Notes under the pieces: generated by a model
What the model saw: only the letters and a program-made list of their open reading frames with translations
What the model was told of the DNA's origin: nothing
Database searches by the model: none
Translations under genes and position numbers: made by a program
NCBI RefSeq assembly: GCF_035084215.1
Contig: NC_090335.1
Coordinates: forward strand, 54,126,001 to 54,190,000
DNA from: Heptranchias perlo
Taxonomy: Eukaryota
Direction of reading: 5' to 3'
Length of the DNA: 64,000 nucleotides
Shown here: positions 1 to 64,000 of the stretch, piece by piece
Position numbering within the stretch: the first letter of the stretch is position 1
How the letters are laid out: every line of letters starts with the position of its first letter

Positions 1-470
1 TGCAGCAGTTGCACTGTAGTATTGGGTAACATGAGCTGCAATTTTTTAAAGCACTTCGGACAAGAAATTGGGCTGTCTAGCGCCCGTTGTTTCGGCACTA
101 CGCGGCCTCTCGAAGTGCCAAGATGATGTCTTAACAGCGCATGCACGTTTCTAGCGTGATGTGCGCTGGACGCCATCTTGTTATAGGTATTAGCGCATAC
201 GCAAAGAGTGAACGCTGGCAGCATGTAAAGTAAGGAGAAAGTGTATACAATCAGTGTGCAACACTGATTTAAAGTGATAGACATCATTTTGGAACTTAAC
301 GCTTCACTCAACGCACAGTCTTAACCACGACCACCTGAACGTGTCTTAGAGTGCCTGGAGGAGCCCCCACTAGCGCTATTTAAAGGGACAATGCAGGATT
401 TACAGGTTAGTTGCTGGATTATTGCTTCTGGCTGCCGATGCATTTGTAACTGTTTGGAGATCTCCTATAC

Positions 471-751
471 TTGAATACTAGGACGAGAGGACATAGCCTA
501 ACATTTAGAGCTAGGATGTGCAGGAGTGAAGTTAGGAAACACTTCTACACGCAAAGGATGAGAGACGTTTGGAACGCTCTTCTGCAAATGGCAGTTGATG
601 CTAGCTCAATTGTGAACTTTAAATCTGAGATTGATAGATTTCTGTGAACCAAGGGTATTAAGGGATATGGGGCTAAGGTGGGTATATGGAGTTTGATCAC
701 AGATCAGCCATGATCTCATTGAATGGTGGAACAGGCTCGAGGGGCTAAATG
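471..751 (+). mobile_element. CR1 LINE 3' fragment
   Basis: Same 3' region (RTRGHSL..., FYTQR..., CAGCCATGATCTCATTGAATGG) as the CR1 copies at 49223-50296 and 61206-61716. Confidence 0.8.
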
Positions 752-759
752 CCACTGCC

Positions 760-1270
760 ACTTGCTGCCTCCTATTATGCACCACCTTCTCCTGCAAGAA
801 AGTAGGACATGTATCTGAGTGATGTGCCTGTCATGGTTGAATAGCTGCCAGTGTGTGTGGCCTGTGAGTTGTGGGTGGGCGGCTTGCAACAGTGGTAATG
901 TGTAGGGTGAGAGGAAGCATCTGATTGGCAGAGTTGAGTACTGATGGAAAGAGTATGTGGGTGATGGGGGGTGTAATGCATGGAGCAGTGAATGCGGCTA
1001 GTGGTGCAGTTGGTAGGAGATTCCACTTCACAGTTGACCTCACTCACTTGACTACTCGTGTCAAAGCAATGAACTTCTTCCTGCACTGCATCCACATTCG
1101 TGGTACTATGCGCCAGGCATTGACTTCGTCCCCCGTTCCCCCCCCACTGCCTTTTGAGCATATGTCTGGAGGGCCTCTTGCGAATATAGGATGTCCCTCC
1201 TTCTGTCCACCTCTTGCACCAAGGCCTCTAATGCATCAGCGGAGAACCTTTGTGCACACACTCTCGCAGG
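760..1270 (-). pseudogene. Frameshifted, spliced Myb/SANT-like DNA-binding gene (Harbinger ORF1 / NAIF1-MSANTD-like)
   Basis: Three frames on - join to RVCAQRFSADALEALVQEVDRRRDILY..KRPSRHMLKRQW..DEVNAWRIVPRMWMQCRKKFIALTRVVK, followed by a GTGAGT donor (~1047). Acceptor CTTTCTTGCAG (~792) is followed by EKVVHNRRQQ. The RFS..LE.L / W..V / QCRKK pattern is typical of the Myb_DNA-bind_5 family. Confidence 0.75.
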
Positions 1271-1930
1271 CCTGGTACAAGCTCAGATTGGTGAGGTCCG
1301 GCATGCAGATTGGAGGATGTGGGATTTAGTAGTGCGCAACCTTTATTCAATGTTTTAACGTAACTCATCAGTTTGTAAACATAGGGACGGGACCCGCATC
1401 TGTGTTTTACGTGTACAATGTCTGATCTCCATTCAGACTCTGTGCAGACAGCAGACTGTTATTTTTCGCAAGTAACAGGTACCGGCTACCTTTTAAGAGA
1501 TTTTAAGAAACATCCTCCCTCTGAGAGTTGGGCACACCCTGCTGGTGGAAAGTGCGCATTTTCTGGAATCCTCATGTCAGGCCTGGTTTTTAATGCTGCT
1601 GTCAGGTAAGTACTTAGGCAGGACAAATATCTCGTCCTGCCTGCGCACGAAGCTACCCACACCCAATTATTGGCCTTGTCCAATTTAACCCCCTACAAGT
1701 TTAAAGTAAGGTTCTTAATGTGATGATGCACTAAGTAACATTTTTGCAATTGGGCTAATAATCTACCTCACTGCTCATATAGCCATGCCTGTTGTTAGTC
1801 TGATGATTTGGTGTTCTTTCACGAGTGTGAAAAACAAATTGAATAAAAGTTGTAAAGAGCTTTTTAACTGTGTGACAGAATTGTCTGGAGTTGTAATCTT
1901 GTAAATATGTGTACCTCAATTCATTTTTGA

Positions 1931-2140
1931 ACAACTACATTCATTTATATAGCGCCTTTAACGTAGTAAAACATCCCAATGTGCTTTGCTGGAATGTTAG
2001 CAGACAAAATTTGACACCGACCACATAAGGAGATATTAGGACAGCTTGGTCAAAGAGATAGGCTTTAAGAAGCGTCTTAAAGGAGGGGAGAGAGGTGGAG
2101 AGATTTAGGGAGGGAATTGCAGAGCTCAGGGCCCGGACAG
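1931..2140 (-). mobile_element. L2-type 3' tail (L2 LINE end or L2-tailed SINE)
   Basis: Reverse complement of the ...TAAAGGCGCTATATAAATG... tail; homologous to 35705-36060. Confidence 0.7.
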
Positions 2141-2375
2141 AACTACTGTTGGCTGTGATGCTATTAGATTTTATAGTTACACTGGTTTGGGGAAGTGAGG
2201 GAAAAAGGGACCTTTCTTTCATTATTTTGCTTTACAACTGCTGAATTTTCTAAAATGTAGTACACAGTTTAATTGTAATGTTGGTTAACTGCAGGGCGGA
2301 GCCCAGATGAAGTACACAGCTTCCTGGGAAAAAAAGGGGCAAGCCACATGTGCAATCAAATGCAGTGTGTACTGA

Positions 2376-2973
2376 AGGCAATGACAATCTCCAAAAAGAG
2401 AGTGTCTAACCACCTCCCCTTGACATTCAACGGCATTACCATCACCGAATCCCCCGCCATCAACATCCTGGGGGTCACCATTGACCAGAAACTTAACTGG
2501 ACCAGCCACATAAATACTGTGGCTACAAGAGCAGGTCAGAGGCTGGGTATTCTGCGGCAAGTGAGTCACCTCCTGACTCCCCAAAGCCTTTCCACCATCT
2601 ACAAGGCACAAGTCAGGAGTGTGATGGAATACTCTCCACTTGCCTGGATGAGTGCAGCTCCAACAACACTCAAGAAGCTCGACACCATCCAGGACAAAGC
2701 AGCTCGCTTGATTGGCACCCCATCCACCACCCTAAACATTCACTCCCTTCACCTCCGGCGCACTGTGGCTTCAGTGTGTACCATCCACAGGATGCACTGC
2801 AGCAACTCGCCAAGGCTTCTTTGACAGCACCTCCCAAACCCGCGATCTCTACCACCTAGAAGGACAAGAGCAGCAGGCACATGGGAACAACACCACCTGC
2901 ACGTTCCCCTCCAAGTCACACACCATCCTGACTTGGAAAGATATCGCCTTTCCTTCATCGTCACTGGATCAAA
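2376..2973 (+). mobile_element. CR1-Zenon-like LINE fragment (RT C-terminus)
   Basis: ORF 2348-2824 LGVTIDQKLNWTSHI...YKAQVRSVMEYSPLAW is nearly identical to 39268-39850. Confidence 0.9.
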
Positions 2974-4268
2974 TTTTTAGTTTGTTATTGACTTACTGTT
3001 ACTCTACTCTTGCCATTGCAGCACGGGTGCGTTTTCTGGCGAAGTTTTTATAAGTAGCTAATCAATGTAACATTAATTATTCTTGGTGAGAGTTTACTCT
3101 GCAAATGCCTCCCAGTGGGGGCATAGGAAGCGTTTATGCTAAAGAAGTTCTGAAGTTTTGGGCTGAAGTACGCAGCAGTCCTAGTTGGTTTGACCTCTGA
3201 TCAGTTTCACCACTACAGCAGATAAATGTTTGTAAGTAGCAATCGCAGCAGTTCTATGGGCCACGGGTGAATGAAGGCGGCGAGGTTGCCTGAAAGGACT
3301 TAATGACAGGAAATCGCACTTTAAAGAGATTCGAACGGCTGGTTGAACTGCCCAGAATAGCTAGGCCGCTTAATTCTGTTTAAGCGGCACCTTTGTAATT
3401 GACACCTATGGTAATGACAAATGGTCAGTACCATCTACCCAATATAGGCGGCTGTCCAGGATAAACAGGGACGGTGTAAGTGGTGGGGAATGCACCTCAA
3501 TTAGATCACCCCTCAACCATGTAAAGTCAAGGGAACAATTTCCACAAAACATCTGAAGGGGAGCATATCAAAATTTCCAATTGCAGCCAATTTCAGAAAA
3601 GATTGGGGGAAACGAAGAAGGAATGTGCAGAAGAAAAGTTGCAAGGTTATAAATTTAGAAACTTAATTGGAAAGAAACTCCATAATATTGAAGAAAAAGT
3701 CTTGGGTAGAAAATAAGAAATCAATACAGACAGATTTGGGAAGGAGAGGGAGAGAAGGAAGATGAGAAAACAATTGCCTTATGTTGCTAAATCACTGAAA
3801 TAACATTCAAGGTGTTAGGCTTGGACTGTTTTAGTCCAACCGCCATCTCATAAAAAGTCACTGATTGATAGATGAAATTATAAAGCCTCTTACAGAAAAG
3901 GTTTTTTTTCCACATAAGCCCAAAATTGTGTTTTTTTAGTCTTTTCTCTTATTACACACAAGTTTCAAATCTTTCTCTATTGGGCATATAAGACTTCAAA
4001 TTTATCCATTCTTGCTTCAAAGATCACATTACTAGGAATTGTTGAGGGTCATGTGGTGGTGGTTTTCCCCTCATTTATTCCTTCATACACCTCCCCCCAC
4101 TGATACAACAGCATTTAAATAGAGTGGGATCTTACCCATCCTTCCTTCATGGTGCTGAGCATTAGCTTTCCACATTTTACTATACCACGCATCTTTTTTG
4201 AAATGTGCTTCAATATTAACATTAATGTTTAACATTAATATAATTAAATAATTTCTTTTTTTGTTTAG

Positions 4269-4379
4269 TCCAAAGAAAACCGTTTACAGGACTTGTTGGA
4301 AGCCAAGGCACTGGCCCTGGCACAGGCTGATCGTTTGATTGCCCAGTACCGCTGTCAGAGAGCCCATGCAGAAGCAGAG
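4269..4379 (+). CDS. CIP2A: CIP2A internal exon ([37 protein letters not shown])
   Basis: ttgtttAG acceptor, GTATGT donor, 111 nt, phase 0-0; matches human CIP2[32 protein letters not shown] as recalled. Confidence 0.95.
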
Positions 4380-5239
4380 GTATGTTGAATATATCTTGAG
4401 ATAAATAACTTCACAAGATACAATCTCTTAATTCAGTCATTTAATTCAAATTATCGTTTGATTTGCAATGTTATTCACATTGCATAATCCAAATGATAAG
4501 ATAATTCAATTTTTTTAGTGCAAAAATTGACTTTGAATTGTCCGGGATAGGCTAACTCCCAAGGTTGCAAGTTTCTAGCTGTATGGAGTTTCAAAATGTA
4601 GCAGGGCAAGGTACAGTTTGGTGGTTTCACTGTACCAGTGTCTATTATGGGTAAGGTAAAAATGGCTGTTCTTATCAAATGTGAAGTATCAAAAGTATGG
4701 CAATCTATTTCGCAGCTACAATTATATTTTATTCTTTGGAATCAAGGGACAAAAATAAATAATGGTTAAACATTTTTGTGATTACTTTAGTGTGTGATTA
4801 AACAGAAAATCGTATGGGGTTTATGAAATAATTTTGTGAGAGAATTGCATTGCTTATGAGTTACCCAGTCACTTTGGCTGGGAAGAATGCTAGAAACCAC
4901 AGTAAATGAAAACATTTCCTTTTCATTTTGCTAGTGTTGAAATTCTGATCAGGCGTCAGATCTCTAACGTCAACTGTTGTTCACTGTTCTTCCTAGTTAT
5001 TAACCATACCTATTCAAACACTAGCATTTTAATTGGTCTATTGGTCTGGAGTTTTGATCGAGCCAGTTTAACCTGGCACCAGTTTTAATTGGAATCATTG
5101 GTGATATTAGGATGTGTAACTTATTTGTCTGATAGAAAGGCATACCAGAATGTCTAGTTTGGTCTTTTTTTAAAACTGAGTGTTTTCCAGAATTGATTAA
5201 AATACCCCCTTCATTACCTGCATGCTGCTCCTCAAGAAA

Positions 5240-5330
5240 TATCATCTGCAAGCATGGAGTCAACTTTCACATATACACTGATGATAGCAAACTCTACCTG
5301 TTTGCCACCATAATTGACTCCAGGACTGCT
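5240..5330 (+). mobile_element. Old L2 RT fragment
   Basis: IICKHGVNFHIYTDDSKLYL resembles the L2 H.YADDTQLY motif. Confidence 0.6.
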
Positions 5331-5564
5331 GTTGAAATAATGTTTGATTTCCTGTCTAATATCGCTTGTCACTGGGCACTTGTTACTGGTGACATCTAGT
5401 GGTTAGCAGGAACAGGTGTATTCCCTGACAATTTTTAATGCCTCATGCGTTGGATTTTCAAATAAGTTTTCATAATGTGTGGTAATGTAGCTGCAATATC
5501 GTGTCTATACATTTATTCTGAATTGTTACATTTAGTAAATTATTAGGCATTTTTTGAGTTGTAG

Positions 5565-5761
5565 GCACGACAGTTGGCTTCACTTCTGATGGATGCAGAG
5601 AGAAAAAATGAAGAACTTGATGGCGTGCTAAAGACCCAACTGCTAGAATCTGAGTGTGCCAAGACTGATATTGAAGAGCTTTATCAGCACAATCGTAAAC
5701 TACAGGCCATTGCTGAAGAACATGAATCCTTAAAAGTTACTTCACAAAGTCTTGCTCAAAA
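5565..5761 (+). CDS. CIP2A: CIP2A internal exon (ARQLASLLMDAERKNEELDGVLK...SQSLAQ)
   Basis: gtAG acceptor, GTAAAG donor, 197 nt, phase 0-2; coiled-coil resembling human ARTLASMLREVERKNEEL. Confidence 0.95.
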
Positions 5762-6499
5762 GTAAAGTTTGGTGATTTTTGCTAACTTTTTGCTGCCATT
5801 TTCAAAATAAATTGTAGTAACCGCATTATGGTACATGTACAACAATGAAGAATTGATTTTGTGTATGGCATATAGCAGTTTGTGGCCTCAATTATTCTCA
5901 CCGTTCCTAATTTTAGCTGTGCTATCATGTGGAGGCCAAGCACTTGCCTGTAAGAAATGAAAATGCGAGGGGGACTTATCCCAGGCCACTGTTGTACATC
6001 TCCTCGAGCCTTATTTCATAGTGGCATTAATAGATACATGGGGTAGTATGCAAGAAAAGATGACTTGGGGTAGTGAAGGGATTGCAGGAGAGGAAGAGAA
6101 TGCAAGGAGAGAATGTACTTCATGGGGAGGGCTTAACGAGCTACAGATCTGTAGAGGGAAGGCATTGAACGAGGAGTGAAAGAGGCACCAGTACTGAGAC
6201 AGAATTACTTAAAGGGATTATCACATAAGAGGTTTACTAACGGTTGATCTTGACCAACTTGTTAAATTGTATCTTTCTTCAAAATTTTCACTGTACTACA
6301 AGATTGTAGTTTTTGATAAGCTATTGTTTCCAATCAAATTAGGGTTTTAGTAAAGGTTTGGCATTTGACACAAGTATAATTGCACCTATGTAACTTTTTT
6401 TTATAGGTTACATAATTTGTTTTTTCCACTGACTATCTTGAATGTGTAATCCATAAATCTAGTTCCAGATTTGTATGTTTACATGAATTTTCTTTTTAG

Positions 6500-6613
6500 C
6501 CTCGAGATTGTTGAAAGGCAACTTAAGGAACTTCAGACTGAGCGTAACTCCTTAAGCAAACAAACTGAAATGTTCAAAAAGCAAATTGACTCCCTTAAGC
6601 AACAGAATGATAG
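6500..6613 (+). CDS. CIP2A: CIP2A internal exon (LEIVERQLKELQTERNSLSKQTEMFKKQIDSLKQQND)
   Basis: tcttttTAG acceptor, GTAAGT donor, 114 nt, phase 2-2; frame continuous with neighbours. Confidence 0.92.
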
Positions 6614-6761
6614 GTAAGTCCATCTTCTGACTTGTGATTAGATGTGGTATTTATAGATTCCAATTCAGTCACAATGGTTTGAAGTCATGTGTTTGTCAAG
6701 TGCAAATTTTTTTTTAAAAAAAGCAAAATATCTTGTCTTTGCTTTCTCTTTTGAATCTTAG

Positions 6762-6844
6762 ATGCCTTGCTCAGTTGGCAGAGTTAGAAGGGCAGAAAAA
6801 TGATTTGTGCATTCAGTTACAGGAAAAGGATAATAAATTATTGG
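6762..6844 (+). CDS. CIP2A: CIP2A internal exon (CLAQLAELEGQKNDLCIQLQEKDNKLL)
   Basis: Pyrimidine tract plus TAG, GTAAGT donor, 83 nt, phase 2-1. Confidence 0.92.
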
Positions 6845-7257
6845 GTAAGTCTTTGATTTGTGACTCACATAGCTCTTTGCCTGCTTTAAAATGTATTAAA
6901 AAGCACTTTGAACACCAATGCATGAGAGCTAAAATCTTAAAATAATATTTTTTCTTTTTAAAAATTGGGAATGAGAAATACAGTGGCATAGAATGATGGG
7001 ACGAGGCATTAGAGGCTTAAGGTTTTATTTTGTTCTCTGAAATGAGCCATCCAGAAGCTTTTTTTCCGTCTTCTACCTCTCTTCTCCCCTGCCACCATAT
7101 GGGCTGTTTTACTCTTGAGGAATTTTTCCTATTGTCTTCACTAGCAGGTTTCTAGACTTACAGAAACTGGACTGTATAGATTGTAAGACTGGACATGCAT
7201 TGTGTTTTGTGCCCTCTACTTCCAATCCACAGAGATTAAAATGTTATTGTTTGAACA

Positions 7258-10210
7258 GAAGAGTGAGGTACAAAACATGACCGGACAGATGGTCTGAGAA
7301 AGCAGGGCAAAGACCAAGGGAAGTCTAGATTAAACTGCATTTCAATGCAAGAAGTCTGATGGGCAAGGCAGATGAACTCGGGGCATGGATGGGCACATGG
7401 GACTGGGATGTTATAGCTATTACTGAAACATGGCTAAGGGAGGGGCAGGACTGGCAGCTCAATGTTCCAGGGTACAGATGCTATAGGAAAGATAGAGCAG
7501 GAGGTAAGAGAGGAGGGGGAGTTGCGTTCTTGGTTAGGGAGAACATCACAGCAGTAGTGAGAGAGGATATATCCGAGGGTTCGCCCAAGGAGTCTATATG
7601 GGTAGAACTGAAAAATAAGAAGGGAGAGATCACGTTGATAGGATTGTACTACAGACCCCCAAATAGTCAACAGGAAATTGAGGAGCAAATATGTAAGGAG
7701 ATTACAGACAGCTGCAAGAAAAATAGGGTGGTAATAGTAGGGGACTTTAACTTTCCCAACATTGACTGGGACAGCCATAGCATTAGGGGCTTGGATGGAG
7801 AGAAATTTGTTGAGTGTATTCAGGAGGAATTTCTCATTCAGTATGTGGATGGCCCGACTAGAGAGGGGGCAAAACTTGACCTCCTCTTGGGAAATAAGGA
7901 AGGGCAGGTGACAGAAGTGTTAGTGAGGGATCACTTTGGGACCAGTGATCATAATTCCATTAGTTTTAGGATAGCTATGGAGAATGATAGGTCTGGCCCA
8001 GAAGTTAAAATTCTAAATTGGGGAAAGGCCAATTTTGATGGTATTAGACAGGAACTTTCAGAAGTTGATTGGGAGAGTCTGTTGGCAGGCAAAGGGACGT
8101 CTGGTAAGTGGGAGGCCTTCAAAAGTGTGTTAACCAGGGTTCAGGGTAAGCACATTCCTTATAAAGTGAAGGGCAAGGCTGGTAGAAGTAGGGAACCTTG
8201 GATGACTCTGGAGATTGAGGCCCTAGTCAGAAAGAAGAAGGAGGCATATGACATGCATAGGCAGCTGGGATCAAGTGGATCCCTTGAAGAGTATAGAGAT
8301 TGCCGGAGTAGAGTTAAGAGAGAAATCAGGAGGGCAAAAAGGGGATATGAGATTGCTTTGGCAGATCAGGCAAAGGTGAATCCAAAGAGCTTCTACAAAT
8401 ACATAAAGGGCAAAAGAGTAACTAGGGAGAGAGTAGGGCCACTTAAGGATCAACAAGGTCATCTATGTGCAGAACCACTAGAGATGGGTGAGATCCTAAA
8501 TGACTATTTCGTATCGGTATTTACGGTTGAGAAAGGCATGGATGTTAGGGAACTTGGGGAAATAAATAGTGATGTCTTGAGGAGTGTACATATTACCGAG
8601 AGGGAGGTGCTGGAAGTCTTAACGCGCATCAAGGTAGATAAATCTCCAGGACCTGATGAAATGTATCCCAGGACATTATGGGAGGTTAGGGAGGAAATTG
8701 CGGGTCCCCTAGCAGAGATATTTCAATCATCGACAGCTACAGGTGAGGTGCCTGAAGATTGGAGGGTAGCAAATGTTGTGCCTTTGTTTAAGAAGGGCGG
8801 CAGGGAAAAGCCTGGGAACTACAGACCGGTGAGCCTGACATCTGTAGTGGGTAAGTTGTTAGAGGGTATTCTGAGAGACAGGATCTACGGGCATTTGGAG
8901 AGGCAGGGACTGATTAGGAACAGTCAGCATGGTTTTGTGAGAGGAAAATCATGTCTCACAAATTTGATTGAGTTTTTTGAAGGGGTAACCAAGAAGATAG
9001 ATGAGGGCTGTGCAGTAGACGTGGTCTACATGGACTTTAGCAAAGCCTTTGACAAGGTACCGCATGGTAGGTTGTTACATAAAGTTAAATCTCACGGGAT
9101 CCAAGGTGAGGTAGCCAATTGGATACAAAATTGGCTTGACGGCAGAAGACAGAGGGTGGTTGTAGAGGGTTGTTTTTCAAACTGGAGGCCTGTGACCAGC
9201 GGTGTGCCTCAGGGATCGGTGCTGGGTCCGCTGTTATTTGTTATTTATATTAATGATTTGGATGAGAATTTAGGAGGCATGGTTAGTAAGTTTGCAGATG
9301 ACACCAAGATTGGTGGCATTGTGGACAGTGAAGAAGGTTATCTAGGATTGCAACGGGATCTTGATAAATTGGGCCAGTGGGCCGATGAATGGCAGATGGA
9401 GTTTAATTTAGATAAATGTGAGGTGATGCATTTTGGTAGATCAAATCGGGCCAGGACCTACTCCGTTAATGGTAGGGCGTTGGGGAGAGTTATAGAACAA
9501 AGAGATCTAGGAGTACAGGTTCATAGCTCCTTGAAAGTGGAGTCACAGGTGGATAGGGTGGTGAAGAAGGCATTCAGCATGCTTGGTTTCATTGGTCAGA
9601 ACATTGAATATTGGAGTTGGGATGTCTTGTTGAAGTTGTACAAGACATTAGTTCGGCCACACTTGGAATACTGTGTACAGTTCTGGTCACCCTATTATAG
9701 AAAGGATATTATTAAACTAGAAAGAGTGCAGAAATGATTTACTAGGATGCTACCGGGACTTGATGGTTTGACTTCAAGGGAGAGGTTGGATAGGCTGAGA
9801 CTTTTTTCCCTGGAGAGTAGGAGGTTTCGGGGTGATCTTATAGAAGTCTATAAAATAATGAGGGGCATAGATAAGGTAGATAGTCAAAATCTTTTCCCAA
9901 AGGTAGGGGAGTCTATAACGAGGGAGCATAGATTTAATGTGAGAGGGGAGAGATACAAAAGGGTCCAGAGGGGCAATTTTTTCACTCAAAGGGTGGTGAG
10001 TGTCTGGAACGAGCTGCCAGAGGCAGTAGTAGAGGCGGGTACAATTTTGTCTTTTAAAAAGCATTTGGACAGTTACATGGGTAAGATGGGTATAGAGGGA
10101 TATGGGCCAAGTGCAGGCAATTGGGACTAGCTTAGTGGTATAAACTGGGCGACATGGACATGTTGGGCCGAAGGGCCTGTTTCCATGTTGTAAACTTCTA
10201 TGATTCTATA
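7258..10210 (+). mobile_element. CR1 LINE, 5'-truncated, near-intact ORF2 (APE endonuclease + RT)
   Basis: ORF 7359-9737 ([32 protein letters not shown]) continues in frame after one TGA into 9747-10130; ends in TTCTATGATTCTAT repeat. Confidence 0.97.
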
Positions 10211-10386
10211 CCTTGTTTCAGCAAGGTCTGTGGACACTTACACTTGGGTAACTGGCTTCTATACAGGAAGACTTCCTTCAGATCATTCCTCTACAACTGC
10301 TCACCTTTTGAGGTCCTTGAGGACAAGAGAAATTACCAGAGTACCCATTGTAACACATAGGCATGCTGTATAAATCTGGTCAGTTA

Positions 10387-12710
10387 ATAAGAACATAAGA
10401 AATAGGAGCAGGAGTAGGCTATTTGGCCCCTTGAGCCTACTCCGCCATTCAATCAGATCATGGCTGATCTTCCACCTCAATTCCACTTTTCCGCCTGATC
10501 CCAATATCCCTTGATTTCCCCTAGAGTCCAAACATTTATCTATCTTAGCCTTGAACATATTCAGCGACTGAGCTTCCACAGCCCTCTGGGGTAGAGAATT
10601 CCAAAGATTCACAACCCTCTGAGTAAAGAAATTCCTCCTCATCTCTGTCTTAAATGGCCAACCCCTTATCCTGAGACTATGCCCCCTGGTTCTAGACTCT
10701 CCAGCCAGGGGAAACAACCTCTCAGCATCTACCCTGTTAAGCCCCCTGAGATCACCTCTCACTCATCTAAACTCCAGAGAGTATAGGCCCATTCTACTTG
10801 ATCTCTCCTCATAGGACGACCCTCTCATCCCAGAAATCAATCTAGTGACCCTTTGTTGCACCATCTCTAAGGCAAGTATATCCTTCCTTAGATAAGGAGA
10901 CCAAAACTGTACGTAGTACTCCAGGTGTGGTCTCACTAAAGCCCTGTACAGTTGTAGTAAGACTTCCTCACTCTTGTACTCCAACCCCCTTGTAACAAAG
11001 GCCAACATGCCATTTGCCTTCCTAATTGCTTGCTTGTACCTGCATGCTAACTTTTTGTGTTTCTTGTACGAGGACACCCAAATCTCTCTGGACACCAACA
11101 TGTAATAATTTCTCACCATTTAAATAATATTCTGTTTTTCTATTCATCCTATCAAAGTGAATAACCTCACATTGCCCCACATTATACTCCATCTGCCACT
11201 TTCGTGCCCACTCACCTGACCTGTCTATGTCCCTTTGCATATTCTTTGTGCCCTCCTCACAGCTTACTTTCCCACCTAGCTTTGTATCATCAGCAAACTT
11301 GGATACATTACACTCGGTCCCTTCATCTAAGTCATTAATATTGATTATAAATGTAAGGAATCTTACAACACCAGGTTATAGTCCAGGTTACAACACCAGG
11401 TTATTGGACTATAACCTGGTGTTGTAAGATTCCTTACATTTGTCCACCCCAGTCCATCACCGGCATCTCCACATCTTGATTATAAACAGCTGAGGCCCAA
11501 GCACTGATCCTTGCGGCACTCCACTAGTTATAGCCTGCCAAGCAGGAAATGACCCGTTTATCCCCACTCTGTTTTCTGTCCGTTAACTAATCCTGTATCC
11601 ATACTAATATATTACCCCCAACCCCATGAGCCTTTATCTTGCGTAACAACCTTTTAAGGGCACCTTATCGAATGCCTTTTGAAAATCCCCTTTATCGACC
11701 CTGCTAGCTACTTCCTCACAAAACTCTAATAGAATTGTCAAACACGATTTCCCTTTCATAAAACCATGTTGACTCTGCCTAATCATATTATGATTTTCTA
11801 AGTGCCGTTACCACTTACTTAATAATGAATTCCAGCATTTTCCTGGTGACTGATGTCAGGCTAACTGGCCTGTAGTTCCCTGTTTTCTCTCTCCTTCCTT
11901 TCTTGAATAGCGGGGTTACATTTGCTACCTACTAATTCGCTGGGACCATTCCAGAATCTAGGGAATTTTGGAAGATCAGAACCAATGCATTCACTATCTC
12001 TGCAGCCACCTCTTTTAGAACCCTAGGATGTAGGCCATCAGGTCCAGGAAATTTATCAGATTTTAGTTCCATTAGTTTCTCCAATACTTTTTCTCTACTG
12101 ATATTAATTACTTTAAGTTGCTCACTCATATTAGCCCCTTAGTTCCCCACTATTTCTGGTATGCTTTTTGTGTCTTCTACTGTGAAGACAGATGCAAAAT
12201 ATTTGTTCAACGACTCTGCCATTTCCTTATTCTCCATTATGATTTCTCCTGTCTCAGCCCCTAAGGGACCAACATTTACTTTTACTACTCTCTTCCTTTT
12301 TACATTCTTGTAGAAGCCCTTCAACTTGTTTTCATATTTCTTGCTAGTTTACTATCATTTTCTATTTTCTTCCTTTTCATCAATTTCTTGGTCATCATTT
12401 GCTGGTTTCCAAAACTCTCCCAATCCTCAGGCTTACTACTCTTCTTCGCAACATTATAGGCCTCTTCTTTTAATCTAATACTTTCCTTAACTTCTTTAGC
12501 CACAGATGAATCACTTTTCCCATGGAGTTTATATTTCTCAATGGAATGTATATTTGTTGAGAATTTTGAAATATTTCTTTAAATGTTGCCATTGCTTATC
12601 TACTGTCTGACATTTTAATCTAATTTCCCTAATCTACCTTAGCCAACTCGCCCCTCATACCTATGTAATTGGCTTTATTTAAGTTTAAGACTCTATTTTC
12701 AGACTTAAGT
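10387..12710 (-). mobile_element. CR1 LINE, fragmented ORF2
   Basis: Several short - ORFs with RT and C-terminal motifs (LVRPHLEY, NFFTQRVV, PGPDGLHPRVLKE); (TATGTTCT)n tail. Confidence 0.93.
11352..11475 (+). mobile_element. Penelope-like fold-back mini-element, copy 1
   Basis: ~37-bp inverted arms (AAATGTAAGGAATCTTACAACACCAGGTTATAGTCCA), tail GTCCACCCCAGTCCATCACCGGCATCTCCACATC, 11-bp TSD TTGATTATAAA (11341-11351 / 11476-11486); inserted in CR1. Confidence 0.85.
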
Positions 12711-13206
12711 TGTACAGTCACTGAAGCTGCATAATTCACTGCTAACTGTTAAGTTATTTTTACTACCATCTGAAAGCAGCTTGGGGATGGGTAGGGAAGC
12801 CACTGAGTGACTAGGCTTGGATCTGGATCAGTATTGGGGCTCAAACTTGAAATAATGAAAAGTCTTAACGAGTGCACAGCCCCAGGGAAGGAGGGGACAA
12901 AAACTGAACTGTATCGCAGAATTGCTCATGCGACTTCTACAGTCTAATTGAAAGGTTGCAATTTCAGCTATTTCAGCAGTTTGGCAAAACCATCCTGATG
13001 GGCTGGAAAATCTCAAGCACCAGGTTAATTCCCTGACATCTTGTGGAAGTTGAAAATATTGCATAAACAGTAAAAAGCAGGATGGAATGGCAAAAGAACA
13101 CTTGATTATAACAGTTGTGATAATAACAGTTGTGATAATTCTGCTCTCTGCATGTTGGTCTTGAACCACTAATTAAATTTAATTTTTTTCTGTAAACAAT
13201 TGCTAG

Positions 13207-13346
13207 GTTTGGAACAGAATCTCCACGTACAGCAAGAAAAAACAAAAGCAACAGAGAAGGAGAAAGAGGACATGGAAGAAACTATTGACGTTCTCCGAAA
13301 GGAGCTGAGCAAGACTGAGTTAGCAAGGAAAGAGCTCAGCATTAAG
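13207..13346 (+). CDS. CIP2A: CIP2A penultimate exon ([11 protein letters not shown]...[24 protein letters not shown])
   Basis: TAG acceptor, GTAAAT donor, 140 nt, phase 1-0; resembles human [24 protein letters not shown]. Confidence 0.95.
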
Positions 13347-14665
13347 GTAAATGATGCATTTAAAATTGTTTCACTAAATTGTTAAGCAGTCTGCCTTTCA
13401 GAACATTGTAGAAGCACATGTGAGGATCACGATACAGTTCGTTGCTACCTCCTCGCCCTATTGTGTGACTAGATATTCAAAAGTAAACTCCTGATTACAA
13501 GGGATGCAAGTCCACTTACTGTGACTCTAACCTGGGAGACTATCTGGGGCAGACTCGACATTTGCAACAGAAATCTAATTGGGGAAATGAAGCAAATGCG
13601 TAGAACAGTGGGTTCAAAAACTGCCCTTTCCCTCTAGATTGGGATATATCCGAAGGGAAAGACAGTTTCCTGACCCACTGCTTTGAATCCAGCACAGAGT
13701 AATTTGATGAAATTTCTCTTTCTGTTGTTTTGGATAGGAGTCCCTTTCCAAGTAGGCGCACACTCATGGTTAGAAGCTGTCCATAATTTTGCATAAATTG
13801 GCACTCACACTTAGAAGCCTTAATAATGGCTGACGTAGGAAAAGGAGAAATTCATTGTTCGTGCAATATGGAATGCTCTTCTGAGTTTGGGATTAAGCCA
13901 AAATATAAGGAGCTTTGCATTTACGTTGACTGTGTCCAGATTGCCAGGCGGTCAAACTTTTCCGATAACATCTTTTTCCTTATGAGCACAGAAGTTCACC
14001 AAAAGAAATGAACCTAACAGAGGCAGTATATATTTGGGGTTTGCTGAAATCATAGTGGGAAATAATTGCACTAGTGTCCACACATTGCTATTTTTCATTG
14101 ATGTGAAATAGTACATCAAATTTTTACAGTCAGCTTGCTCTTGCTTTTTGAATAAAGAAAAAAAAAATTGCTTATGAACTAATTGACTTGTCTGAAATTG
14201 TAATTTGACTTCATTTCTGTTAAGCTTTTAAAAAAACATTTTTCACATTTGCATACACTCAGGAATTCTCCACTGAAGGTTACTTTATGCAATTTCTTGC
14301 ATGCTTTTAGTTGTAATGTTTCATTCTGTTTTAATTTGTTGTGACGTTCTGGGGCACATGACTAATTTGGGCTATATTCTGTATAAATATATTGATTTGA
14401 TGAAATTGCTAAAATAGTTCAATTTCACAAATGGATGCAGTAGGTTTAGATAGAGTATTTTGGGATTTTCAATTTCTATTCACTTAGAACTATTATCTGG
14501 CATTATGTGCCATTTTGGTTATTTATGTTTCCTAAATATAGGAATAAGGAAATGATTTATGTTCTCGAAAAAATTTTTAGTAATTAGTTTTGTTTTACAT
14601 TAATAAATTTTTTGTTCCACAGTCCCGCCTAATATGTATGTTTATTTTATCTCTTGCCGCCGCAG

Positions 14666-14836
14666 TTGTCATCCCTAGAAGTACAGAAGTCCCAGTTAGA
14701 GGCACGGTTGCAACAAAAAGAAGCCCTTGTCCAAGCCCAACAGGATGAACTCGGCAAGCATTCTCAGATGATAGCAATGATTCACAGTCTGAGTAGTGGC
14801 AAACTACCATCAAATACTGTAAATCTCAGTCTGTAG
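14666..14836 (+). CDS. CIP2A: CIP2A last coding exon ([15 protein letters not shown]...[25 protein letters not shown])
   Basis: CAG acceptor, TAG stop; matches human C-terminus [25 protein letters not shown] as recalled. Confidence 0.96.
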
Positions 14837-15827
14837 CCCTTGCTTCTTGTTGTGATTTTAATATTGAAAGAAACAGGGATTGACTCAGGTGTTAGCTTGT
14901 AGTCCTTGCAGCTGATGGATTAGATATTCACCCTATGGGATTAAAGCTACAAATTATTTTTAACTAAGGATTGGTAACCATTAAATATTAGCAGTATTTT
15001 AAAAATGTTTGCTTCAGAAGTGAGTGTTTGATGTTGAAGTGCTGAATTGCACTGTTATGAGCAACACTACTTGCAAGAACTTAGTGACATACATTGTAGT
15101 CCATAAATTTGGTGTAATGATTCAAAATCATATTTTTGTTTGACTGCATTGTCAGCCTCAACGTGTAACACATTACTGACTTTAACCATAAATTGACTAA
15201 CTGCATAGATAGTTCAGGTCAAACCATGTACTATTTGGTTAGTACTTTATATTTTGAGTAGATGTCACTTTGGAATTGGGAGATAGCTATTTCATACTTG
15301 AGCAACTCTGTATCCCAGTGATAAGAGTACAATACTAGAATTCTCCAATTATATTAATACTAGATGTAATTCTGACTTTGAAGAGTACCGTCCTGGATCC
15401 CCGATACATTAGAGCTACAATTATTCTAGAAGCAATCTATTTTATCGCAGTATTTATAATGAGTAAAATTATCTTAATCGTGCTATTCATCAGCCTATGC
15501 GCAATGTAAATGTATGCAAATTTTGTATGTTTTTATGACTGTCTCTGACCAAATTGAAAAAGCACTGCTCTAAAAACAGAGAAAATCAGCTTACAGATTT
15601 TGGGTTTAAAGTAACCAACATTATTCTACTAAAGCTACATAGAAATAATTGACCATGCGCTCTCCTGTCACTTGTTTGATTCCTGTTCACCGTTGTAGTG
15701 AATCTTGATAGTGTCTTGAATCTATGGTATCTTCTTTATATGTACTGTCTCATTTTCATTTGGTAGTGTATAACCAAACATTAATTATGGTACATCTTCA
15801 CTTTTCCTCCTTTCTCCCCACTGAGGA

Positions 15828-15833
15828 AATAAA
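15828..15833 (+). promoter_or_regulatory. Candidate CIP2A polyadenylation signal AATAAA
   Basis: AATAAA ~1 kb after the stop codon, followed by T-rich sequence. Confidence 0.45.
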
Positions 15834-16647
15834 CTTTTTTTTAAATTAAAAATGTGCTTAAAATTGAGTGCAAACTATGGTTTATACCATACTTATGAAT
15901 ACAGGACAGTAGATACAAAATATTGTTTTTACACATAAGGCCAGTGTATATGTTTTTAAATTTTGGGTGAAATTTGTGCTAATCCAGGTAAAGCTACTAA
16001 TGTATTGTTCAAGATCCTGCACCAAATATTGAATCGCAAGTTTCATGCGGCTGACTAATCCGAAACTAAACTTGCCAGTATTTCTTAAGCAGGTGACCAG
16101 AGAGACCCTATAAATCTAGCACAGGTCTTGGATTAATATAAAAAATGCTTATAATATAACAGCAGAAAATGATTGGAAGCTTAATTTTCCTGGTTGCTTA
16201 ACTTGTGTAAATATGTGCAACCATGGAGTCCTTTGATTAGTCCTGTCATTGCTGGTTTCAGCCAGACTGCTGAACTCAATGTAGGCAACCAAGTATAAGC
16301 CCAAAATTGGATGCTCTTGGCTAGAGCTGTACACAAAGAATCTTAGCATTGGCCTTACCCCTCTTGCAGACCTGACTCATCTTCACTTCAGATACAGTTA
16401 TCAATCAAATCTACTACTTTAAAAAGATGCTTAGTTTGTCAATCATGTGGGATGTTTAATTGAATGGCTTGACCCCTTTCTGAAAAATCCATTAATCTGT
16501 TCCAACCAATTTGATCAACCTGTGACTGCAAGAATTAATACTTGTCCATTCAACCAGCAGGAAAGCTGCTGAACAGGATGATACTAATGGCTCTGCACAC
16601 AACAGACATTAGCATATTTAACTACCCACTGGTGGAACAACTTAAAT

Positions 16648-17896
16648 ATGCTTAACAAATCTACAGGAGTTTTTTGAGGATGTAACTAGTAGAATAGATA
16701 GGGGTGAACCAGTGGATGTGGTGTATTTGGATTTTCAGAAGGCTTTTGATAAGGTCCCACACAGGTTAGTGTGCAAAATTAAAGCACATGGGATTGGGGG
16801 GAATATACTGGCATGGATTGAGAATTGGTCGACAGACAGAAGTCAGAGTAGGAATAAACGGGTCTTTTTCCAGGTGGCAGGCAGTGATTAGTGGGGTACC
16901 GCAGGAATCAGTGCTTGGGCCACAGCTATTCACAGTATATATCAATGATTTGGATGAGGGAACTAAATGTAACATTTCCAAGTTTGCAGATGACACAAAA
17001 CTGGGGTGGAATGTGAGCTGTGAGGAGGATGCAAAGAGGCTCCAATGTGATTTAGACAAGTTGGGTGAGTGGGCAAGAACATGGCAGATGCAGTATAACG
17101 TGGATAAATGTGAGGTTACCCACTTTGGTTGTAAAAACAGAAAGGCAGATTATTATCTGAATGGTGATAGATTGGGAAAGAGGGAGGTGCAACGAGACTT
17201 GTACACCAGTCGCTGAAAGCGAGCATTCAGGTGCAGCAAGCAGTTAGGAAGGCGAGTGGTATGTTGGCCTTCATTGCAAGAGGATTTGAGTGCAGGAGCA
17301 GGGATGTTTTACTGCAGTTAAACAGGGCCTTGGTGAGACCACATCTGGGGTATTGTGTGGAGTTTTGGTCTCCTTACCTGAGGAAGGATGTCCTTTCCAT
17401 GGAGGGAGTGCAACGAAGGTTTACCAGACTGATACCTGGGATGGCAGGACTGACGTATGAGGAGAGATTGGGTCGACTAGACCTATATTCACTCGAGTTT
17501 AGAAGCAAGAGGTGATCTCATCGAAACATAATAAAATTCTAATAGGACTAGACAGACTAGATGCAGGGAGGATGTTCCTGACGGCTGGGGAGTCCAGTAC
17601 CAGGGGTCACAGTCTCAGGATACGGGGTATGCCATTTAGAACCGAGATGAGGAGAAATTTCTTCACTCAGAGGGTGGTGAACCTGTGGAATTCTCTACCA
17701 CAGAAGGCAGTGGCGGCCAAGTCATTAGATGTATTCAAGAAGGAGATAGGTATATTTCTTAACGCTAAAGGGATCAAGGGATATGGGGAAAAAGCGGGAA
17801 CAGGGTACTGAGTTAGACATCAGCCATGATCTTTTTGAATGGCGGAGAAGGGCCGAATGGCCTATTCTTGCTCCTATTTTCTATGTTTCTATGTTT
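16648..17896 (+). mobile_element. CR1 LINE 3' portion
   Basis: ORFs 16788-17216, 17231-17515, 17512-17811 with RT motifs; TTCTATGTTTCTATGTTT tail. Confidence 0.93.
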
Positions 17897-19720
17897 AATA
17901 TGTATTTTAATGCTTTGTCATACCAGACCATATTGTATATTCTCTACAACTTGCAGAAACAAATAGGAGCCAATTTTAACTTTGTCTGTGCTGTGACTGA
18001 CGAGAAAGAATCCAATAAATAATCCATCATAGACAAAAATACTTAATTTTTGTCAAAGAAATAGTGTAATATTCAGAAACAGAATTTTTTGATAAAATTT
18101 ACATGCAAAGTTCAATAGAGGAGTCAAATTTCACTTTGAAAGAGAATCCACATAGGTTTGGAGATATATATGAAGTTGTTCTTGGTTTGATGCATTCACT
18201 CTTCTGATTCAGTTCAAGCTCTATCAATTTAATATAGAGTCTTCTTCGCAGGTCTGTTGTTTTCACAGTTTAGTAAGTTGTCTTTCAAATGAAAAGGCAA
18301 CAAAATCAGACAGTCCTATATTTAACCCAGGAATGTTGAGAAAATGCACGAGTTTGACAAACAAAGATCCCTTCCTAATGCCACAAAATCATCACATGAA
18401 CCTGCTATTAGGTATTGAATCCAGCTGCATGATCAACAAAAAGTACTCTCTGAATTTCACTTTATAAACTGTAATGATGTCAAATATTCTTGTGATAATA
18501 TTCAGTATGTGATTGTCCAAAATGCCTGTAAGTATATATACATGCCCCTCTTTCTCCTTGAATCCCCCTACTGCCAAGGTATTCCACTGAGGTGGGTGGG
18601 GGAGAAAAAGTTGGCAGAATCATTACAACCTCACAGAAGTATATGCCCCTTTGGATGATTAGGGGAATAGCATTCAGAGTGGCTTCATAATACTTGAAGT
18701 GCAGTCATCATTTATTATAGCTGAACTATAGGGCAGTCTGAGTCAGCTCCCATAAAAATAAGACATGGCTAGTTAAAGAAGCATCTGACTGCTGTCTAAT
18801 ATAAAAACCTCAAATGTATGTCTATAAACAACTTTTAACAGCCCAATGGCAAAGATTGGATAATTTGTTGGTTTGTGGACATATACTTTGAATAGAGTGG
18901 ATTATGTGCTGGCTGTGATGTCAATGTATGGGGAGTCTGAATTCGCTGAATGTTTGAATTCTTTATTCTGATTTTGAAAAGCTGCTGTCACAGATGTCTA
19001 CATATGTGTACTTCCAGCAGGGGTCACTGGATAGTGATCAGAAGCCAGTACCTTAAGTGATTTTCTCCTATCCAATCCAGGAGCTCTAAGTTGATTGCAG
19101 TGTACCCCTCCCCAGCTGAGACCATCTAGCTCAGTACAGATCAAACCTGAGACCTGGTCAGATGGCTCAGCTACTCATCAGATAAACTTGCTGAGTCAGT
19201 TAGGGAGCTGGATAATTTATGTGGTTTGACCACTTTCCCAGCACATTTCCTGCAGCTCTCAGGATGGTACTTGGATCTAACTAATGCATGCTTGGAGGGG
19301 AAGGGGGGGTTCAGAGGCAAAAAGTAGGAGGAATAATCAGGCATGGGGATGTGGGAGTGTAGCTCAAGCATAAGTAACTAAAGCCACTCCAGGATTCTGT
19401 GCCAGCCTTGTAATATGTTACCGGAACAGTTCTTTTCACCGTAATGAGAAATTAGCACTTCGTATTGACTTGGGCAGCTGGCCAGATGCCTAGCCCTGAA
19501 AATCTCATCAGTTGAATATGCAACAGTATCCAGATGGTGCTGATTTTGGCCTGAGCTAGGTGGCTTTAAATCAGCCCCCTGGTTGTTTGGTACAACTGTT
19601 CCATTAAAGTAAATAAATTACTTTCAGGGCCCTAATATGTACCACCTGGAGAGGGAAGTCGCAACTCAAATCTTTGGTTTTATTGAACTGCTATGAAGCC
19701 TGTCGTAATCTAATTTTTTT

Positions 19721-19733
19721 ATGTATATATGTA

Positions 19734-19777
<44 letters not shown>

Positions 19778-19785
19778 TATATATA
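19721..19785. repeat. (TA)n/(TG)n microsatellite
   Basis: ATGTATATATGTATGTGTGTGTATATATAT... read directly. Confidence 0.95.
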
Positions 19786-19973
19786 GTTTTTAGGAGTACT
19801 CCTTCCCTGGACTTTCTTCCCCCTTTAATGTACATCAATGTACATAGCCCATTTATTTTTACATACTATGACTTATATGTAAACTTTTACGACTCAATAA
19901 AAATTGTACATAGCAGGCATGTTCAGGTGTAAGTACACTAATGGCACTGTAGAGAGCAAGACACTGGTATGGC

Positions 19974-19979
19974 TTTATT
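19974..19979 (-). promoter_or_regulatory. Candidate HHLA2 proximal polyadenylation signal AATAAA
   Basis: TTTATT on +, 13 nt after the stop codon (which is the first of TAG TAG TAG). Confidence 0.5.
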
Positions 19980-19992
19980 TGCATTTCTACTA

Positions 19993-20126
19993 CTATGAAT
20001 TTGTTTGTGACTTCTGCCTATGACACACTAGTACAAAGTAGTAAAGAGCAATCGTTACAAGCACTGCAACCATAGCAGCAATTATTCCAAAACGTCTTCT
20101 CTTTTGGCTTTCCTCATGAGTTGACT
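19993..20126 (-). CDS. HHLA2: HHLA2/B7-H7 TM + cytoplasmic exon ((E)STHEESQKRRR FGIIAAMVAVLVTIALYYFVLVC HRQKSQTNS*)
   Basis: Acceptor tttgttcaaatttCAG; phase 1 matches the preceding Ig exon; 23-aa hydrophobic helix, then stop. Too short for the ORF track. Confidence 0.85.
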
Positions 20127-20379
20127 CTGAAATTTGAACAAAGTACATTTTAGCAAACTTCACAGAATTTGAACATATAGTACAACTGTAAGTTTAAAAC
20201 TAAACAAATACAATGAATAAGCAATTTAAATAAAAAATAAATAAATCTGGAACAAAAACAGAAAATGCTGCAAGCACACAGTTTAGGTGACTGCTTTTCT
20301 CAAGACAGTTATAATAATACTCAAAAGAAGGAAAAATGGGTGAGGCATGTACTCCATAAATGATGTTGAAATAGCTAAG

Positions 20380-21020
20380 ATGTCATCAAAAGAGACCTAG
20401 GATTCTTAGTAGACTTACTGTGTAATATGTCCAACCAATGCAGAACAGCAATCAATTAAGTAAATAGAATGCTAAACTAGATAGTGAAAACAATGGAATA
20501 GAAATCACAGGAAATCATACTCAAACTGTGTGGTTTGACTCTGGTTAAACTACTCTTTTGAGTGCTGTGACCAGTTCTGTCCACTGAGAGACATTCAAAC
20601 ACTGGAGGCAATGTAGAAAAGAGCCATGAGGCTGATCCCTAGTGTTTGAGGTCTGAGTTATCAGAAAAGACCGGATAAACATTGCCTGGAAATCACCTGT
20701 TGGCTGAGAGGTGATCTTATTGAGGTATACAAGATAGTAAATAGTATTTTTTTAAAAAAAGGTAAATCTGGAAAATTACTTCAAACTAAATTGTGAGAGT
20801 AAGACAAGGGCAACAATGGTTCAAACTAGGAAAAGGCAAATTTAGGAAAATATCAGAAAGTTCTTCATACAAAGAGTAATCAATACATGGAATGGGCTTC
20901 TGGATAGAATAGTGAAGGCAAAAATATTGGAATCATTTAAGGGACAATTCATTACTGCAACAATTATGGGCTCTTACTAGATGGACTGAGTGTCCTTCCT
21001 GATCCTCAAATATCTTGTGA
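20380..21020 (+). mobile_element. Old degenerate CR1 3' fragment
   Basis: Residual GAGAGGTGATCTTATTGAGGTATACAAG and TTCTTCATACAAAGAGTAATCAATACATGGAA motifs. Confidence 0.6.
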
Positions 21021-21339
21021 TACGTTTTTTGAAGTATTCACTCGAGAAGACTACAGAAACACAACCTACTGTGATGAAAGTAATCTATGCAGACTCAACA
21101 TCAACAAGATGAAGTTTCTAAGCAGACTTTGCTACAAATTGGCATCTCAGAATAAAAGGGAGGATAAAATTCTTTATGAAAATATGAGGATATGTGAAAA
21201 CAGGAAGGCTATATAGGGAATTTCATCCACCAAATATATCCCAATTGGGATAACTGGCCTTTTTCATCTGTATATATCTCATGATCTGATGAGCACACAA
21301 TTCTCTTTTCTAACTCAGTATTGTTCCATCGCGTCACGT

Positions 21340-22318
21340 CACATCTACAGCACAGAAACAGGCCATTTGGCGTTTATGCTACATATGAGCCTCCTCCCTC
21401 CCTACTTCATCTTTATCAGCATACCCATCTATTCCTTTCTCCTTTGTGTGCTTATCTAGCTTCCCCTTAAATGCATCTATGCTATTTGTCTCAACTACGT
21501 GTGGTGGTATGTTCCACATTTATACCACTCTTTGGGTAAAGCGGTTTCTCCTGAATTCCCTATTAGATTTATTAGCGACTATCTTATATTGATGATACCT
21601 AGTTTTGGACTCCCCCACAAGTGGAAACATTTTCTCTATGTCTACTTTATCAAACTCTATCATTATCTTAAAGACCTCTATCAGGTCACTCCTCAGCCTT
21701 CTCTTTGCTAGAGAAAAGAGCTGCAGCCTGTTCAGTCTTTCCTGATAAGTATATCCTCTCAGTTCTGGTATCGTCCTTGTGAATCTTTTTTGCATCTTCT
21801 CCAATGCCTCTATATCCTTTTTATAATAGAGACCTGAACTGTGCACAGTACTCCATGTGTGGTCTAACCAAGGTTCCGTACAAATTTAACATAACTTGTC
21901 GGCGTTTCAATTCCTGTAGAAATGAATCCCTGTGCTTGGTTTGCCTTTTTTATGGCCTTATTAACCTGAGTCGCTACTTGTAGTGATTTGTGTAGTTGTA
22001 CCCGCAATCCCTTTGCTCCTATACACCGTTTAGACTCTTATTATCCAAGCAATATGTGGCCTCCTTATTCTTCCTACCCAAATGCACCACCTCTCACTTA
22101 TGTATATTGAAATTCATTTGCCAATTACACGCCCATTCTGAAAGTTTATTAATGTCTTCTTACATTTTAACACAATCTTCTTTTGTTTTAACTACACTCT
22201 CCAATTTAATGTCTCCTGCAAATTTTGAAATTGTACTTCCAATTCCCGAGTCCAAATCGTTGATGTAAATTGTGAACAACGGTGGTCCTAGCATTGATCC
22301 CGGTGGTACACCACTTCC
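21340..22318 (-). mobile_element. CR1 LINE 3' fragment
   Basis: ORF 21520-21846 (KRFTRTIPEL...RLRSDLIEVFKIM...FTQRVV). Confidence 0.88.
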
Positions 22319-22559
22319 AATACAGTATTTGTAGAAATAGAATACAAAATTGGGGGTTGTTGGTTTACAGAAAATAGGGTACTTACTTTGTAGCTGTCAT
22401 AATGTATTTCCACTTGTTTAAGTCATGCAGCCACTACTCCTTGGTACTTTTCTTAAACTACTGCTCTGTACTCCAAATTACATTAAAACATACTTCAAGT
22501 TGATTTAGTGTCATTCCATTACCTAGTATAAAAATTGAGAATGGATGACGATTGCTGCT

Positions 22560-23890
22560 GACTCCATCTCCCTCCCTGGCCATTGTCTCAGGCTGAGGCA
22601 GGCTGTTCACAACCTTGGTGTCCTTTTCAACCCTAAGCTGAGTTTCCAACCCTATATCTTCTCCATCACGCAGGCTGCTTACTCCTACCTCTGAAATATT
22701 TCCTACCTCAACACATCTGCTGCTGAAACCTCGTTCATGTCTGGATCCCTTCCTGACTCTACGGCCCTGATATTTACGGGGAGGCAGGGAGGGTGCGGGG
22801 GAAAACCCAGCAAGGCTGGGGATGCGAAGGTCCTGCCGAATTTAACAGCAGGACTTCATTATAATTTTTTCTTCCGTTTCCCACTCGGCAACCTGGCTGT
22901 CTGCTGAGCTGGAAAACCAGAGGCAGGAGGCCGCAGCCGGGAAGCCTTGGGAACGGTGGAAAGCTGGAGATCGGAGATTGGAGGGGGGAAGAGAGAGGCC
23001 ATCACGGAAGCGGGGTAGGCCAGAGATCGGTGCTTGTGGGGGGGGGGGGGGGAAGGTCTGCACCCTTGGCAGTGGGGAGAGAGAGGCCACGATTGGCAGA
23101 GGAGAGGCTGAAGGCTTCCTTGAGAGGCAGGGGGAAATATCCTGCTCCTCCTAGCCCACAAGGAGTGCTATAAAAAGCACTTACCTTCTGGAGCCGGCAG
23201 CTCCTGCTTTCCTTTCGCTGCCGGTTTTCCCGAGCCCTGGGCAACCCGCGCATCAACTGTTAAATTTAAATCATGCTCCCAATTGCACTGCGGGAGCTTG
23301 ATTTAAATATGTTAATGAAGTGTCCCGCCTTTCCACAGGTTAAATTGTGTTCCCCGTTTTTTCATTATTAACCCCCCCCCCCAACCCTCTCCTGCCCATC
23401 ATGGGGGGTTAATATCGAGGCCATATTAGTCCAATGGGCCAACCTTCCTTCATCCACCCTCTTAACCAAATCTCTGCTACCTGCAACCTATCTGGTACCA
23501 AGTTCCGCTCACCCATCACTCTGTCCTTACTGACCTACATTGGTTCCCAGACCCCCAGTGCCTTCAGTTTAAAATTCTCACCCTCATGTTTAAATCCTTT
23601 CATGGCCTCGCCCCATCTTATCTCTGTAACTTCTTCCAGCCCAACAACACCACTCTCAAATTCGCCATTCCTCTGACTCTGGACTCTTGTGCATCTTCCC
23701 ATTTCACCCCATGTTCTGGAATTGCCTTCCTAAAACCTTCTGCCTATCCATCTAACCCTTTTCCTTTAAGACCTTCTTTAAAACCTACCCTCTTCTTTGC
23801 CTTGGTGTCTGTTTTTCCTTAGGCCTCTGTAAAGTGCCTTGCGATGTTTTACTTCATTAAAAGCACTATGCAAATGCAAGTTATTATTGA
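22560..23890 (+). mobile_element. Degenerate L2 3' region interrupted by a Harbinger MITE
   Basis: L2-like NLGVLF.P.LSF and KSFHGLAPSYL segments; TAAAAGCACTATGCAAATGCAAGTT tail. Confidence 0.65.
22763..23422. mobile_element. PIF/Harbinger-type non-autonomous element
   Basis: Termini GGCCCTGATATTTAC / GTTAATATCGAGGCC; internal homology with 60038-60869. Confidence 0.7.
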
Positions 23891-23953
23891 GTCATAAAAC
23901 GGCCACAGGAGAGCTGAGCAGAAATAGTTTGCAGGGCGTAAGTGCTTGTTAAG

Positions 23954-24728
23954 TGTAGGAAAAACAGAAAGGCAGTGTATTATTTAAATGGTGATAGATT
24001 GGGAAATGTTGATGTACAAAGGGACCTGGGTGACATTGTACACCAGTCACTGAAAGCAAACATTCAGGTGCAGCAAGCAGTTAGGAAGGCATTTAGTATG
24101 TTGGCCTTCATTGCAAGAGGATTTGAGTTTAGGAGCAAGGATGTCTTACTGCAGTTATACAGGGCCTTGGTGAGACCACACCTGGAGTATTGTGTGCAGT
24201 TTTGGTCTCCTTACCTAAGAAAGGATATACTTACCATAGAGGGAGTGCAGCGAAGGTTCACCAGACTGATTCCTGGAATGGCAGGACTGTCGTATGAGGA
24301 GAGATTGGGTCGACTCGGCCTGTATTCATTCGAGTTTAGATAAATGAGAGGGGATCTCATTGAAACATATAAAATTCTGACAGGGCTAGACAGTCTGGAT
24401 GCAGGGAGGATGTTTCCCCTGGCTGGGGGGGTCCAAAACAAGGGGTCACAGTCTTAGGGTACAGGGTGGGACATTTAGGACGGAGATGAAGAGAAATTTC
24501 CTCACTCAGAGGGTGGTGAACCTGTGGAATTCTCTACCACAGAAGGCTATGGAGGCCAAGTCACTGAATATATTTAAGGAGATAGATTTCTAGACACAAA
24601 AGGCATCAGAGGGTATGGGGAGAGAGAGGGAATATGGTATTGAGATAGAGGATCAGCCATGATCATATTGAATGGTGGAGCAGGCTCGAAGGGCCGAATG
24701 GCCTACTCCTGCTCCTATTTTCTATATT
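23954..24728 (+). mobile_element. CR1 LINE 3' fragment
   Basis: ORFs 23942-24343 and 24399-24593. Confidence 0.92.
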
Positions 24729-25303
24729 CCACGTTACTTGCTGCTAATGGAGCTGCAACCTTTGTGACCTCCTGAAAATTGGTCTTATAGTCTTTTGTTT
24801 CTCAAAAGCTTAAAGCAATATGCATAATAGAGGAAGTGAGAAAATGACAGATCTTGTTACCAGGCATCTAATTTATAGAATTGTACCTTATAGAATTAGA
24901 CACAAAAGAAATTGAAGATATCAGTAAGAAAAGATATCTCTCCGTTATTTCATCTATCCTGACAACCTGTTTGTCATTGTATTTTGTCTGGATACGGGAA
25001 GCATTTGGGCTGTGTAAAGTTGTCTTTACTAGACTAAAACAATATTGTATTTCCTATTTTCCAGGGCAACTAGTTTTTTGCTTTCACTTCCTTATCTATT
25101 AATTTACATTTTACCCGCTAACATAATCAGTTGTATGGTGAAAATCTGCATGTTTGCATCGGTATTCAGATCTCTACTTTCCAGTGAAGTCAATGGAAAG
25201 TAAAGTCAGATGGGATGTGAAACTGGCAGCTGATCCGATCCCCTAAACTTTGCAAATCAAATAAAACCAAAATTGGGGGAAGGAGAAGCTTACAATCTTT
25301 TAG

Positions 25304-25490
25304 ACACTGGCCTTTCATCTCTGGGTTCAAATCTAGCCCAGACTGATAGGATGGAAGTCTGCTCTGTTTGTAAGGGTTCAATGTGAAATGAGTTTGGGCA
25401 ATCTCAATTCAAATCCTGGTGGCATAGGCCTACAGCACGAGACTGTACCTGATTCTGCACTATCACTCAGAGAGGCTAGAGTATGGTTAG
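25304..25490 (+). mobile_element. LF-SINE-like ancient tRNA-derived SINE
   Basis: GCCTTTCATCTCT...GGTTCAAATCTAGCCCAG...ATGTGAAATGAGTTTGG...CAGAGAGGC, resembling the LF-SINE consensus as recalled; homologous copy at 26680-26875. Confidence 0.55.
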
Positions 25491-26679
25491 TGTGGGAAGT
25501 GCAACAAATGGTCTTCTGAAGTTGGGGATGAGGAACATTGTTGGAGCTAAAATGAGACAAGTTCCACTCCCCAGCACTAAAATTTCTCCTTTTGAAGAGC
25601 ACAAATTTAAGAAATAAAAAAGAAAACAATAATCCAATTGGATATCTTGATTCTAAAAGGCAGGTTTACTGCTCCTGGGTTCTGGTAAGCTCCATATGCT
25701 ATCAATAACTTTTAAGATATTAAATTCATGGGCTCCTTGGATGGCTCAATTCCTCAGAATGGTACTGAGGGATTCAGATTAGGAATGTTCCAAGTTTGAC
25801 CTCTGTTCTAGGCTGATCTTTCTGATCTCAGCTGGTGAGATGTTACAGGTGCTACAGCTGGCCTCAGCCAGGGATCCCAGTGCTAATCTCTATTCAGTAA
25901 CTCCTACTGGAAAATGCATGTGTTGGGCATTGCATGAGGTCAAAGTGAAGCACAGTAAATGAGTCTGCCAAGGTATTGCAAGCCTCACACATGAAGAATA
26001 ATAAGTGCATGAGTTTCCAATCTCTCCTCCCTCTCCAAGTCCGGCTTCAGTTTCCCTTTTCTCTTTAGACCTGCCATTTGATAAATGTTGCTCCATCTCC
26101 CACTTTTGTGTGAAACCGTTATGTGATTTATCAATTTAGTTTGATTATAGTGCTTTCACTTGCATAAAGGAGAATGAAACAACTCTGCTTCCTTGTACCA
26201 TTAACCTATCTTGCTAGGAATGAGACTGATGCTCATTGGAAATAGACTTAGATAGGGAATGGAGAATCAGAGACAAGCCTAAGACAGAGGGTCAGTGACC
26301 TGGAATTGGTGGCTGGTCTCAAATGTATTTGCTATATAATCCCAACCTCATTCTGGAATAGGTAAAGATTACACATGATCGAGGCAAATACTGATGAAGT
26401 CTTAGAAACTTAATATTAACAAAACAAATTTAAACAACGGCATCCTATATTTGGTTACAAAAAAACAGTAAGTTGGCACCTCCACCAGAAATAATGATTT
26501 TGAAAGAAAATCAAAATATGATGGACTTCACATTTATAATAAGTACTTGCATAGCCCATGGGTGACTTAAGAAATTACACAATTAATTTTCTCACACATT
26601 TTCTCTTCTTCAAGTCACTCACCAGCACTGTGCTCTAGCGACTGTGGCAACAAGTGACCTCAAAGGCAAGGAGACTTAC

Positions 26680-26875
26680 TTTGGCCTTCTACACTGTCCT
26701 TTCTTTCAAGGAGCTGGGTTCAAGTTCAGCACAGATTGATAGGATGAAAGTCTTTCCTCAATCTGCCTGTTGTAATGGTCGTATCCAAAATGAATTTAGA
26801 TAGTCTCTACCCAGTTCCTGGTCGGCAAGAGTCTACAGCACAAAACTGCCCACAAATTGGCATTCTGACCCAGAC
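26680..26875 (+). mobile_element. LF-SINE-like ancient SINE, second copy
   Basis: CTGGGTTCAAGTTCAGCACAGATTGATAGGATGAAAGTCT...CCAGTTCCTGG...CTACAGCACAAAA; aligns by eye with 25304-25490. Confidence 0.5.
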
Positions 26876-26888
26876 AGGTTATAAGAAT

Positions 26889-27315
26889 GGCACCTCATCT
26901 ACCACCCTAAACATTCACTCCCTTTACCACCAGCACACAGTGGCTGCAGTGTGTACCATCCACAGGATGCACTGCAGCAACTCGCCAAGGCTTTTTCGAC
27001 AGCACCTCCCAAACCCACGACCTCTACCACCTAGAAGGACAAGGGTAGCAGACACATGGGAACAACGCCACCTGGCACGCTCCCCTCCAAGTCACACACC
27101 ATCCCAATTTGGAAATATATCGCCATTCCTTCATCGTCGCTGGGTTAAAATCCTGGAACTCCCTACCTAACAGCATTGTGGGAGAACCTTCACCACACAG
27201 ACTGCAGCAGTTCAAGAAGGGGGCTCACCACCACCTTCTCAAGGGCAATTAGGGATGGGCAATAAATGCCGGCCTTGCCAGCGACACCCACATCCCATGA
27301 ACAAATAAAAAAAAA
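26889..27315 (+). mobile_element. CR1-Zenon-like LINE 3' fragment with A tail
   Basis: Matches 39597-40021, including GGGCAATTAGGGATGGGCAATAAATG...A tail. Confidence 0.9.
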
Positions 27316-27451
27316 TGGCAGCTGTAAGAAATTAAATTTTTTACCTGGGACACTTTCACATTACAGTACACAGATGCTTTAGTTCAAGCAAAGGTTAAAG
27401 TGTAGTAATTTTAATTTTAATTTGTAACCACACAAATTATGGTCAGCTTAC

Positions 27452-27763
27452 CTATTTTTAGAATGTTGGTGAAGACTTGCATTGTATCTTCGGTTCTGAT
27501 TTCACAGATATATTCTCCTGCATCTTCCAAAGTTACATGGTACAGCACAAGTGATGAAGCATTCTGGTTGTTTAACATTTCTGATTGTTTCTTCGTACAA
27601 TTTGTGTGTACATCGCCATATTGCTGCCATGATTTACAGATTATCGCTAAAGGGGAGGTTTCTATTCTTCTAAACTTCCATGTAATTGTCAAATATTGAT
27701 CATTATTAGAGGAATAATTGCAAGGAATTACAATGGTTTGGCTCTCTTTTTCTTTTCGCGTGC
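27452..27763 (-). CDS. HHLA2: HHLA2 second IgV exon (TRKEKESQTIVIPCNYS...ITWKF...LEDAGEYICEI...ILKI)
   Basis: ttatttttAAG acceptor, GTAAGC donor, 312 nt, phase 1-1; B-strand Cys, C-strand Trp, D-x-G-x-Y-x-C. Confidence 0.9.
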
Positions 27764-29301
27764 CTTAAAAATAACAAAAAAAATTAATGTGTAGCATAAA
27801 ACAAACATATATTTACTTTATTTTTTTATTATTTCTTTGTTTCTTATGTGCTGAGGAATGGACTGTTCCCATTTTGGGTACTCAGTGTCAATATCCCAAG
27901 CTCAGTGTAAAATATTCAGGAAACAAGGGAAAGAGGGATAAATTCTCAATGTGGGAAAACTACTTTTTTTTTGGTATCCACATATCATGGCTGATTTTAT
28001 TGCCCGAGAACTGACTAAATGTGCCCTACTCCAATAAGCCTGACCCATTCGGGTTCAGGTCATTTACATGTTGTGGGCGTGTGCTGGGTGTGTGTAAAAG
28101 GCTGCAGAGGACAAACCACTGCCAACTCCTTCCATGACTAGCATCCACATGCTACACAATTTTTTCTTCACAATAGCTTCAGAGACCACCCCCGACATGT
28201 GGGTGTAAAGAGATGCCATGCCACCAAATGGCAGTTAGACAGTGCATGCTTCTGCTGTTAAAGGAGACGGCAGCACAGAACAAAAGGGAGAGGGTGAATT
28301 CCGTAGGTGGCCCAGCCACCAAATCCAGGCATGGAATTTAGATGAGATAGCATGAGATGGAGTACCAAAAATCATGGTCCAGGTGTGGGATTTGTATAAC
28401 ACTTAAAAAGATAAACTGCACATGCTATAAACCTAACATAAAACCAGAAAATGCTGAAATTACACAACAAACCAGTCAACATCTGTAAAGAGAAAAGACA
28501 TTATGTCATTTTAAGTGTGATTGGCACTTTGAGACTCAACTCGAATTGCATGTGAGGCACAAACGGGGTGGAAGTCATGCACAAGGAATTTCAGTTCCTT
28601 TTCCCACAGTGTTACAACCTGGAAATAAGTGCGTACATGGTGCAATGCAGGTGAAAATTGGTCCCACCATGTTTTTTGCGTATGTTACCCACAAAGACAT
28701 AGTCAAGCTGGTTGATGCTCCAGCCAGCACTATGAAGGGCCTCACTGGATGTAGTCCCGTGGAAAAAATTTAGTATCAAAACAATCCGGAGACCAGACCC
28801 ATCTGGCTGGGGATTTCTACTTTTGCGTATGATTTTTGATCCTTTCACTTCAATGGACAGAAAATTGCGGGTTGACACAGAGCACAAAACCTCGGCCAGA
28901 ATCTCATCATCAGCACTCCTTTTAAAAGACCCCAGTGGGACTGGCTTGGGGCTATTTCTGTGCCAAAACATGTGATGGAGCCAAAGCAAACAGTGTTACT
29001 GATTTTATATATAATATATATAAATATAAAATATACATATCACAGCTGGTGTGACAACAGATGCAGCTGAAGACAACTATGATAAGGAAAGGTGCTTCAC
29101 AAATTTGACCCTGGAAGTATAGAAAGAAATTATACCAGCACCTTCACTTAAGTTGACAGAGAGGGACATATGAACCACAGAAAATGCTGTAATTCCAAGC
29201 ACTGTTTAATCGTCAACTTATACCCAATTCAAGTTAAAAATTTTACATGCTTTTGGAAAAAGATACATGAGGTATTCTATAGGTTATTAATTAAGTGTTA
29301 C

Positions 29302-29595
29302 CTTGCATTCTCCAAGATGCAGTCCATGACTGTAGCAAGCGTTCATTCTTAATAATACATCTGTAGGTTGTATTTGATGTTTGATCAATCTTCAGAATGC
29401 TTATAATGTTGTAAAGTCCATCTTGATCAATTGATACAGTTTCATTTTTGTCATTAGTTAGGTCAGTCCCATTCTCATCCTGCCATAATAATGATGGCAT
29501 TGGATAAGCACCAGATGCAGAACAGAAAATATCTACAACCTCGGTCCCGGCAGACAGCATACTTGAAGAATATAGTGCCAAATCCTTACAGTCAG
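29302..29595 (-). CDS. HHLA2: HHLA2 IgC exon (DCKDL...IFCSASGAYPMPSLLWQDENG...DGLYNIISIL...YRCIIKNERL...WRMQ)
   Basis: ttccttcCAG acceptor, GTAACA donor, 294 nt, phase 1-1; B7/butyrophilin C-domain signature C-x3-G-x-YP-x-P...W...GLY. Confidence 0.92.
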
Positions 29596-31364
29596 CTGGA
29601 AGGAAATAATAAACCATTGATTCAGTATTTAGACAGCTTAGCTGCTTAAAATCAATACTATTTATCTTTAAACATACTAATAGAAATAAAAATCAGGAGA
29701 GATGTAAAACGGTCTGTCAATTTGCTATTACCCATTATACACTATCGCACAAAGTCAAAATCACTGCTACCTCTGAAGAAGTACCCAGGTACAACTAGAT
29801 AGTTATATGGTGCCTTTAACATAAAAAAACAGCAAGGTACTTCACAGATATATGTATGGATAATAGAAAATGAGCTAAAAGAAGAGATTAAGAGGGATGA
29901 CCAAAAGTTTGGTCAAAGCGATGGATTTTGAGGGTGGTTTTAAAGGAGGACAGAGAGGTGGTGCAGTGGAGGGTTAGGGAGGGAAAGTAAAAGTTTTGCA
30001 AATAAATAATATTTACTATGCTCTAAATATAAATAACACTGGCTAGCTATTAGTGAATTTAAATAATCTAATCAAGGAGCTCAGAAGAATTATTGCGCCA
30101 TGCTGTACCTTCTATATTTCAGATAAAGCTTGTTTAGTTAGAAGCATTCTGGAAATTACTGTGGCAGCTTTGTAATAATTTAAGGGCTTATGATTGGAAT
30201 GAGACAACGGAAGAAACTGCACTCCTAAGATCAGTAGAGATACTAATATTTGTGTTACTGTGTCTTTTAATTTCTAATACCTGTGAAATGTGATTTACGT
30301 ACTTATTGTCCTAGATTAGTGTTAATTTAGACTATTTCACCCTGCAGGACTCAGTAGTTTGTCTATCTTTTTATCTGTAACAATACTGGTTAACTCTATA
30401 AACAGTTAAAGAAATATTCCATTCCTGGCTCAAATAAATTAGCTTGGGGTCTGGCTTTGTAAAAAGTCTGAATAATAGGGGCATGCAGAGATAGAATTTG
30501 GGGCAGGACTTAGTTACACAAGGTTCCTGGTACTTTTTCTTCCTGCCAAAAATTCCACAGGAAGTGAGGGCAGTTGTATAATATACCTGCCCACAACTGG
30601 GCGGTCATATTATAACGACAAGCAAATGAGGGAAATGTGTCATGTGCTATATTTCCTGTTATTTTGGCCCTGGCTATACTGGAAGCAAGGGATGCCTGTG
30701 TGTTTCTCGCATCCAGCATAGAAAAAGGCCTCAGGGTGATTTAAAATTTAAAAGGACAGCTTCTTCAATGCAATCAATCGCAATTGCATTACAGAAATCA
30801 TCACCAAAGTTAAATAGCCAGTTAAAATAGATTCTTTTAATGTTTCCTCAGGACTGCAGGGTCCACTTACACTGCAACACGGTGCTGTAGCAAAATTGTT
30901 CCCCCGCCCTGAAGAAGGGAATTGACCAGATAATGTAAGTGCTTCTGACTCTGGGATATTGGATGGACAAAAGTCCTGTCCTGCCCAAGATCCACCTCTA
31001 AAAGGTATTCCCAGGAATTTCTGGGCCATGTTCTTTGCAAAACCTTTCTTAGAAATAAATGTGAAATTAATTGAAATTAATAAGATAGCCTGCAAAGGAT
31101 ATTAGAAACGGAGGATTTGCAGTGAGGAAACTCAAGTGAAACATAATGTCAAGATTTGATAAAATGAGTTGATTCATCAGGACTTGAACTCCAGTTCTAA
31201 TTCACTTACTGTCCTGGCTCAATAACAAAGCACCCACACTATCACGAAACAGATCTGAGAAGTGGCGGCCACAAATCCGGCCCTTCCAAATTTGCTTTTA
31301 TCATCAGGATTTGCTCTCCCTCTTTCCTGTGATCCTCATCAGTCTTTTAAGGTTTTGTATTTTG

Positions 31365-32961
31365 ATGATATAGTGCTAGGGAAATTAATGGGGGTAAAGG
31401 CTGACAAATCCCCAGGGCCTGATAATCTACATCCCAGAGTACTAAAGGAAGTGGCCCTGGAAATAATGCATGCATTCTATAGACTCTGGAACAGTTCCTA
31501 CAGATTGGAGGGTGGCAAATGTAACCCCACTATTTAAAAAAGGAGGGAGAGAAAAAACAGGGAATTACAGACCAGTTAGCCTAACATCAGTAGTGGGGAA
31601 AATGCTAGAGTCTATTATAAAAGATGTGATAACAGAACACTTGGAAGGCATTAACGGGATTGGACATTGTCAGCATGGGTTTATGAAAGGGAAATCATGC
31701 TTAACAAATCTTCTGGAGTTTTTTGAGGATGTAACTAATAGAATAGATAGGGGAGAACCAGTGGATGTGGTGTATTTGGATTTTCAGAAGGCTTTTGATA
31801 AGGTACCACACAAGAGATTAGTATGCAAAATTAAAGCACATGGGATTGGGGGGAATATACTGGCATGGATTGGGAATTGGTTGTCAGACAGGAAACGGAG
31901 AGTAGGAATAAACGGATCTTTTTCCGGGTGGCAGGCAGTGACTAGTGGGGTACCGCAGGGATCAGTGCTTGGGCCCCAGCTATTCACAATATATATTAAT
32001 GATTTGGATGAGGGAACTAAATGTAACATTTCCAAGTTTCCAGACGACACAAATCTGGGGTGGAATGTGAGCTGTGAGGAGGATGCAAAGAGGCTCCAAT
32101 GTGATTTAGACAAGTTGGGTGAGTGGGCAAGAACATGGCAGATGCAGTATAACGTGGATAAATGTGAGGTTATCCACTTTGGTTGTAAAAACAGAAAGGC
32201 AGATTATCTGAATGGTGATAGATTGGGAAAAGGGGAGGTGCAACGAGACCTGGGTGTCCTTGTACACCAGTCGCTGAAAGCGAGCATTCAGGTGCAGCAA
32301 GCAGTTAGGAAGGCGAATCGTAGGTTGGCCTTCATTGCAAGAGGATTTGAGTACAGGAGCAGGGATGCCTTACTGCAGTTATACAGGGCCTTGGTGAGAC
32401 CACATCTGGAGTATTGTGTGCAGTTTTGGTCTCCTTATCTGAAGAAGGATGTCCTTTCCATGGAGGGAGTGCAACAAAGGTTTGCCAGACTGATTCCTGG
32501 GATGGCAGGACTGATGTATGAGGAGAGATTGGGTCGACTAGGCCTATATTCACTAGCGTTTAGAAGAATGAGAGGTGATCTCATTGAAACATATAAAATT
32601 CTAACAGGACTAGACAGACTAAATGCAGGGAGGATGTTCCCGATGGCTGCGGAGGCCAGAACCAGGGGTCACAGTCTCAGGATACGGGGTATGCCATTTA
32701 GAACCGAGATGAGGAGAAATTTCTTCACTCAGAGGGTGGTGAACCTGTGGAATTCTCTACCACAGAAGGCAGTGGAGGCCAAGTCATTAGATGTATTCAA
32801 GAAGGAGATAGATATATTTCTTAATGCTAAAGGGATCAAGGGATATGGGGAAAAAGCAGGAACAGGGTACTGAGTTAGACGATCAGCCATGATCATTTTG
32901 AACGGCGGAGCAGGCCCGAAGGGCCGAATGGCCTACTCTTGCTCCTATTTTCTATGCTTCT
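31365..32961 (+). mobile_element. CR1 LINE 3' half with open RT ORF (467 aa)
   Basis: ORF 31470-32873; catalytic motif mutated to FPDD. Confidence 0.95.
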
Positions 32962-33142
32962 ATTATTGCCCCATATATCAGCACAGCTTTGGCCAGATCC
33001 TGAATTTCTGCATTCGTCTTCAAAGTGTATGAATGATATGCAATGATGTAGGATGTTTGCGACCTAGTCAGTGCTGAGCTAAGCCTTGACTCCCGATAAA
33101 GTTTTATATCAGCAATAATTGTCCTCTTAGAGGATAATACCT

Positions 33143-33296
33143 GATGTGGAGATGCCGGTGATGGACTGGGGTTGACAATTGTAAACAATTTTACAACACC
33201 AAGTTATAGTCCAGCAATTTTATTTAAAATTCACAAGCTTGTGAATTTAAAATGAAATTGCTGTACTATAACTTGGTGTTGTAAAATTGTTTACAA
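33143..33296 (-). mobile_element. Penelope-like fold-back mini-element, copy 2 (hairpin tip collapsed at AAGCTT)
   Basis: Reverse-oriented tail GATGTGGAGATGCCGGTGATGGACTGGGGTTGAC; near-perfect palindrome centred on AAGCTT (33235-33240); TSD AGGATAATACCT(G) at 33131-33143 / 33297-33309. Confidence 0.88.
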
Positions 33297-33592
33297 AGGA
33301 TAATACCTGGGTAAGTGTATCAAGGGATATGGATCAAAAGCGGTTTATTGGAGTTGAGGGACAGATCATCCATGATCTAATTGAATGGTTCTGACGGGCT
33401 TTCTCCTGTTCCTATCTTTCTATGTAAAATTTTAAAATATTTTGTTTTATTTTAAGGTTATTATAGATTTAGTTCAATTATATGACTCTTTGATAAGTGC
33501 TTGCAATCAAATGTATTCACATTCTATTAGTTTCCAAATCACAATCAATTCACAGAAAATTCATTTTCAATGGAGAATAATGTATTTCTGAC

Positions 33593-33919
33593 CAGCCACT
33601 TGTAGCTCGATGTTAATTTCTTGTTTTCCTTCTGACGTACTGATGTAACATTGGTACTCTCCTTCATCAATCTTGTTAATTCCTGTAAGATGAAGGGATG
33701 CATTTCCATTCATTATCTCATCGATAAAAAGCATTGTTCTTCCTTTGTAGCCTTGATATTGGTTGGATAGCTGATCAGTCTCGCGATAAAAGCTGTGAAC
33801 AACAATGGTCTCCTTAGACAGTTTGCGCATCCAGTGAAGCACTATTTCAGACAATTGGGTTGGTCGAAATGTACATGGCAAAACAACGTCCTTGGAAATG
33901 ATGGCTGTGATACTCGCAT
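33593..33919 (-). CDS. HHLA2: HHLA2 first IgV exon (ASITAIISKDVVLPCTF...LHW...VVHSFY...DQLSNQYQGYKGRT.LF...GNASL...DEGEYQCYI...LQVA)
   Basis: ctgtttccttttAG acceptor, GTCAGA donor, 327 nt, phase 1-1; classic B7 IgV motifs. Confidence 0.93.
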
Positions 33920-34340
33920 CTAAAAGGAAACAGAGAGAAAAGAGTGTTTTCTGGTGAAAAGTGTTTGACATTTGTGATCCAATTCCCAAGTTTGAAAAAC
34001 AAACCAATGCCTCTTCACAATGGACTGAAGAATCACCAGCAATAATTTCACACAGAGAGGACCATTATTTTGTGGGAAAATGGAACACACTAGCATCGTA
34101 AGGGGCTGTTACTCTGAACGTAGGATTGAAGCAATACACAGATATCTGTGAACTAGATGTGACTCAAAATTATTCGTTGGTGATTGAAAAGTGCAAAAAA
34201 CAGTGCTCTTTTCCAACACCATTTTCACTTATTTTGAATGGTATTTCTAGTCACTTTAATTATCATAGAATCATAAAAATTATAACACCAAGGGAGGGCA
34301 TTCAGCCCATTGTGCCTCTTCAACTAGAGCTATCTGCTCT

Positions 34341-34866
34341 GGGGCTGATTTTAACTTGGCCAAATTGGCATAAACGAGACGCTAACAGCCTAAAAATGCA
34401 GTCGGTAGACTTACTATCCCCTTAATGCTGACACTACGGCTGCCTCTATTTTTAAAGGGGCCTACTGGTGGGTAGCTGAAGCACCCACCTGTTTCAATGG
34501 TGGTACAGCCGAACAAGCCCCAAAAAGCTAAGTTTAAAATTATTTTTGTGGTGCCAGGAGGAGGAGAAGTGCTCCTTTGGCCCCACAAAAATAAGCTGGG
34601 CCACTGCCTCCCCGAACTCCCCCCCCCCCCCTCTGTAAGTGTCACATCCCCTCCCAGGACTTACTTTGCTGACAGTCGGGCAACCCACCATCCGCCCGAA
34701 ATTGCGCCGGCCTGAATGCAGCAAGCTGCATCGGGACACCCGTTTGGAGCGAGCAACTTGTCAGTTCTGTTTCAATGAGGTGAAAGCCTCGAAATGGCAC
34801 CGGCCTCTTCGCTATCGGCACAGGTGTGCTCCGTCAGTCGGTTGCCTGAAAGTTAAAATCTACCCC
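34341..34866. mobile_element. PIF/Harbinger-type MITE inside an old CR1 3' end
   Basis: TIRs GGGGCTGATTTTAACTT / AAGTTAAAATCTACCCC, 3-bp TSD TCT. Confidence 0.8.
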
Positions 34867-35303
34867 TCTAGTTCCATTTACCCGCCCTTTCCCATATCCT
34901 TCATATTCTTCATGTTCAAAAATCTTATCTAATTCCCTTTTAAAGGATGTTATAGGAATTGGTTTTCTAACAGACCACCAGCAGTACCGGTAAATTAGGG
35001 GCAATAGACCAACGATTTTGGAATATGCAAGGCCAACGGGCAAGATTTCCCACCACCAGTACTTGCTCACTCGTCATTTTTGGTAAAGTATTCCATGTGA
35101 ACTCTCTGTGTGAAAAAAATGTCTTCTAACTCCCCCTTAATTTTGGTAACTTCCCCTTTTACCAATATGCCAATTTTTCACTATTTACCCTTTCAAACCA
35201 GCCATAATCTTGAAAACCTCAATTTGATCCCAATTTAACCTTCAATGTTCTTATAGTTAAAGCCAACATGCAAATATAAAACATCAATAAAATGGGATGT
35301 CAC

Positions 35304-35361
35304 CTGTACTTAGTAGTTGAAAAATTCCGAAAAAACAAAGGCAGACTATTTGCTGTAACAT
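35304..35361 (-). CDS. HHLA2: HHLA2 signal-peptide exon, coding part (MLQQIVCLCFFGIFQLLST)
   Basis: ATG with A at -3, hydrophobic 19-aa leader, phase-1 GTGACA donor joining IgV exon as GAT (Asp); exon probably begins at acceptor ttttattaCAG (35493). Confidence 0.75.
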
Positions 35362-35540
35362 CTTTGTGCCTCCTTCAGTTCACAATAGGTTGCATCCGAA
35401 AGTATCTTCACAAATAAAGATACATGCAGCGAGAATCTTCATCTCGTTTCTCAGTGGAACAGTCCAGATTATCCCTTAAGAATCATCTTTCTACTGTAAT
35501 AAAACAAATCTCACATCTAAGAACAGTCATAAATTATAGA

Positions 35541-35592
35541 AATAAAAACAGAAAATGCTGTAAACGCTCAGCAGGTCAGGCAGCATCTGTGG
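35541..35592. mobile_element. Short Penelope-type terminal-repeat relic
   Basis: AAAACAGAAAATGCTG...CTCAGCAGGTCAGGCAGCATCTGTGG; weaker relics near 20255 and 28440. Confidence 0.45.
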
Positions 35593-35704
35593 TCACAAAT
35601 TAGCAGCCAACGTTCTAAATAAGTTTCAAAGTACAAAGACACAAATAATAATGATCAGCTTGCTATTGTTGGCATTGACAAAAGAGCCTTTCGTTTGCAG
35701 GCCT

Positions 35705-36060
35705 TCTCCATCTTCTTTATAGTAGACCTCCTCCAGCCCTATAACGCTCCGAGATCTCTGCGCTCCTCCAATTGTGGCCTTTTGTGCATCCCCGATTTTC
35801 ATCGCCCCACTGTTGGCGGCCATGCCTTCAGCTGCCTAAGCCCTAAGCTCTGGAATTCCCTCCCTAAACCTCTCCGCCTCTCTACCTCTCTCTCCTCCTT
35901 TAAGATGCTCCTTAAAATCCATCTCTATGACCAAACTTCTGGTCACCTGTCCTAATATCTCTTTATGTGGCTTGGTGTCAAATTTTGCTGATATCGCTCC
36001 TGTGAAGCGCCTTGGGACGTTTTACTACATTAAAGGTGCGATATAAATGCAAGTCTTTGA
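35705..36060 (+). mobile_element. L2 3' end / L2-tailed SINE
   Basis: LLQPYNAPRSLRSS...GGHAFSCLSPKLWNSLP...FKMLLKIHL, plus TAAAGGTGCGATATAAATGCAAGT tail. Confidence 0.8.
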
Positions 36061-36467
36061 TATTGTTGCAGGACCACTGAAAGCATGACATACTGAGGGC
36101 AATTTTCACATTCACCACTTAGGCAGTAAATTGGCCGAGTGGATTGTCCGTCTGTTATGGAACCCACATGACTTTCATTTCCACTGATGTGAGCGCAACA
36201 GAAATCAGGTTTGTCCGATTTGAGCATACAAACGTGATCAAACCTGATCATAAGATACCCCCTCAAAAGTCAGTTTTTAAAAAAAATGGAAGTCTGTGTT
36301 TTTCCCCATTTTCTTCTGTGCCTTATGGTATGGAGACATTCGTAATTAAGATTTAGTAAACCAAACATCAGAGCTGAACTCGACCTGATCCTGTCTTGTC
36401 CCTTGGTAAAATGTGGCAACCCTATTTGTGACTTTGTTAAAGAATGTGAGAGTAGTTATCAGATCAC

Positions 36468-36560
36468 GGGTATGGTAGCATAGTGGTTATGTTACTGGGC
36501 TAGTAATCCAGAGGCCTGGACTAAAATCCAGAGTCATGAGTTCAAATCCCGCCACGGCAG
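36468..36560 (+). promoter_or_regulatory. tRNA-Thr(AGU)-like head with Pol III A box and B box
   Basis: A box TAGCATAGTGG (36476-36486); D stem GCAT/ATGT; anticodon arm CTGGG-CTAGTAA-TCCAG (36495-36511); duplicated arm CTGGA-CTAAAA-TCCAG (36516-36531); B box GAGTTCAAATCC (36538-36549). Confidence 0.8.
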
Positions 36561-39094
36561 CTGGCGAATTTAAATTCAATTAATTAATTAAATTCAATTA
36601 ATTAAAATAAAATCTGGAATTAAAATACTAGTATCAGTAATGATAGCCATGAAACTACCGGATTGTCGTAAAAACCCATCTGGTTCACTAATGCCCTTTA
36701 GGGAAGGAAGCCTGCCGCCCTTACCCGGTCTGGCCTATATGTGACTCCAGACCCACAGCAATGTGGTTGATTCTTAATTGCCCTCTGAAATGGCCTAGCA
36801 AGCCACTCAGTTGTAAAATCTCGCTACGAAAAGTCATAATAAGAATAAAACCACCCGGCATCGGACCACTAGGCACCGGACACGACAACGGCAAAACACC
36901 AAGCCCAGTCGACCCTGCAAGGTCCTCCTTACTAACATCTGGGGACTTGTGCCAATATTGGGAGAGCTGTCACACAGACTAGTCATGCAACAGCCTGACA
37001 TAGCCATACTCACAGAATCATATCTTTCAGCCAACGTCCCAACGTCCCAGACTCTTCCATCACCATCCCTGGGTATGTCCTGTCCCACCGGCAGGACAGA
37101 CCCACCAGAGGTGGCGGTACAGTGATATACAGTCAGGAGGGAGTGGCCCTGGGAGTCCTCAACATTGACTCTGGACCCCATGAAATCTCATGGCATCAGG
37201 TCAAACATGGGCAAGGAAACCTCCTGCTGATTACCACCTACCGTCCTCCCTCAGCTGATGAATCAGTCCTCCTCCATGTTGAACACCACTTGGAGGAAGC
37301 ACTGAGGGTAGCAAGGGCACAAAATGTACTCTGGGTGGGGGACTTCAATGTCCATCACCAAGAGTGGCTCGGTAGCACCACTACTGACCGAGCTGGCCGA
37401 GTCCTGAAGGACATAGCTGCTAGACTGGGCCTGCGGCAGGTGGTGAGCGAACCAACACGAGGGAAAAACTTACTTGACCTCGTCCTCACCAATCTACCTG
37501 TCGCAAATGCATCTGTCCATGACAGTATTGGTAGGAGTGACCACCGCACAGTCCTCGTGGAGATGAAATCCCGTCTTCGCACTGAGGACACCATCCAACG
37601 TGTTGTGTGGCACTACCACCGTGCTAAATGGGATAGATTCAGAACAGATCTAGCAGCTCAAAACTGGGCATCCATGAGGCGCTGTGGGCCATCAGCAGCA
37701 GCAGAATTGTATTCCAGCACAATCTGTAACCTCATGGCCCGGCATATTCCTCACTCTACCATTACCAACCCTGGTTCAACGAGGAGTGTAGAAGAGCATG
37801 CCAGGAGCAGCACCAGGCGTACCGAAAAATGAGGTGCCAACCTGGTGAAGCTACAACTCAGGACTACATGCATGCTAAACAGTGGAAGCAACATGCTATA
37901 GACAGAGTTAAGCGATTCCACAACCAACGGATCAGATCAAAGCTCTGCAGTCCTGCCACATCCAGTCGTGAATGGTGGTGGACAATTAAACAACTAACGG
38001 GAGGAGGAGGCTCTGCAAACATCCCCATTCTCAATGATGGCGGAGTCCAGCACGTGAGTGCAAAAGACAAGGCTGAAGCGTTTGCAACCATCTTCAGCCA
38101 GAAGTGCCGAGTGGATAATCCATCTCAGCCTCCTCCCGATATCCCCACCATCACGGAAGCCAGTCTTCGGCCAATTCGATTCACTCCACGTGATATCAAG
38201 AAACGGCTGAGTGCACTGGATACAGCAAAGGCTATGGGCCCCGACAACATCCCAGCTGTAGTGCTGAAGACTTGTGCTCCAGAACTAGCTGCGCCTCTAG
38301 CCAAGCTGTTCCAGCACAGCTACAACACTGGCATCCACCCGACAATGTGGAAAATTGCCCAGGTATGTCCTGTCCACAAAAAGCAGGACAAATCCAATCC
38401 GGCCAATTACCGCCCCATCAGTCTATTCTCAATCATCAGCAAAGTGATGGAAGGTGTCGTCGACAGTGCTATCAAGCGGCACTTACTCACCAATAACCTG
38501 CTCACCAATGCTCAGTTTGGGTTCCGCCAGGACCACTCGGCTCCAGACCTCATTACAGCCTTGGTCCAAACATGGACAAAAGAGCTGAATTCCATAGGTG
38601 AGGTGAGAGTGACTGCCCTTGACATCAAGGCAGCATTTGACCGAGTGTGGCACCAAGGAGCCCTAGTAAAATTGAAGTCAATGGGAATCAGGGGGAAAAC
38701 TCTCCAGTGGCTGGAGTCATACCTAGCACAAAGGAAGATGGTCGTGGTTGTTGGAGGCCAATCATCTCCGCCCCAGGGCATTGCTGCAGGAGTTCCTCAG
38801 GGCAGTGTCCTAGGCCCAACCATCTTCAGCTGCTTCATCAATGACCTTCCCTCCATCATAAGGTCAGAAATGGGGATGTTCGCTGATGACTGCACAGTGT
38901 TCAGTTCCATTCGCAACCCCTCAGATAATGAAGCAGTCCGAGCCTGCATGCAGCAAGACCTGGACAACATCCAGGCTTGGGCTCATAAGTGGCAAGTAAC
39001 ATTCGCGCCAGATAAGTGCCAGGCAATGAACATCTCCAACAATTGTAAACAATTTTACAACACCAAGTTATAGTCCAGCAATTTTATTTTAAAT

Positions 39095-39131
39095 TCACAA
39101 GCTTTCGGAGGCTTCCTCCTTCGTCAGGTGA
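39095..39131 (-). ncRNA. Minimal type I hammerhead ribozyme motif (mirror copy)
   Basis: Exact reverse complement of 39144-39180. Confidence 0.75.
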
Positions 39132-39143
39132 ACGATGTGAAAA

Positions 39144-39180
39144 TCACCTGACGAAGGAGGAAGCCTCCGAAAGCTTGTGA
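39144..39180 (+). ncRNA. Minimal type I hammerhead ribozyme motif
   Basis: UCAC-CUGACGA-A-GGAGG-AAG-CCUCC-GAA-AGCU-U-GUGA: stem I UCAC/GUGA, CUGANGA and GAAA core, stem II GGAGG/CCUCC, palindromic AGCU stem III. Confidence 0.75.
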
Positions 39181-40027
39181 ATTTAAAATAAAATTGCTGG
39201 ACTATAACTTGGTGTTGTAAAATTGTTTACAATTGTCAACCCCAGTCCATCACCGGCATCTCCACATCATCTCCAACAAGAGAGAGTCTAACCACCTCCC
39301 CTTGACATTCAACGGCAGTACCATCGCCGAATCCCCCACCATCAACATCCTGGGGGTCACCATTGACCAGAAACTTAACTGGACCAGCCATATAAATACT
39401 GTGGCTACGAGAGCAGGTCAGAGGCTGGGTATTCTGCGGCGAGTGACTCACCTCCTGACTCCCCAAAACCTTTCCACCATCTACAAGGCACAAGTCAGGA
39501 GTGTGATGGAATACTCTCCACTTGCCTGGATGAGTGCAGCTCCAACAACACTCAAGAAGCTCGACACCATCCAAGATAAAGCAGCCCGCTTGATTGGCAC
39601 CCCATCCACCACCCTAAACATTCACTCCCTTCACCACCGGCGCACTGTGGCTGCAGTGTGTACCATCCACAGGATGCACTGCAGCAACTCGCCAAGGCTT
39701 CTTCGACAGCACCTCCCAAACCCGCGACCTCTACCACCTAGAAGGACAAGGGCAGCAGGCGCATGGGAACAACACCACCTGCACGTTCCCCTCCAAGTCA
39801 CACACCATCCCGACTTGGAAATATATCGCCGTTCCTTCATTGTCGCTGGGTCAAAATCCTGGAACTCCCTTCCTAACAGCACTGTGGGAGAACTGTCACC
39901 ACACGGACTGCAGCGGTTCAAGAAGGCGGCTCACCACCACCTTCTCGAGGGCAATTAGGGATGGGCAATAAATGCTGGCCTTGCCAGCGACGCCCACATC
40001 CCGTGAACGATTAAAAAAAAATACATG

Positions 40028-40726
40028 GGGCCAGAATTTACTGTAAGTGGCGAATGAACGATGCCAGCCATTCGTTAGACTTGCACTTGCCCAAACAATT
40101 TCTATGGCGTTTTGCTCTGCAAGTTGCTGTCAACGGGACAGCCAAATTGTGCGACGCCCTCTACAGGGCATCTGTGATCTGTGTGAACAGGGAAAGCAAC
40201 TGTGTATCTCCTTAACCAATCAGATTGAAGAATAGTTAATAACAGCAGAGTCTGAACCCGGATGTGGAATTTAGAATAGTGAATTCAATGTCAAATCAGG
40301 TACAGAAAGCGAAATAAAGAGACCCAAAGACAGATTGGATTAAGAGACAGAGATAAAAGAGATAGAAAGCTAGAAGAATAATTTATTTTAATTTTTTTTA
40401 AATCTCCAACAATAATTAAAAGCTGAAGGAATGAGACTCCACATTTGCAAAAGTAAATTTTCAGTGTCGGAGAGGTTGTTTGGCAGTAATTAAGACTTAC
40501 CGTACCGTTTAAAGGGTGCTTAGACTGGAATGGACAAGCCCTAACTTTTTGTGGTGAGTTTGGTCAGTATCTACCAACTAAGTATGAGAACTTCATGCCA
40601 TTCAACGTATTTGATTTCCGTGTTCAGCTGCGCATGTGCGCTCGCCTGAAGTTGCTGTCCGAATTGGGAATGAATAACAGTGATCGCTGTTAGTCTCACC
40701 GTTATCTTCACAGTAAATTCTGGGCC
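40028..40726. mobile_element. PIF/Harbinger-type non-autonomous element
   Basis: TIRs GGGCCAGAATTTACTGT / ACAGTAAATTCTGGGCC, 3-bp TSD ATG; same family as 60943-62199. Confidence 0.8.
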
Positions 40727-40773
40727 ATGGTTTCGAGACACAAAATCACAGTTTGTGCAAAAGCAGAGTTTAC

Positions 40774-43700
40774 CATAAGAAATAGGAGCAGGAGTAGGCT
40801 ATACAGCCCCTCGAGCCTGCTCCGACATTCAATAAGATTATGGCTGATCTTCTACCTCAACTCCACTTTCCTGCCCTATCCCCATATCCCTTAATTCCCT
40901 TAGTGTCCAAAAATCTATCGATCTCAGTCTTGAATATATTCAATGACTGAGCATCCACAGCCCTCTGGGGTAGAGGATTCCAAAGAATCACAACCCTCCA
41001 TGTGAAGAAATTTTTCCTCATCTCGGTCCTAAATGGCCAACCTCTTATCTTGAGATTATGACCTCTAGTTCTAGACTCTCCAGCCAGGGAAACAACCTCT
41101 TAGCATCTACCCTGTCAAGCCCTCTAAGAAATTTATACGTTTCAATGAGGTCACCTCTCATTCTTCTAAACTCCAGAGAATGTAGGCCCATTCTACTCAA
41201 TCTCTCCTCATAGGACATTCCTCTCATCCCTGGAATCAATCTAGTGAACCTTCGTTGCACCCCCTCTAAGGCAAGTGTATCCTTCCTTAGGTAAGGAGAC
41301 CAAAACAGTACACAGTACTCCAGGTGTGGTCTTACCAGAGCCCTATATAATTGCAGCATGACCTCCTTACTGTTATACTACAACCCCCTTGCAATAAAGG
41401 CTAACATACCATTTGCCTTCCTAATTGCTTGCTGTACTTGCATATTAACTTTCTGTGATTCATGTGCAAGGACACCCAAATTCCTCTGACTACCAACATT
41501 TCTTAGTCTCTCACCTTTTAAAAAATATTCTGCTTTTCTATTCTTCCTACCAAAGTGGACAATTTCACTTTTTCCCACATTATACTCCATCTGCCATCTT
41601 CTCGCCCATTCACTTAACCTGTCTTTATCCCTTTGCAGCCTCTTTGCGTCCTCCTCACTGCTTACTTTCCCACCTAGCTTTGTATCGTACATCCAAATCC
41701 TAGTCATTAATATATATCAAGAAAAGCAGTGGTCCCAACACTGACCCCTGGGGAACACCACTGTACACCTCCCTCCAGTCCGAAAAACAACCGTTCACCA
41801 TTACTCTCTGTTTCCTGTTCCTTAGCCAATTCTGTATCCATGTTGCCACTGCCCCCTTTATTCCATGGGCCACAATCTTGATGATAAGCCTACCGTGCGG
41901 CACTTTATCAAACGCCTTTTGAAAGTCCATATACACCACATCAACTGCATTGCCCTCATCTACCCTTTCTGTTAGCTCATCAAAAAACTCTATCAGGTTA
42001 GTTAAACACGATTTGCCTTTAATCTTCAAGGCTGTAATCTCGAGGATGTAACTGGTAGAATAGATAAGGGAGAACCAGTGGATGTGGTTTATTTGAATTT
42101 TCAGAAGGACTTTGATAAAGTCCCACATAAGAGGTTAGTGTGCAAAATTAAAGCACATGGGATTGGGGGTAATATACTGGCATGGATTGAAAATTGGTTA
42201 ACAGACAGGAAACAGAGAATAGGAATAAATGGGTCTTTTTTGAGGTGGCAGACGGTGACTAGTGGGGTACCGCAGGGATCAGTGCTTGGACCCCAGCTAT
42301 TCACAATATAAAGCAATGATTTGGATGAGGGAACCAAATGTAATATTTCCAAGTTTGCTGACGACACAAAACTAGGTGGGATTGTAAGTTGTGAGGAGGA
42401 TGCAAAGAGGCTTCAAGGCGATTTAGACAAGTTGAGTGAGTGGGCAAATACATGGCAGATGCAGTATAATTTGGATAAATGTGAAGTTATCCACTTTGGA
42501 ACGAAATACAGAAGGGCAGAGTATTATTTAAATGGTGATAGATTGGGAAATGTTGATGTACAAAGGGACCTGGGTGTCCTTGTACGCCAGTCACTGAAAG
42601 CAAACATGCAGGTGTAGCAAGCAGTTAGGAAGGCAAATGGTATGTTGGCCTTCATTGCAAGAGGATTTGAGTACAGGAGCAAGGATGTCTTACTGCAGTT
42701 ATACAGGGCCTTGGTGAGACCACACCCGAAGTATTGTGTGCAGTTTTGGTCTCCGTACCTAAGAAAGGATATACTTGCCTTAGAGGGAGTGCAATGAAGG
42801 TTCACCAAACTGATTCCTGGGATGGCAGGACTGTCGAATGAGGAGAGATTGGGTCGACTCAGCCTGTATTCACTCGAGTTTAGAAGAATGAGAGGGGATC
42901 TCTTGAAACATAAAATTCTGACAGGGCTAGACAGACTGGATGCAGGGAGGATGTTTCCTCTGGCTGGGGCGTCTAGAACGAGGGGTCACAGTCTCAGGAT
43001 ATGGTGTAGGACATTTAGGACTAAGATGAGGAGAAATTTCTTCTCTAAGAAGGAGGTGAACCTATGGAATTCTCTACCACAGAAGGCTGTGGAGGCCAAG
43101 TCACTGAATATATTTAAGAAGGAGCTAGATAGATTTCTAGTCACAAAAGGCATCAAGGTGTATGGGGGGAAAGTGGGAATATGGCATTGAGATAGAGTAT
43201 CAGCCATGATCATATTGAACGGTGGAGCGGGCTCAAAGGGCCAAATATGGTTTTGAGATAGAGGATCAGCCATGATCATATTGAATGGTGGAGCAGGCTC
43301 GAAGGGCTGAATGGCCTACTCCTGCTCCTATTTTCTATGTTTCTATGTAATCTTACGATCTGTTTTTATATTTCTTGCTAGTTTACACTCATATTCAATT
43401 TTCTCCCTCTTTATCAATTTCTTGGTCATCCTTTGCTGATTTCTAAAACCCTCCCAATCCTCAGGCTTACTATTTTTGGCAACATTGTAAGTTTCTTATT
43501 TTAATCTAATACTATCCTTAACTTTTCTAGTTAGCCACGATTGGATCACTTTTCCTGTGTAGGTTTTATCCCTCAAGGGAATGTATATTCGTTGAAAATT
43601 ATGAGTTATTTCTTCAAATGTTTGCCATTGCTTATCTACCATCACATCTTTTAATCTAACTTTCTAATCTACCTTAGACAACTCATCCTTCATACCTATG

Positions 43701-44545
43701 TAATTAGCTTTGTTTAAATTTAAGACCCTAGTTTCGGACTTAACTACATCACTCTCAAACTCAATATGAAATTCTATCTGCCCCAGAGGATCCTTAACTA
43801 TAAGATTACTAATTAACCCTGTCTCATTACACAATACTAGATCTAAAATACTCTGTTCCCTTGTTGGTTCCTCGATATATTGTTCTAGAAAACTGTCTTG
43901 AATGCATTCCATGAACTCGACCTCCAAACCACTTTTGCCAATCTAGTTTGCCCATTTTATATGATAATTAAAGTCCCCCATAATTATTGCATTACCCTTG
44001 TTAAATGCTGCTCTAATTTCCTGATTTATACTCAGTCCAACATTATAACTATTGTTAGGGGGGTCTAGAAACTACTCCCACCAGTGTTTTCTGGCCCTTG
44101 TTATTTCTTAGCTCCACCCATCCTGATTTTCTGACCTTAGATCCTTTCTCACTACTGCCTTTATGTCATCCTTTATTATCAGGGCCACCCCCCGCCCGCC
44201 GCACCCCCCATTTCCATTTTGCCTATCTTTTCTAAAAGTCAAGTACCCTGGAATATTTAGTTCCCAGCCATGGTCATGCTTCAACCACGTCTCAGTAATG
44301 GCTACTAGATCAAACCCATTTATCTCTGTGCCATTAATTCATCTATCTTGTTACGAATGCTTTGTGCATTCAGATACAGCACCTTTAATTTTAACTTTTT
44401 ACTATTTTTCCCTGATCTGACCTTAGTGACTAATGCCCTAAAACCTTTGTTAAACTCTCTGCCACTTCCTGACACACTCCACTTGTTTTTACCCAAATCG
44501 CTACTCTGTTCTACAGCCTTGACTTTTCTCTTTCTATTTATATAT
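40774..44545. mobile_element. Nested CR1 cluster (- 40774-42020, + 42040-43348, - 43349-44545)
   Basis: RT ORFs on both strands; EN N-terminus LKVLYLNAQSIRNKIDEL on - near 44330-44400. Confidence 0.9.
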
Positions 44546-44949
44546 TTACCCCATGCTTTGTAACATTTGTGCCAAGATAATTCAGGTTGCAAAATACTGC
44601 AGAGCAGTTCATTATCACTTTGCTCTCGAGTAATTTTTTTTCCCTAAGAACGCAAAACAAGCCATGATAACTCCAGGATATTTTAGTGATAGTGACATTT
44701 GGCTGAAATGCTGAAATGACTATACATTAAGTTAATGGAATATACATTTTGAATTCTCACCATACCGTAATCTTATCAGTTGATACTGCTGCACATATCA
44801 AAGGTTTTGTGGATGCAAGGGATTGTGCAAACATTGTGAAATTTGTCTATGTTTACTCCATTGGGTTAGGCATTAACTTAATCACACCAAGGCTGAAAAC
44901 AAATGAAGTTTGAAATGCATTTACATTTTTAACAGTACATGACACTTTG

Positions 44950-46900
44950 CTTTTGATTGAGTTCTTTGATGAGGTAATGGAGAAGGTTGATGAGGGTAAT
45001 TTTTTTTTATTCGTTCATGGGATGTGGGCATTGCTGGCAAAGCCAGCATTATTGCCCATCCCTAATTGCCCCTGAGAAGGTGGTGATGAGCCGCCTTCTT
45101 CAACCGCTGCAGTCAGTGTGGTGAAGGTTCTCCCACAGTGCTGTTAGGTAGGGAGTTCCAGGATTTTGACCCAGCGACGATGAAGGAACTGCGATATATT
45201 TCCAAGTCGGGATGGTGTGTGACTTGGAGGGGAACATGCAGGTGGTGTTGTTCCCATGCTGCCCTTGTCCTTCTAGGTGGTAGAGGTCGCGGGTTTGGGA
45301 GGTGCTGTCGAAGAAGCCTTGGTGAGTTGCTGCAGTGCATCCTGTGGATGGTACACACTGCAGCCACGGTGAAGGGAGTGAATGTTTAGGGTGGTGGATG
45401 GGGTGCCAATCAAGCGGGCTGCTTTGTCCTGGATGGTGTCGAGCTTCTTGAGTGTTGTTGGAGCTGCACTCATCCAGGCAAGTGGAGAATATCCCATCAC
45501 ACTCCTGACTTGTGCCTTGTAGATAGCGGAAAGGCTTTGGGGAGTCAGGAGGTGAGTCACTCGCCGCAGAATACCCAGCCTCTGACCTGCTCTTGTAGTC
45601 ACAGTATTTATGTGGCCAGTCCAGTTAAGTTTCTGGTCAATGATGACCACCAGGATGTTGATGGTGGGGGATTCGGCGATGGTAATGCCGTTGAATGTCA
45701 AGGGGAGGTGGTTAGACTCTCTCTTGTTGGAGATTGTCATTGCCTGGCACCTGTCTGGCAATGCAGTTGATGTTGTGTAGATGGACTTTCAAAAGGCATT
45801 GGATAAAGTACCACATAACAGACTTGTTAGCAAAATTGAAGCCCGATTAAAGGGGCAGTGGCTGCATGGATACGTAATTGGCTAAGGGACAGAAAGCAGA
45901 GAGTAGTGGTGAACGGTTGTTTTTCAGACTGGAGGGAAGTGAGCAGTGGTGTTCTCCAGGGGTCAGTGTTGGGACCACTGCTCTTTTTGATATAAATTAA
46001 TAACTTGGACTTGGGTGTACAGGGCATAATTTCAAAGTTTGCAGATGACACAAAACTCAGAAATGTAGTAAACAGTGAGGAGGATAGTAACAGACTTCGC
46101 GAGGACATAGACAGACTGTTGAAATGAAAGACAAATGGCAGTTTAAATTTAACGCAGAGAAGCATGAAGTGATTAATTTTGGTAGGTAGAATGAAGAGAG
46201 GCAATATAAACTTAAATAGTACAATTTTAAAGTGAGTGCAGGAACAGAGAGACCTCACGTGTATGTATACAAATCTCTGAAGGTGGCAGGCCAAGTTGAG
46301 AAGGCTGTTAAAAAGGCATACGGCATCCTTGGCTTTATAAATCTTGGCATAGAGTACAAAAGCAAGAAAGTTATGCTAAACTTTTATAAAACACTGGTTA
46401 GGCTCCAGCTGGAGTATTGAGTCCAATTCTGAGCACCATTCTTTAGGAAGGATGTCAAGACATCAGAGAGGGTGCAGAGGAGATATACTAGAATGGTACC
46501 AGAGATGAAAGACTTCAGTTACATGGAAAGACTAGAGAAATTGGGGTTGTTCTCCTTAGAGCAGAGAAGGAGAAGGGGAGATTTGATAGAAGTGTTCAAA
46601 TCATGAAGGGTTTTGATAGAGTAAATAAGGAGAAACTGTTTCCAGTGGCAGAAGGGTCAGTAACCAGAGGACACAGATTTAAGGTAATTGGCAAAGGAAC
46701 CAGAGGCAACATGGGGAAAAAAAATTACACAGCAAATCGTTATGACCTGGGAACTGGATAAATACTTGAAGGGGTGAAATTTGTAGGCCTATGTGGAAAT
46801 AGCAGGGGAGTGGGTCTAATGGGATAGCTCTTTCAAAGAGCCGGCACAGGCATGATGGGCTGAATGGCCTCCTTCTGTCCTGTATCATTCTATGATTCTA
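44950..46900 (+). mobile_element. Degenerate CR1 3' half interrupted by a Zenon-like fragment
   Basis: TTGATTGAGTTCTTTGATGAGGTA...GAGGGTAAT resumes as AATGCAGTTGATGTTGTG after the insertion; ATTCTATGATTCTAT tail. Confidence 0.85.
45001..45757 (-). mobile_element. CR1-Zenon-like LINE 3' fragment
   Basis: ORFs 45273-45761 and 45113-45367; poly-T on + is the A tail. Confidence 0.92.
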
Positions 46901-47284
46901 TAATTCTATAATGACATAAAACTAGTGTGTCCTGAAGATAAAATGGAACGTGACTAGGACTGTCTCCATTTGCCAAGTCCAAAACTATCAAATGAATTGT
47001 AGGATAGGACCGAGGCTTTACTGATGTTGAAAATTTATCAAAAATCTTAATAACCTTAATTATTACTGTCTCCATCTAACAGGGCTCTGAAGTAAGAGGA
47101 AAATTTGATTTTTAATTTTCTGTCCTCTCCTAAAGTATGGCAGGTTAACTAACTAAACAACAATTATTAAGCCAAAAATAAATCTAATAAAATCATTAAC
47201 TAAACATATGTTTCCATAAAAATGTAGTAAGTTGCATAATTATCAACAAGAAGAGAGTGCCTTGAGTGCATTGAGAGAGTGCCT

Positions 47285-47750
47285 TTAACATAGGTGCTTT
47301 TTAGAGGAGTAAGGGGAAAAATGGACACTGAGTCAAAAAAGGTTAGGGTCGGTCGAGCTTGTCGAAGAGCTGGATTTTAAGGAGGAGAGATGTTGGAATT
47401 TAGGGATGAATTTCCAGGGTTGGGTGGCTGAAGGCACAGTCTCCAAAGGTGGGGTGAAGGAAGGCGATGTGCGCAAAAGTGTGAACCGAAAGTTTGGGCA
47501 GGGATTGTAGGGCTGGCGGAGGTTACAGAGATAGGGAAGGGTGTGGCCACGGAGGGATAGAAAAAAAACAATTAGAATTTTAAATTTCAGGCACTGGGGA
47601 ACAGAAGCCAATCTAGGTCTGGAGGACAGGGGTGATGGGTGAGCGTGACTGGGTTCGGGATAGGATATGGGCAGCAGAGTTTTGGAAAAGCTGATGTTTG
47701 AGGAGTTTGGAATAGCAGGTTGGTTAGAAAAGCATTGGACTAATCAAGTC
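47285..47750 (-). mobile_element. Degenerate L2 3' fragment
   Basis: ORF 47333-47611 LKFKILI...HTLPYLCNLRQPYNP. Confidence 0.65.
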
Positions 47751-49065
47751 TTTTGGCTCCTCCTGGCTTCACATTAAAACTGCAGGCCGCTGCCAGCCAC
47801 CGCTCTCCCCACCTCTTGGTCTCTCCCCACCCACCCCCACACTGGACTCAACATGGGCCCAGTGCTGGTGCCCCCATCAGCAGACTTTGTTCCTCTCCAT
47901 GAATAGTGTACTGCCTTTTGGGATGTGATTAACACGTCCAGTGCACAGGTTGGGTCCAGATGATATAAAAGGAACAATTTTGTGTGGTTCTCTTGCCTAT
48001 CAGTTTTAACACAACGGCTCGCAGCCACCATTGGGTTCGTGCCAGAAGTCAGGTGCTAACCAATATCTAGACTGATCAATCCGACACCGTTCGCACCAGT
48101 TCTTATCCAGTAAGAACAGAATTGCAGCAATACAGAAAAATCGGAGCCAATCTTTTTTTCAGAGAGGCTCCTTTTTAAGGTATTTTTCTCTCTTAGCTCT
48201 TTTTGGCACCCCTGCATCGGCCACCATCCGCACCCAGTAAACTAGGTGGGGGGCACTGCCATTCTAAATTTAGAGATGAGAGGGGAAAATTGTCAAGAAA
48301 AGATATTTAAATAATAAGTAATTTGTACTGTATCACAAATCTGTTCAGCTTGGAGAGTAACATTTTAAATTCACCGAATCAAACTATTTGCAGTGTCATT
48401 GGAAAGACTCTGTCATATGAACCTGCACCTTAAATCAAAGTCCAGCACTAAAGATTACACCATGGCATAACTTTAACATGCTTACAGATTTAGTAACATT
48501 TAAAACTAGTTTACTTACATTTTCTAGTCTTCTCTCAGTGCTCTTTATCTTGCAGTTTCTTTTAGCTTTTCATTTATGTTTCTATTGCTTCCTGAAGATT
48601 TTTCTTTGAGGACATCATTGAATACACCTGCGAAACTCACCGGGTAACTTTGCACTTAAAAAATTTAAGGTGGAGTTACCACTGTAATAAAACAAAACTC
48701 CAAAGGCTAGCAACGCAACTAATCTTGTGTATACAGGGAAGTGTAGCAGAGCACGGATTATCAATCATGGCTAGGATCAACAGGTTTTGAAGTTACGTCA
48801 TGAACAATTAATATGCATCTATTAAGCTTCTTCCTCTTCTATTTTAAGGAAAATGTTCACCCACTTAAAATATAGGGATTAGTGAGTCCATTGAAATAGT
48901 GGAGAAAGTAATTTTGTACAAAAGTTGTTCACTAGTATTCTGAGTCGAATTTCAAGACATCAGAGTTTAAAGAAAGGAAGCTAGAAAAACATGCATTTTG
49001 AATTTTTGGGCTCTGCTGCTGTGATTTTGCTGGAATTGCGGTGGAAACCCCATTTAGAAGGAAAA

Positions 49066-50390
49066 GAAAAACTTGCATTTATATATCACCTTTCATGACC
49101 TCAGGGCGTGCCAAATCCGCTTTACAGCCAATGAAGTAGTTTTTGATGTGTAACCACTGTTGTAATGTAGGAAAAGTGGCAGCCAATTTGCACACAAGGT
49201 CCCACAAACAGCAATGTGATAACATAGGAACAGGAGTAGGCCATTCAGCCCCTCATGCCTGCTCCGCCATTTGATAAGATCATGGCTGATCTGTGATCTA
49301 ACTCCATATACCTGCCTTTGGACCATATCCCTTAATACCTTTGGTTGCCAAAAAGCTATCTATCTCACATTTAAATTTAGCAATTGAGCTAGTATCAATT
49401 GCCGTTTGCGGAAGAGAGTTCCAAACTTCTACCACCCTTTGTGTGTAGAAATGTTTTCTAATCTCGCTCCTGAAAGGCCTGGCTCTAATTTTTAGACTGT
49501 GCCCCCTACTCCAAGAATCCCCAACCAGCGGAAATAGTTTCTCTCTATCCACCCTATCTGTTCCCCTTAATATCTTATAAACTTCGATCAGATCACCCCT
49601 TAACCTTCTAAACTCTAAAGAATACAACCCCAATTTGTGTAATCTCTCCTCGTAACTTAACCCTTGAAGTCCGGGTATCATTCTAGTAAATCTACGCTGC
49701 ACTCCCTCCAAGGCCAATATGTCCTTCCGAAGGTGCGGTGCCCAGAACTGCTCACAGTACTCCAGGTACGGTCTAACCAGGGTTTTGTATAGCTGCAGCA
49801 TAACTTCTGCCCCCTTGTACTCTAGTCCTCTAGATATAAGGCCAGCATTCCATTAGCCTTATTGATTATTTTCTGCACCTGTTCATGACACTTCAATGAT
49901 CTATGTACCTGAACCCTTAAGTCCCCTTGGACATCCACTGTTTTTAACTTTTTACCATTTAGAAAGTACCCTGTTCTATCCTTTTTTGATCCAAAGTGGA
50001 TGACCTCACATTTGTCTACATTGAATTCCATTTGCAACAGTTTTGCCCATTCACCTAATCTATCAATATCGCTTTGTAATTTTATGTTTTCATCTACACT
50101 GCTTACAATGCCACCAATCTTTGTCTCATCGGCAAACTTAGATATGAGACTTTCTATGCCTTCATCTAAGTCGTTAATAAATATTGTGAATAATTGCGGC
50201 CCCAAGACAGATCCCTGCGGGACTCCACTAGTCACATCCCTGCCAATGTGAGTACCTTCCCATTATCCCTACTCTCTGTCGCCTTTCTATCCACCCGATA
50301 ATGACCAGATAATCTGTTCTTGGTGTTGGTTGAGGGATAAATATTGGCCAGGACACCAGGGAGAAGCCCCCTGCTTTTTTATGCACGTAA
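49066..50390 (-). mobile_element. DeuSINE-type SINE with L2-like tail, split by a CR1 insertion
   Basis: - strand GGTGTCCTGGCCAATATTTATCCCTCAACC...GATTATCTGGTCATTATC | ACATTGCTGTTTGTGGGACC, recalled as Deu-domain-like. Confidence 0.6.
49223..50296 (-). mobile_element. CR1 LINE 3' fragment with 5-bp TSD GATAA
   Basis: ORFs 49298-49801 and 49822-50235; GATAA at 49218-49222 and 50297-50301. Confidence 0.92.
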
Positions 50391-50780
50391 ATAGCTTATG
50401 CATCACTTCCAGTGAAGTTACAGTGTCGCAGCAGGAGCAGCTGCCAGGAGATTGATGGCCATGGAGAAAAACATTGTAAAAATGGGACAAATGGGTCAAC
50501 ATGGGAACCATGCTGTCGAATAATCCTCAACAGACAGCAAAGGGAAGCAATTTCACTTTTAACGTGTTGGGTGGGGGTGGGGGGGGGGGGGTTAAAAACA
50601 ACATTTTAACCAGAAGAGATCTTTCAGTATTTTTCTACAATTTATTTGAGTAATAAATTTATTTCAGTAATAAATTATTTTTATATTTTAAAGAAAAGTA
50701 ATTAGGGCTGATTTTCCTCAAGTCGACATGAGCAGAATGCCTGTTCCATGGATGCAGAGTTTAGGATAAAAGGGTCCATG

Positions 50781-51821
50781 ATAGAATCATAAAATCATAG
50801 AAAGGTTACAGCATGGAAGGTGGCCATTTAGCCCATCAAGTCCGCGCCGGCTCTATGAACGAGCAATCCAGATAGTCCCACTCCCCTGCCCTATCCCTGT
50901 AGCCCTGCAAATTTTTCCTTTCAAGCACTTATTCAGTTCCCTTTTGAAGGCCATGATTGAATCTGCCTCCACTACCTCCTCAGGCAGACCATTCCAGATC
51001 ATAACCACTCGCTGTGTAAAAAAGTTTTTCCTCATGTCACCTTTGGTTCTTTTGCCAATCACCTTAAATCTATCTCCTCTGGTTCTTGATCCTTCCGCCA
51101 ATGGGAACAGTTTCTCTTTATCTAGCCTCTCTAGACCCTTCATGATTTTGAATACCTCTATCAAATCTCCTCACAACCATCTCTGTTCCAAGGAGAACAA
51201 CCCCAGCTTCTCCAGTCTATCCATGTAACTAAAGCCTCTCATCCCTGGAACCATTCTAGTAAATCTCTTCTGCAGCCTCTCTAAGGCCATCACATCTTTC
51301 CTGAAGTGCAGTGCCTGGAACTGGACACAATACTCCAGTTGTGGCCGGATCAGAGTTTTATAAAGGTTCATCATGACTTCCATACTTTTGTACTCTATGG
51401 GGGTGATTTTAAACCCCAAAAACGGGTGGGTTGGGGGCGGGTGGGAGTTGAAAATTGTTGTTTTTTGGGTCGGGACTGCAACCTGGCTTTATTTCTGGGT
51501 TTAACGGTGGCACATACAGGCTTCCCACTGGGAATGCCAAGCCCAAAAATATTACGGTTGCGACCCAAAAAAACCCAACTATTTTCAACACCCACCCGCC
51601 CCCAACCCACCCATTCTTGGGGTTTAAAATCACCCCCTATGCCTCTATTTATAAAGCCCAGAATCCCGTATGTTTTTTTAACCGCTTTCTCAACCTGCCC
51701 TGCCACCTTCAACAATTTGTGCACATATAACCCCACATCTCTCTGTTCCTGTACCCCTTTTAGAGTTGTGCCCTCTCGTTTATATTGCCTCTCCTCATTC
51801 TTCCTACTGAAATGTATCACC
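50781..51821 (-). mobile_element. CR1 LINE 3' fragment carrying a MITE
   Basis: ORFs 50853-51164, 51171-51419, 51395-51820. Confidence 0.9.
51399..51637. mobile_element. 239-bp PIF/Harbinger-type MITE
   Basis: TIR GGGGGTGATTTTAAACCCCAA at both ends with ~70-bp imperfect arms; 3-bp TSD TAT; removing it restores CR1 TACTCTATGCCTCTATT. Confidence 0.9.
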
Positions 51822-52036
51822 CTGCCAAGTCTTCATCCCTTTATGTTGCCCTGAGATTTCTAGGCCTTCACCAATGGGGCTGATGTAGGTCTGTGGCTGC
51901 AACAGAATGGAAATGAGGTGTAGGGGGAAACTTCCATCATTCCTGCGTCATTTTTCAGTAGCTTTTCCAGTGGGGTGTCCCTTTGGAAGGGCACCCATAA
52001 GAAACAATGCTTAAGGTGTTGCTCCCAGCCCTTCTC

Positions 52037-53537
52037 TGTAAGATTCTCAAAATTCACAGATCCCCCAAAACTCGGAGGAAAACCCTAATGAAAAGGACTT
52101 GGGACTCTTTTCTAACCATTTCAGGGTGATGAAATATTGGGCCAACTCACACACGCGCCGCACCAGGAAGCATCAACCAGGGAAAAGTACTTTTCGAGGA
52201 ATTCACGTCCTTTAAGGGACTCGCTTCCTCGTAGGGGCAACTGTAAGAATTTTGGGAATTCACCTTTTCCCTGAGAATGGAAAACTTTGGCCGTTGACTA
52301 AAATCCTAAGATGGAAGGATAGGTGAGAGGTCACCAGACGAATCAACAACACACACAGTGGAATGTGGGAGAATTACTGCTTCAGATATGTCTCTGTTTT
52401 AATGCAAAACCTACAGCAGGTGGTCAACACTCAGCATTAATTCAAAAGGCAGTAGGTCATTGAAAGAGGCAACTGCTCCAGACTAAGTGGGGCCATGTCT
52501 TTGTTTTAAAGCAAAACCAATCAACACCTAGGACGTTGGATACAAAAGGAAGCCTTATGTGGCAAGCTCTACAAATCGGAATTAACAATGTCAAATCAAG
52601 AAAAACAATTGCAACATGATGAGAAACCATCAAAAGCCATCAAAGATTCTGAAGGACTTTGTAAGAACTGTTCAAACAGACATGAAGTGCCTTTTATTTT
52701 AAGTGACGAAGACCATTGTAAGAGAGGGATATATATGTGGAAACTCGAAACCCCTCTCTCTCTCTCTCTGGCTCTTGCTGGCTCTTGTGTTCTGCTTCTC
52801 TTGTTCTGCCTGTCTCTGGAAGGAGAGCAGCTTCCAGCAAAACCAAGGAACCCTACGTGAGAGAACCGGTCAGCCAGACCTGCAAGTGCAAAGGATTGTT
52901 CAGTTCAGTTTGGCCAGGAGTTCGACAGCTCGGGAGGTGACAGTTCAACAAGGCGAGGGGGCAACAGAGAGAAGGTCAGCAGCTCTAGAAGCAGGCCGAC
53001 ACACAAGAAGAAACCAGAACAACAGCCCCACTGACCATCAGACACCTCGCGGCAACAAGGGCCTTACGAAACAACCAACCAAATATTGCCACCAACCAAC
53101 CGGGTAATATTGGGCCACCGCGACCAAAGAAAACCGACTCGGGAGAAAACCGAAGATCCGCAAAGTTTCCACTCTACAATCTATTTCTGACTTACCTCTG
53201 GGTGAATTACTGTCAAGGATTCATTTGGTGAGCATTATCCCTGGTCCTTTAGAGTCCAATTTAGCTAGTAAAGTGGGATTGGAAGGGGTGAGGTATCTTT
53301 CTACTGCAATTTCCCTCGTGTGTACCGAAGTGTTCCCCATTTTATTAGAGTGTTAAGATTGTTGTGTTGTATTTTCTCTCTTGAATAAAGATCGAAGTTT
53401 CTTGCACCAAAACCGGTTGTCTGCTGCACTTTGTCACAGCCCCCAAATAAGTCCAAGGTCTAGAACCCAGGGAGTGGGAGCGATTCGAACCGCTCAGAAG
53501 TTAGAGGTGAAGCTGACACACACCACCACCCCCTACA
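52037..53537 (+). mobile_element. Probable solo LTR (ERV/Gypsy type), 1.5 kb
   Basis: TGTAAG...CCTACA termini, 4-bp TSD TCTC, TATA-like ATATATAT (~52729), AATAAA (~53384). Confidence 0.6.
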
Positions 53538-55807
53538 TCTCCAATTAGGACCTTTTGTTTTTAGGATTGTGGTTCCAGGGATCGGCAGCAGGTTTTCTGG
53601 CTGCTGTTGCAGCTGCGGTCGATGTTCCTGCCCCAGTTCATGGCATGAGGCCCTGCCAGGGTGTGGGCTGTGCTGTGTCTGTTCACCGCCTGGGCAACGG
53701 GTGTCCAGAAATATTGGGCCTATTGGGGCCGTTTCCTACCCCCCCCCCCAACCACTGCACAGATGCAACATGCCCGAGGTGCGCTGTGACTGTCGAGGCC
53801 AAGCTGTACCTGAGTTTGGCATACCAGGCCATTAGCATGGCATGGTCATACCCTAGTGCAGGCTTGCCATATGGCAGGACTTTGCACTGGGAAACAGGGG
53901 CAGAAAGAAGACTGCAGCTGCAGTCCTGATGACTGTCCTTGGGACCTCTTGCCTGCCAGAAGGGCATCCGAGCCTGAAAAAGAAATCACCATACTGTTGA
54001 TGAAAAAGAGTTTCCCACCTACTTCTGGACCTCTTCCCCCTGCTGCCGAGCCCCCCAATGCCCTCTGATCTGAGGGGGATCCTGGCACAACCCATAGTCA
54101 GTTTCGTGTTGAGCCCTTGTGTCTGGGCACCCCTGTGCCGCAACCACAGGAAATGGAGGCATAAGGCCTCCACCCCATCCCACCTCATTTACATCAGTGC
54201 GCTGTGTCTGCACCCATTGCTAGTGCAGGACCTGCTGCTCCCCTTAGAGGAAGGGTTGGAAACCCTACGTAAAGGGGGCAGAGAGTTTTAAAAGTCTCCA
54301 CCCCTTTTTTCCTGACCTTTGTCACCAGGGAGTAGGCGTTCCCTGGGACCAAGGTCAGGAAAATGTCCACCTGTATTTACAAGTTAAGGTTGAAGTGTCC
54401 CAAATCTCTGAGGCATAGAGCCTCTCAAAGTGTAAGGCTGAATCTGCCTAACCACTCACTGCCAAGGTAAGCCTACTCAACAGTATCATTAGCAGGTTTA
54501 CAAGTTTCTATTTTTTATCATCTGACTTCCTGCTGGTTCACGTATCCTTTCCTTTATCTCAGTTATTTACCATTTCTTGCATACTGCTGCAGACAAATTA
54601 AAATAATGGACTTACTGCCTGAAAAATGAAATGTCTATGATGGAAAAAACTAGCAGAAAATCTATCTAGCCCACAGAATCATAGGATAGTGACATTTCAG
54701 CCATTGGTTTTGAACACGGTAATTTAAAAAGAATGAGGTCACTGAAAGGTAAGTGGCTACAAATGTGGGGCGGAATTTTTTCTTAAAAGCTTTTATAAGC
54801 CTATTAATTACCCAAACATTGGCAAAGCATTGATAAAGCCTGCACATGGAAAAACTAATGATAGACAAAATATATATGAAGGTTAGCAATGGTGTCTCTT
54901 GACAAGTGAGGGAACAGCGCAGTACCCAACCAACTACTTGATAGAAAGGTCAATGAGCTGTTACATGAAGTGGGTATCAGCAGTGTTGTCCTTTTTGGCA
55001 CTTAATGGAAATCTCTCCAGAGGACAGGCATGTAGTATGCCTAGCAAATTCAGTCTCAGTACATAAGACACAGGAACATATGCAGAAGAGGGCGGTGCAC
55101 CTTAAGAAAGCAGCCCAACAGTATATGGTCAGGATACACATGCCATAAAATGTTGCTAGGCACCTTGCTGTAGAATTATCTCTGGCCCATACTAAACCCT
55201 TACATAACTTTACAGTTCATGCATACCCTTAATTGTAAATTGAAAGCCTCGGCACACTCACAACTTCAAAGTGCTTCACATGTAAAAGCACTGTAACACA
55301 GTCCAGCTGCATGCCTGGTCACTTAATGACCCTGAGCATGGGCTGCAGCTGATGTACATGTCTGTCACTAAATGTGTTCCTTTAACTTACAACATAAAAA
55401 AATTACTTCTCTGCTTACATGACAAGATGGCACCTGATACAGGGAACAGATCCAAACTAGAGAAGTCAGGAATTATAAGTCTTTGTCTCCCTTTGAAAAC
55501 ACCACCCTGGGCAACTATGATCATAAAAGCATTAAAATTCTAAGAGACAGTGAAGTGGTAGTCCTCCCCCAAACTAAGAGCTAGTACCTTCAAATTTTAA
55601 TGATTTGCCCCCTCTTACTCGCTCCCACACTGGCATAAACATAACCACACTTGCACAGTTAGAATCCTGTACTCCGAGCTTTGTTTGGCAGCGTCTCTTA
55701 AAGAGACAATTGCAACTTTTGTCACTTTTGTCATTGCAGGCCTGGAACAGCACCTGCCAGCACTGCCAGGACAAGATGGTGGATGGTGGTGGACATTTAA
55801 ACAAATC

Positions 55808-57524
55808 ATGTGCTGGGCTCCGTCATTGTTGAGGATGGAGATGTTCATGGAACCTGCTCCTCCTTTTAGTTGCTTAATTGTCCACCACCACTCATGACAA
55901 TTAAACAACTAATGGGAGATGGAGACTCCTTGAACATCCCCATCCCCATTGATGTCGGAGCCCAGCACGTGAATGCAAAAGATAAGGCTGAAGCGTTTGC
56001 AACCAATTTCAGCCAGATGTGTTGAGTGGAAGATTCTTCTGGACCTCCTCCTGAAGTCCCCACCATCACAGATGCCAGTCTTCAGCCAATTTGATTCACT
56101 CCACGTGACATCAAGAAACAGCCTTTGCTGTGTCCAGTGCACTGACCTGTGCTCCGACGCTAGCCGCGCCCCTAGCTAAGCTTTTCCAGTACAGCTACAA
56201 CACTGGCATCTACCCGAAAATATGGAAAAATGCACAGGTATGTCCTGTCCACAATAAGCAGGACAAATGCAACCTAGACAATTACTGCCCCATCAGCCTA
56301 CTCCCAGTCATCAGAAAAGTGATGGAAGGGGTCATCAACAGAGGTATTAAGTGACCAATAACATTCTCGCCAGTGTTCATCTTCAGTTCCACTAGGGCCA
56401 CTCGGGTCCAGACCTCATTACAACCTTGATCCAAATATGGACACAAGAGCTGAATTCCAGAGGTGAGGTGAGAGTGACCACCCTTGACATCAAGACAGTA
56501 TTTGAGCAAGTGTGGCACCAAAAGAGCCCTAGTAAAACTGAAGTCAATGGTGATCAGGGGGAATACTCCCCAGTGACTGAAATCATACTTGGCATAACAG
56601 AGGATGGTTGTGGTTGTTGGAGGCCAATCATCTCAGCTAAGGACTGTAGGAGTTCCTCAGGGCAGCGTCCTAGGCCCAAACATCTTCAGCTGCTCCATCA
56701 TAGGGTCAGAAGTGGGACTGTTCACTGATGATTGCACAGTGTTCAGCTCTACTTGCAATTCTGCAGATGATGAAGCAGATCATACCCATATGCAGCAAGA
56801 CCTGGATAACATGCAGACTTAGTCTGATTAGTGGCAAATAACATTTTTGTCACACAAGAGCGAGGCAACTACCATCTCCAGCACCCTTGAAGGCTGCCTG
56901 AATGCCATGGCTACTAGAGCAGGTCAGAAGCTGGGTATTCTGCGTCGAGTGGCTCACCTCCTCACCACCCTCTCCCCCCCGCCAAAGCCTCTCCATCACC
57001 CACAAGGCACAAGTCAGGAATGTGATGGAACACTCTCCACTTACCTGGATGGGTTCAGCTGCAACAACACTCAAGAAGCTCAACACCATCAGGACAAAGT
57101 AGTCCGCTTGATCGGAAACCTATCCACAAGCTTAAACATCCACACCATCCACTACTGGTGTACCATGGCTGCAGTTTGTACTATCTACAGGATTCACTGC
57201 AGCAAGTCACCAAGGCTTCTTTGGCTGCACCTCCCAAACCACCACCACTTAGAAGGACAAGGGGCATGGAAAGACTATCACATAAAAGTTCACCTCCAAG
57301 TCACACACCATCCTGACTTGGACATATATCGTCGTTCCTTCATTGTCGCTGGGTAAAAGTCCTGGAACTCCTTACCTAACAGCACTGTAGAAGTACCTTC
57401 ACCACATGGACTGCAGTGATTCAAGAAGATGGCCCAACACCACCTTCTTAAGGGCAACTAGGGATCGAAAATAAATACTGGCTTTGCCAGCAAAGCTTAC
57501 ATCTCGAAGAATGAATTAAAAAAA
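55808..57524 (+). mobile_element. Old CR1-Zenon-like LINE copy with fold-back inverted 5' end
   Basis: Decayed RT ORFs 56130-57356; A tail ~57519; 55808-55882 is an imperfect reverse complement of 55896-55972. Confidence 0.85.
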
Positions 57525-57977
57525 GATGGGATCTCACAGCACCCTGCAGCCCTCTCAGCAACTTTTTCTAGCTCTAATCTCCAAGTCACACTTTAAAGGG
57601 GAAACATCGGCATAAAAAATAAAATGATAAGTGTCGAGCAGTTAAATAGAGCTGTCATTAAATTTAACGTCATTTTTCTCTTTGCAGTGTTGAAATAAAT
57701 TCATAACTTATACATGTTCGAAAAATTATTTTCTTGTCAAGAGAATGTTGAGTGTGCGATTAATTATTATATGCAGTTTGCTGGGTACATATGAGATTAC
57801 AGGACTATCTGGTTCTTCACAGCACATGACCTGATAAAGTGACTTGTGTATCATTTTACCAGGCTTGCAAATGACGTGAGTGGTGATGTCATTGTCATTG
57901 ATTGATTCTGCCGCTAAAAAATGAAATTACTGAAGGTTTATTTCACAAACTTCAAGATAAATCATTGACAAGACTAT

Positions 57978-58092
57978 GGGGTAGATAATGACTCTGTACG
58001 ATAGTGTGAAACGGGTGATAGCGAATTGGCAGCCCGATTTACATCTCTCCCGATTTTATTTCCATTGACTTTACAAAGTCACCAGCTACCCC
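57978..58092. mobile_element. 115-bp Harbinger-type MITE
   Basis: GGGGTAG.../...CTACCCC termini, TSD TAT; 5' part homologous to 59598-59690. Confidence 0.7.
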
Positions 58093-58384
58093 TATTTGTC
58101 AATTTTAGGGGTTCAAGCGCATCTAAAAGGACACTTTATTGGACAGGTACAGTTTGTGGATTATAGAGAATAGGCTCTGCTTCAGGGTTCTGCTGTGAAA
58201 CCATTGGAACAGAAAGGTGTACTTTAAAAAACCCAGAACTGTAATGAAGCATCAATATACTGAAGGACAGAACTTCCGATTGGTGACACTCATGCATGAG
58301 CCATAAAACATTCATACTAAACAGGTTAATGCCTGCATAAAAATAGTGCAGTGCAGAAATGATTGCCCATATTGCTCATTCGGG

Positions 58385-58445
58385 TTGGGCAATAAATGCT
58401 GGCCTTGCCAGCGACGCCCACAGCCCATGAACGAATAAAAAAAAA
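58385..58445 (+). mobile_element. Zenon-like LINE extreme 3' end
   Basis: TGGGCAATAAATGCTGGCCTTGCCAGCGACGCCCAC...A tail. Confidence 0.8.
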
Positions 58446-59597
58446 TCTAATACATGGCTGTTAAGCATTCATATATGAAAAATGCTGATTGAATATTCTA
58501 CCCTCTTTTGTCTTCATACAGTAAAAGAGCTTCTTGGTATCCTTATGGATAAGGCTGTGCCTGGCATAATGTGAGATTTGATTGAATAAATTTATGCTGA
58601 TTCGTATTTAAGAAATGCCACAGGATGTGGAAAGCTGAACATTCTTTGTGCAATCATTCTCAGGAAATCAGCAATAACAGGAAATGTCAATATCATTAAG
58701 TAACAGTAATCTAATTGTTTAATGGAGTGCAAAGCCTATAGACATAGAGGTGAATGAAATGATATAAACTGAAGTAGTGTTTGTTATAACTGATTTAAAG
58801 GCAATCAGTACACACCTATCTATGAGGGGTGTGGTGAAGTGTTAAAGCAAAAGAGAAGCAAACCATGGAGGCAATGAATGTGTTCACGTTTTGTTTAATG
58901 TGATCTTTAATGTGAAACATTTTTAATATAGTCCAGTCCTGTACATTGAAATGTAAAAAGCACCAGACAGTGAGCTTTGATTTTTTATTGGACCCTAAAT
59001 GTATTTCCTGTGACCACATGTTCAACAATTAGATAATAAAAAGCACACATAATGAACTCTAAGTTTACTCTTATTGAAGTCTCCTTGATTTCACTTTGTT
59101 GCATTTCTAATTTAATGTCTTAAGCAGCCAACTTACTTTAACTTCTTAAAGGGACACGGCTTTCATTAAAAAGTGTTTAGCAAATCATTACTTCACTTCC
59201 ACATCTTGTAATGGTGAAAATGATGCATGGTTCTGAGTTTTCTTTCTCCCCAATAATAACAATCATTTATCAAACACTTATCCTGAACATGCTGCCCCTT
59301 TAAGTACTAAATGCTAGATGCAACTTTTAAAATTTGCATTTCTCAATATAGTTTTTTTGAAAATATTTTATTGTAAATAGCTTGTAAATGTTATAAAGTT
59401 TAACCACTGAAACAGTGCGCTTTTCCTTTCGTGAATGCATTTTTACATAATAGTGAAAGAGGAGATAATATTGAATATTGTCATAGAACTTGAATGTTAA
59501 CAGGGAAGTATATGGTAATAAGAGGATTGATTAATATCTGGAATTTAAAACCAATATTTTCAATCATACCTAGGCTCTCCAATCATTTAACAAGTTT

Positions 59598-59933
59598 GGG
59601 TAGATTTTGACTTTGGACGATAGTGTGAAACAGGTGATAGCAAATCGGCAGCCCGTTTTATATCTCTCCTGATTTTTATTTCCATTGCCTTCAGGCAAAC
59701 CAATCTTGCAGTGGAGGTCTCAAACAGGAGTTAGGCCTCTTATTCGAAGATGCAAAGGGCCTATTTCAGGTGTGGACACTCCACGACGATTTTTTTATCG
59801 TGTCCCAAGATGGCGGAAGGCGCAGCTCTGGCTAGAGATATGTGCTCACTTCTGCCCGCCATATTGCGGGCTTAGTAGGCCCAGTAGCACCCGAAAAACA
59901 GGTGCTGCGTGACCGAATAGTAAATTTTACTCC
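59598..59933. mobile_element. Harbinger-type MITE
   Basis: GGGTAGATTTTGACT / AGTAAATTTTACTCC termini; shares CGATAGTGTGAAAC.GGTGATAGC with the 57978 element. Confidence 0.6.
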
Positions 59934-60037
59934 TTTTTATCTGTAAGACTTTGGGGAAAACAGTCTTTCATAGACCTCCCAATATGATGCTTGCGTGTGT
60001 GTGAGGTGATATTCCTGGTATCTGTACAGAGTCTGAA

Positions 60038-60869
60038 GGGGGAGTTTTAACCCCCCTACGATGGGCGGGAGAGGGTCGGGGTGGGAAGTGGGGGGTGGTG
60101 GTGGGGGTGTTAAATCGGTAAAAATGTGAAACCCAACCCCAACCCACTGCAAGTGGGCCTACTTCCGGTTTAACCGTGGCGGGTGTGGGGGCAGCCGAGT
60201 AACCCACTCTCCAGCGACGGATCCAAGAGTTTATTATTTAAATGAAGCTCCGTTCCTCAGATTTTGGCAGCCATTTGGATTTAATGGCTGTGGGCCGGGT
60301 TTCCCAAGGCTCGGGAAACCCGGCAATTGAAGGGAAGTGGGAGCTGCCAAATCCAGCAGGCAAGTGCTTTTCCAGCATTGCTTGTGGGCCAGGAGGAGTG
60401 GGACTGCTTCTCCTCGGCCCCCCAAGCTAACCTTCTGCTGCGCTCTCTCCCTCAACCCCAAAATCAGCCACCACCCCCACCGTGATTTGCCGACCACCCC
60501 CTCCCTTCGTGGTCCCTCCCTTCCCACGATTTCTTCCTCCCCGCAATCTCTCCCTTCCAGTGATAGGCCAATCTTTCCCTTCCTCCCTCCCACCTTGCCT
60601 CCCCCCAACAATGCCCAGATCTTCTCCGATTGTCGGGGACTATCCCCAGCGGTCCCCAGCTGCGACCTTCTACTGCTGGCTTTCTCGCCTGGCAGCTGAT
60701 CAGCCTCTCAATCTGGCCGGCCCGCCGGACGTGAAATGGAGTAAAAAAAATGCTCATGAGGTCCTGCTGTTAAATTCGGCAGCATCTCAGCCTTCCTTGC
60801 ATTCCTGGGTTTCCCAGCCACAGACATGTGATCCCGCTCCCTCCCTGCCTCCCTGTAAATATCGGGGCC
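60038..60869. mobile_element. Harbinger-type non-autonomous element
   Basis: Left GGGGGAGTTTTAACCCCCC, right GTAAATATCGGGGCC, flanked by TGAA on both sides; homologous to 22763-23422. Confidence 0.7.
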
Positions 60870-60942
60870 TGAATGTCAATTCCAGAAACTGGATCAAACT
60901 GAGAAAGTGATCTCCAAAATTAATAACTGAACTGAAGATTTT

Positions 60943-62199
60943 GGCCCAGATTTTGCTGTGAAAATAATGGTGAGGCTACCCACACTCACCGTTATTTATA
61001 CGCAAATCGGACAGCAACTTCCGGCGAGTGGAGCTGCGCAGTCAGACGCAGAAATCTGGAAGTTGCTCTATGAGATGCACTGCCCCTCCGTCAGCTACGT
61101 GAAAAAGCATCTCGTCACCTGGCTCCCCATTCAAATGTACTGAACAGCTTGAAGTTCCTGTACTGACGTCGTAGATATGGACTAAGTTCGCCACAAAAAG
61201 TTAGGAATACAGGAACAGGAGTGGGCCATTTAGCACCTCGAGCCTGTTGCACCATTCAATGAGATCATGGCTGATCTGTGACCTAACTCCATATACCCGC
61301 CTTAGCCCCATATCCCTTAAAACCCTTGGTTAACAAAAATCTATCAATCTCAGATTTAAAATTAACAATTGAGCTAGCATCAACTGCCATTTGCGGAAGA
61401 GAGTTCCAAACTTCGACCACCCTTTGCGTGTAGAAGTGTTTCCTAACTTCACTCCTGAAAGTCCTGGCTCTAATTTTTAGGCTATGTCCTCTAGTCCTAG
61501 ACTCTCCAACCAGTGGAAATAGTTTCTCTCCATCCACCCTGTCCGTTCCCCTTAATATCTTGAAAACTTCAATCAAATCACCCCGTAATCTTCTAAATTC
61601 CAGGGAATACAACCCTAGTTTGTGTAATCTCTCCTCGTAATTTAACCCTTGGAGTTCAGATATCATTAAAGTAAATCTATGCTGCACTCCCTCCAAGGCC
61701 AATATATCATTCCTGAGGGCTTGTCCATTCCAGTCTAAGCACCCTTTTAACAGCGGGTTAAGTCTTAATGACTGGCAAACAACCTCTCTGGCACTGAAAA
61801 CTAACCTTTACAAGTGTGGAGTTTATTCCTTCAGCTTTTAATTGTTGTTGGACATTTAAAAAACAAATTTTTAATTTTTTTTTTACTTTTTCTTTCTGTC
61901 TCTTTTGTCTCTCTCTCTTAATCCAATCTTTCTTTTCCTCTATTTCGCTTACTGTAATTGATATGACAACTTACACTTCCTGGTTCAGGCTCTGCGCTGC
62001 CCATTAACGATTCTTCAACCTGATTGGTCAAGGAGATAACAGTTGCTTGCCCTGTTCACACAGATCCCAGATGCCCTGTAGAGGGCGCCGCACTGTTCGG
62101 CACTCCCGCTGACAGCAAATTGCCATGCAAAACCCCATAGAAAGTCTATGGGCAAGAGCCAGTCTAATGAATGACGCCGCTCACAGCGAAATCTGGCCC
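60943..62199. mobile_element. Harbinger-type element (family of 40028-40726, opposite orientation) with nested CR1
   Basis: GGCCCAGATTTTGCTGTG / CACAGCGAAATCTGGCCC termini. Confidence 0.75.
61206..61716 (-). mobile_element. CR1 LINE 3' fragment
   Basis: ORF 61283-61702; splits CCACAAAAAGTTAGG|GCTTGTCC of the host element. Confidence 0.9.
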
Positions 62200-64000
62200 A
62201 CTAACCGTAGCCTGCAGCATACATCCCAGTCCAAAAGGCCACTAAGACCTATGAATTAACTTCAAAGGGACAAATGTATTTTCTGCACATGATCATTATC
62301 TGTTTGCAGCTTTGCATATATGTTAACATTTTGATAAAGTATAGCTAGACTAATCATCCATGATAAAGTTTCCACATCCTGGCTTATCTACAGATCAAAG
62401 AACCTGCCTCCATTCTCACAGATAGCTGTGGTCTGGCCTCCTTTTTGTAGTTTAATAAAGATATCTTCCATCTTATCTCTAGTTATTTCTCAAACACATT
62501 TACCCCAGTGTATTTCCTGCCGTATGAAATAAGTATGGTGCAGAATTTTTTCATATTTCTTGTAGGACAAAAATTCTGCTTTCATCATACACAACAGCAC
62601 CAAGGTTAAAAGTGAAAGAGAGCGGGGAAATCCACTGGAACCTCAGGCTATGCCCCCCCCCCCCAATAGCGGGCAATGGCAGTTGCAGCAGTGGAGGGAA
62701 AGCCCAGTCAGGGGACATGACGAGGTGGGCCTCACTTTCAAAACTTCCCAACAGTCTGCATCTCAATCCTATCGGATTATGGACAGGAATGTGGAGGAGA
62801 ATGAGCTTCAAGTCATAAGTGTACAAAAGTAAACGTACTCCCACAGGATTTGAAGACATATAGCATTCAATGACAGGTATAGTATTATCAGGAGGAATGG
62901 GTGGCAGCAGATTAACAATAAGTAAGCTCTTCAATTTCTATCATAATTCAGTTGTATGCTTTTGAAAGACAAAGCACTTTTGCTTTTAATTTGGAGTCTT
63001 GGGCGAGCACTGGTCTAATAGACACCTGTGAGCTCTGTGCACTAACTCTCCTATTTACTGTTGTTCTTGCCATCTCTCAAAATCATGGCTCATTAGAGGC
63101 TACTTTTAATGCTTTGTGTGTGCACATGACTTGACACAAGTTGCAAAACCCATGCTAAAAGATTTTTTATAAAGTTTGTACATTTCATCCCATGGACTTG
63201 GACGACTGGTTATTTTGTTCACTTGTTTATAAAAAAAAGTATTTATTTCAACATTACATTCTCTCCACTGTGTTTTACGTCAGGAATTGGTGCAGAGCCA
63301 GCTGTGTGTCTGCATGTTTTTATGATCACATGAAATAGCATTATGACATGAAGAGCCAGTCCAATGTATTTTGTGGGCCAACACCTAATTTGATGGCAGC
63401 TCTAGGTCTGTGATGCCATTGGAAGTCTAAGGCTCTCCTTTTTTATGATGACAGAACTGTTCATTGGCCGTCAACCATATTCTTTCAAGGTAAAATTGCC
63501 TTAAGATGACATTCCCACTAGATGACTATTCATTCAGTGTCATAGCACAAAACAGCTATGTGTCAGGTGTAAGAATTATTGGAGTAATGTTTGCTCACAC
63601 CACCTGTAAGAATTTATAAAATAGCACAAAATGAGTAAAAGGCATTGGTTATGTTCCTATAGGGACAGAAATGTCAAATTTTCTCATTGAAGTATAGGAG
63701 CTTTTAAACATTTCAAATAATACGATAGACTATGCAGATAGCCTTTGATTAAACAGATGGTCGGTTCATACATTAGAATGGTGGCTTTGTCCAAGTAGTG
63801 AGTAGATGACCTCATTATCATTGTTAGATTGCTCTCTCACTGGGGCTCTCACATTTCTTTCACTTTCAGATGTGGCTGTTTTCCTGGATGACAGAACTTC
63901 TTTTTCGGGAACAAATTAAACAGGAAAATTGTTAGAGGAGTCTATTTCTGTTCAATCGGTAAAACAACCCATACGTTGCAGCGGGTATGTAATGTCAGCT

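Follow-up and report, generated by a model that had tools for sequence, protein, structure and literature searches.

[quoted passage not shown] The copy is dead and represents a LINE that is abundant in elasmobranchs; it combines, in this order, a tRNA-like head in which A and B boxes are exact, a 365-nt leader, a reading frame for endonuclease and reverse transcriptase (EN-RT ORF), a tail and a run of nine A.

Structure of the headed LINE

Normally only small parasitic SINEs bear a tRNA-like promoter of this sort. The features of the element are as follows:

36468-36559, + strand: tRNA-derived head, Thr-AGT-like and degenerate, starting at the first base of the repeated unit (ARAGORN, Rfam, contig depth step)
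36476-36486, + strand: A box, exact match to the consensus that we take to be TRGCNNAGTGG
36540-36549, + strand: B box, exact match to the core that we take to be GTTCRANNCC
36560-36812, + strand: leader common to the LINE and its partner SINE (contig joints 36812/36815 to 39948/39951 in all four runs; composition)
36813-36924, + strand: LINE-only leader, A-rich; EN frame open from 36817, no ATG in the present copy
36925-37829, + strand: endonuclease part of the one ORF, apurinic type (Pfam PF14529/PF03372)
37829-39042, + strand: reverse transcriptase region (Pfam RVT_1, 5.1e-36; shark relatives of 66-88% identity)
39043-39267, no strand assigned: palindromic (hairpin) later insertion, private to the present copy and foreign to the LINE (other copies have a joint from 39030 to 39268)
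39268-39958, + strand: C-terminal part of the ORF, stop codon 39956-39958 (matches partial copies)
39948-40012, + strand: 3' tail common to the SINE and to 5'-truncated copies; AATAAA at 39967, ATTAAA at 40010
40013-40021, + strand: poly(A) tail, A9; first T4 downstream at 40110

Pfam places Exo_endo_phos_2 (PF14529, 1.1e-14) within 37122-37829 and RVT_1 (PF00078, 5.1e-36) within 37829-39040, and finds no domain either in the 101 aa that precede them or in the C-terminal portion of the ORF. Since the gap between head and EN is only 365 nt long and holds no Pfam match, there is no ORF1, as the preliminary description of this locus had claimed in proposing a single EN-RT ORF; its phrase "fused directly" is loose with respect to the 365-nt gap. 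Two breaks disrupt the reading frame, a tandem duplication of 8 bp (37031-37046) and a short deletion at 37769, and loose contig ends at 37039 and 37769 coincide with them; the 225-bp insertion is a further interruption. At the 3' end, A-rich loose contig ends beyond 40002/40007 in four of four runs agree with the poly(A) tail. No common word of at least 6 bp, as expected of a target-site duplication, links the 40 nt upstream with the approximately 50 nt past A9; elements of the CR1 group often lack such duplications. CpG content ranges from 0.36 to 0.53 throughout head, body and flanks alike, and so tells nothing about the relative ages of head and body.

The head is the single tRNA-like gene that ARAGORN reports in the window (Thr(AGT), 36469-36559), and it is degenerate: against the Rfam tRNA model it scores 18.7 bits, below the gathering score of 29, and no part of the window attains gathering. 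Its fold is not superior to that of shuffled sequences (z 0.20), and a role in RNase P/Z-type processing was rejected for the head of the present copy on this ground. With the A-box and B-box motifs that we take to be the consensus, the A box TAGCATAGTGG is one of three matches in the window (0.97 expected) and the B box GTTCAAATCC is one of five (3.65 expected); 36476 and 36540 form the only same-strand pair in the window at tRNA-like spacing (53 nt), and the 5' end of the element lies 8 nt upstream of the A box. The remaining A-box matches, at 10128 in a CR1-type tail and at 36132 in plain flank, were dismissed as chance. The tRNA-Thr-like head with both boxes, first recognized from the letters alone, is confirmed in degenerate form.

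Head and LINE as one retrotransposed unit

Besides the main copy, the window contains five fragments of the family, four of which reach the tail (44999-45734, 26885-27316, 55896-57527 and 58378-58446); none of the five reaches the 5' region, and the window offers no second example of a headed copy, as would suit an unrelated SINE fragment that happens to lie beside a 5'-truncated LINE. Against such an accident, no SINE tail or poly(A) separates head and ORF, and no SINE remainder follows downstream of 40021; a SINE without its 3' end cannot arrive through target-primed reverse transcription. Because of these two absences, head and LINE must have been inserted as one unit, and the missing remainder past 40021 also rules out insertion of a LINE into a SINE. 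Loose contig ends at 36815 likewise continue into LINE-type leader (18 contigs in run X6, 579 in run X11). Chance adjacency, which the preliminary description had itself named as its refuter, is borne out neither by the anatomy nor by loose contig ends and depth; it is close to refuted and retains hardly any probability.

Contig depth leads to the same junction. In four runs from three organisms, depth increases by a factor of over 1000 precisely at 36468; in run X1, the 134-nt bin ending at 36467 has a depth of 3.4e3 and the next bin 3.3e6, and from the leader into EN the depth continues unbroken at 1.6e6 to 5e6. The head is part of the retrotransposed unit and no chance neighbor, as anatomy, the depth step and its unbroken continuation into the ORF demonstrate.

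The partner SINE and the spread of the head

Joints connecting 36812/36815 to 39948/39951 occur in contigs of all four runs; the joint from 36812 to 39948 was found in 15, 1, 53 and 58 contigs of X1, X6, X11 and X13, and neighboring joint variants are likewise listed for all four. They describe a SINE that equals the first ~345 nt of the LINE plus its last ~74 nt. Since this SINE consists of the head, the leader of ~250 nt and the final ~74 nt of the LINE, LINE and SINE are two size classes of one element, the SINE being the internal-deletion form. The tail is not the property of the SINE only, as 5'-truncated LINE copies have it too, and loose ends at 36815 show other copies going on into A-rich sequence similar to the LINE-only leader. 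Within the shared leader, the AT-rich stretch 36562-36640 contains A4 runs and no T4.

Contig depth suggests that the head may be family-wide; the present copy is the one headed copy that was read. For 36468-37400, half or more of the sampled words were present in 12 of the 24 runs listed, from six coded organisms. For organism A, the depth of the head bin (3.3e6) equals that of the LINE 5' bins (1.6e6 to 3.6e6); in organisms D and E the head bin is 7-9 times shallower (8.6e4 vs. 5.7e5; 6.2e4 vs. 4.5e5). As a caveat, contig depth is a crude measure; contigs reveal neither transcript starts nor strand, and the term "RNA-like" for run X6, represented by contigs only, is a guess.

The shallow head bins in D and E would suit a reading in which headed copies are dead-on-arrival chimeras of a headless master LINE, and in which the SINE is a bipartite LINE with an added head, as in Kojima's model; reverse transcription of headless LINE RNA would jump to SINE RNA within the shared ~250-nt leader and end on the tRNA head. 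Template switching and chimeras of LINEs with small RNAs are known (10.1101/2025.02.02.635956, in part), and Kojima's model accounts for a SINE body derived from a LINE 5' UTR (excerpt of PMC5786205). Yet the equal depth in organism A, crude as the measure is, leaves little room for a headless majority, and indels in the head and in the AT-rich stretch clip contigs and lower the depth there; a chimeric origin appears rather improbable.

Sequence searches supply few further copies. No relative was found with the EN piece among metagenome contigs or with the RT piece among viral contigs; genome contigs yielded only two distant relatives (36-37% identity) on bacterial MAG contigs, which served as T-run controls. 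Across metagenome contigs the head pattern had one match, L003, prokaryote-like and attributed to chance. Protein searches returned only exonised fragments, located in annotated proteins of Heptranchias perlo and Heterodontus francisci and in EukProt entries; all of them lack the N-terminus and give no DNA. Besides the six coded organisms, the family is thereby seen in Heptranchias and Heterodontus. No full-length relative above 50% identity emerged from the representative search.

Shortage of T runs in the coding strand

All three runs of at least four T (T4+) in 36468-40021 lie inside the insertion (39053, 39082, 39087). Without insertion and A tail, the remaining 3320 nt contain 0 T4, 7 TTT and 21 A4+ runs, in agreement with the preliminary counts of none, about seven and about 20; 11 T4+ runs in the CR1 stretch 7359-10130 (at least 10 had been claimed) and 0 T4 in the partial copies 2387-2973 and 44999-45734 (- strand) also match what had been reported by eye. 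A third partial copy, 26885-27316, missing from the earlier list, has one T5, and an older related family has two T4+ runs.

The significance of the zero depends on the null model. In sets of 2000, mononucleotide shuffles gave a mean of 4.58 T4 (P(0) 0.0135), dinucleotide shuffles 2.35 (P(0) 0.07) and a second-order Markov model 0.45 (P(0) 0.64); synonymous shuffles with the element's own codon use gave 2.0 expected T4 (P(0) 0.087), and 9.8% of codon permutations contained zero T4. Given its own codon use, the absence of T4 is only weakly unusual. If the codon preferences of two other LINEs are imposed on the same protein, 7.7 or 6.2 T4 result, and none of 1000 recodings is T4-free; three of four other LINE ORFs contain 2.4-3.6 T4 per kb and the window background 7.6, compared to 0 in the element.

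Shorter runs are scarce too. There are 10 T|T codon junctions where 25.1 are expected (none of 3000 shuffles has so few) and 5 TTT where 15.0 are expected (none of 1000), approximately 60% under expectation, whereas AAA is as expected (50 vs. 50.6) and C|C junctions are in excess. The element thus has fewer T runs than would be predicted from its own amino-acid sequence and codon use. The shortage has no cut-off at four, as TT and TTT are scarce as well, and four degenerate sites with four T in five remain; human Pol III is halted by degenerate T-rich sites as well (excerpt of PMC3141230).

A weaker shortage is seen in two further LINEs of the window, in each on some measures only. In the control LINE at 7359, 33 T|T junctions compare with an expectation of 47.0 (P 0.001), and sites with at least four T in five number 18 vs. 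25.7 in LINE 7359, 10 vs. 14.9 in LINE 31470 and 3 vs. 6.8 in the headed LINE; the T-specific shortage in the headed LINE exceeds that of both controls. Of the idea that the coding sequence was selected against terminators, the terminator-free strand is confirmed, and the T-run shortage goes beyond codon-shuffled controls; the T4 count alone does not demonstrate such selection, and the trend recurs, weaker, in the two ordinary LINEs.

Which polymerase?

Pol III transcription of the headed LINE is tentatively regarded as plausible from its sequence: both boxes match exactly, and the element begins 8 nt ahead of the A box. The A and B boxes would be bound by TFIIIC and Pol III, and transcription would start at the element's first base; every new copy would therefore carry the promoter. 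For the SINE, the Pol III product would be a ~420-nt RNA; for the LINE, the T-run-poor sense strand might let a share of the polymerases travel 3.3 kb and produce a full-length retrotransposition template. Protein could come from uncapped full-length RNA, in the manner of R2; alternatively, other copies might supply it through less frequent Pol II transcripts. We know of no Pol III transcript of ~3.3-kb length; translation of a Pol III-made RNA was reportedly described by Gunnery and Mathews in 1995. One opposing feature is AATAAA 40 nt ahead of the A tail, which is compatible with Pol II 3' processing.

This polyadenylation signal would be accommodated if the LINE family had taken over the head of its SINE by 5' end switching, passed it on as a true part of the LINE, and had its coding RNA made by Pol II; a start at or before the first base would retain the head, and the T-poor strand would reflect codon and base make-up, with no terminator role. 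LINEs are as a rule Pol II transcripts, their protein must be translated, and 5' end switching in LINEs has been described (10.1101/2022.11.04.512097, in part); the T4 count is non-significant on the element's own composition, and the control LINEs display a similar, weaker avoidance of T runs. However, no Pol II promoter is evident, and the Pol II start would need to coincide with a tRNA-type +1 that is also the 5' end of the SINE; TTT at a third of expectation, with AAA as expected and C|C in excess, is a stronger bias than in both controls, and R2 is a LINE that lives on uncapped, non-Pol II RNA (excerpt of PMC3414825). Transcription by Pol II with an inherited head is considered somewhat less probable. 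The best explanation, put forward with reserve, would be that a SINE-type head of tRNA origin stood at the start of the LINE's template RNA and that Pol III was the likely polymerase. The fuller reading, a protein-coding, self-mobilising "autonomous SINE" with Pol III-made full-length RNA, an oligo-T-free coding strand and a SINE partner arisen by internal deletion, and as such a living intermediate in the birth of SINEs, is possible and somewhat more doubtful.

Relatives and comparable systems

The headed LINE belongs to the CR1 group and, judged by its features, probably to the "Zenon" type; absence of ORF1 and a poly(A) tail are CR1-Zenon features. With LINEs of the APE type it shares EN and RT in one sense ORF and 5'-truncated copies, and it departs from them in the missing target-site duplication. 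The 5' tRNA-derived head with boxes is that of SINE2 elements, which are short and non-coding, as the 3.3-kb element with its EN-RT ORF is not; the deletion partner, known as contig joints, is both. The layout is that of a Pol III type-2 unit, with A box (36476) and B box (36540) near the 5' end (36468) and 0 T4 in 3320 nt.

HE1/HER1 of sharks and rays are said to go back to Ogiwara et al. in 1999. HE1 with HER1 represents a tRNA-derived SINE with a LINE tail (excerpt of PMC3747384); SINE2 elements such as HE1 resemble the headed LINE in that A and B boxes lie in a tRNA-like head at the 5' end and that the 3' tail is common with a CR1-group LINE, and differ in that the headed LINE bears its head on a 3.3-kb protein-coding element. 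The deletion partner is a SINE of the SINE2 type, likened to HE1 by description only. Elasmobranch CR1-Zenon LINEs occur, like the headed LINE, in sharks and rays, and the invertebrate elements that are the nearest non-shark relatives of its RT (at most 50% identity) fit the scattered Zenon tree (PMC13343379, in part); the available main text of that study contains the terms "tRNA" and "polymerase III" zero times each, and describes no head.

Short partners formed from LINE 5' and 3' ends, like the SINE here, are RIME of ingi, NARTc of L1Tc and the Persaeus SIDE, the latter derived from a lepidopteran Zenon (excerpts of PMC5786205 and PMC6740152). Kojima's text, in the available part, differs in viewing bipartite LINEs as very likely Pol II transcripts, with the head added later to the short form. 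R2 resembles the headed LINE as a coding LINE whose RNA would be no capped Pol II product; it differs in that its own ribozyme excises the RNA from a Pol I rRNA co-transcript and in its site-specific insertion (excerpt of PMC3414825), whereas the headed LINE is dispersed and its Pol III-type promoter is internal. The T+ SINEs B2, Dip and Ves, with Pol III transcripts that undergo polyadenylation, combine AATAAA ahead of the A tail with a tRNA-type head, as does the headed LINE, but possess a T-run terminator between signal and tail (PMC8466645, in part); the headed LINE has none, its first T4 lying 89 nt past the tail.

Implications for SINE origins

In the literature searched, no tRNA-headed or Pol III-transcribed LINE has been described; the supplements of PMC13343379 may hold elasmobranch Zenon sequences with the head. 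Elements of the CR1 group make up 22-34% of the DNA in such genomes, according to the available part of the same study. In standing models of SINE birth, either a LINE tail or a bipartite LINE acquires its head from a small RNA, and the literature searched gives no coding intermediate. Such an intermediate would be a LINE family with headed full-length copies, beside a SINE equal to its two ends; the headed LINE is a candidate for this missing link in the origin of SINEs, and possibly a protein-coding element read by Pol III. If this is true, Pol III would make a multi-kilobase RNA as retrotransposition template, perhaps also as messenger, and would be the third polymerase in LINE biology, after Pol II and the Pol I of R2; its use would account for the scarcity of T runs in the coding strand. 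Were the element driven by Pol II, it would still be unusual, as a LINE that adopted the 5' end of a SINE.

Anatomy of the headed LINE

The headed LINE, a tRNA-like head with an endonuclease-reverse transcriptase (EN-RT) ORF at 36468-40021 (+), is one single retroelement copy, with the following parts behind its head.

Parts of the headed LINE downstream of the head
36562-36640, + strand: AT-rich stretch, 3' of the head
up to 36924, + strand: leader
+ strand: endonuclease region (PF14529, 1.1e-14)
+ strand: reverse transcriptase (PF00078, 5.1e-36)
39956-39958, + strand: stop codon of the C-terminal region
39967, + strand: AATAAA of the 3' tail
40013-40021, + strand: A9

The tRNA-Thr-like head with A and B boxes proposed in the preliminary description was recovered by motif matches and by ARAGORN, whose sole tRNA-like prediction across the window is Thr(AGT) at 36469-36559. 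Two intact motifs, TAGCATAGTGG (36476-36486) and GTTCAAATCC (36540-36549), which we take to be A and B boxes by their consensus, form the sole same-strand A/B pair with tRNA-like spacing in the window. The Thr(AGT)-like head is a relic rather than a gene; the Rfam tRNA model scores it at 18.7 bits vs. a gathering score of 29, an Rfam search of the entire window gave no match up to gathering score, and shuffled versions of the 95-nt head fold equally well (z 0.20). Since the gap between head and EN is just 365 nt, the element has no ORF1, as had been proposed. The copy in the window is dead; its reading frame changes twice, at an 8-bp tandem duplication (37031-37046) and at 37769, where a short stretch is deleted, and at both sites the contigs of other copies run on, seen as loose ends. 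No target-site duplication of at least 6 bp was found for this copy.

A 225-bp palindromic insertion at 39043-39267 is missing from other copies, where 39030 is joined to 39268. It is bordered by a direct repeat of about 12 bp of LINE sequence (39031-39042 and 39268-39279); two alignments to the copy at 44999-45759 overlap by 11 nt, which supports the repeat. Related arms occur at 33142-33296 and 11349-11475. Judged by this sequence, the insertion resembles a MITE-type element that duplicated its target.

The head as part of the copied RNA

Neither a SINE tail nor poly(A) lies between head and ORF, and no SINE remainder was found downstream of 40021. The head is not a separate SINE, because target-primed reverse transcription cannot insert a SINE that lacks its 3' end; a LINE inserted into a SINE would leave the SINE tail downstream, and with no remainder there, the copied RNA already ran from head to A tail. 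This anatomy, together with the contig depth and joints described below, stands against an adjacency of head and LINE by chance, which is highly improbable, and shows that a SINE-type head stood at the start of the template RNA.

Five further family fragments lie in the window, none of which extends into the 5' region.

Family fragments in the window
2387-2973: family fragment
44999-45734, - strand: family fragment
26885-27316: family fragment
58378-58446: family fragment
55896-57527: older relative, 77-80% identity

Counting an inverted copy of the start of its RT (93 bp, 55806-55898), the older relative spans 55806-57527. The 69-bp copy at 58378-58446 is an extreme 5' truncation consisting only of tail and A9 (92.8% identical), and shows that the final ~70 nt of the family are enough to be copied.

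In a run index queried with 36468-37400, this segment was wholly or partly present in 20 of the 24 runs listed (11 studies), and at least half of its sampled words occurred in 12 of the 24 (six coded organisms). Four of the 24 were aligned to 36200-40200 at 85% likeness: X1 (DNA) and X6 (possibly RNA) from the same sample of organism A, X11 from organism D, and X13 from organism E. Summed contig depth in X1 jumps from 3.4e3 in the 134-nt bin ending at 36467 to 3.3e6 in the next bin, stays at 1.6e6 to 5e6 across leader and EN, rises to 3.2e7 at the 3' end and drops again beyond the tail, the overall shape being the usual 5'-truncation profile.

Joints from 36812/36815 to 39948/39951 are present in all four runs; that from 36812 to 39948 occurs in 15 (X1), 1 (X6), 53 (X11) and 58 (X13) contigs. 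They describe a partner SINE in which about the first 345 nt of the LINE are joined to about its last 74 nt. At loose ends past 36815 (18 contigs in X6, 579 in X11), similar sequence follows that is A-rich and not tail; therefore, the shared leader continues into a LINE-type leader in many copies. Contigs of the repeat are short (about 200-500 nt), and among those listed none covers head and EN together. The headed copies could instead be dead-end chimeras, produced when reverse transcription changes template within the shared leader, from LINE RNA to SINE RNA, as in the SINE-birth model of Kojima, in which a head is joined to a bipartite LINE that is transcribed by Pol II and has been shortened beforehand (PMC5786205); we consider such an origin distinctly unlikely.

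We infer that full-length copies of the family normally carry the head. The depth of the head bin (36468-36601) cuts the other way, as counter-evidence to the head being a family-wide part: it is about equal to that of the LINE 5' bins in organism A, and 7-9 times shallower in D (8.6e4 vs. 5.7e5) and E (6.2e4 vs. 4.5e5), where depth is one figure per contig and indels in the head and AT-rich stretch clip contigs. Either the head is diverged or indel-bearing in D and E, or many copies have another head or none.

Within the leader shared with the SINE, an ATG at 36761 starts a 73-codon frame (36761-36982) that overlaps the EN start, one base out of the EN frame; the latter is open from 36817, without an ATG ahead of EN. 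At 36986 the window copy has a T that is part of an in-frame ATG; this ATG is private to the copy, because nearly all contigs (4 runs) read A.

Relationship to described elements

Among described families, the elasmobranch CR1-Zenon group comes closest; two of its three defining features occur in the headed LINE, the remaining one being placement in the RT tree. The main text of the elasmobranch CR1-Zenon paper contains no mention of tRNA or polymerase III (PMC13343379), and lepidopteran Zenon has an internally deleted partner, Persaeus, explicitly without a Pol III promoter (PMC6740152). No tRNA-headed or Pol III-transcribed LINE was found in the literature searched, a scope outside which subscription journals, repeat databases and supplements fall; relative to that literature, the combination of a SINE head on a LINE with a partner SINE composed of the two ends of that LINE is new.

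Two contigs filed as bacterial MAGs (Candidatus Thiodiazotropha, Sedimenticola), JBEVVR010000150.1 and JBEVXV010000821.1, encode LINE reverse transcriptases of eukaryote type that share 36-37% identity with the one in the headed LINE, and are probably misbinned host DNA. Pieces of its EN or RT (76-85% identical) are also contained in the annotated shark proteins P0151, P0154 and P0158; the carriers are an Ig-domain protein and a CWC25 homolog in Heterodontus francisci and an aldo-keto reductase in Heptranchias perlo, and reflect either exonisation or gene-model artefacts.

T runs and codon use

All three runs of at least four T (T4+) in 36468-40021 lie within the palindromic insertion; without insertion and tail, the remaining 3320 nt hold 0 T4, 7 TTT and 21 A4+ on the sense strand, so that the preliminary description (no T4 outside the insertion, about seven TTT, about 20 A4+) was exact. 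It was also right in counting at least 10 TTTT in the CR1 stretch 7359-10130 (11 T4+); its statement that younger partial copies lack T4 holds for the two that it lists. A third partial copy, 26885-27316, has a T5. The older relative has two T4+ runs in 1.6 kb. The window background is 7.6 T4 per kb on either strand, vs. 2.5, 3.6, 2.35 and 0 in four other LINE ORFs of the window, and 7.1 and 9.2 in two distant relatives on MAG contigs.

Zero T4 alone is unremarkable, because the element is T-poor (20%): T4 expectations are 4.58 in mononucleotide shuffles (P(0) 0.0135), 2.35 in dinucleotide shuffles (P(0) 0.07), 0.45 under a second-order Markov model (P(0) 0.64), 2.00 when synonymous codons are shuffled in the four ORF pieces (2802 nt; P(0) 0.087) and 2.04 under codon permutation (P(0) 0.098). 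The oddity is the make-up itself, as seen against two other LINEs of the window, LINE 7359 and LINE 31470; the former (7359-9737) is a different, T-richer LINE with an uninterrupted 792-codon EN-RT ORF and a CR1-type tail near 10100-10210.

Codon and dinucleotide use (headed LINE; LINE 7359; LINE 31470)
Phe TTT:TTC: 3:16; 20:7; 15:6
Two-fold pyrimidine codons, T:C: 49:104; 84:41; 56:24
TT observed/expected: 0.74; 1.17; 1.16

When the headed-LINE protein is recoded with the codon use of LINE 7359 or LINE 31470, 7.7 or 6.2 T4 result, and none of 1000 recodings has zero. Over and above codon use, codon order avoids T beside T: junctions with T on both sides number 10 vs. 25.1 ± 4.0 expected (as few in none of 3000 synonymous shuffles), and TTT 5 vs. 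15.0 ± 3.3 (0 of 1000). With AAA at expectation (50 vs. 50.6) and C-to-C junctions in excess (105 vs. 91.8), the shortage is T-specific, not pyrimidine- or homopolymer-wide. The controls' own T-run shortage tempers this result; in LINE 7359, T-to-T junctions are low too (33 vs. 47.0, P 0.001), as are A-to-A junctions (44 vs. 61.6), and sites with at least 4 T in 5 number 18 vs. 25.7 expected (LINE 7359), 10 vs. 14.9 (LINE 31470) and 3 vs. 6.8 (headed LINE, P 0.031). Observed/expected ratios are 0.33-0.44 in the headed LINE vs. 0.67-1.01 in the controls. Of the suggested selection of the coding strand against terminators, the part that stands is the position of TTT and T-to-T junctions clearly below codon-shuffled controls; the T4 count is about as make-up predicts, and the controls are low as well. 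Human Pol III also terminates partly at degenerate T-rich sites (PMC3141230); therefore, a 3.3-kb Pol III unit would be expected to lose T-rich words broadly, and the broad shortage found here is consistent with such a unit without proving it.

A possible polymerase III template

Three things are established: a template RNA with a SINE-type head, a partner SINE equal to the two ends of the LINE, and a coding strand poor in T runs. The self-mobilising, Pol III-read LINE of the preliminary description retains the head within the retrotransposed unit and the T-run shortage, and loses the T4 count, which fits make-up. The head's A and B boxes would recruit TFIIIC and Pol III, presumably with the element's first base as start; such a start would account for the exact 5' end that LINE and SINE have in common. 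On these sequence features, transcription of the full-length template by Pol III is a tentative reading, possible but short of probable. Somewhat less likely is the reading that the head is inherited and the RNA is made by Pol II following a switch of 5' end, with which the AATAAA 40 nt ahead of the tail is consistent.

For a Pol III-made template, the protein may be translated from Pol II transcripts that other copies produce more rarely, because a LINE that recognises the tail can act in trans on RNAs, as in work on stringent-type LINEs; or it may come from the uncapped Pol III RNA. A precedent for a LINE living on non-Pol II RNA is R2 (PMC3414825). Every new copy of the headed LINE would retain its promoter, because the boxes of the head lie inside a transcribed unit that would start at the first base.

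Follow-up and report, generated by a model that had tools for sequence, protein, structure and literature searches.

In the genome of the cartilaginous fish Heptranchias perlo, a perfect hairpin carrying two back-to-back minimal hammerhead ribozyme motifs turns out to be a remnant of a Penelope-like retroelement (PLE). The hairpin lies at positions 39031-39279 of a stretch of 64,000 nucleotides (hereafter the window, to whose numbering coordinates refer) and is no separate element: both of its arms are pLTR sequence, and the insertion is a 5'-truncated, inverted product of a coding PLE. A sequence-only reading of the window had regarded it as a special non-coding element, but the genome has no fewer than 2,157 hairpins with back-to-back hammerheads, of which it is one. 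By itself the locus is an ordinary dead stub, and its interest lies in the statistics of the family. We consider it probable that the insertion arose in a single step by twin priming: the two ends left by a staggered cut of 12 nt would each prime cDNA synthesis, both cDNAs would run to the 5' end of the RNA and the two arms would be joined.

The inverted-repeat arms (39039-39131 and 39144-39236) are 93 nt each, 100% complementary and separated by 12 nt, and the predicted hairpin fold has an energy of -162.3 kcal/mol, against -43.7 ± 3.8 kcal/mol in 200 shuffles (z -31.5). A 12-nt direct repeat at 39031-39042 and 39268-39279 is the target-site duplication (TSD), and the insert, a head-to-head pair of pLTR fragments, has a length of 237 bp. 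The perfect 93-bp repeat, the 12-bp TSD and a 31-nt tail had been described from the letters and were reproduced in full. In the element numbering used here, 0 is the base just before the ATG of the parent and corresponds to 39268. The tailless, short-end arm (39043-39144, minus strand) covers the pLTR from -137, the predicted transcription start, to about -36, and the tailed arm (39144-39268, plus strand) covers -124 to 0, its first base being common to both arms (1-nt overlap). Since the minus arm extends 5' of the plus arm, the 12 nt at 39132-39143 (minus strand), which had been read as a loop between the arms, belong to the tailless arm as its 5' leader (-125 to -136), with no spacer. The Penelope 'tail' (39233-39268, plus strand) lies between the element 3' ends at about -36 and 0, and its counterpart in the parent borders on the start codon of the ORF. 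The arm ends run into the TSD, with an overlap of 4 nt on the left and of 1-3 nt on the right: the left copy (39031-39042, plus strand) shares its last 4 nt with the element RNA at the short RT start site (-35 to -32), and the right copy (39268-39279, plus strand) shares its first 3 nt with that RNA at 0 to +2.

The insertion breaks a host LINE ORF on the plus strand into an upstream part with an RT domain (37730-39042; RVT_1, E 5.9e-36) and a downstream part (39280-39958). When the insert and one TSD copy are removed, the frame reads AMNISN-KRESN, as had been claimed, and a test of 361 codons gave 0 stops; the perfect arms, the perfect TSD and the open host frame support the earlier view that the insertion is very recent. 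That the palindrome is a chimeric artefact of assembly is hardly credible. Contigs from four DNA-type sets did not span the locus, where other copies of both repeats saturated the alignment, and this leaves room for such an artefact; nevertheless, asymmetric ends at the two canonical positions of the family, a TSD of the modal 12 bp and an exact break of the LINE frame are unlike a read fold-back.

A parent with RT and GIY-YIG domains, which the Penelope origin proposed for the hairpin called for, was found elsewhere in the genome. At locus L031 (G000:C1:6096500-6106400), which sits inside a minisatellite-like array, a 5'-truncated copy is followed by a full unit of 3,069 bp; the copies of this partial tandem are 99.2% identical over 2,166 bp and have the hammerhead arm at both pLTRs, to each of which the tailed arm of the insertion is 97.6-98.4% identical. 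The tailless arm has its 5' end exactly at -137, 29 nt behind the TATA box of the parent, and the last base of the parent's tail is the one that precedes the ATG. The ORF of 902 aa is intact; RVT_1 was matched at E 2.8e-10, above the Pfam cut-off, and a GIY-YIG in the C-terminal part at 23.3 bits against a cut-off of 22.6 (profile search, C-terminal 170 aa), while a comparison with PDB gave no match at E≤0.1. The translation contains the DKG motif (PADKGG) and a two-cysteine GIY-YIG core, 'VVYLIRCRKGC/W..WYIG' (CCHH), in which the second C of the pair is W in the L031 copy and C in other copies, and a CX4CxxC linker, PCHGNLCKTC, lies upstream of this core. DKG and the two GIY-YIG cysteines (CCHH) are listed as features of EN+ PLEs, and a CX2-5CxxC linker between RT and EN as typical of the Neptune and Nematis clades (PMC8557442); the predicted linker of the parent fits the Neptune/Nematis type, which does not separate Neptune from Nematis. 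More full-length tandems lie near C1:3.12, 4.43 and 4.46 Mb.

An inverted 5'-truncated copy, a one-sided tail of 30-40 bp and a TSD characterize EN+ PLE insertions, and all of them are found at 39031-39279. Published insertions of this class, Pen2a_Av among them, likewise consist of a head-to-head inverted, 5'-truncated copy with a 31-bp one-sided tail and a short TSD, and come from a parent in partial-tandem arrangement, with a tail that abuts the ORF start or extends into it (PMC3846280); a general scheme is given in the Fig. 2 legend of PMC8557442, and forms from D. virilis in PMC2377424. The inverted pLTR, the one-sided 31-bp tail and the TSD (PMC3846280), as well as dual hammerheads on opposite strands (PMC4209133), are already published. 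In contrast to the published EN+ PLE insertions, there is no ORF between the arms here, and tens of thousands of copies let the ends be counted; moreover, the TSD of A. vaga measures 8-10 bp (PMC3846280), whereas here the lengths centre on 12 bp. The EN+ PLE papers attribute the inversion to self-priming and the tail to endonuclease resolution (PMC3846280; PMC8557442), and how the inverted repeats and the one-sided tail arise is a question that PMC8557442 still treats as open. The family described here is a countable footprint of this unsolved integration mechanism.

A pattern search of the genome returned 60,868 exact copies of a 30-mer of the arm, 31,152 of which read on into the tail (ratio 0.51, exact pattern, genome-wide), and 6,876 exact copies of the hammerhead 37-mer. 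Insertions were sampled from the first 45 Mb of one contig and the window, and the sample, being picked by exact patterns, is biased to young copies. A first set of 161 insertions comprised 89 inverted ones, 66 single arms, for most of which no TSD was found, and 6 others. The inverted insertions were divided into 68 with a tailed and a short arm (66 once segmental duplicates were removed), 13 tailed with an unclassed arm, 4 short with an unclassed arm, 1 short-short, 1 unclassed and 2 groups that appeared tailed on both sides but were adjacent insertions merged by the grouping rule; in 17 pairs the second end was not classable with the reference used. The 3' ends gather at two positions, 0 (116/269) and -36 to -33 (84/269). 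Over all fetched loci, 67 of the 70 short inverted pairs have one tailed and one tailless arm, with 2 tailed on both sides and 1 on neither, and in loci L226-L285 alone this holds for 30 of 33 pairs, the other 3 being tailed on both sides. Five pairs violate the one-tail rule or are partial; among the exceptions at L237, L267, L268 and L035, three are tailed on both sides (one of them partly) and one is without a tail.

These counts bear on the idea of a retrozyme- or MITE-like hairpin, non-autonomous but self-contained, which spreads as a unit by using its ribozymes. Thousands of similar hairpins exist, the hammerhead structure is conserved and non-LTR retrozymes derive from PLE pLTRs (10.64898/2026.07.22.740005), all of which would suit it, but the idea is very improbable, because the centres differ from copy to copy (as they do among the 50 hairpins listed), the insertion sizes grade without a break from about 100 bp to over 3 kb, the insert at 39031-39279 has no TATA box and its ribozyme is predicted to be masked in its own transcript. 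A MITE-like unit was rejected since its copies should share one internal structure, whereas the junctions differ between copies. Identity with non-LTR retrozymes was rejected as well: these are also non-coding, hammerhead-bearing and pLTR-derived, but they are direct tandem repeats with hammerheads on the same strand (PMC7229834; 10.64898/2026.07.22.740005), whereas the insertion is an inverted one-off product with hammerheads on opposite strands.

A TSD was found in 57 of 66 one-tail insertions, with lengths of 11 bp (3), 12 bp (35), 13 bp (12), 14 bp (5) and 15 bp (2), a distribution centred on 12 bp whose longer tail is as chance extension would give. In the 35 cases with exactly 12 bp, each TSD end was compared with the RNA start site on its own side: the mean matching run was 1.2 at the tail end, against 0.47 in shuffled pairings, and 1.71 at the short end, against 0.66, with p=0.0002 for both, which is the floor of 5,000 permutations. 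Each end matches its start site about 2.5 times more than shuffled pairings do (n=35), and the geometry of the match, as read from the sequence, is that of 3' overhangs serving as primers.

We propose that the GIY-YIG/RT protein, probably as a dimer, would nick both strands 12 nt apart and generate 3' overhangs. The RNA would offer two internal start sites at a distance of 36 nt, and each overhang would pair with it at one of them over 1-4 nt. With a transcript that begins in the pLTR (TATA+29/30) as template, each cDNA would run out after only 100-137 nt, and both cDNA 3' ends would be trimmed and then joined by end-joining. Downstream-pLTR templates of a tandem transcript would instead give long arms and full copies, and the hammerheads would be passengers copied from uncleaved RNA. 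In favour of such an event, both arms at 39031-39279 are the parent's pLTR, they end at 0 and about -36, and a 12-bp TSD flanks them. The 66 single arms in the set of 161 and the five pairs that depart from the one-tail rule or are partial count against it. In the twin priming of L1, both ends of a staggered cut prime cDNA, which produces an inversion, and the cDNAs are copies of separate parts of a single RNA; here, in contrast, both arms copy the same RNA stretch.

A closer likeness is found in PAc, the Poseidon element of Anolis carolinensis, which in vitro nicks and extends both strands, uses two internal RT start sites bounding the tail, accepts uncleaved RNA as substrate, has AT-rich targets and is predicted to act as a dimer (PMC11167929). 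Its start sites are 111-118 nt inside the ORF (PMC11167929), whereas here, counted from the ATG, they fall at about -36 and at 0 to +3; the parent also differs from PAc in its CX4CxxC linker of the Neptune/Nematis type, and the genomic copies differ in showing a single site for each strand and target-RNA pairing of 1-4 nt. Because the in vitro work found no start-site difference between strands and no homology with the cut DNA (PMC11167929), a strict one-site-per-strand rule and the microhomology go beyond it. The wider proposal is that twin priming is obligate in Penelope elements, with a dimer, a fixed 12-nt 3' stagger and one RNA start site for each strand (strand displacement might allow a single RNA to serve both), and that the 200-240-bp hairpins are 'strong-stop' cDNAs mapping the transcription start to the base; we see the chances for and against it as even. 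If true, a single scheme would account for three features at once: the inverted pLTR, the tail and the requirement for tandem copies. For the in vitro system of PMC11167929 the family gives testable numbers: a 12-nt stagger, one start site per strand, primer pairing of 1-4 nt and run-off at TATA+29/30. A literature search did not find a one-site-per-strand, fixed-stagger, run-off (twin-priming/strong-stop) model for PLEs; the 2005-2006 reviews by Evgen'ev and Arkhipova, which lay outside the search, may state it.

The arms themselves allow a comparison with a fold-back, close to the reading in PMC3846280 and PMC8557442, in which one cDNA (or an antisense template) would loop and copy itself and the endonuclease would resolve the second end at -36, leaving a one-sided tail. 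Fold-back also predicts one tail per insertion. It agrees with the identity of the arms in 53 of 75 pairs, against 79% discordance under random pairing, which later homogenisation would fit equally, and with the junctions, of which 33 of 67 have an overlap of 1-3 nt (3 are blunt, 30 have filler and 1 an overlap of 6 nt). However, a copy cannot exceed its template, and the tailless arm reaches at least 3 nt further 5' in 33 of the 67 pairs (the tailed arm in 16, with 18 ties), with the tail on the other arm only; at 39031-39279 each arm holds sequence that the other lacks, so that fold-back is impossible there without extra trimming, by which it is in part rescuable. Furthermore, the arms differ at recurrent subfamily variants in 8 of the 75 pairs (one of which is probably two separate insertions), and the short end shows target-RNA microhomology as the tail end does. 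On these grounds we regard fold-back as unlikely. With 53 identical pairs and 8 differing at recurrent variants, one RNA and two RNAs from the same source are indistinguishable. The junction fillers, of up to about 200 nt (L024/L025, L016/L017, L035, L007/L008), are short, repeated pieces of the element 5' end or unrelated repeat DNA, and their form is one that we take to resemble end joining of the polymerase-theta type.

The 5' ends of the arms carry the argument for run-off, as distinct from twin priming in which short arms would end at an RT stall or by trimming just past the hammerhead structure, which we think rather improbable. Three subfamilies have the sequence TATAAAT upstream of the hammerhead, at a spacing of 42, 36 and 35/36 nt. 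When 5' ends are placed on real, subfamily-specific copies (a one-subfamily reference gave false peaks at -121, -122, -125 and -266), they peak at TATA+29/30 in all three (23/88, 15/90 and 10/63 arms) and are seldom further up. The shift of the peak between subfamilies has a Fisher p of 2.4e-9, or of 6.6e-5 without the junctions having at least 2 nt of microhomology with the partner. A distance of 29-30 nt is that usually seen between a TATA box and the start of RNA polymerase II, and from the TATA spacing alone we infer that transcription would start at TATA+29/30, which corresponds to -137 in subfamily A and -130 in B and C. Nested genome-wide counts in 7-nt steps fall from 5,698 to 3,604, 1,724 and 1,238 (to 63%, 48% and 72%), with the largest drop spanning -137, the last step also losing known variants. 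For a stall speak the 43 of 95 arms (least biased sample) that end at -116 to -139, just 5' of or within the hammerhead 5' strand, and the A/T-rich starts at which all three peaks lie, so that a sequence-dependent stop may be at work; against it, the hammerhead keeps its place whereas the peak shifts along with the TATA box, by 6-7 nt from one subfamily to another, and ends are rare upstream of the peak (0/22 between -151 and -164 in subfamily A). A further peak, small in size, is found in subfamily C at -138 (5 of 61 at risk), and no extra G, as a copied cap would leave, was seen at the peak 5' ends.

The hammerhead motifs are present in each arm as the sequence-only reading had claimed, at 39144-39180 (plus strand) in the tailed arm and at 39095-39131 (minus strand) in the tailless arm, and a loose hammerhead pattern run over the window gave two matches only, from 39144 (+) and from 39131 (-). 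The plus-strand motif is composed of a stem I of 4 bp, the core CUGACGA, an unpaired A, a stem II of 5 bp, GAAA and the palindromic AGCU, with the cut predicted between 39176 and 39177. CUU, the triplet at the cut, is a slower hammerhead cleavage triplet. Across 229 motif matches (131 fetched stretches plus the window; a few come from another family, and variants count copies and not independent events), AGCU is kept and N7 is C, G or T; the second commonest variant (21) changes a G-C of stem II to A-U, and a C-G to U-G change in stem I is also among the variants. As stems I and II stay paired while the free N7 varies across subfamilies, the motif is real for the element and the minimal type I architecture stands. 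Rfam gave no hammerhead match on the insertion at E≤1, just 9 below-threshold hits to hairpins of the miRNA type, a silence that is expected because minimal forms needed a custom descriptor (PMC4209133). The metazoan PLE pLTR hammerheads share the 4-bp stem I, the unpaired nucleotide after A9, G10.1-C11.1, the palindromic 15.2-16.2 and the lack of a loop III, and Schistosoma has dual motifs on opposite strands 100-700 bp apart (PMC4209133); in comparison with these, stem II has 5 bp here, U stands at the cut and the motifs are just 12 nt apart. A second, unrelated minimal hammerhead family, with other stems I and II and an ACGT palindrome, gave 4 matches in the fetched stretches and probably represents another Penelope family.

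A working ribozyme presented on either strand, as had been supposed, is not what modelling predicts. With the two hammerheads on opposite strands there is a single sense copy per transcript, so that pairing in cis is impossible; whichever strand is read, transcription reaches the antisense arm before the sense one, and the predicted duplex (-162 kcal/mol) faces a hammerhead fold of -9.9 kcal/mol, the probability of stem II within the 93-bp duplex being about 3e-18. The ribozymes at 39031-39279 are thus probably inactive, buried in the duplex. Across the family, most inserted arms cross the cut site uncut: the whole core is present in 83 of 95 arms, which extend to -116 or further, and 6 of 94 (least biased sample) end just 3' of the cut, at -84 to -91. 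Among the 22 arms ending at -66 to -115, 7 end at -84 to -91, a borderline cluster (p=0.05), and none at -90/-91, the cut itself. The genome holds thousands of perfect hairpins of 90-100 bp, many surely in introns, which are a potential dsRNA load; dsRNA or siRNA from the hairpin at 39031-39279 is possible on paper.

The insertion lies in a LINE about 5 kb upstream, with respect to the minus strand, of the IgV exon of a B7-family gene (33585-33920, minus strand). An IgC exon of this gene is found at 29303-29587 (minus strand) and a candidate signal-peptide start at 34096. The gene had been named as probable HHLA2, an assignment that we do not retain: the best PDB matches of the two exons are CD276 and VTCN1, and the window yielded no second IgV exon. 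In the intron between IgV and IgC lies a second inverted insertion of the same Penelope family (33142-33296), with a tailed and a tailless arm and a 13-bp TSD, whose arms join through the AAGCTT palindrome of the hammerhead, so that both ribozymes are lost. Another LINE contains, at 11349-11475, a short insertion in inverted form with its arm partly duplicated, which belongs to a related subfamily (about 91% identity over 71 nt), and a long, apparently young LINE ORF, of 802 aa and 130 aa split by one stop, extends over 7329-10130.
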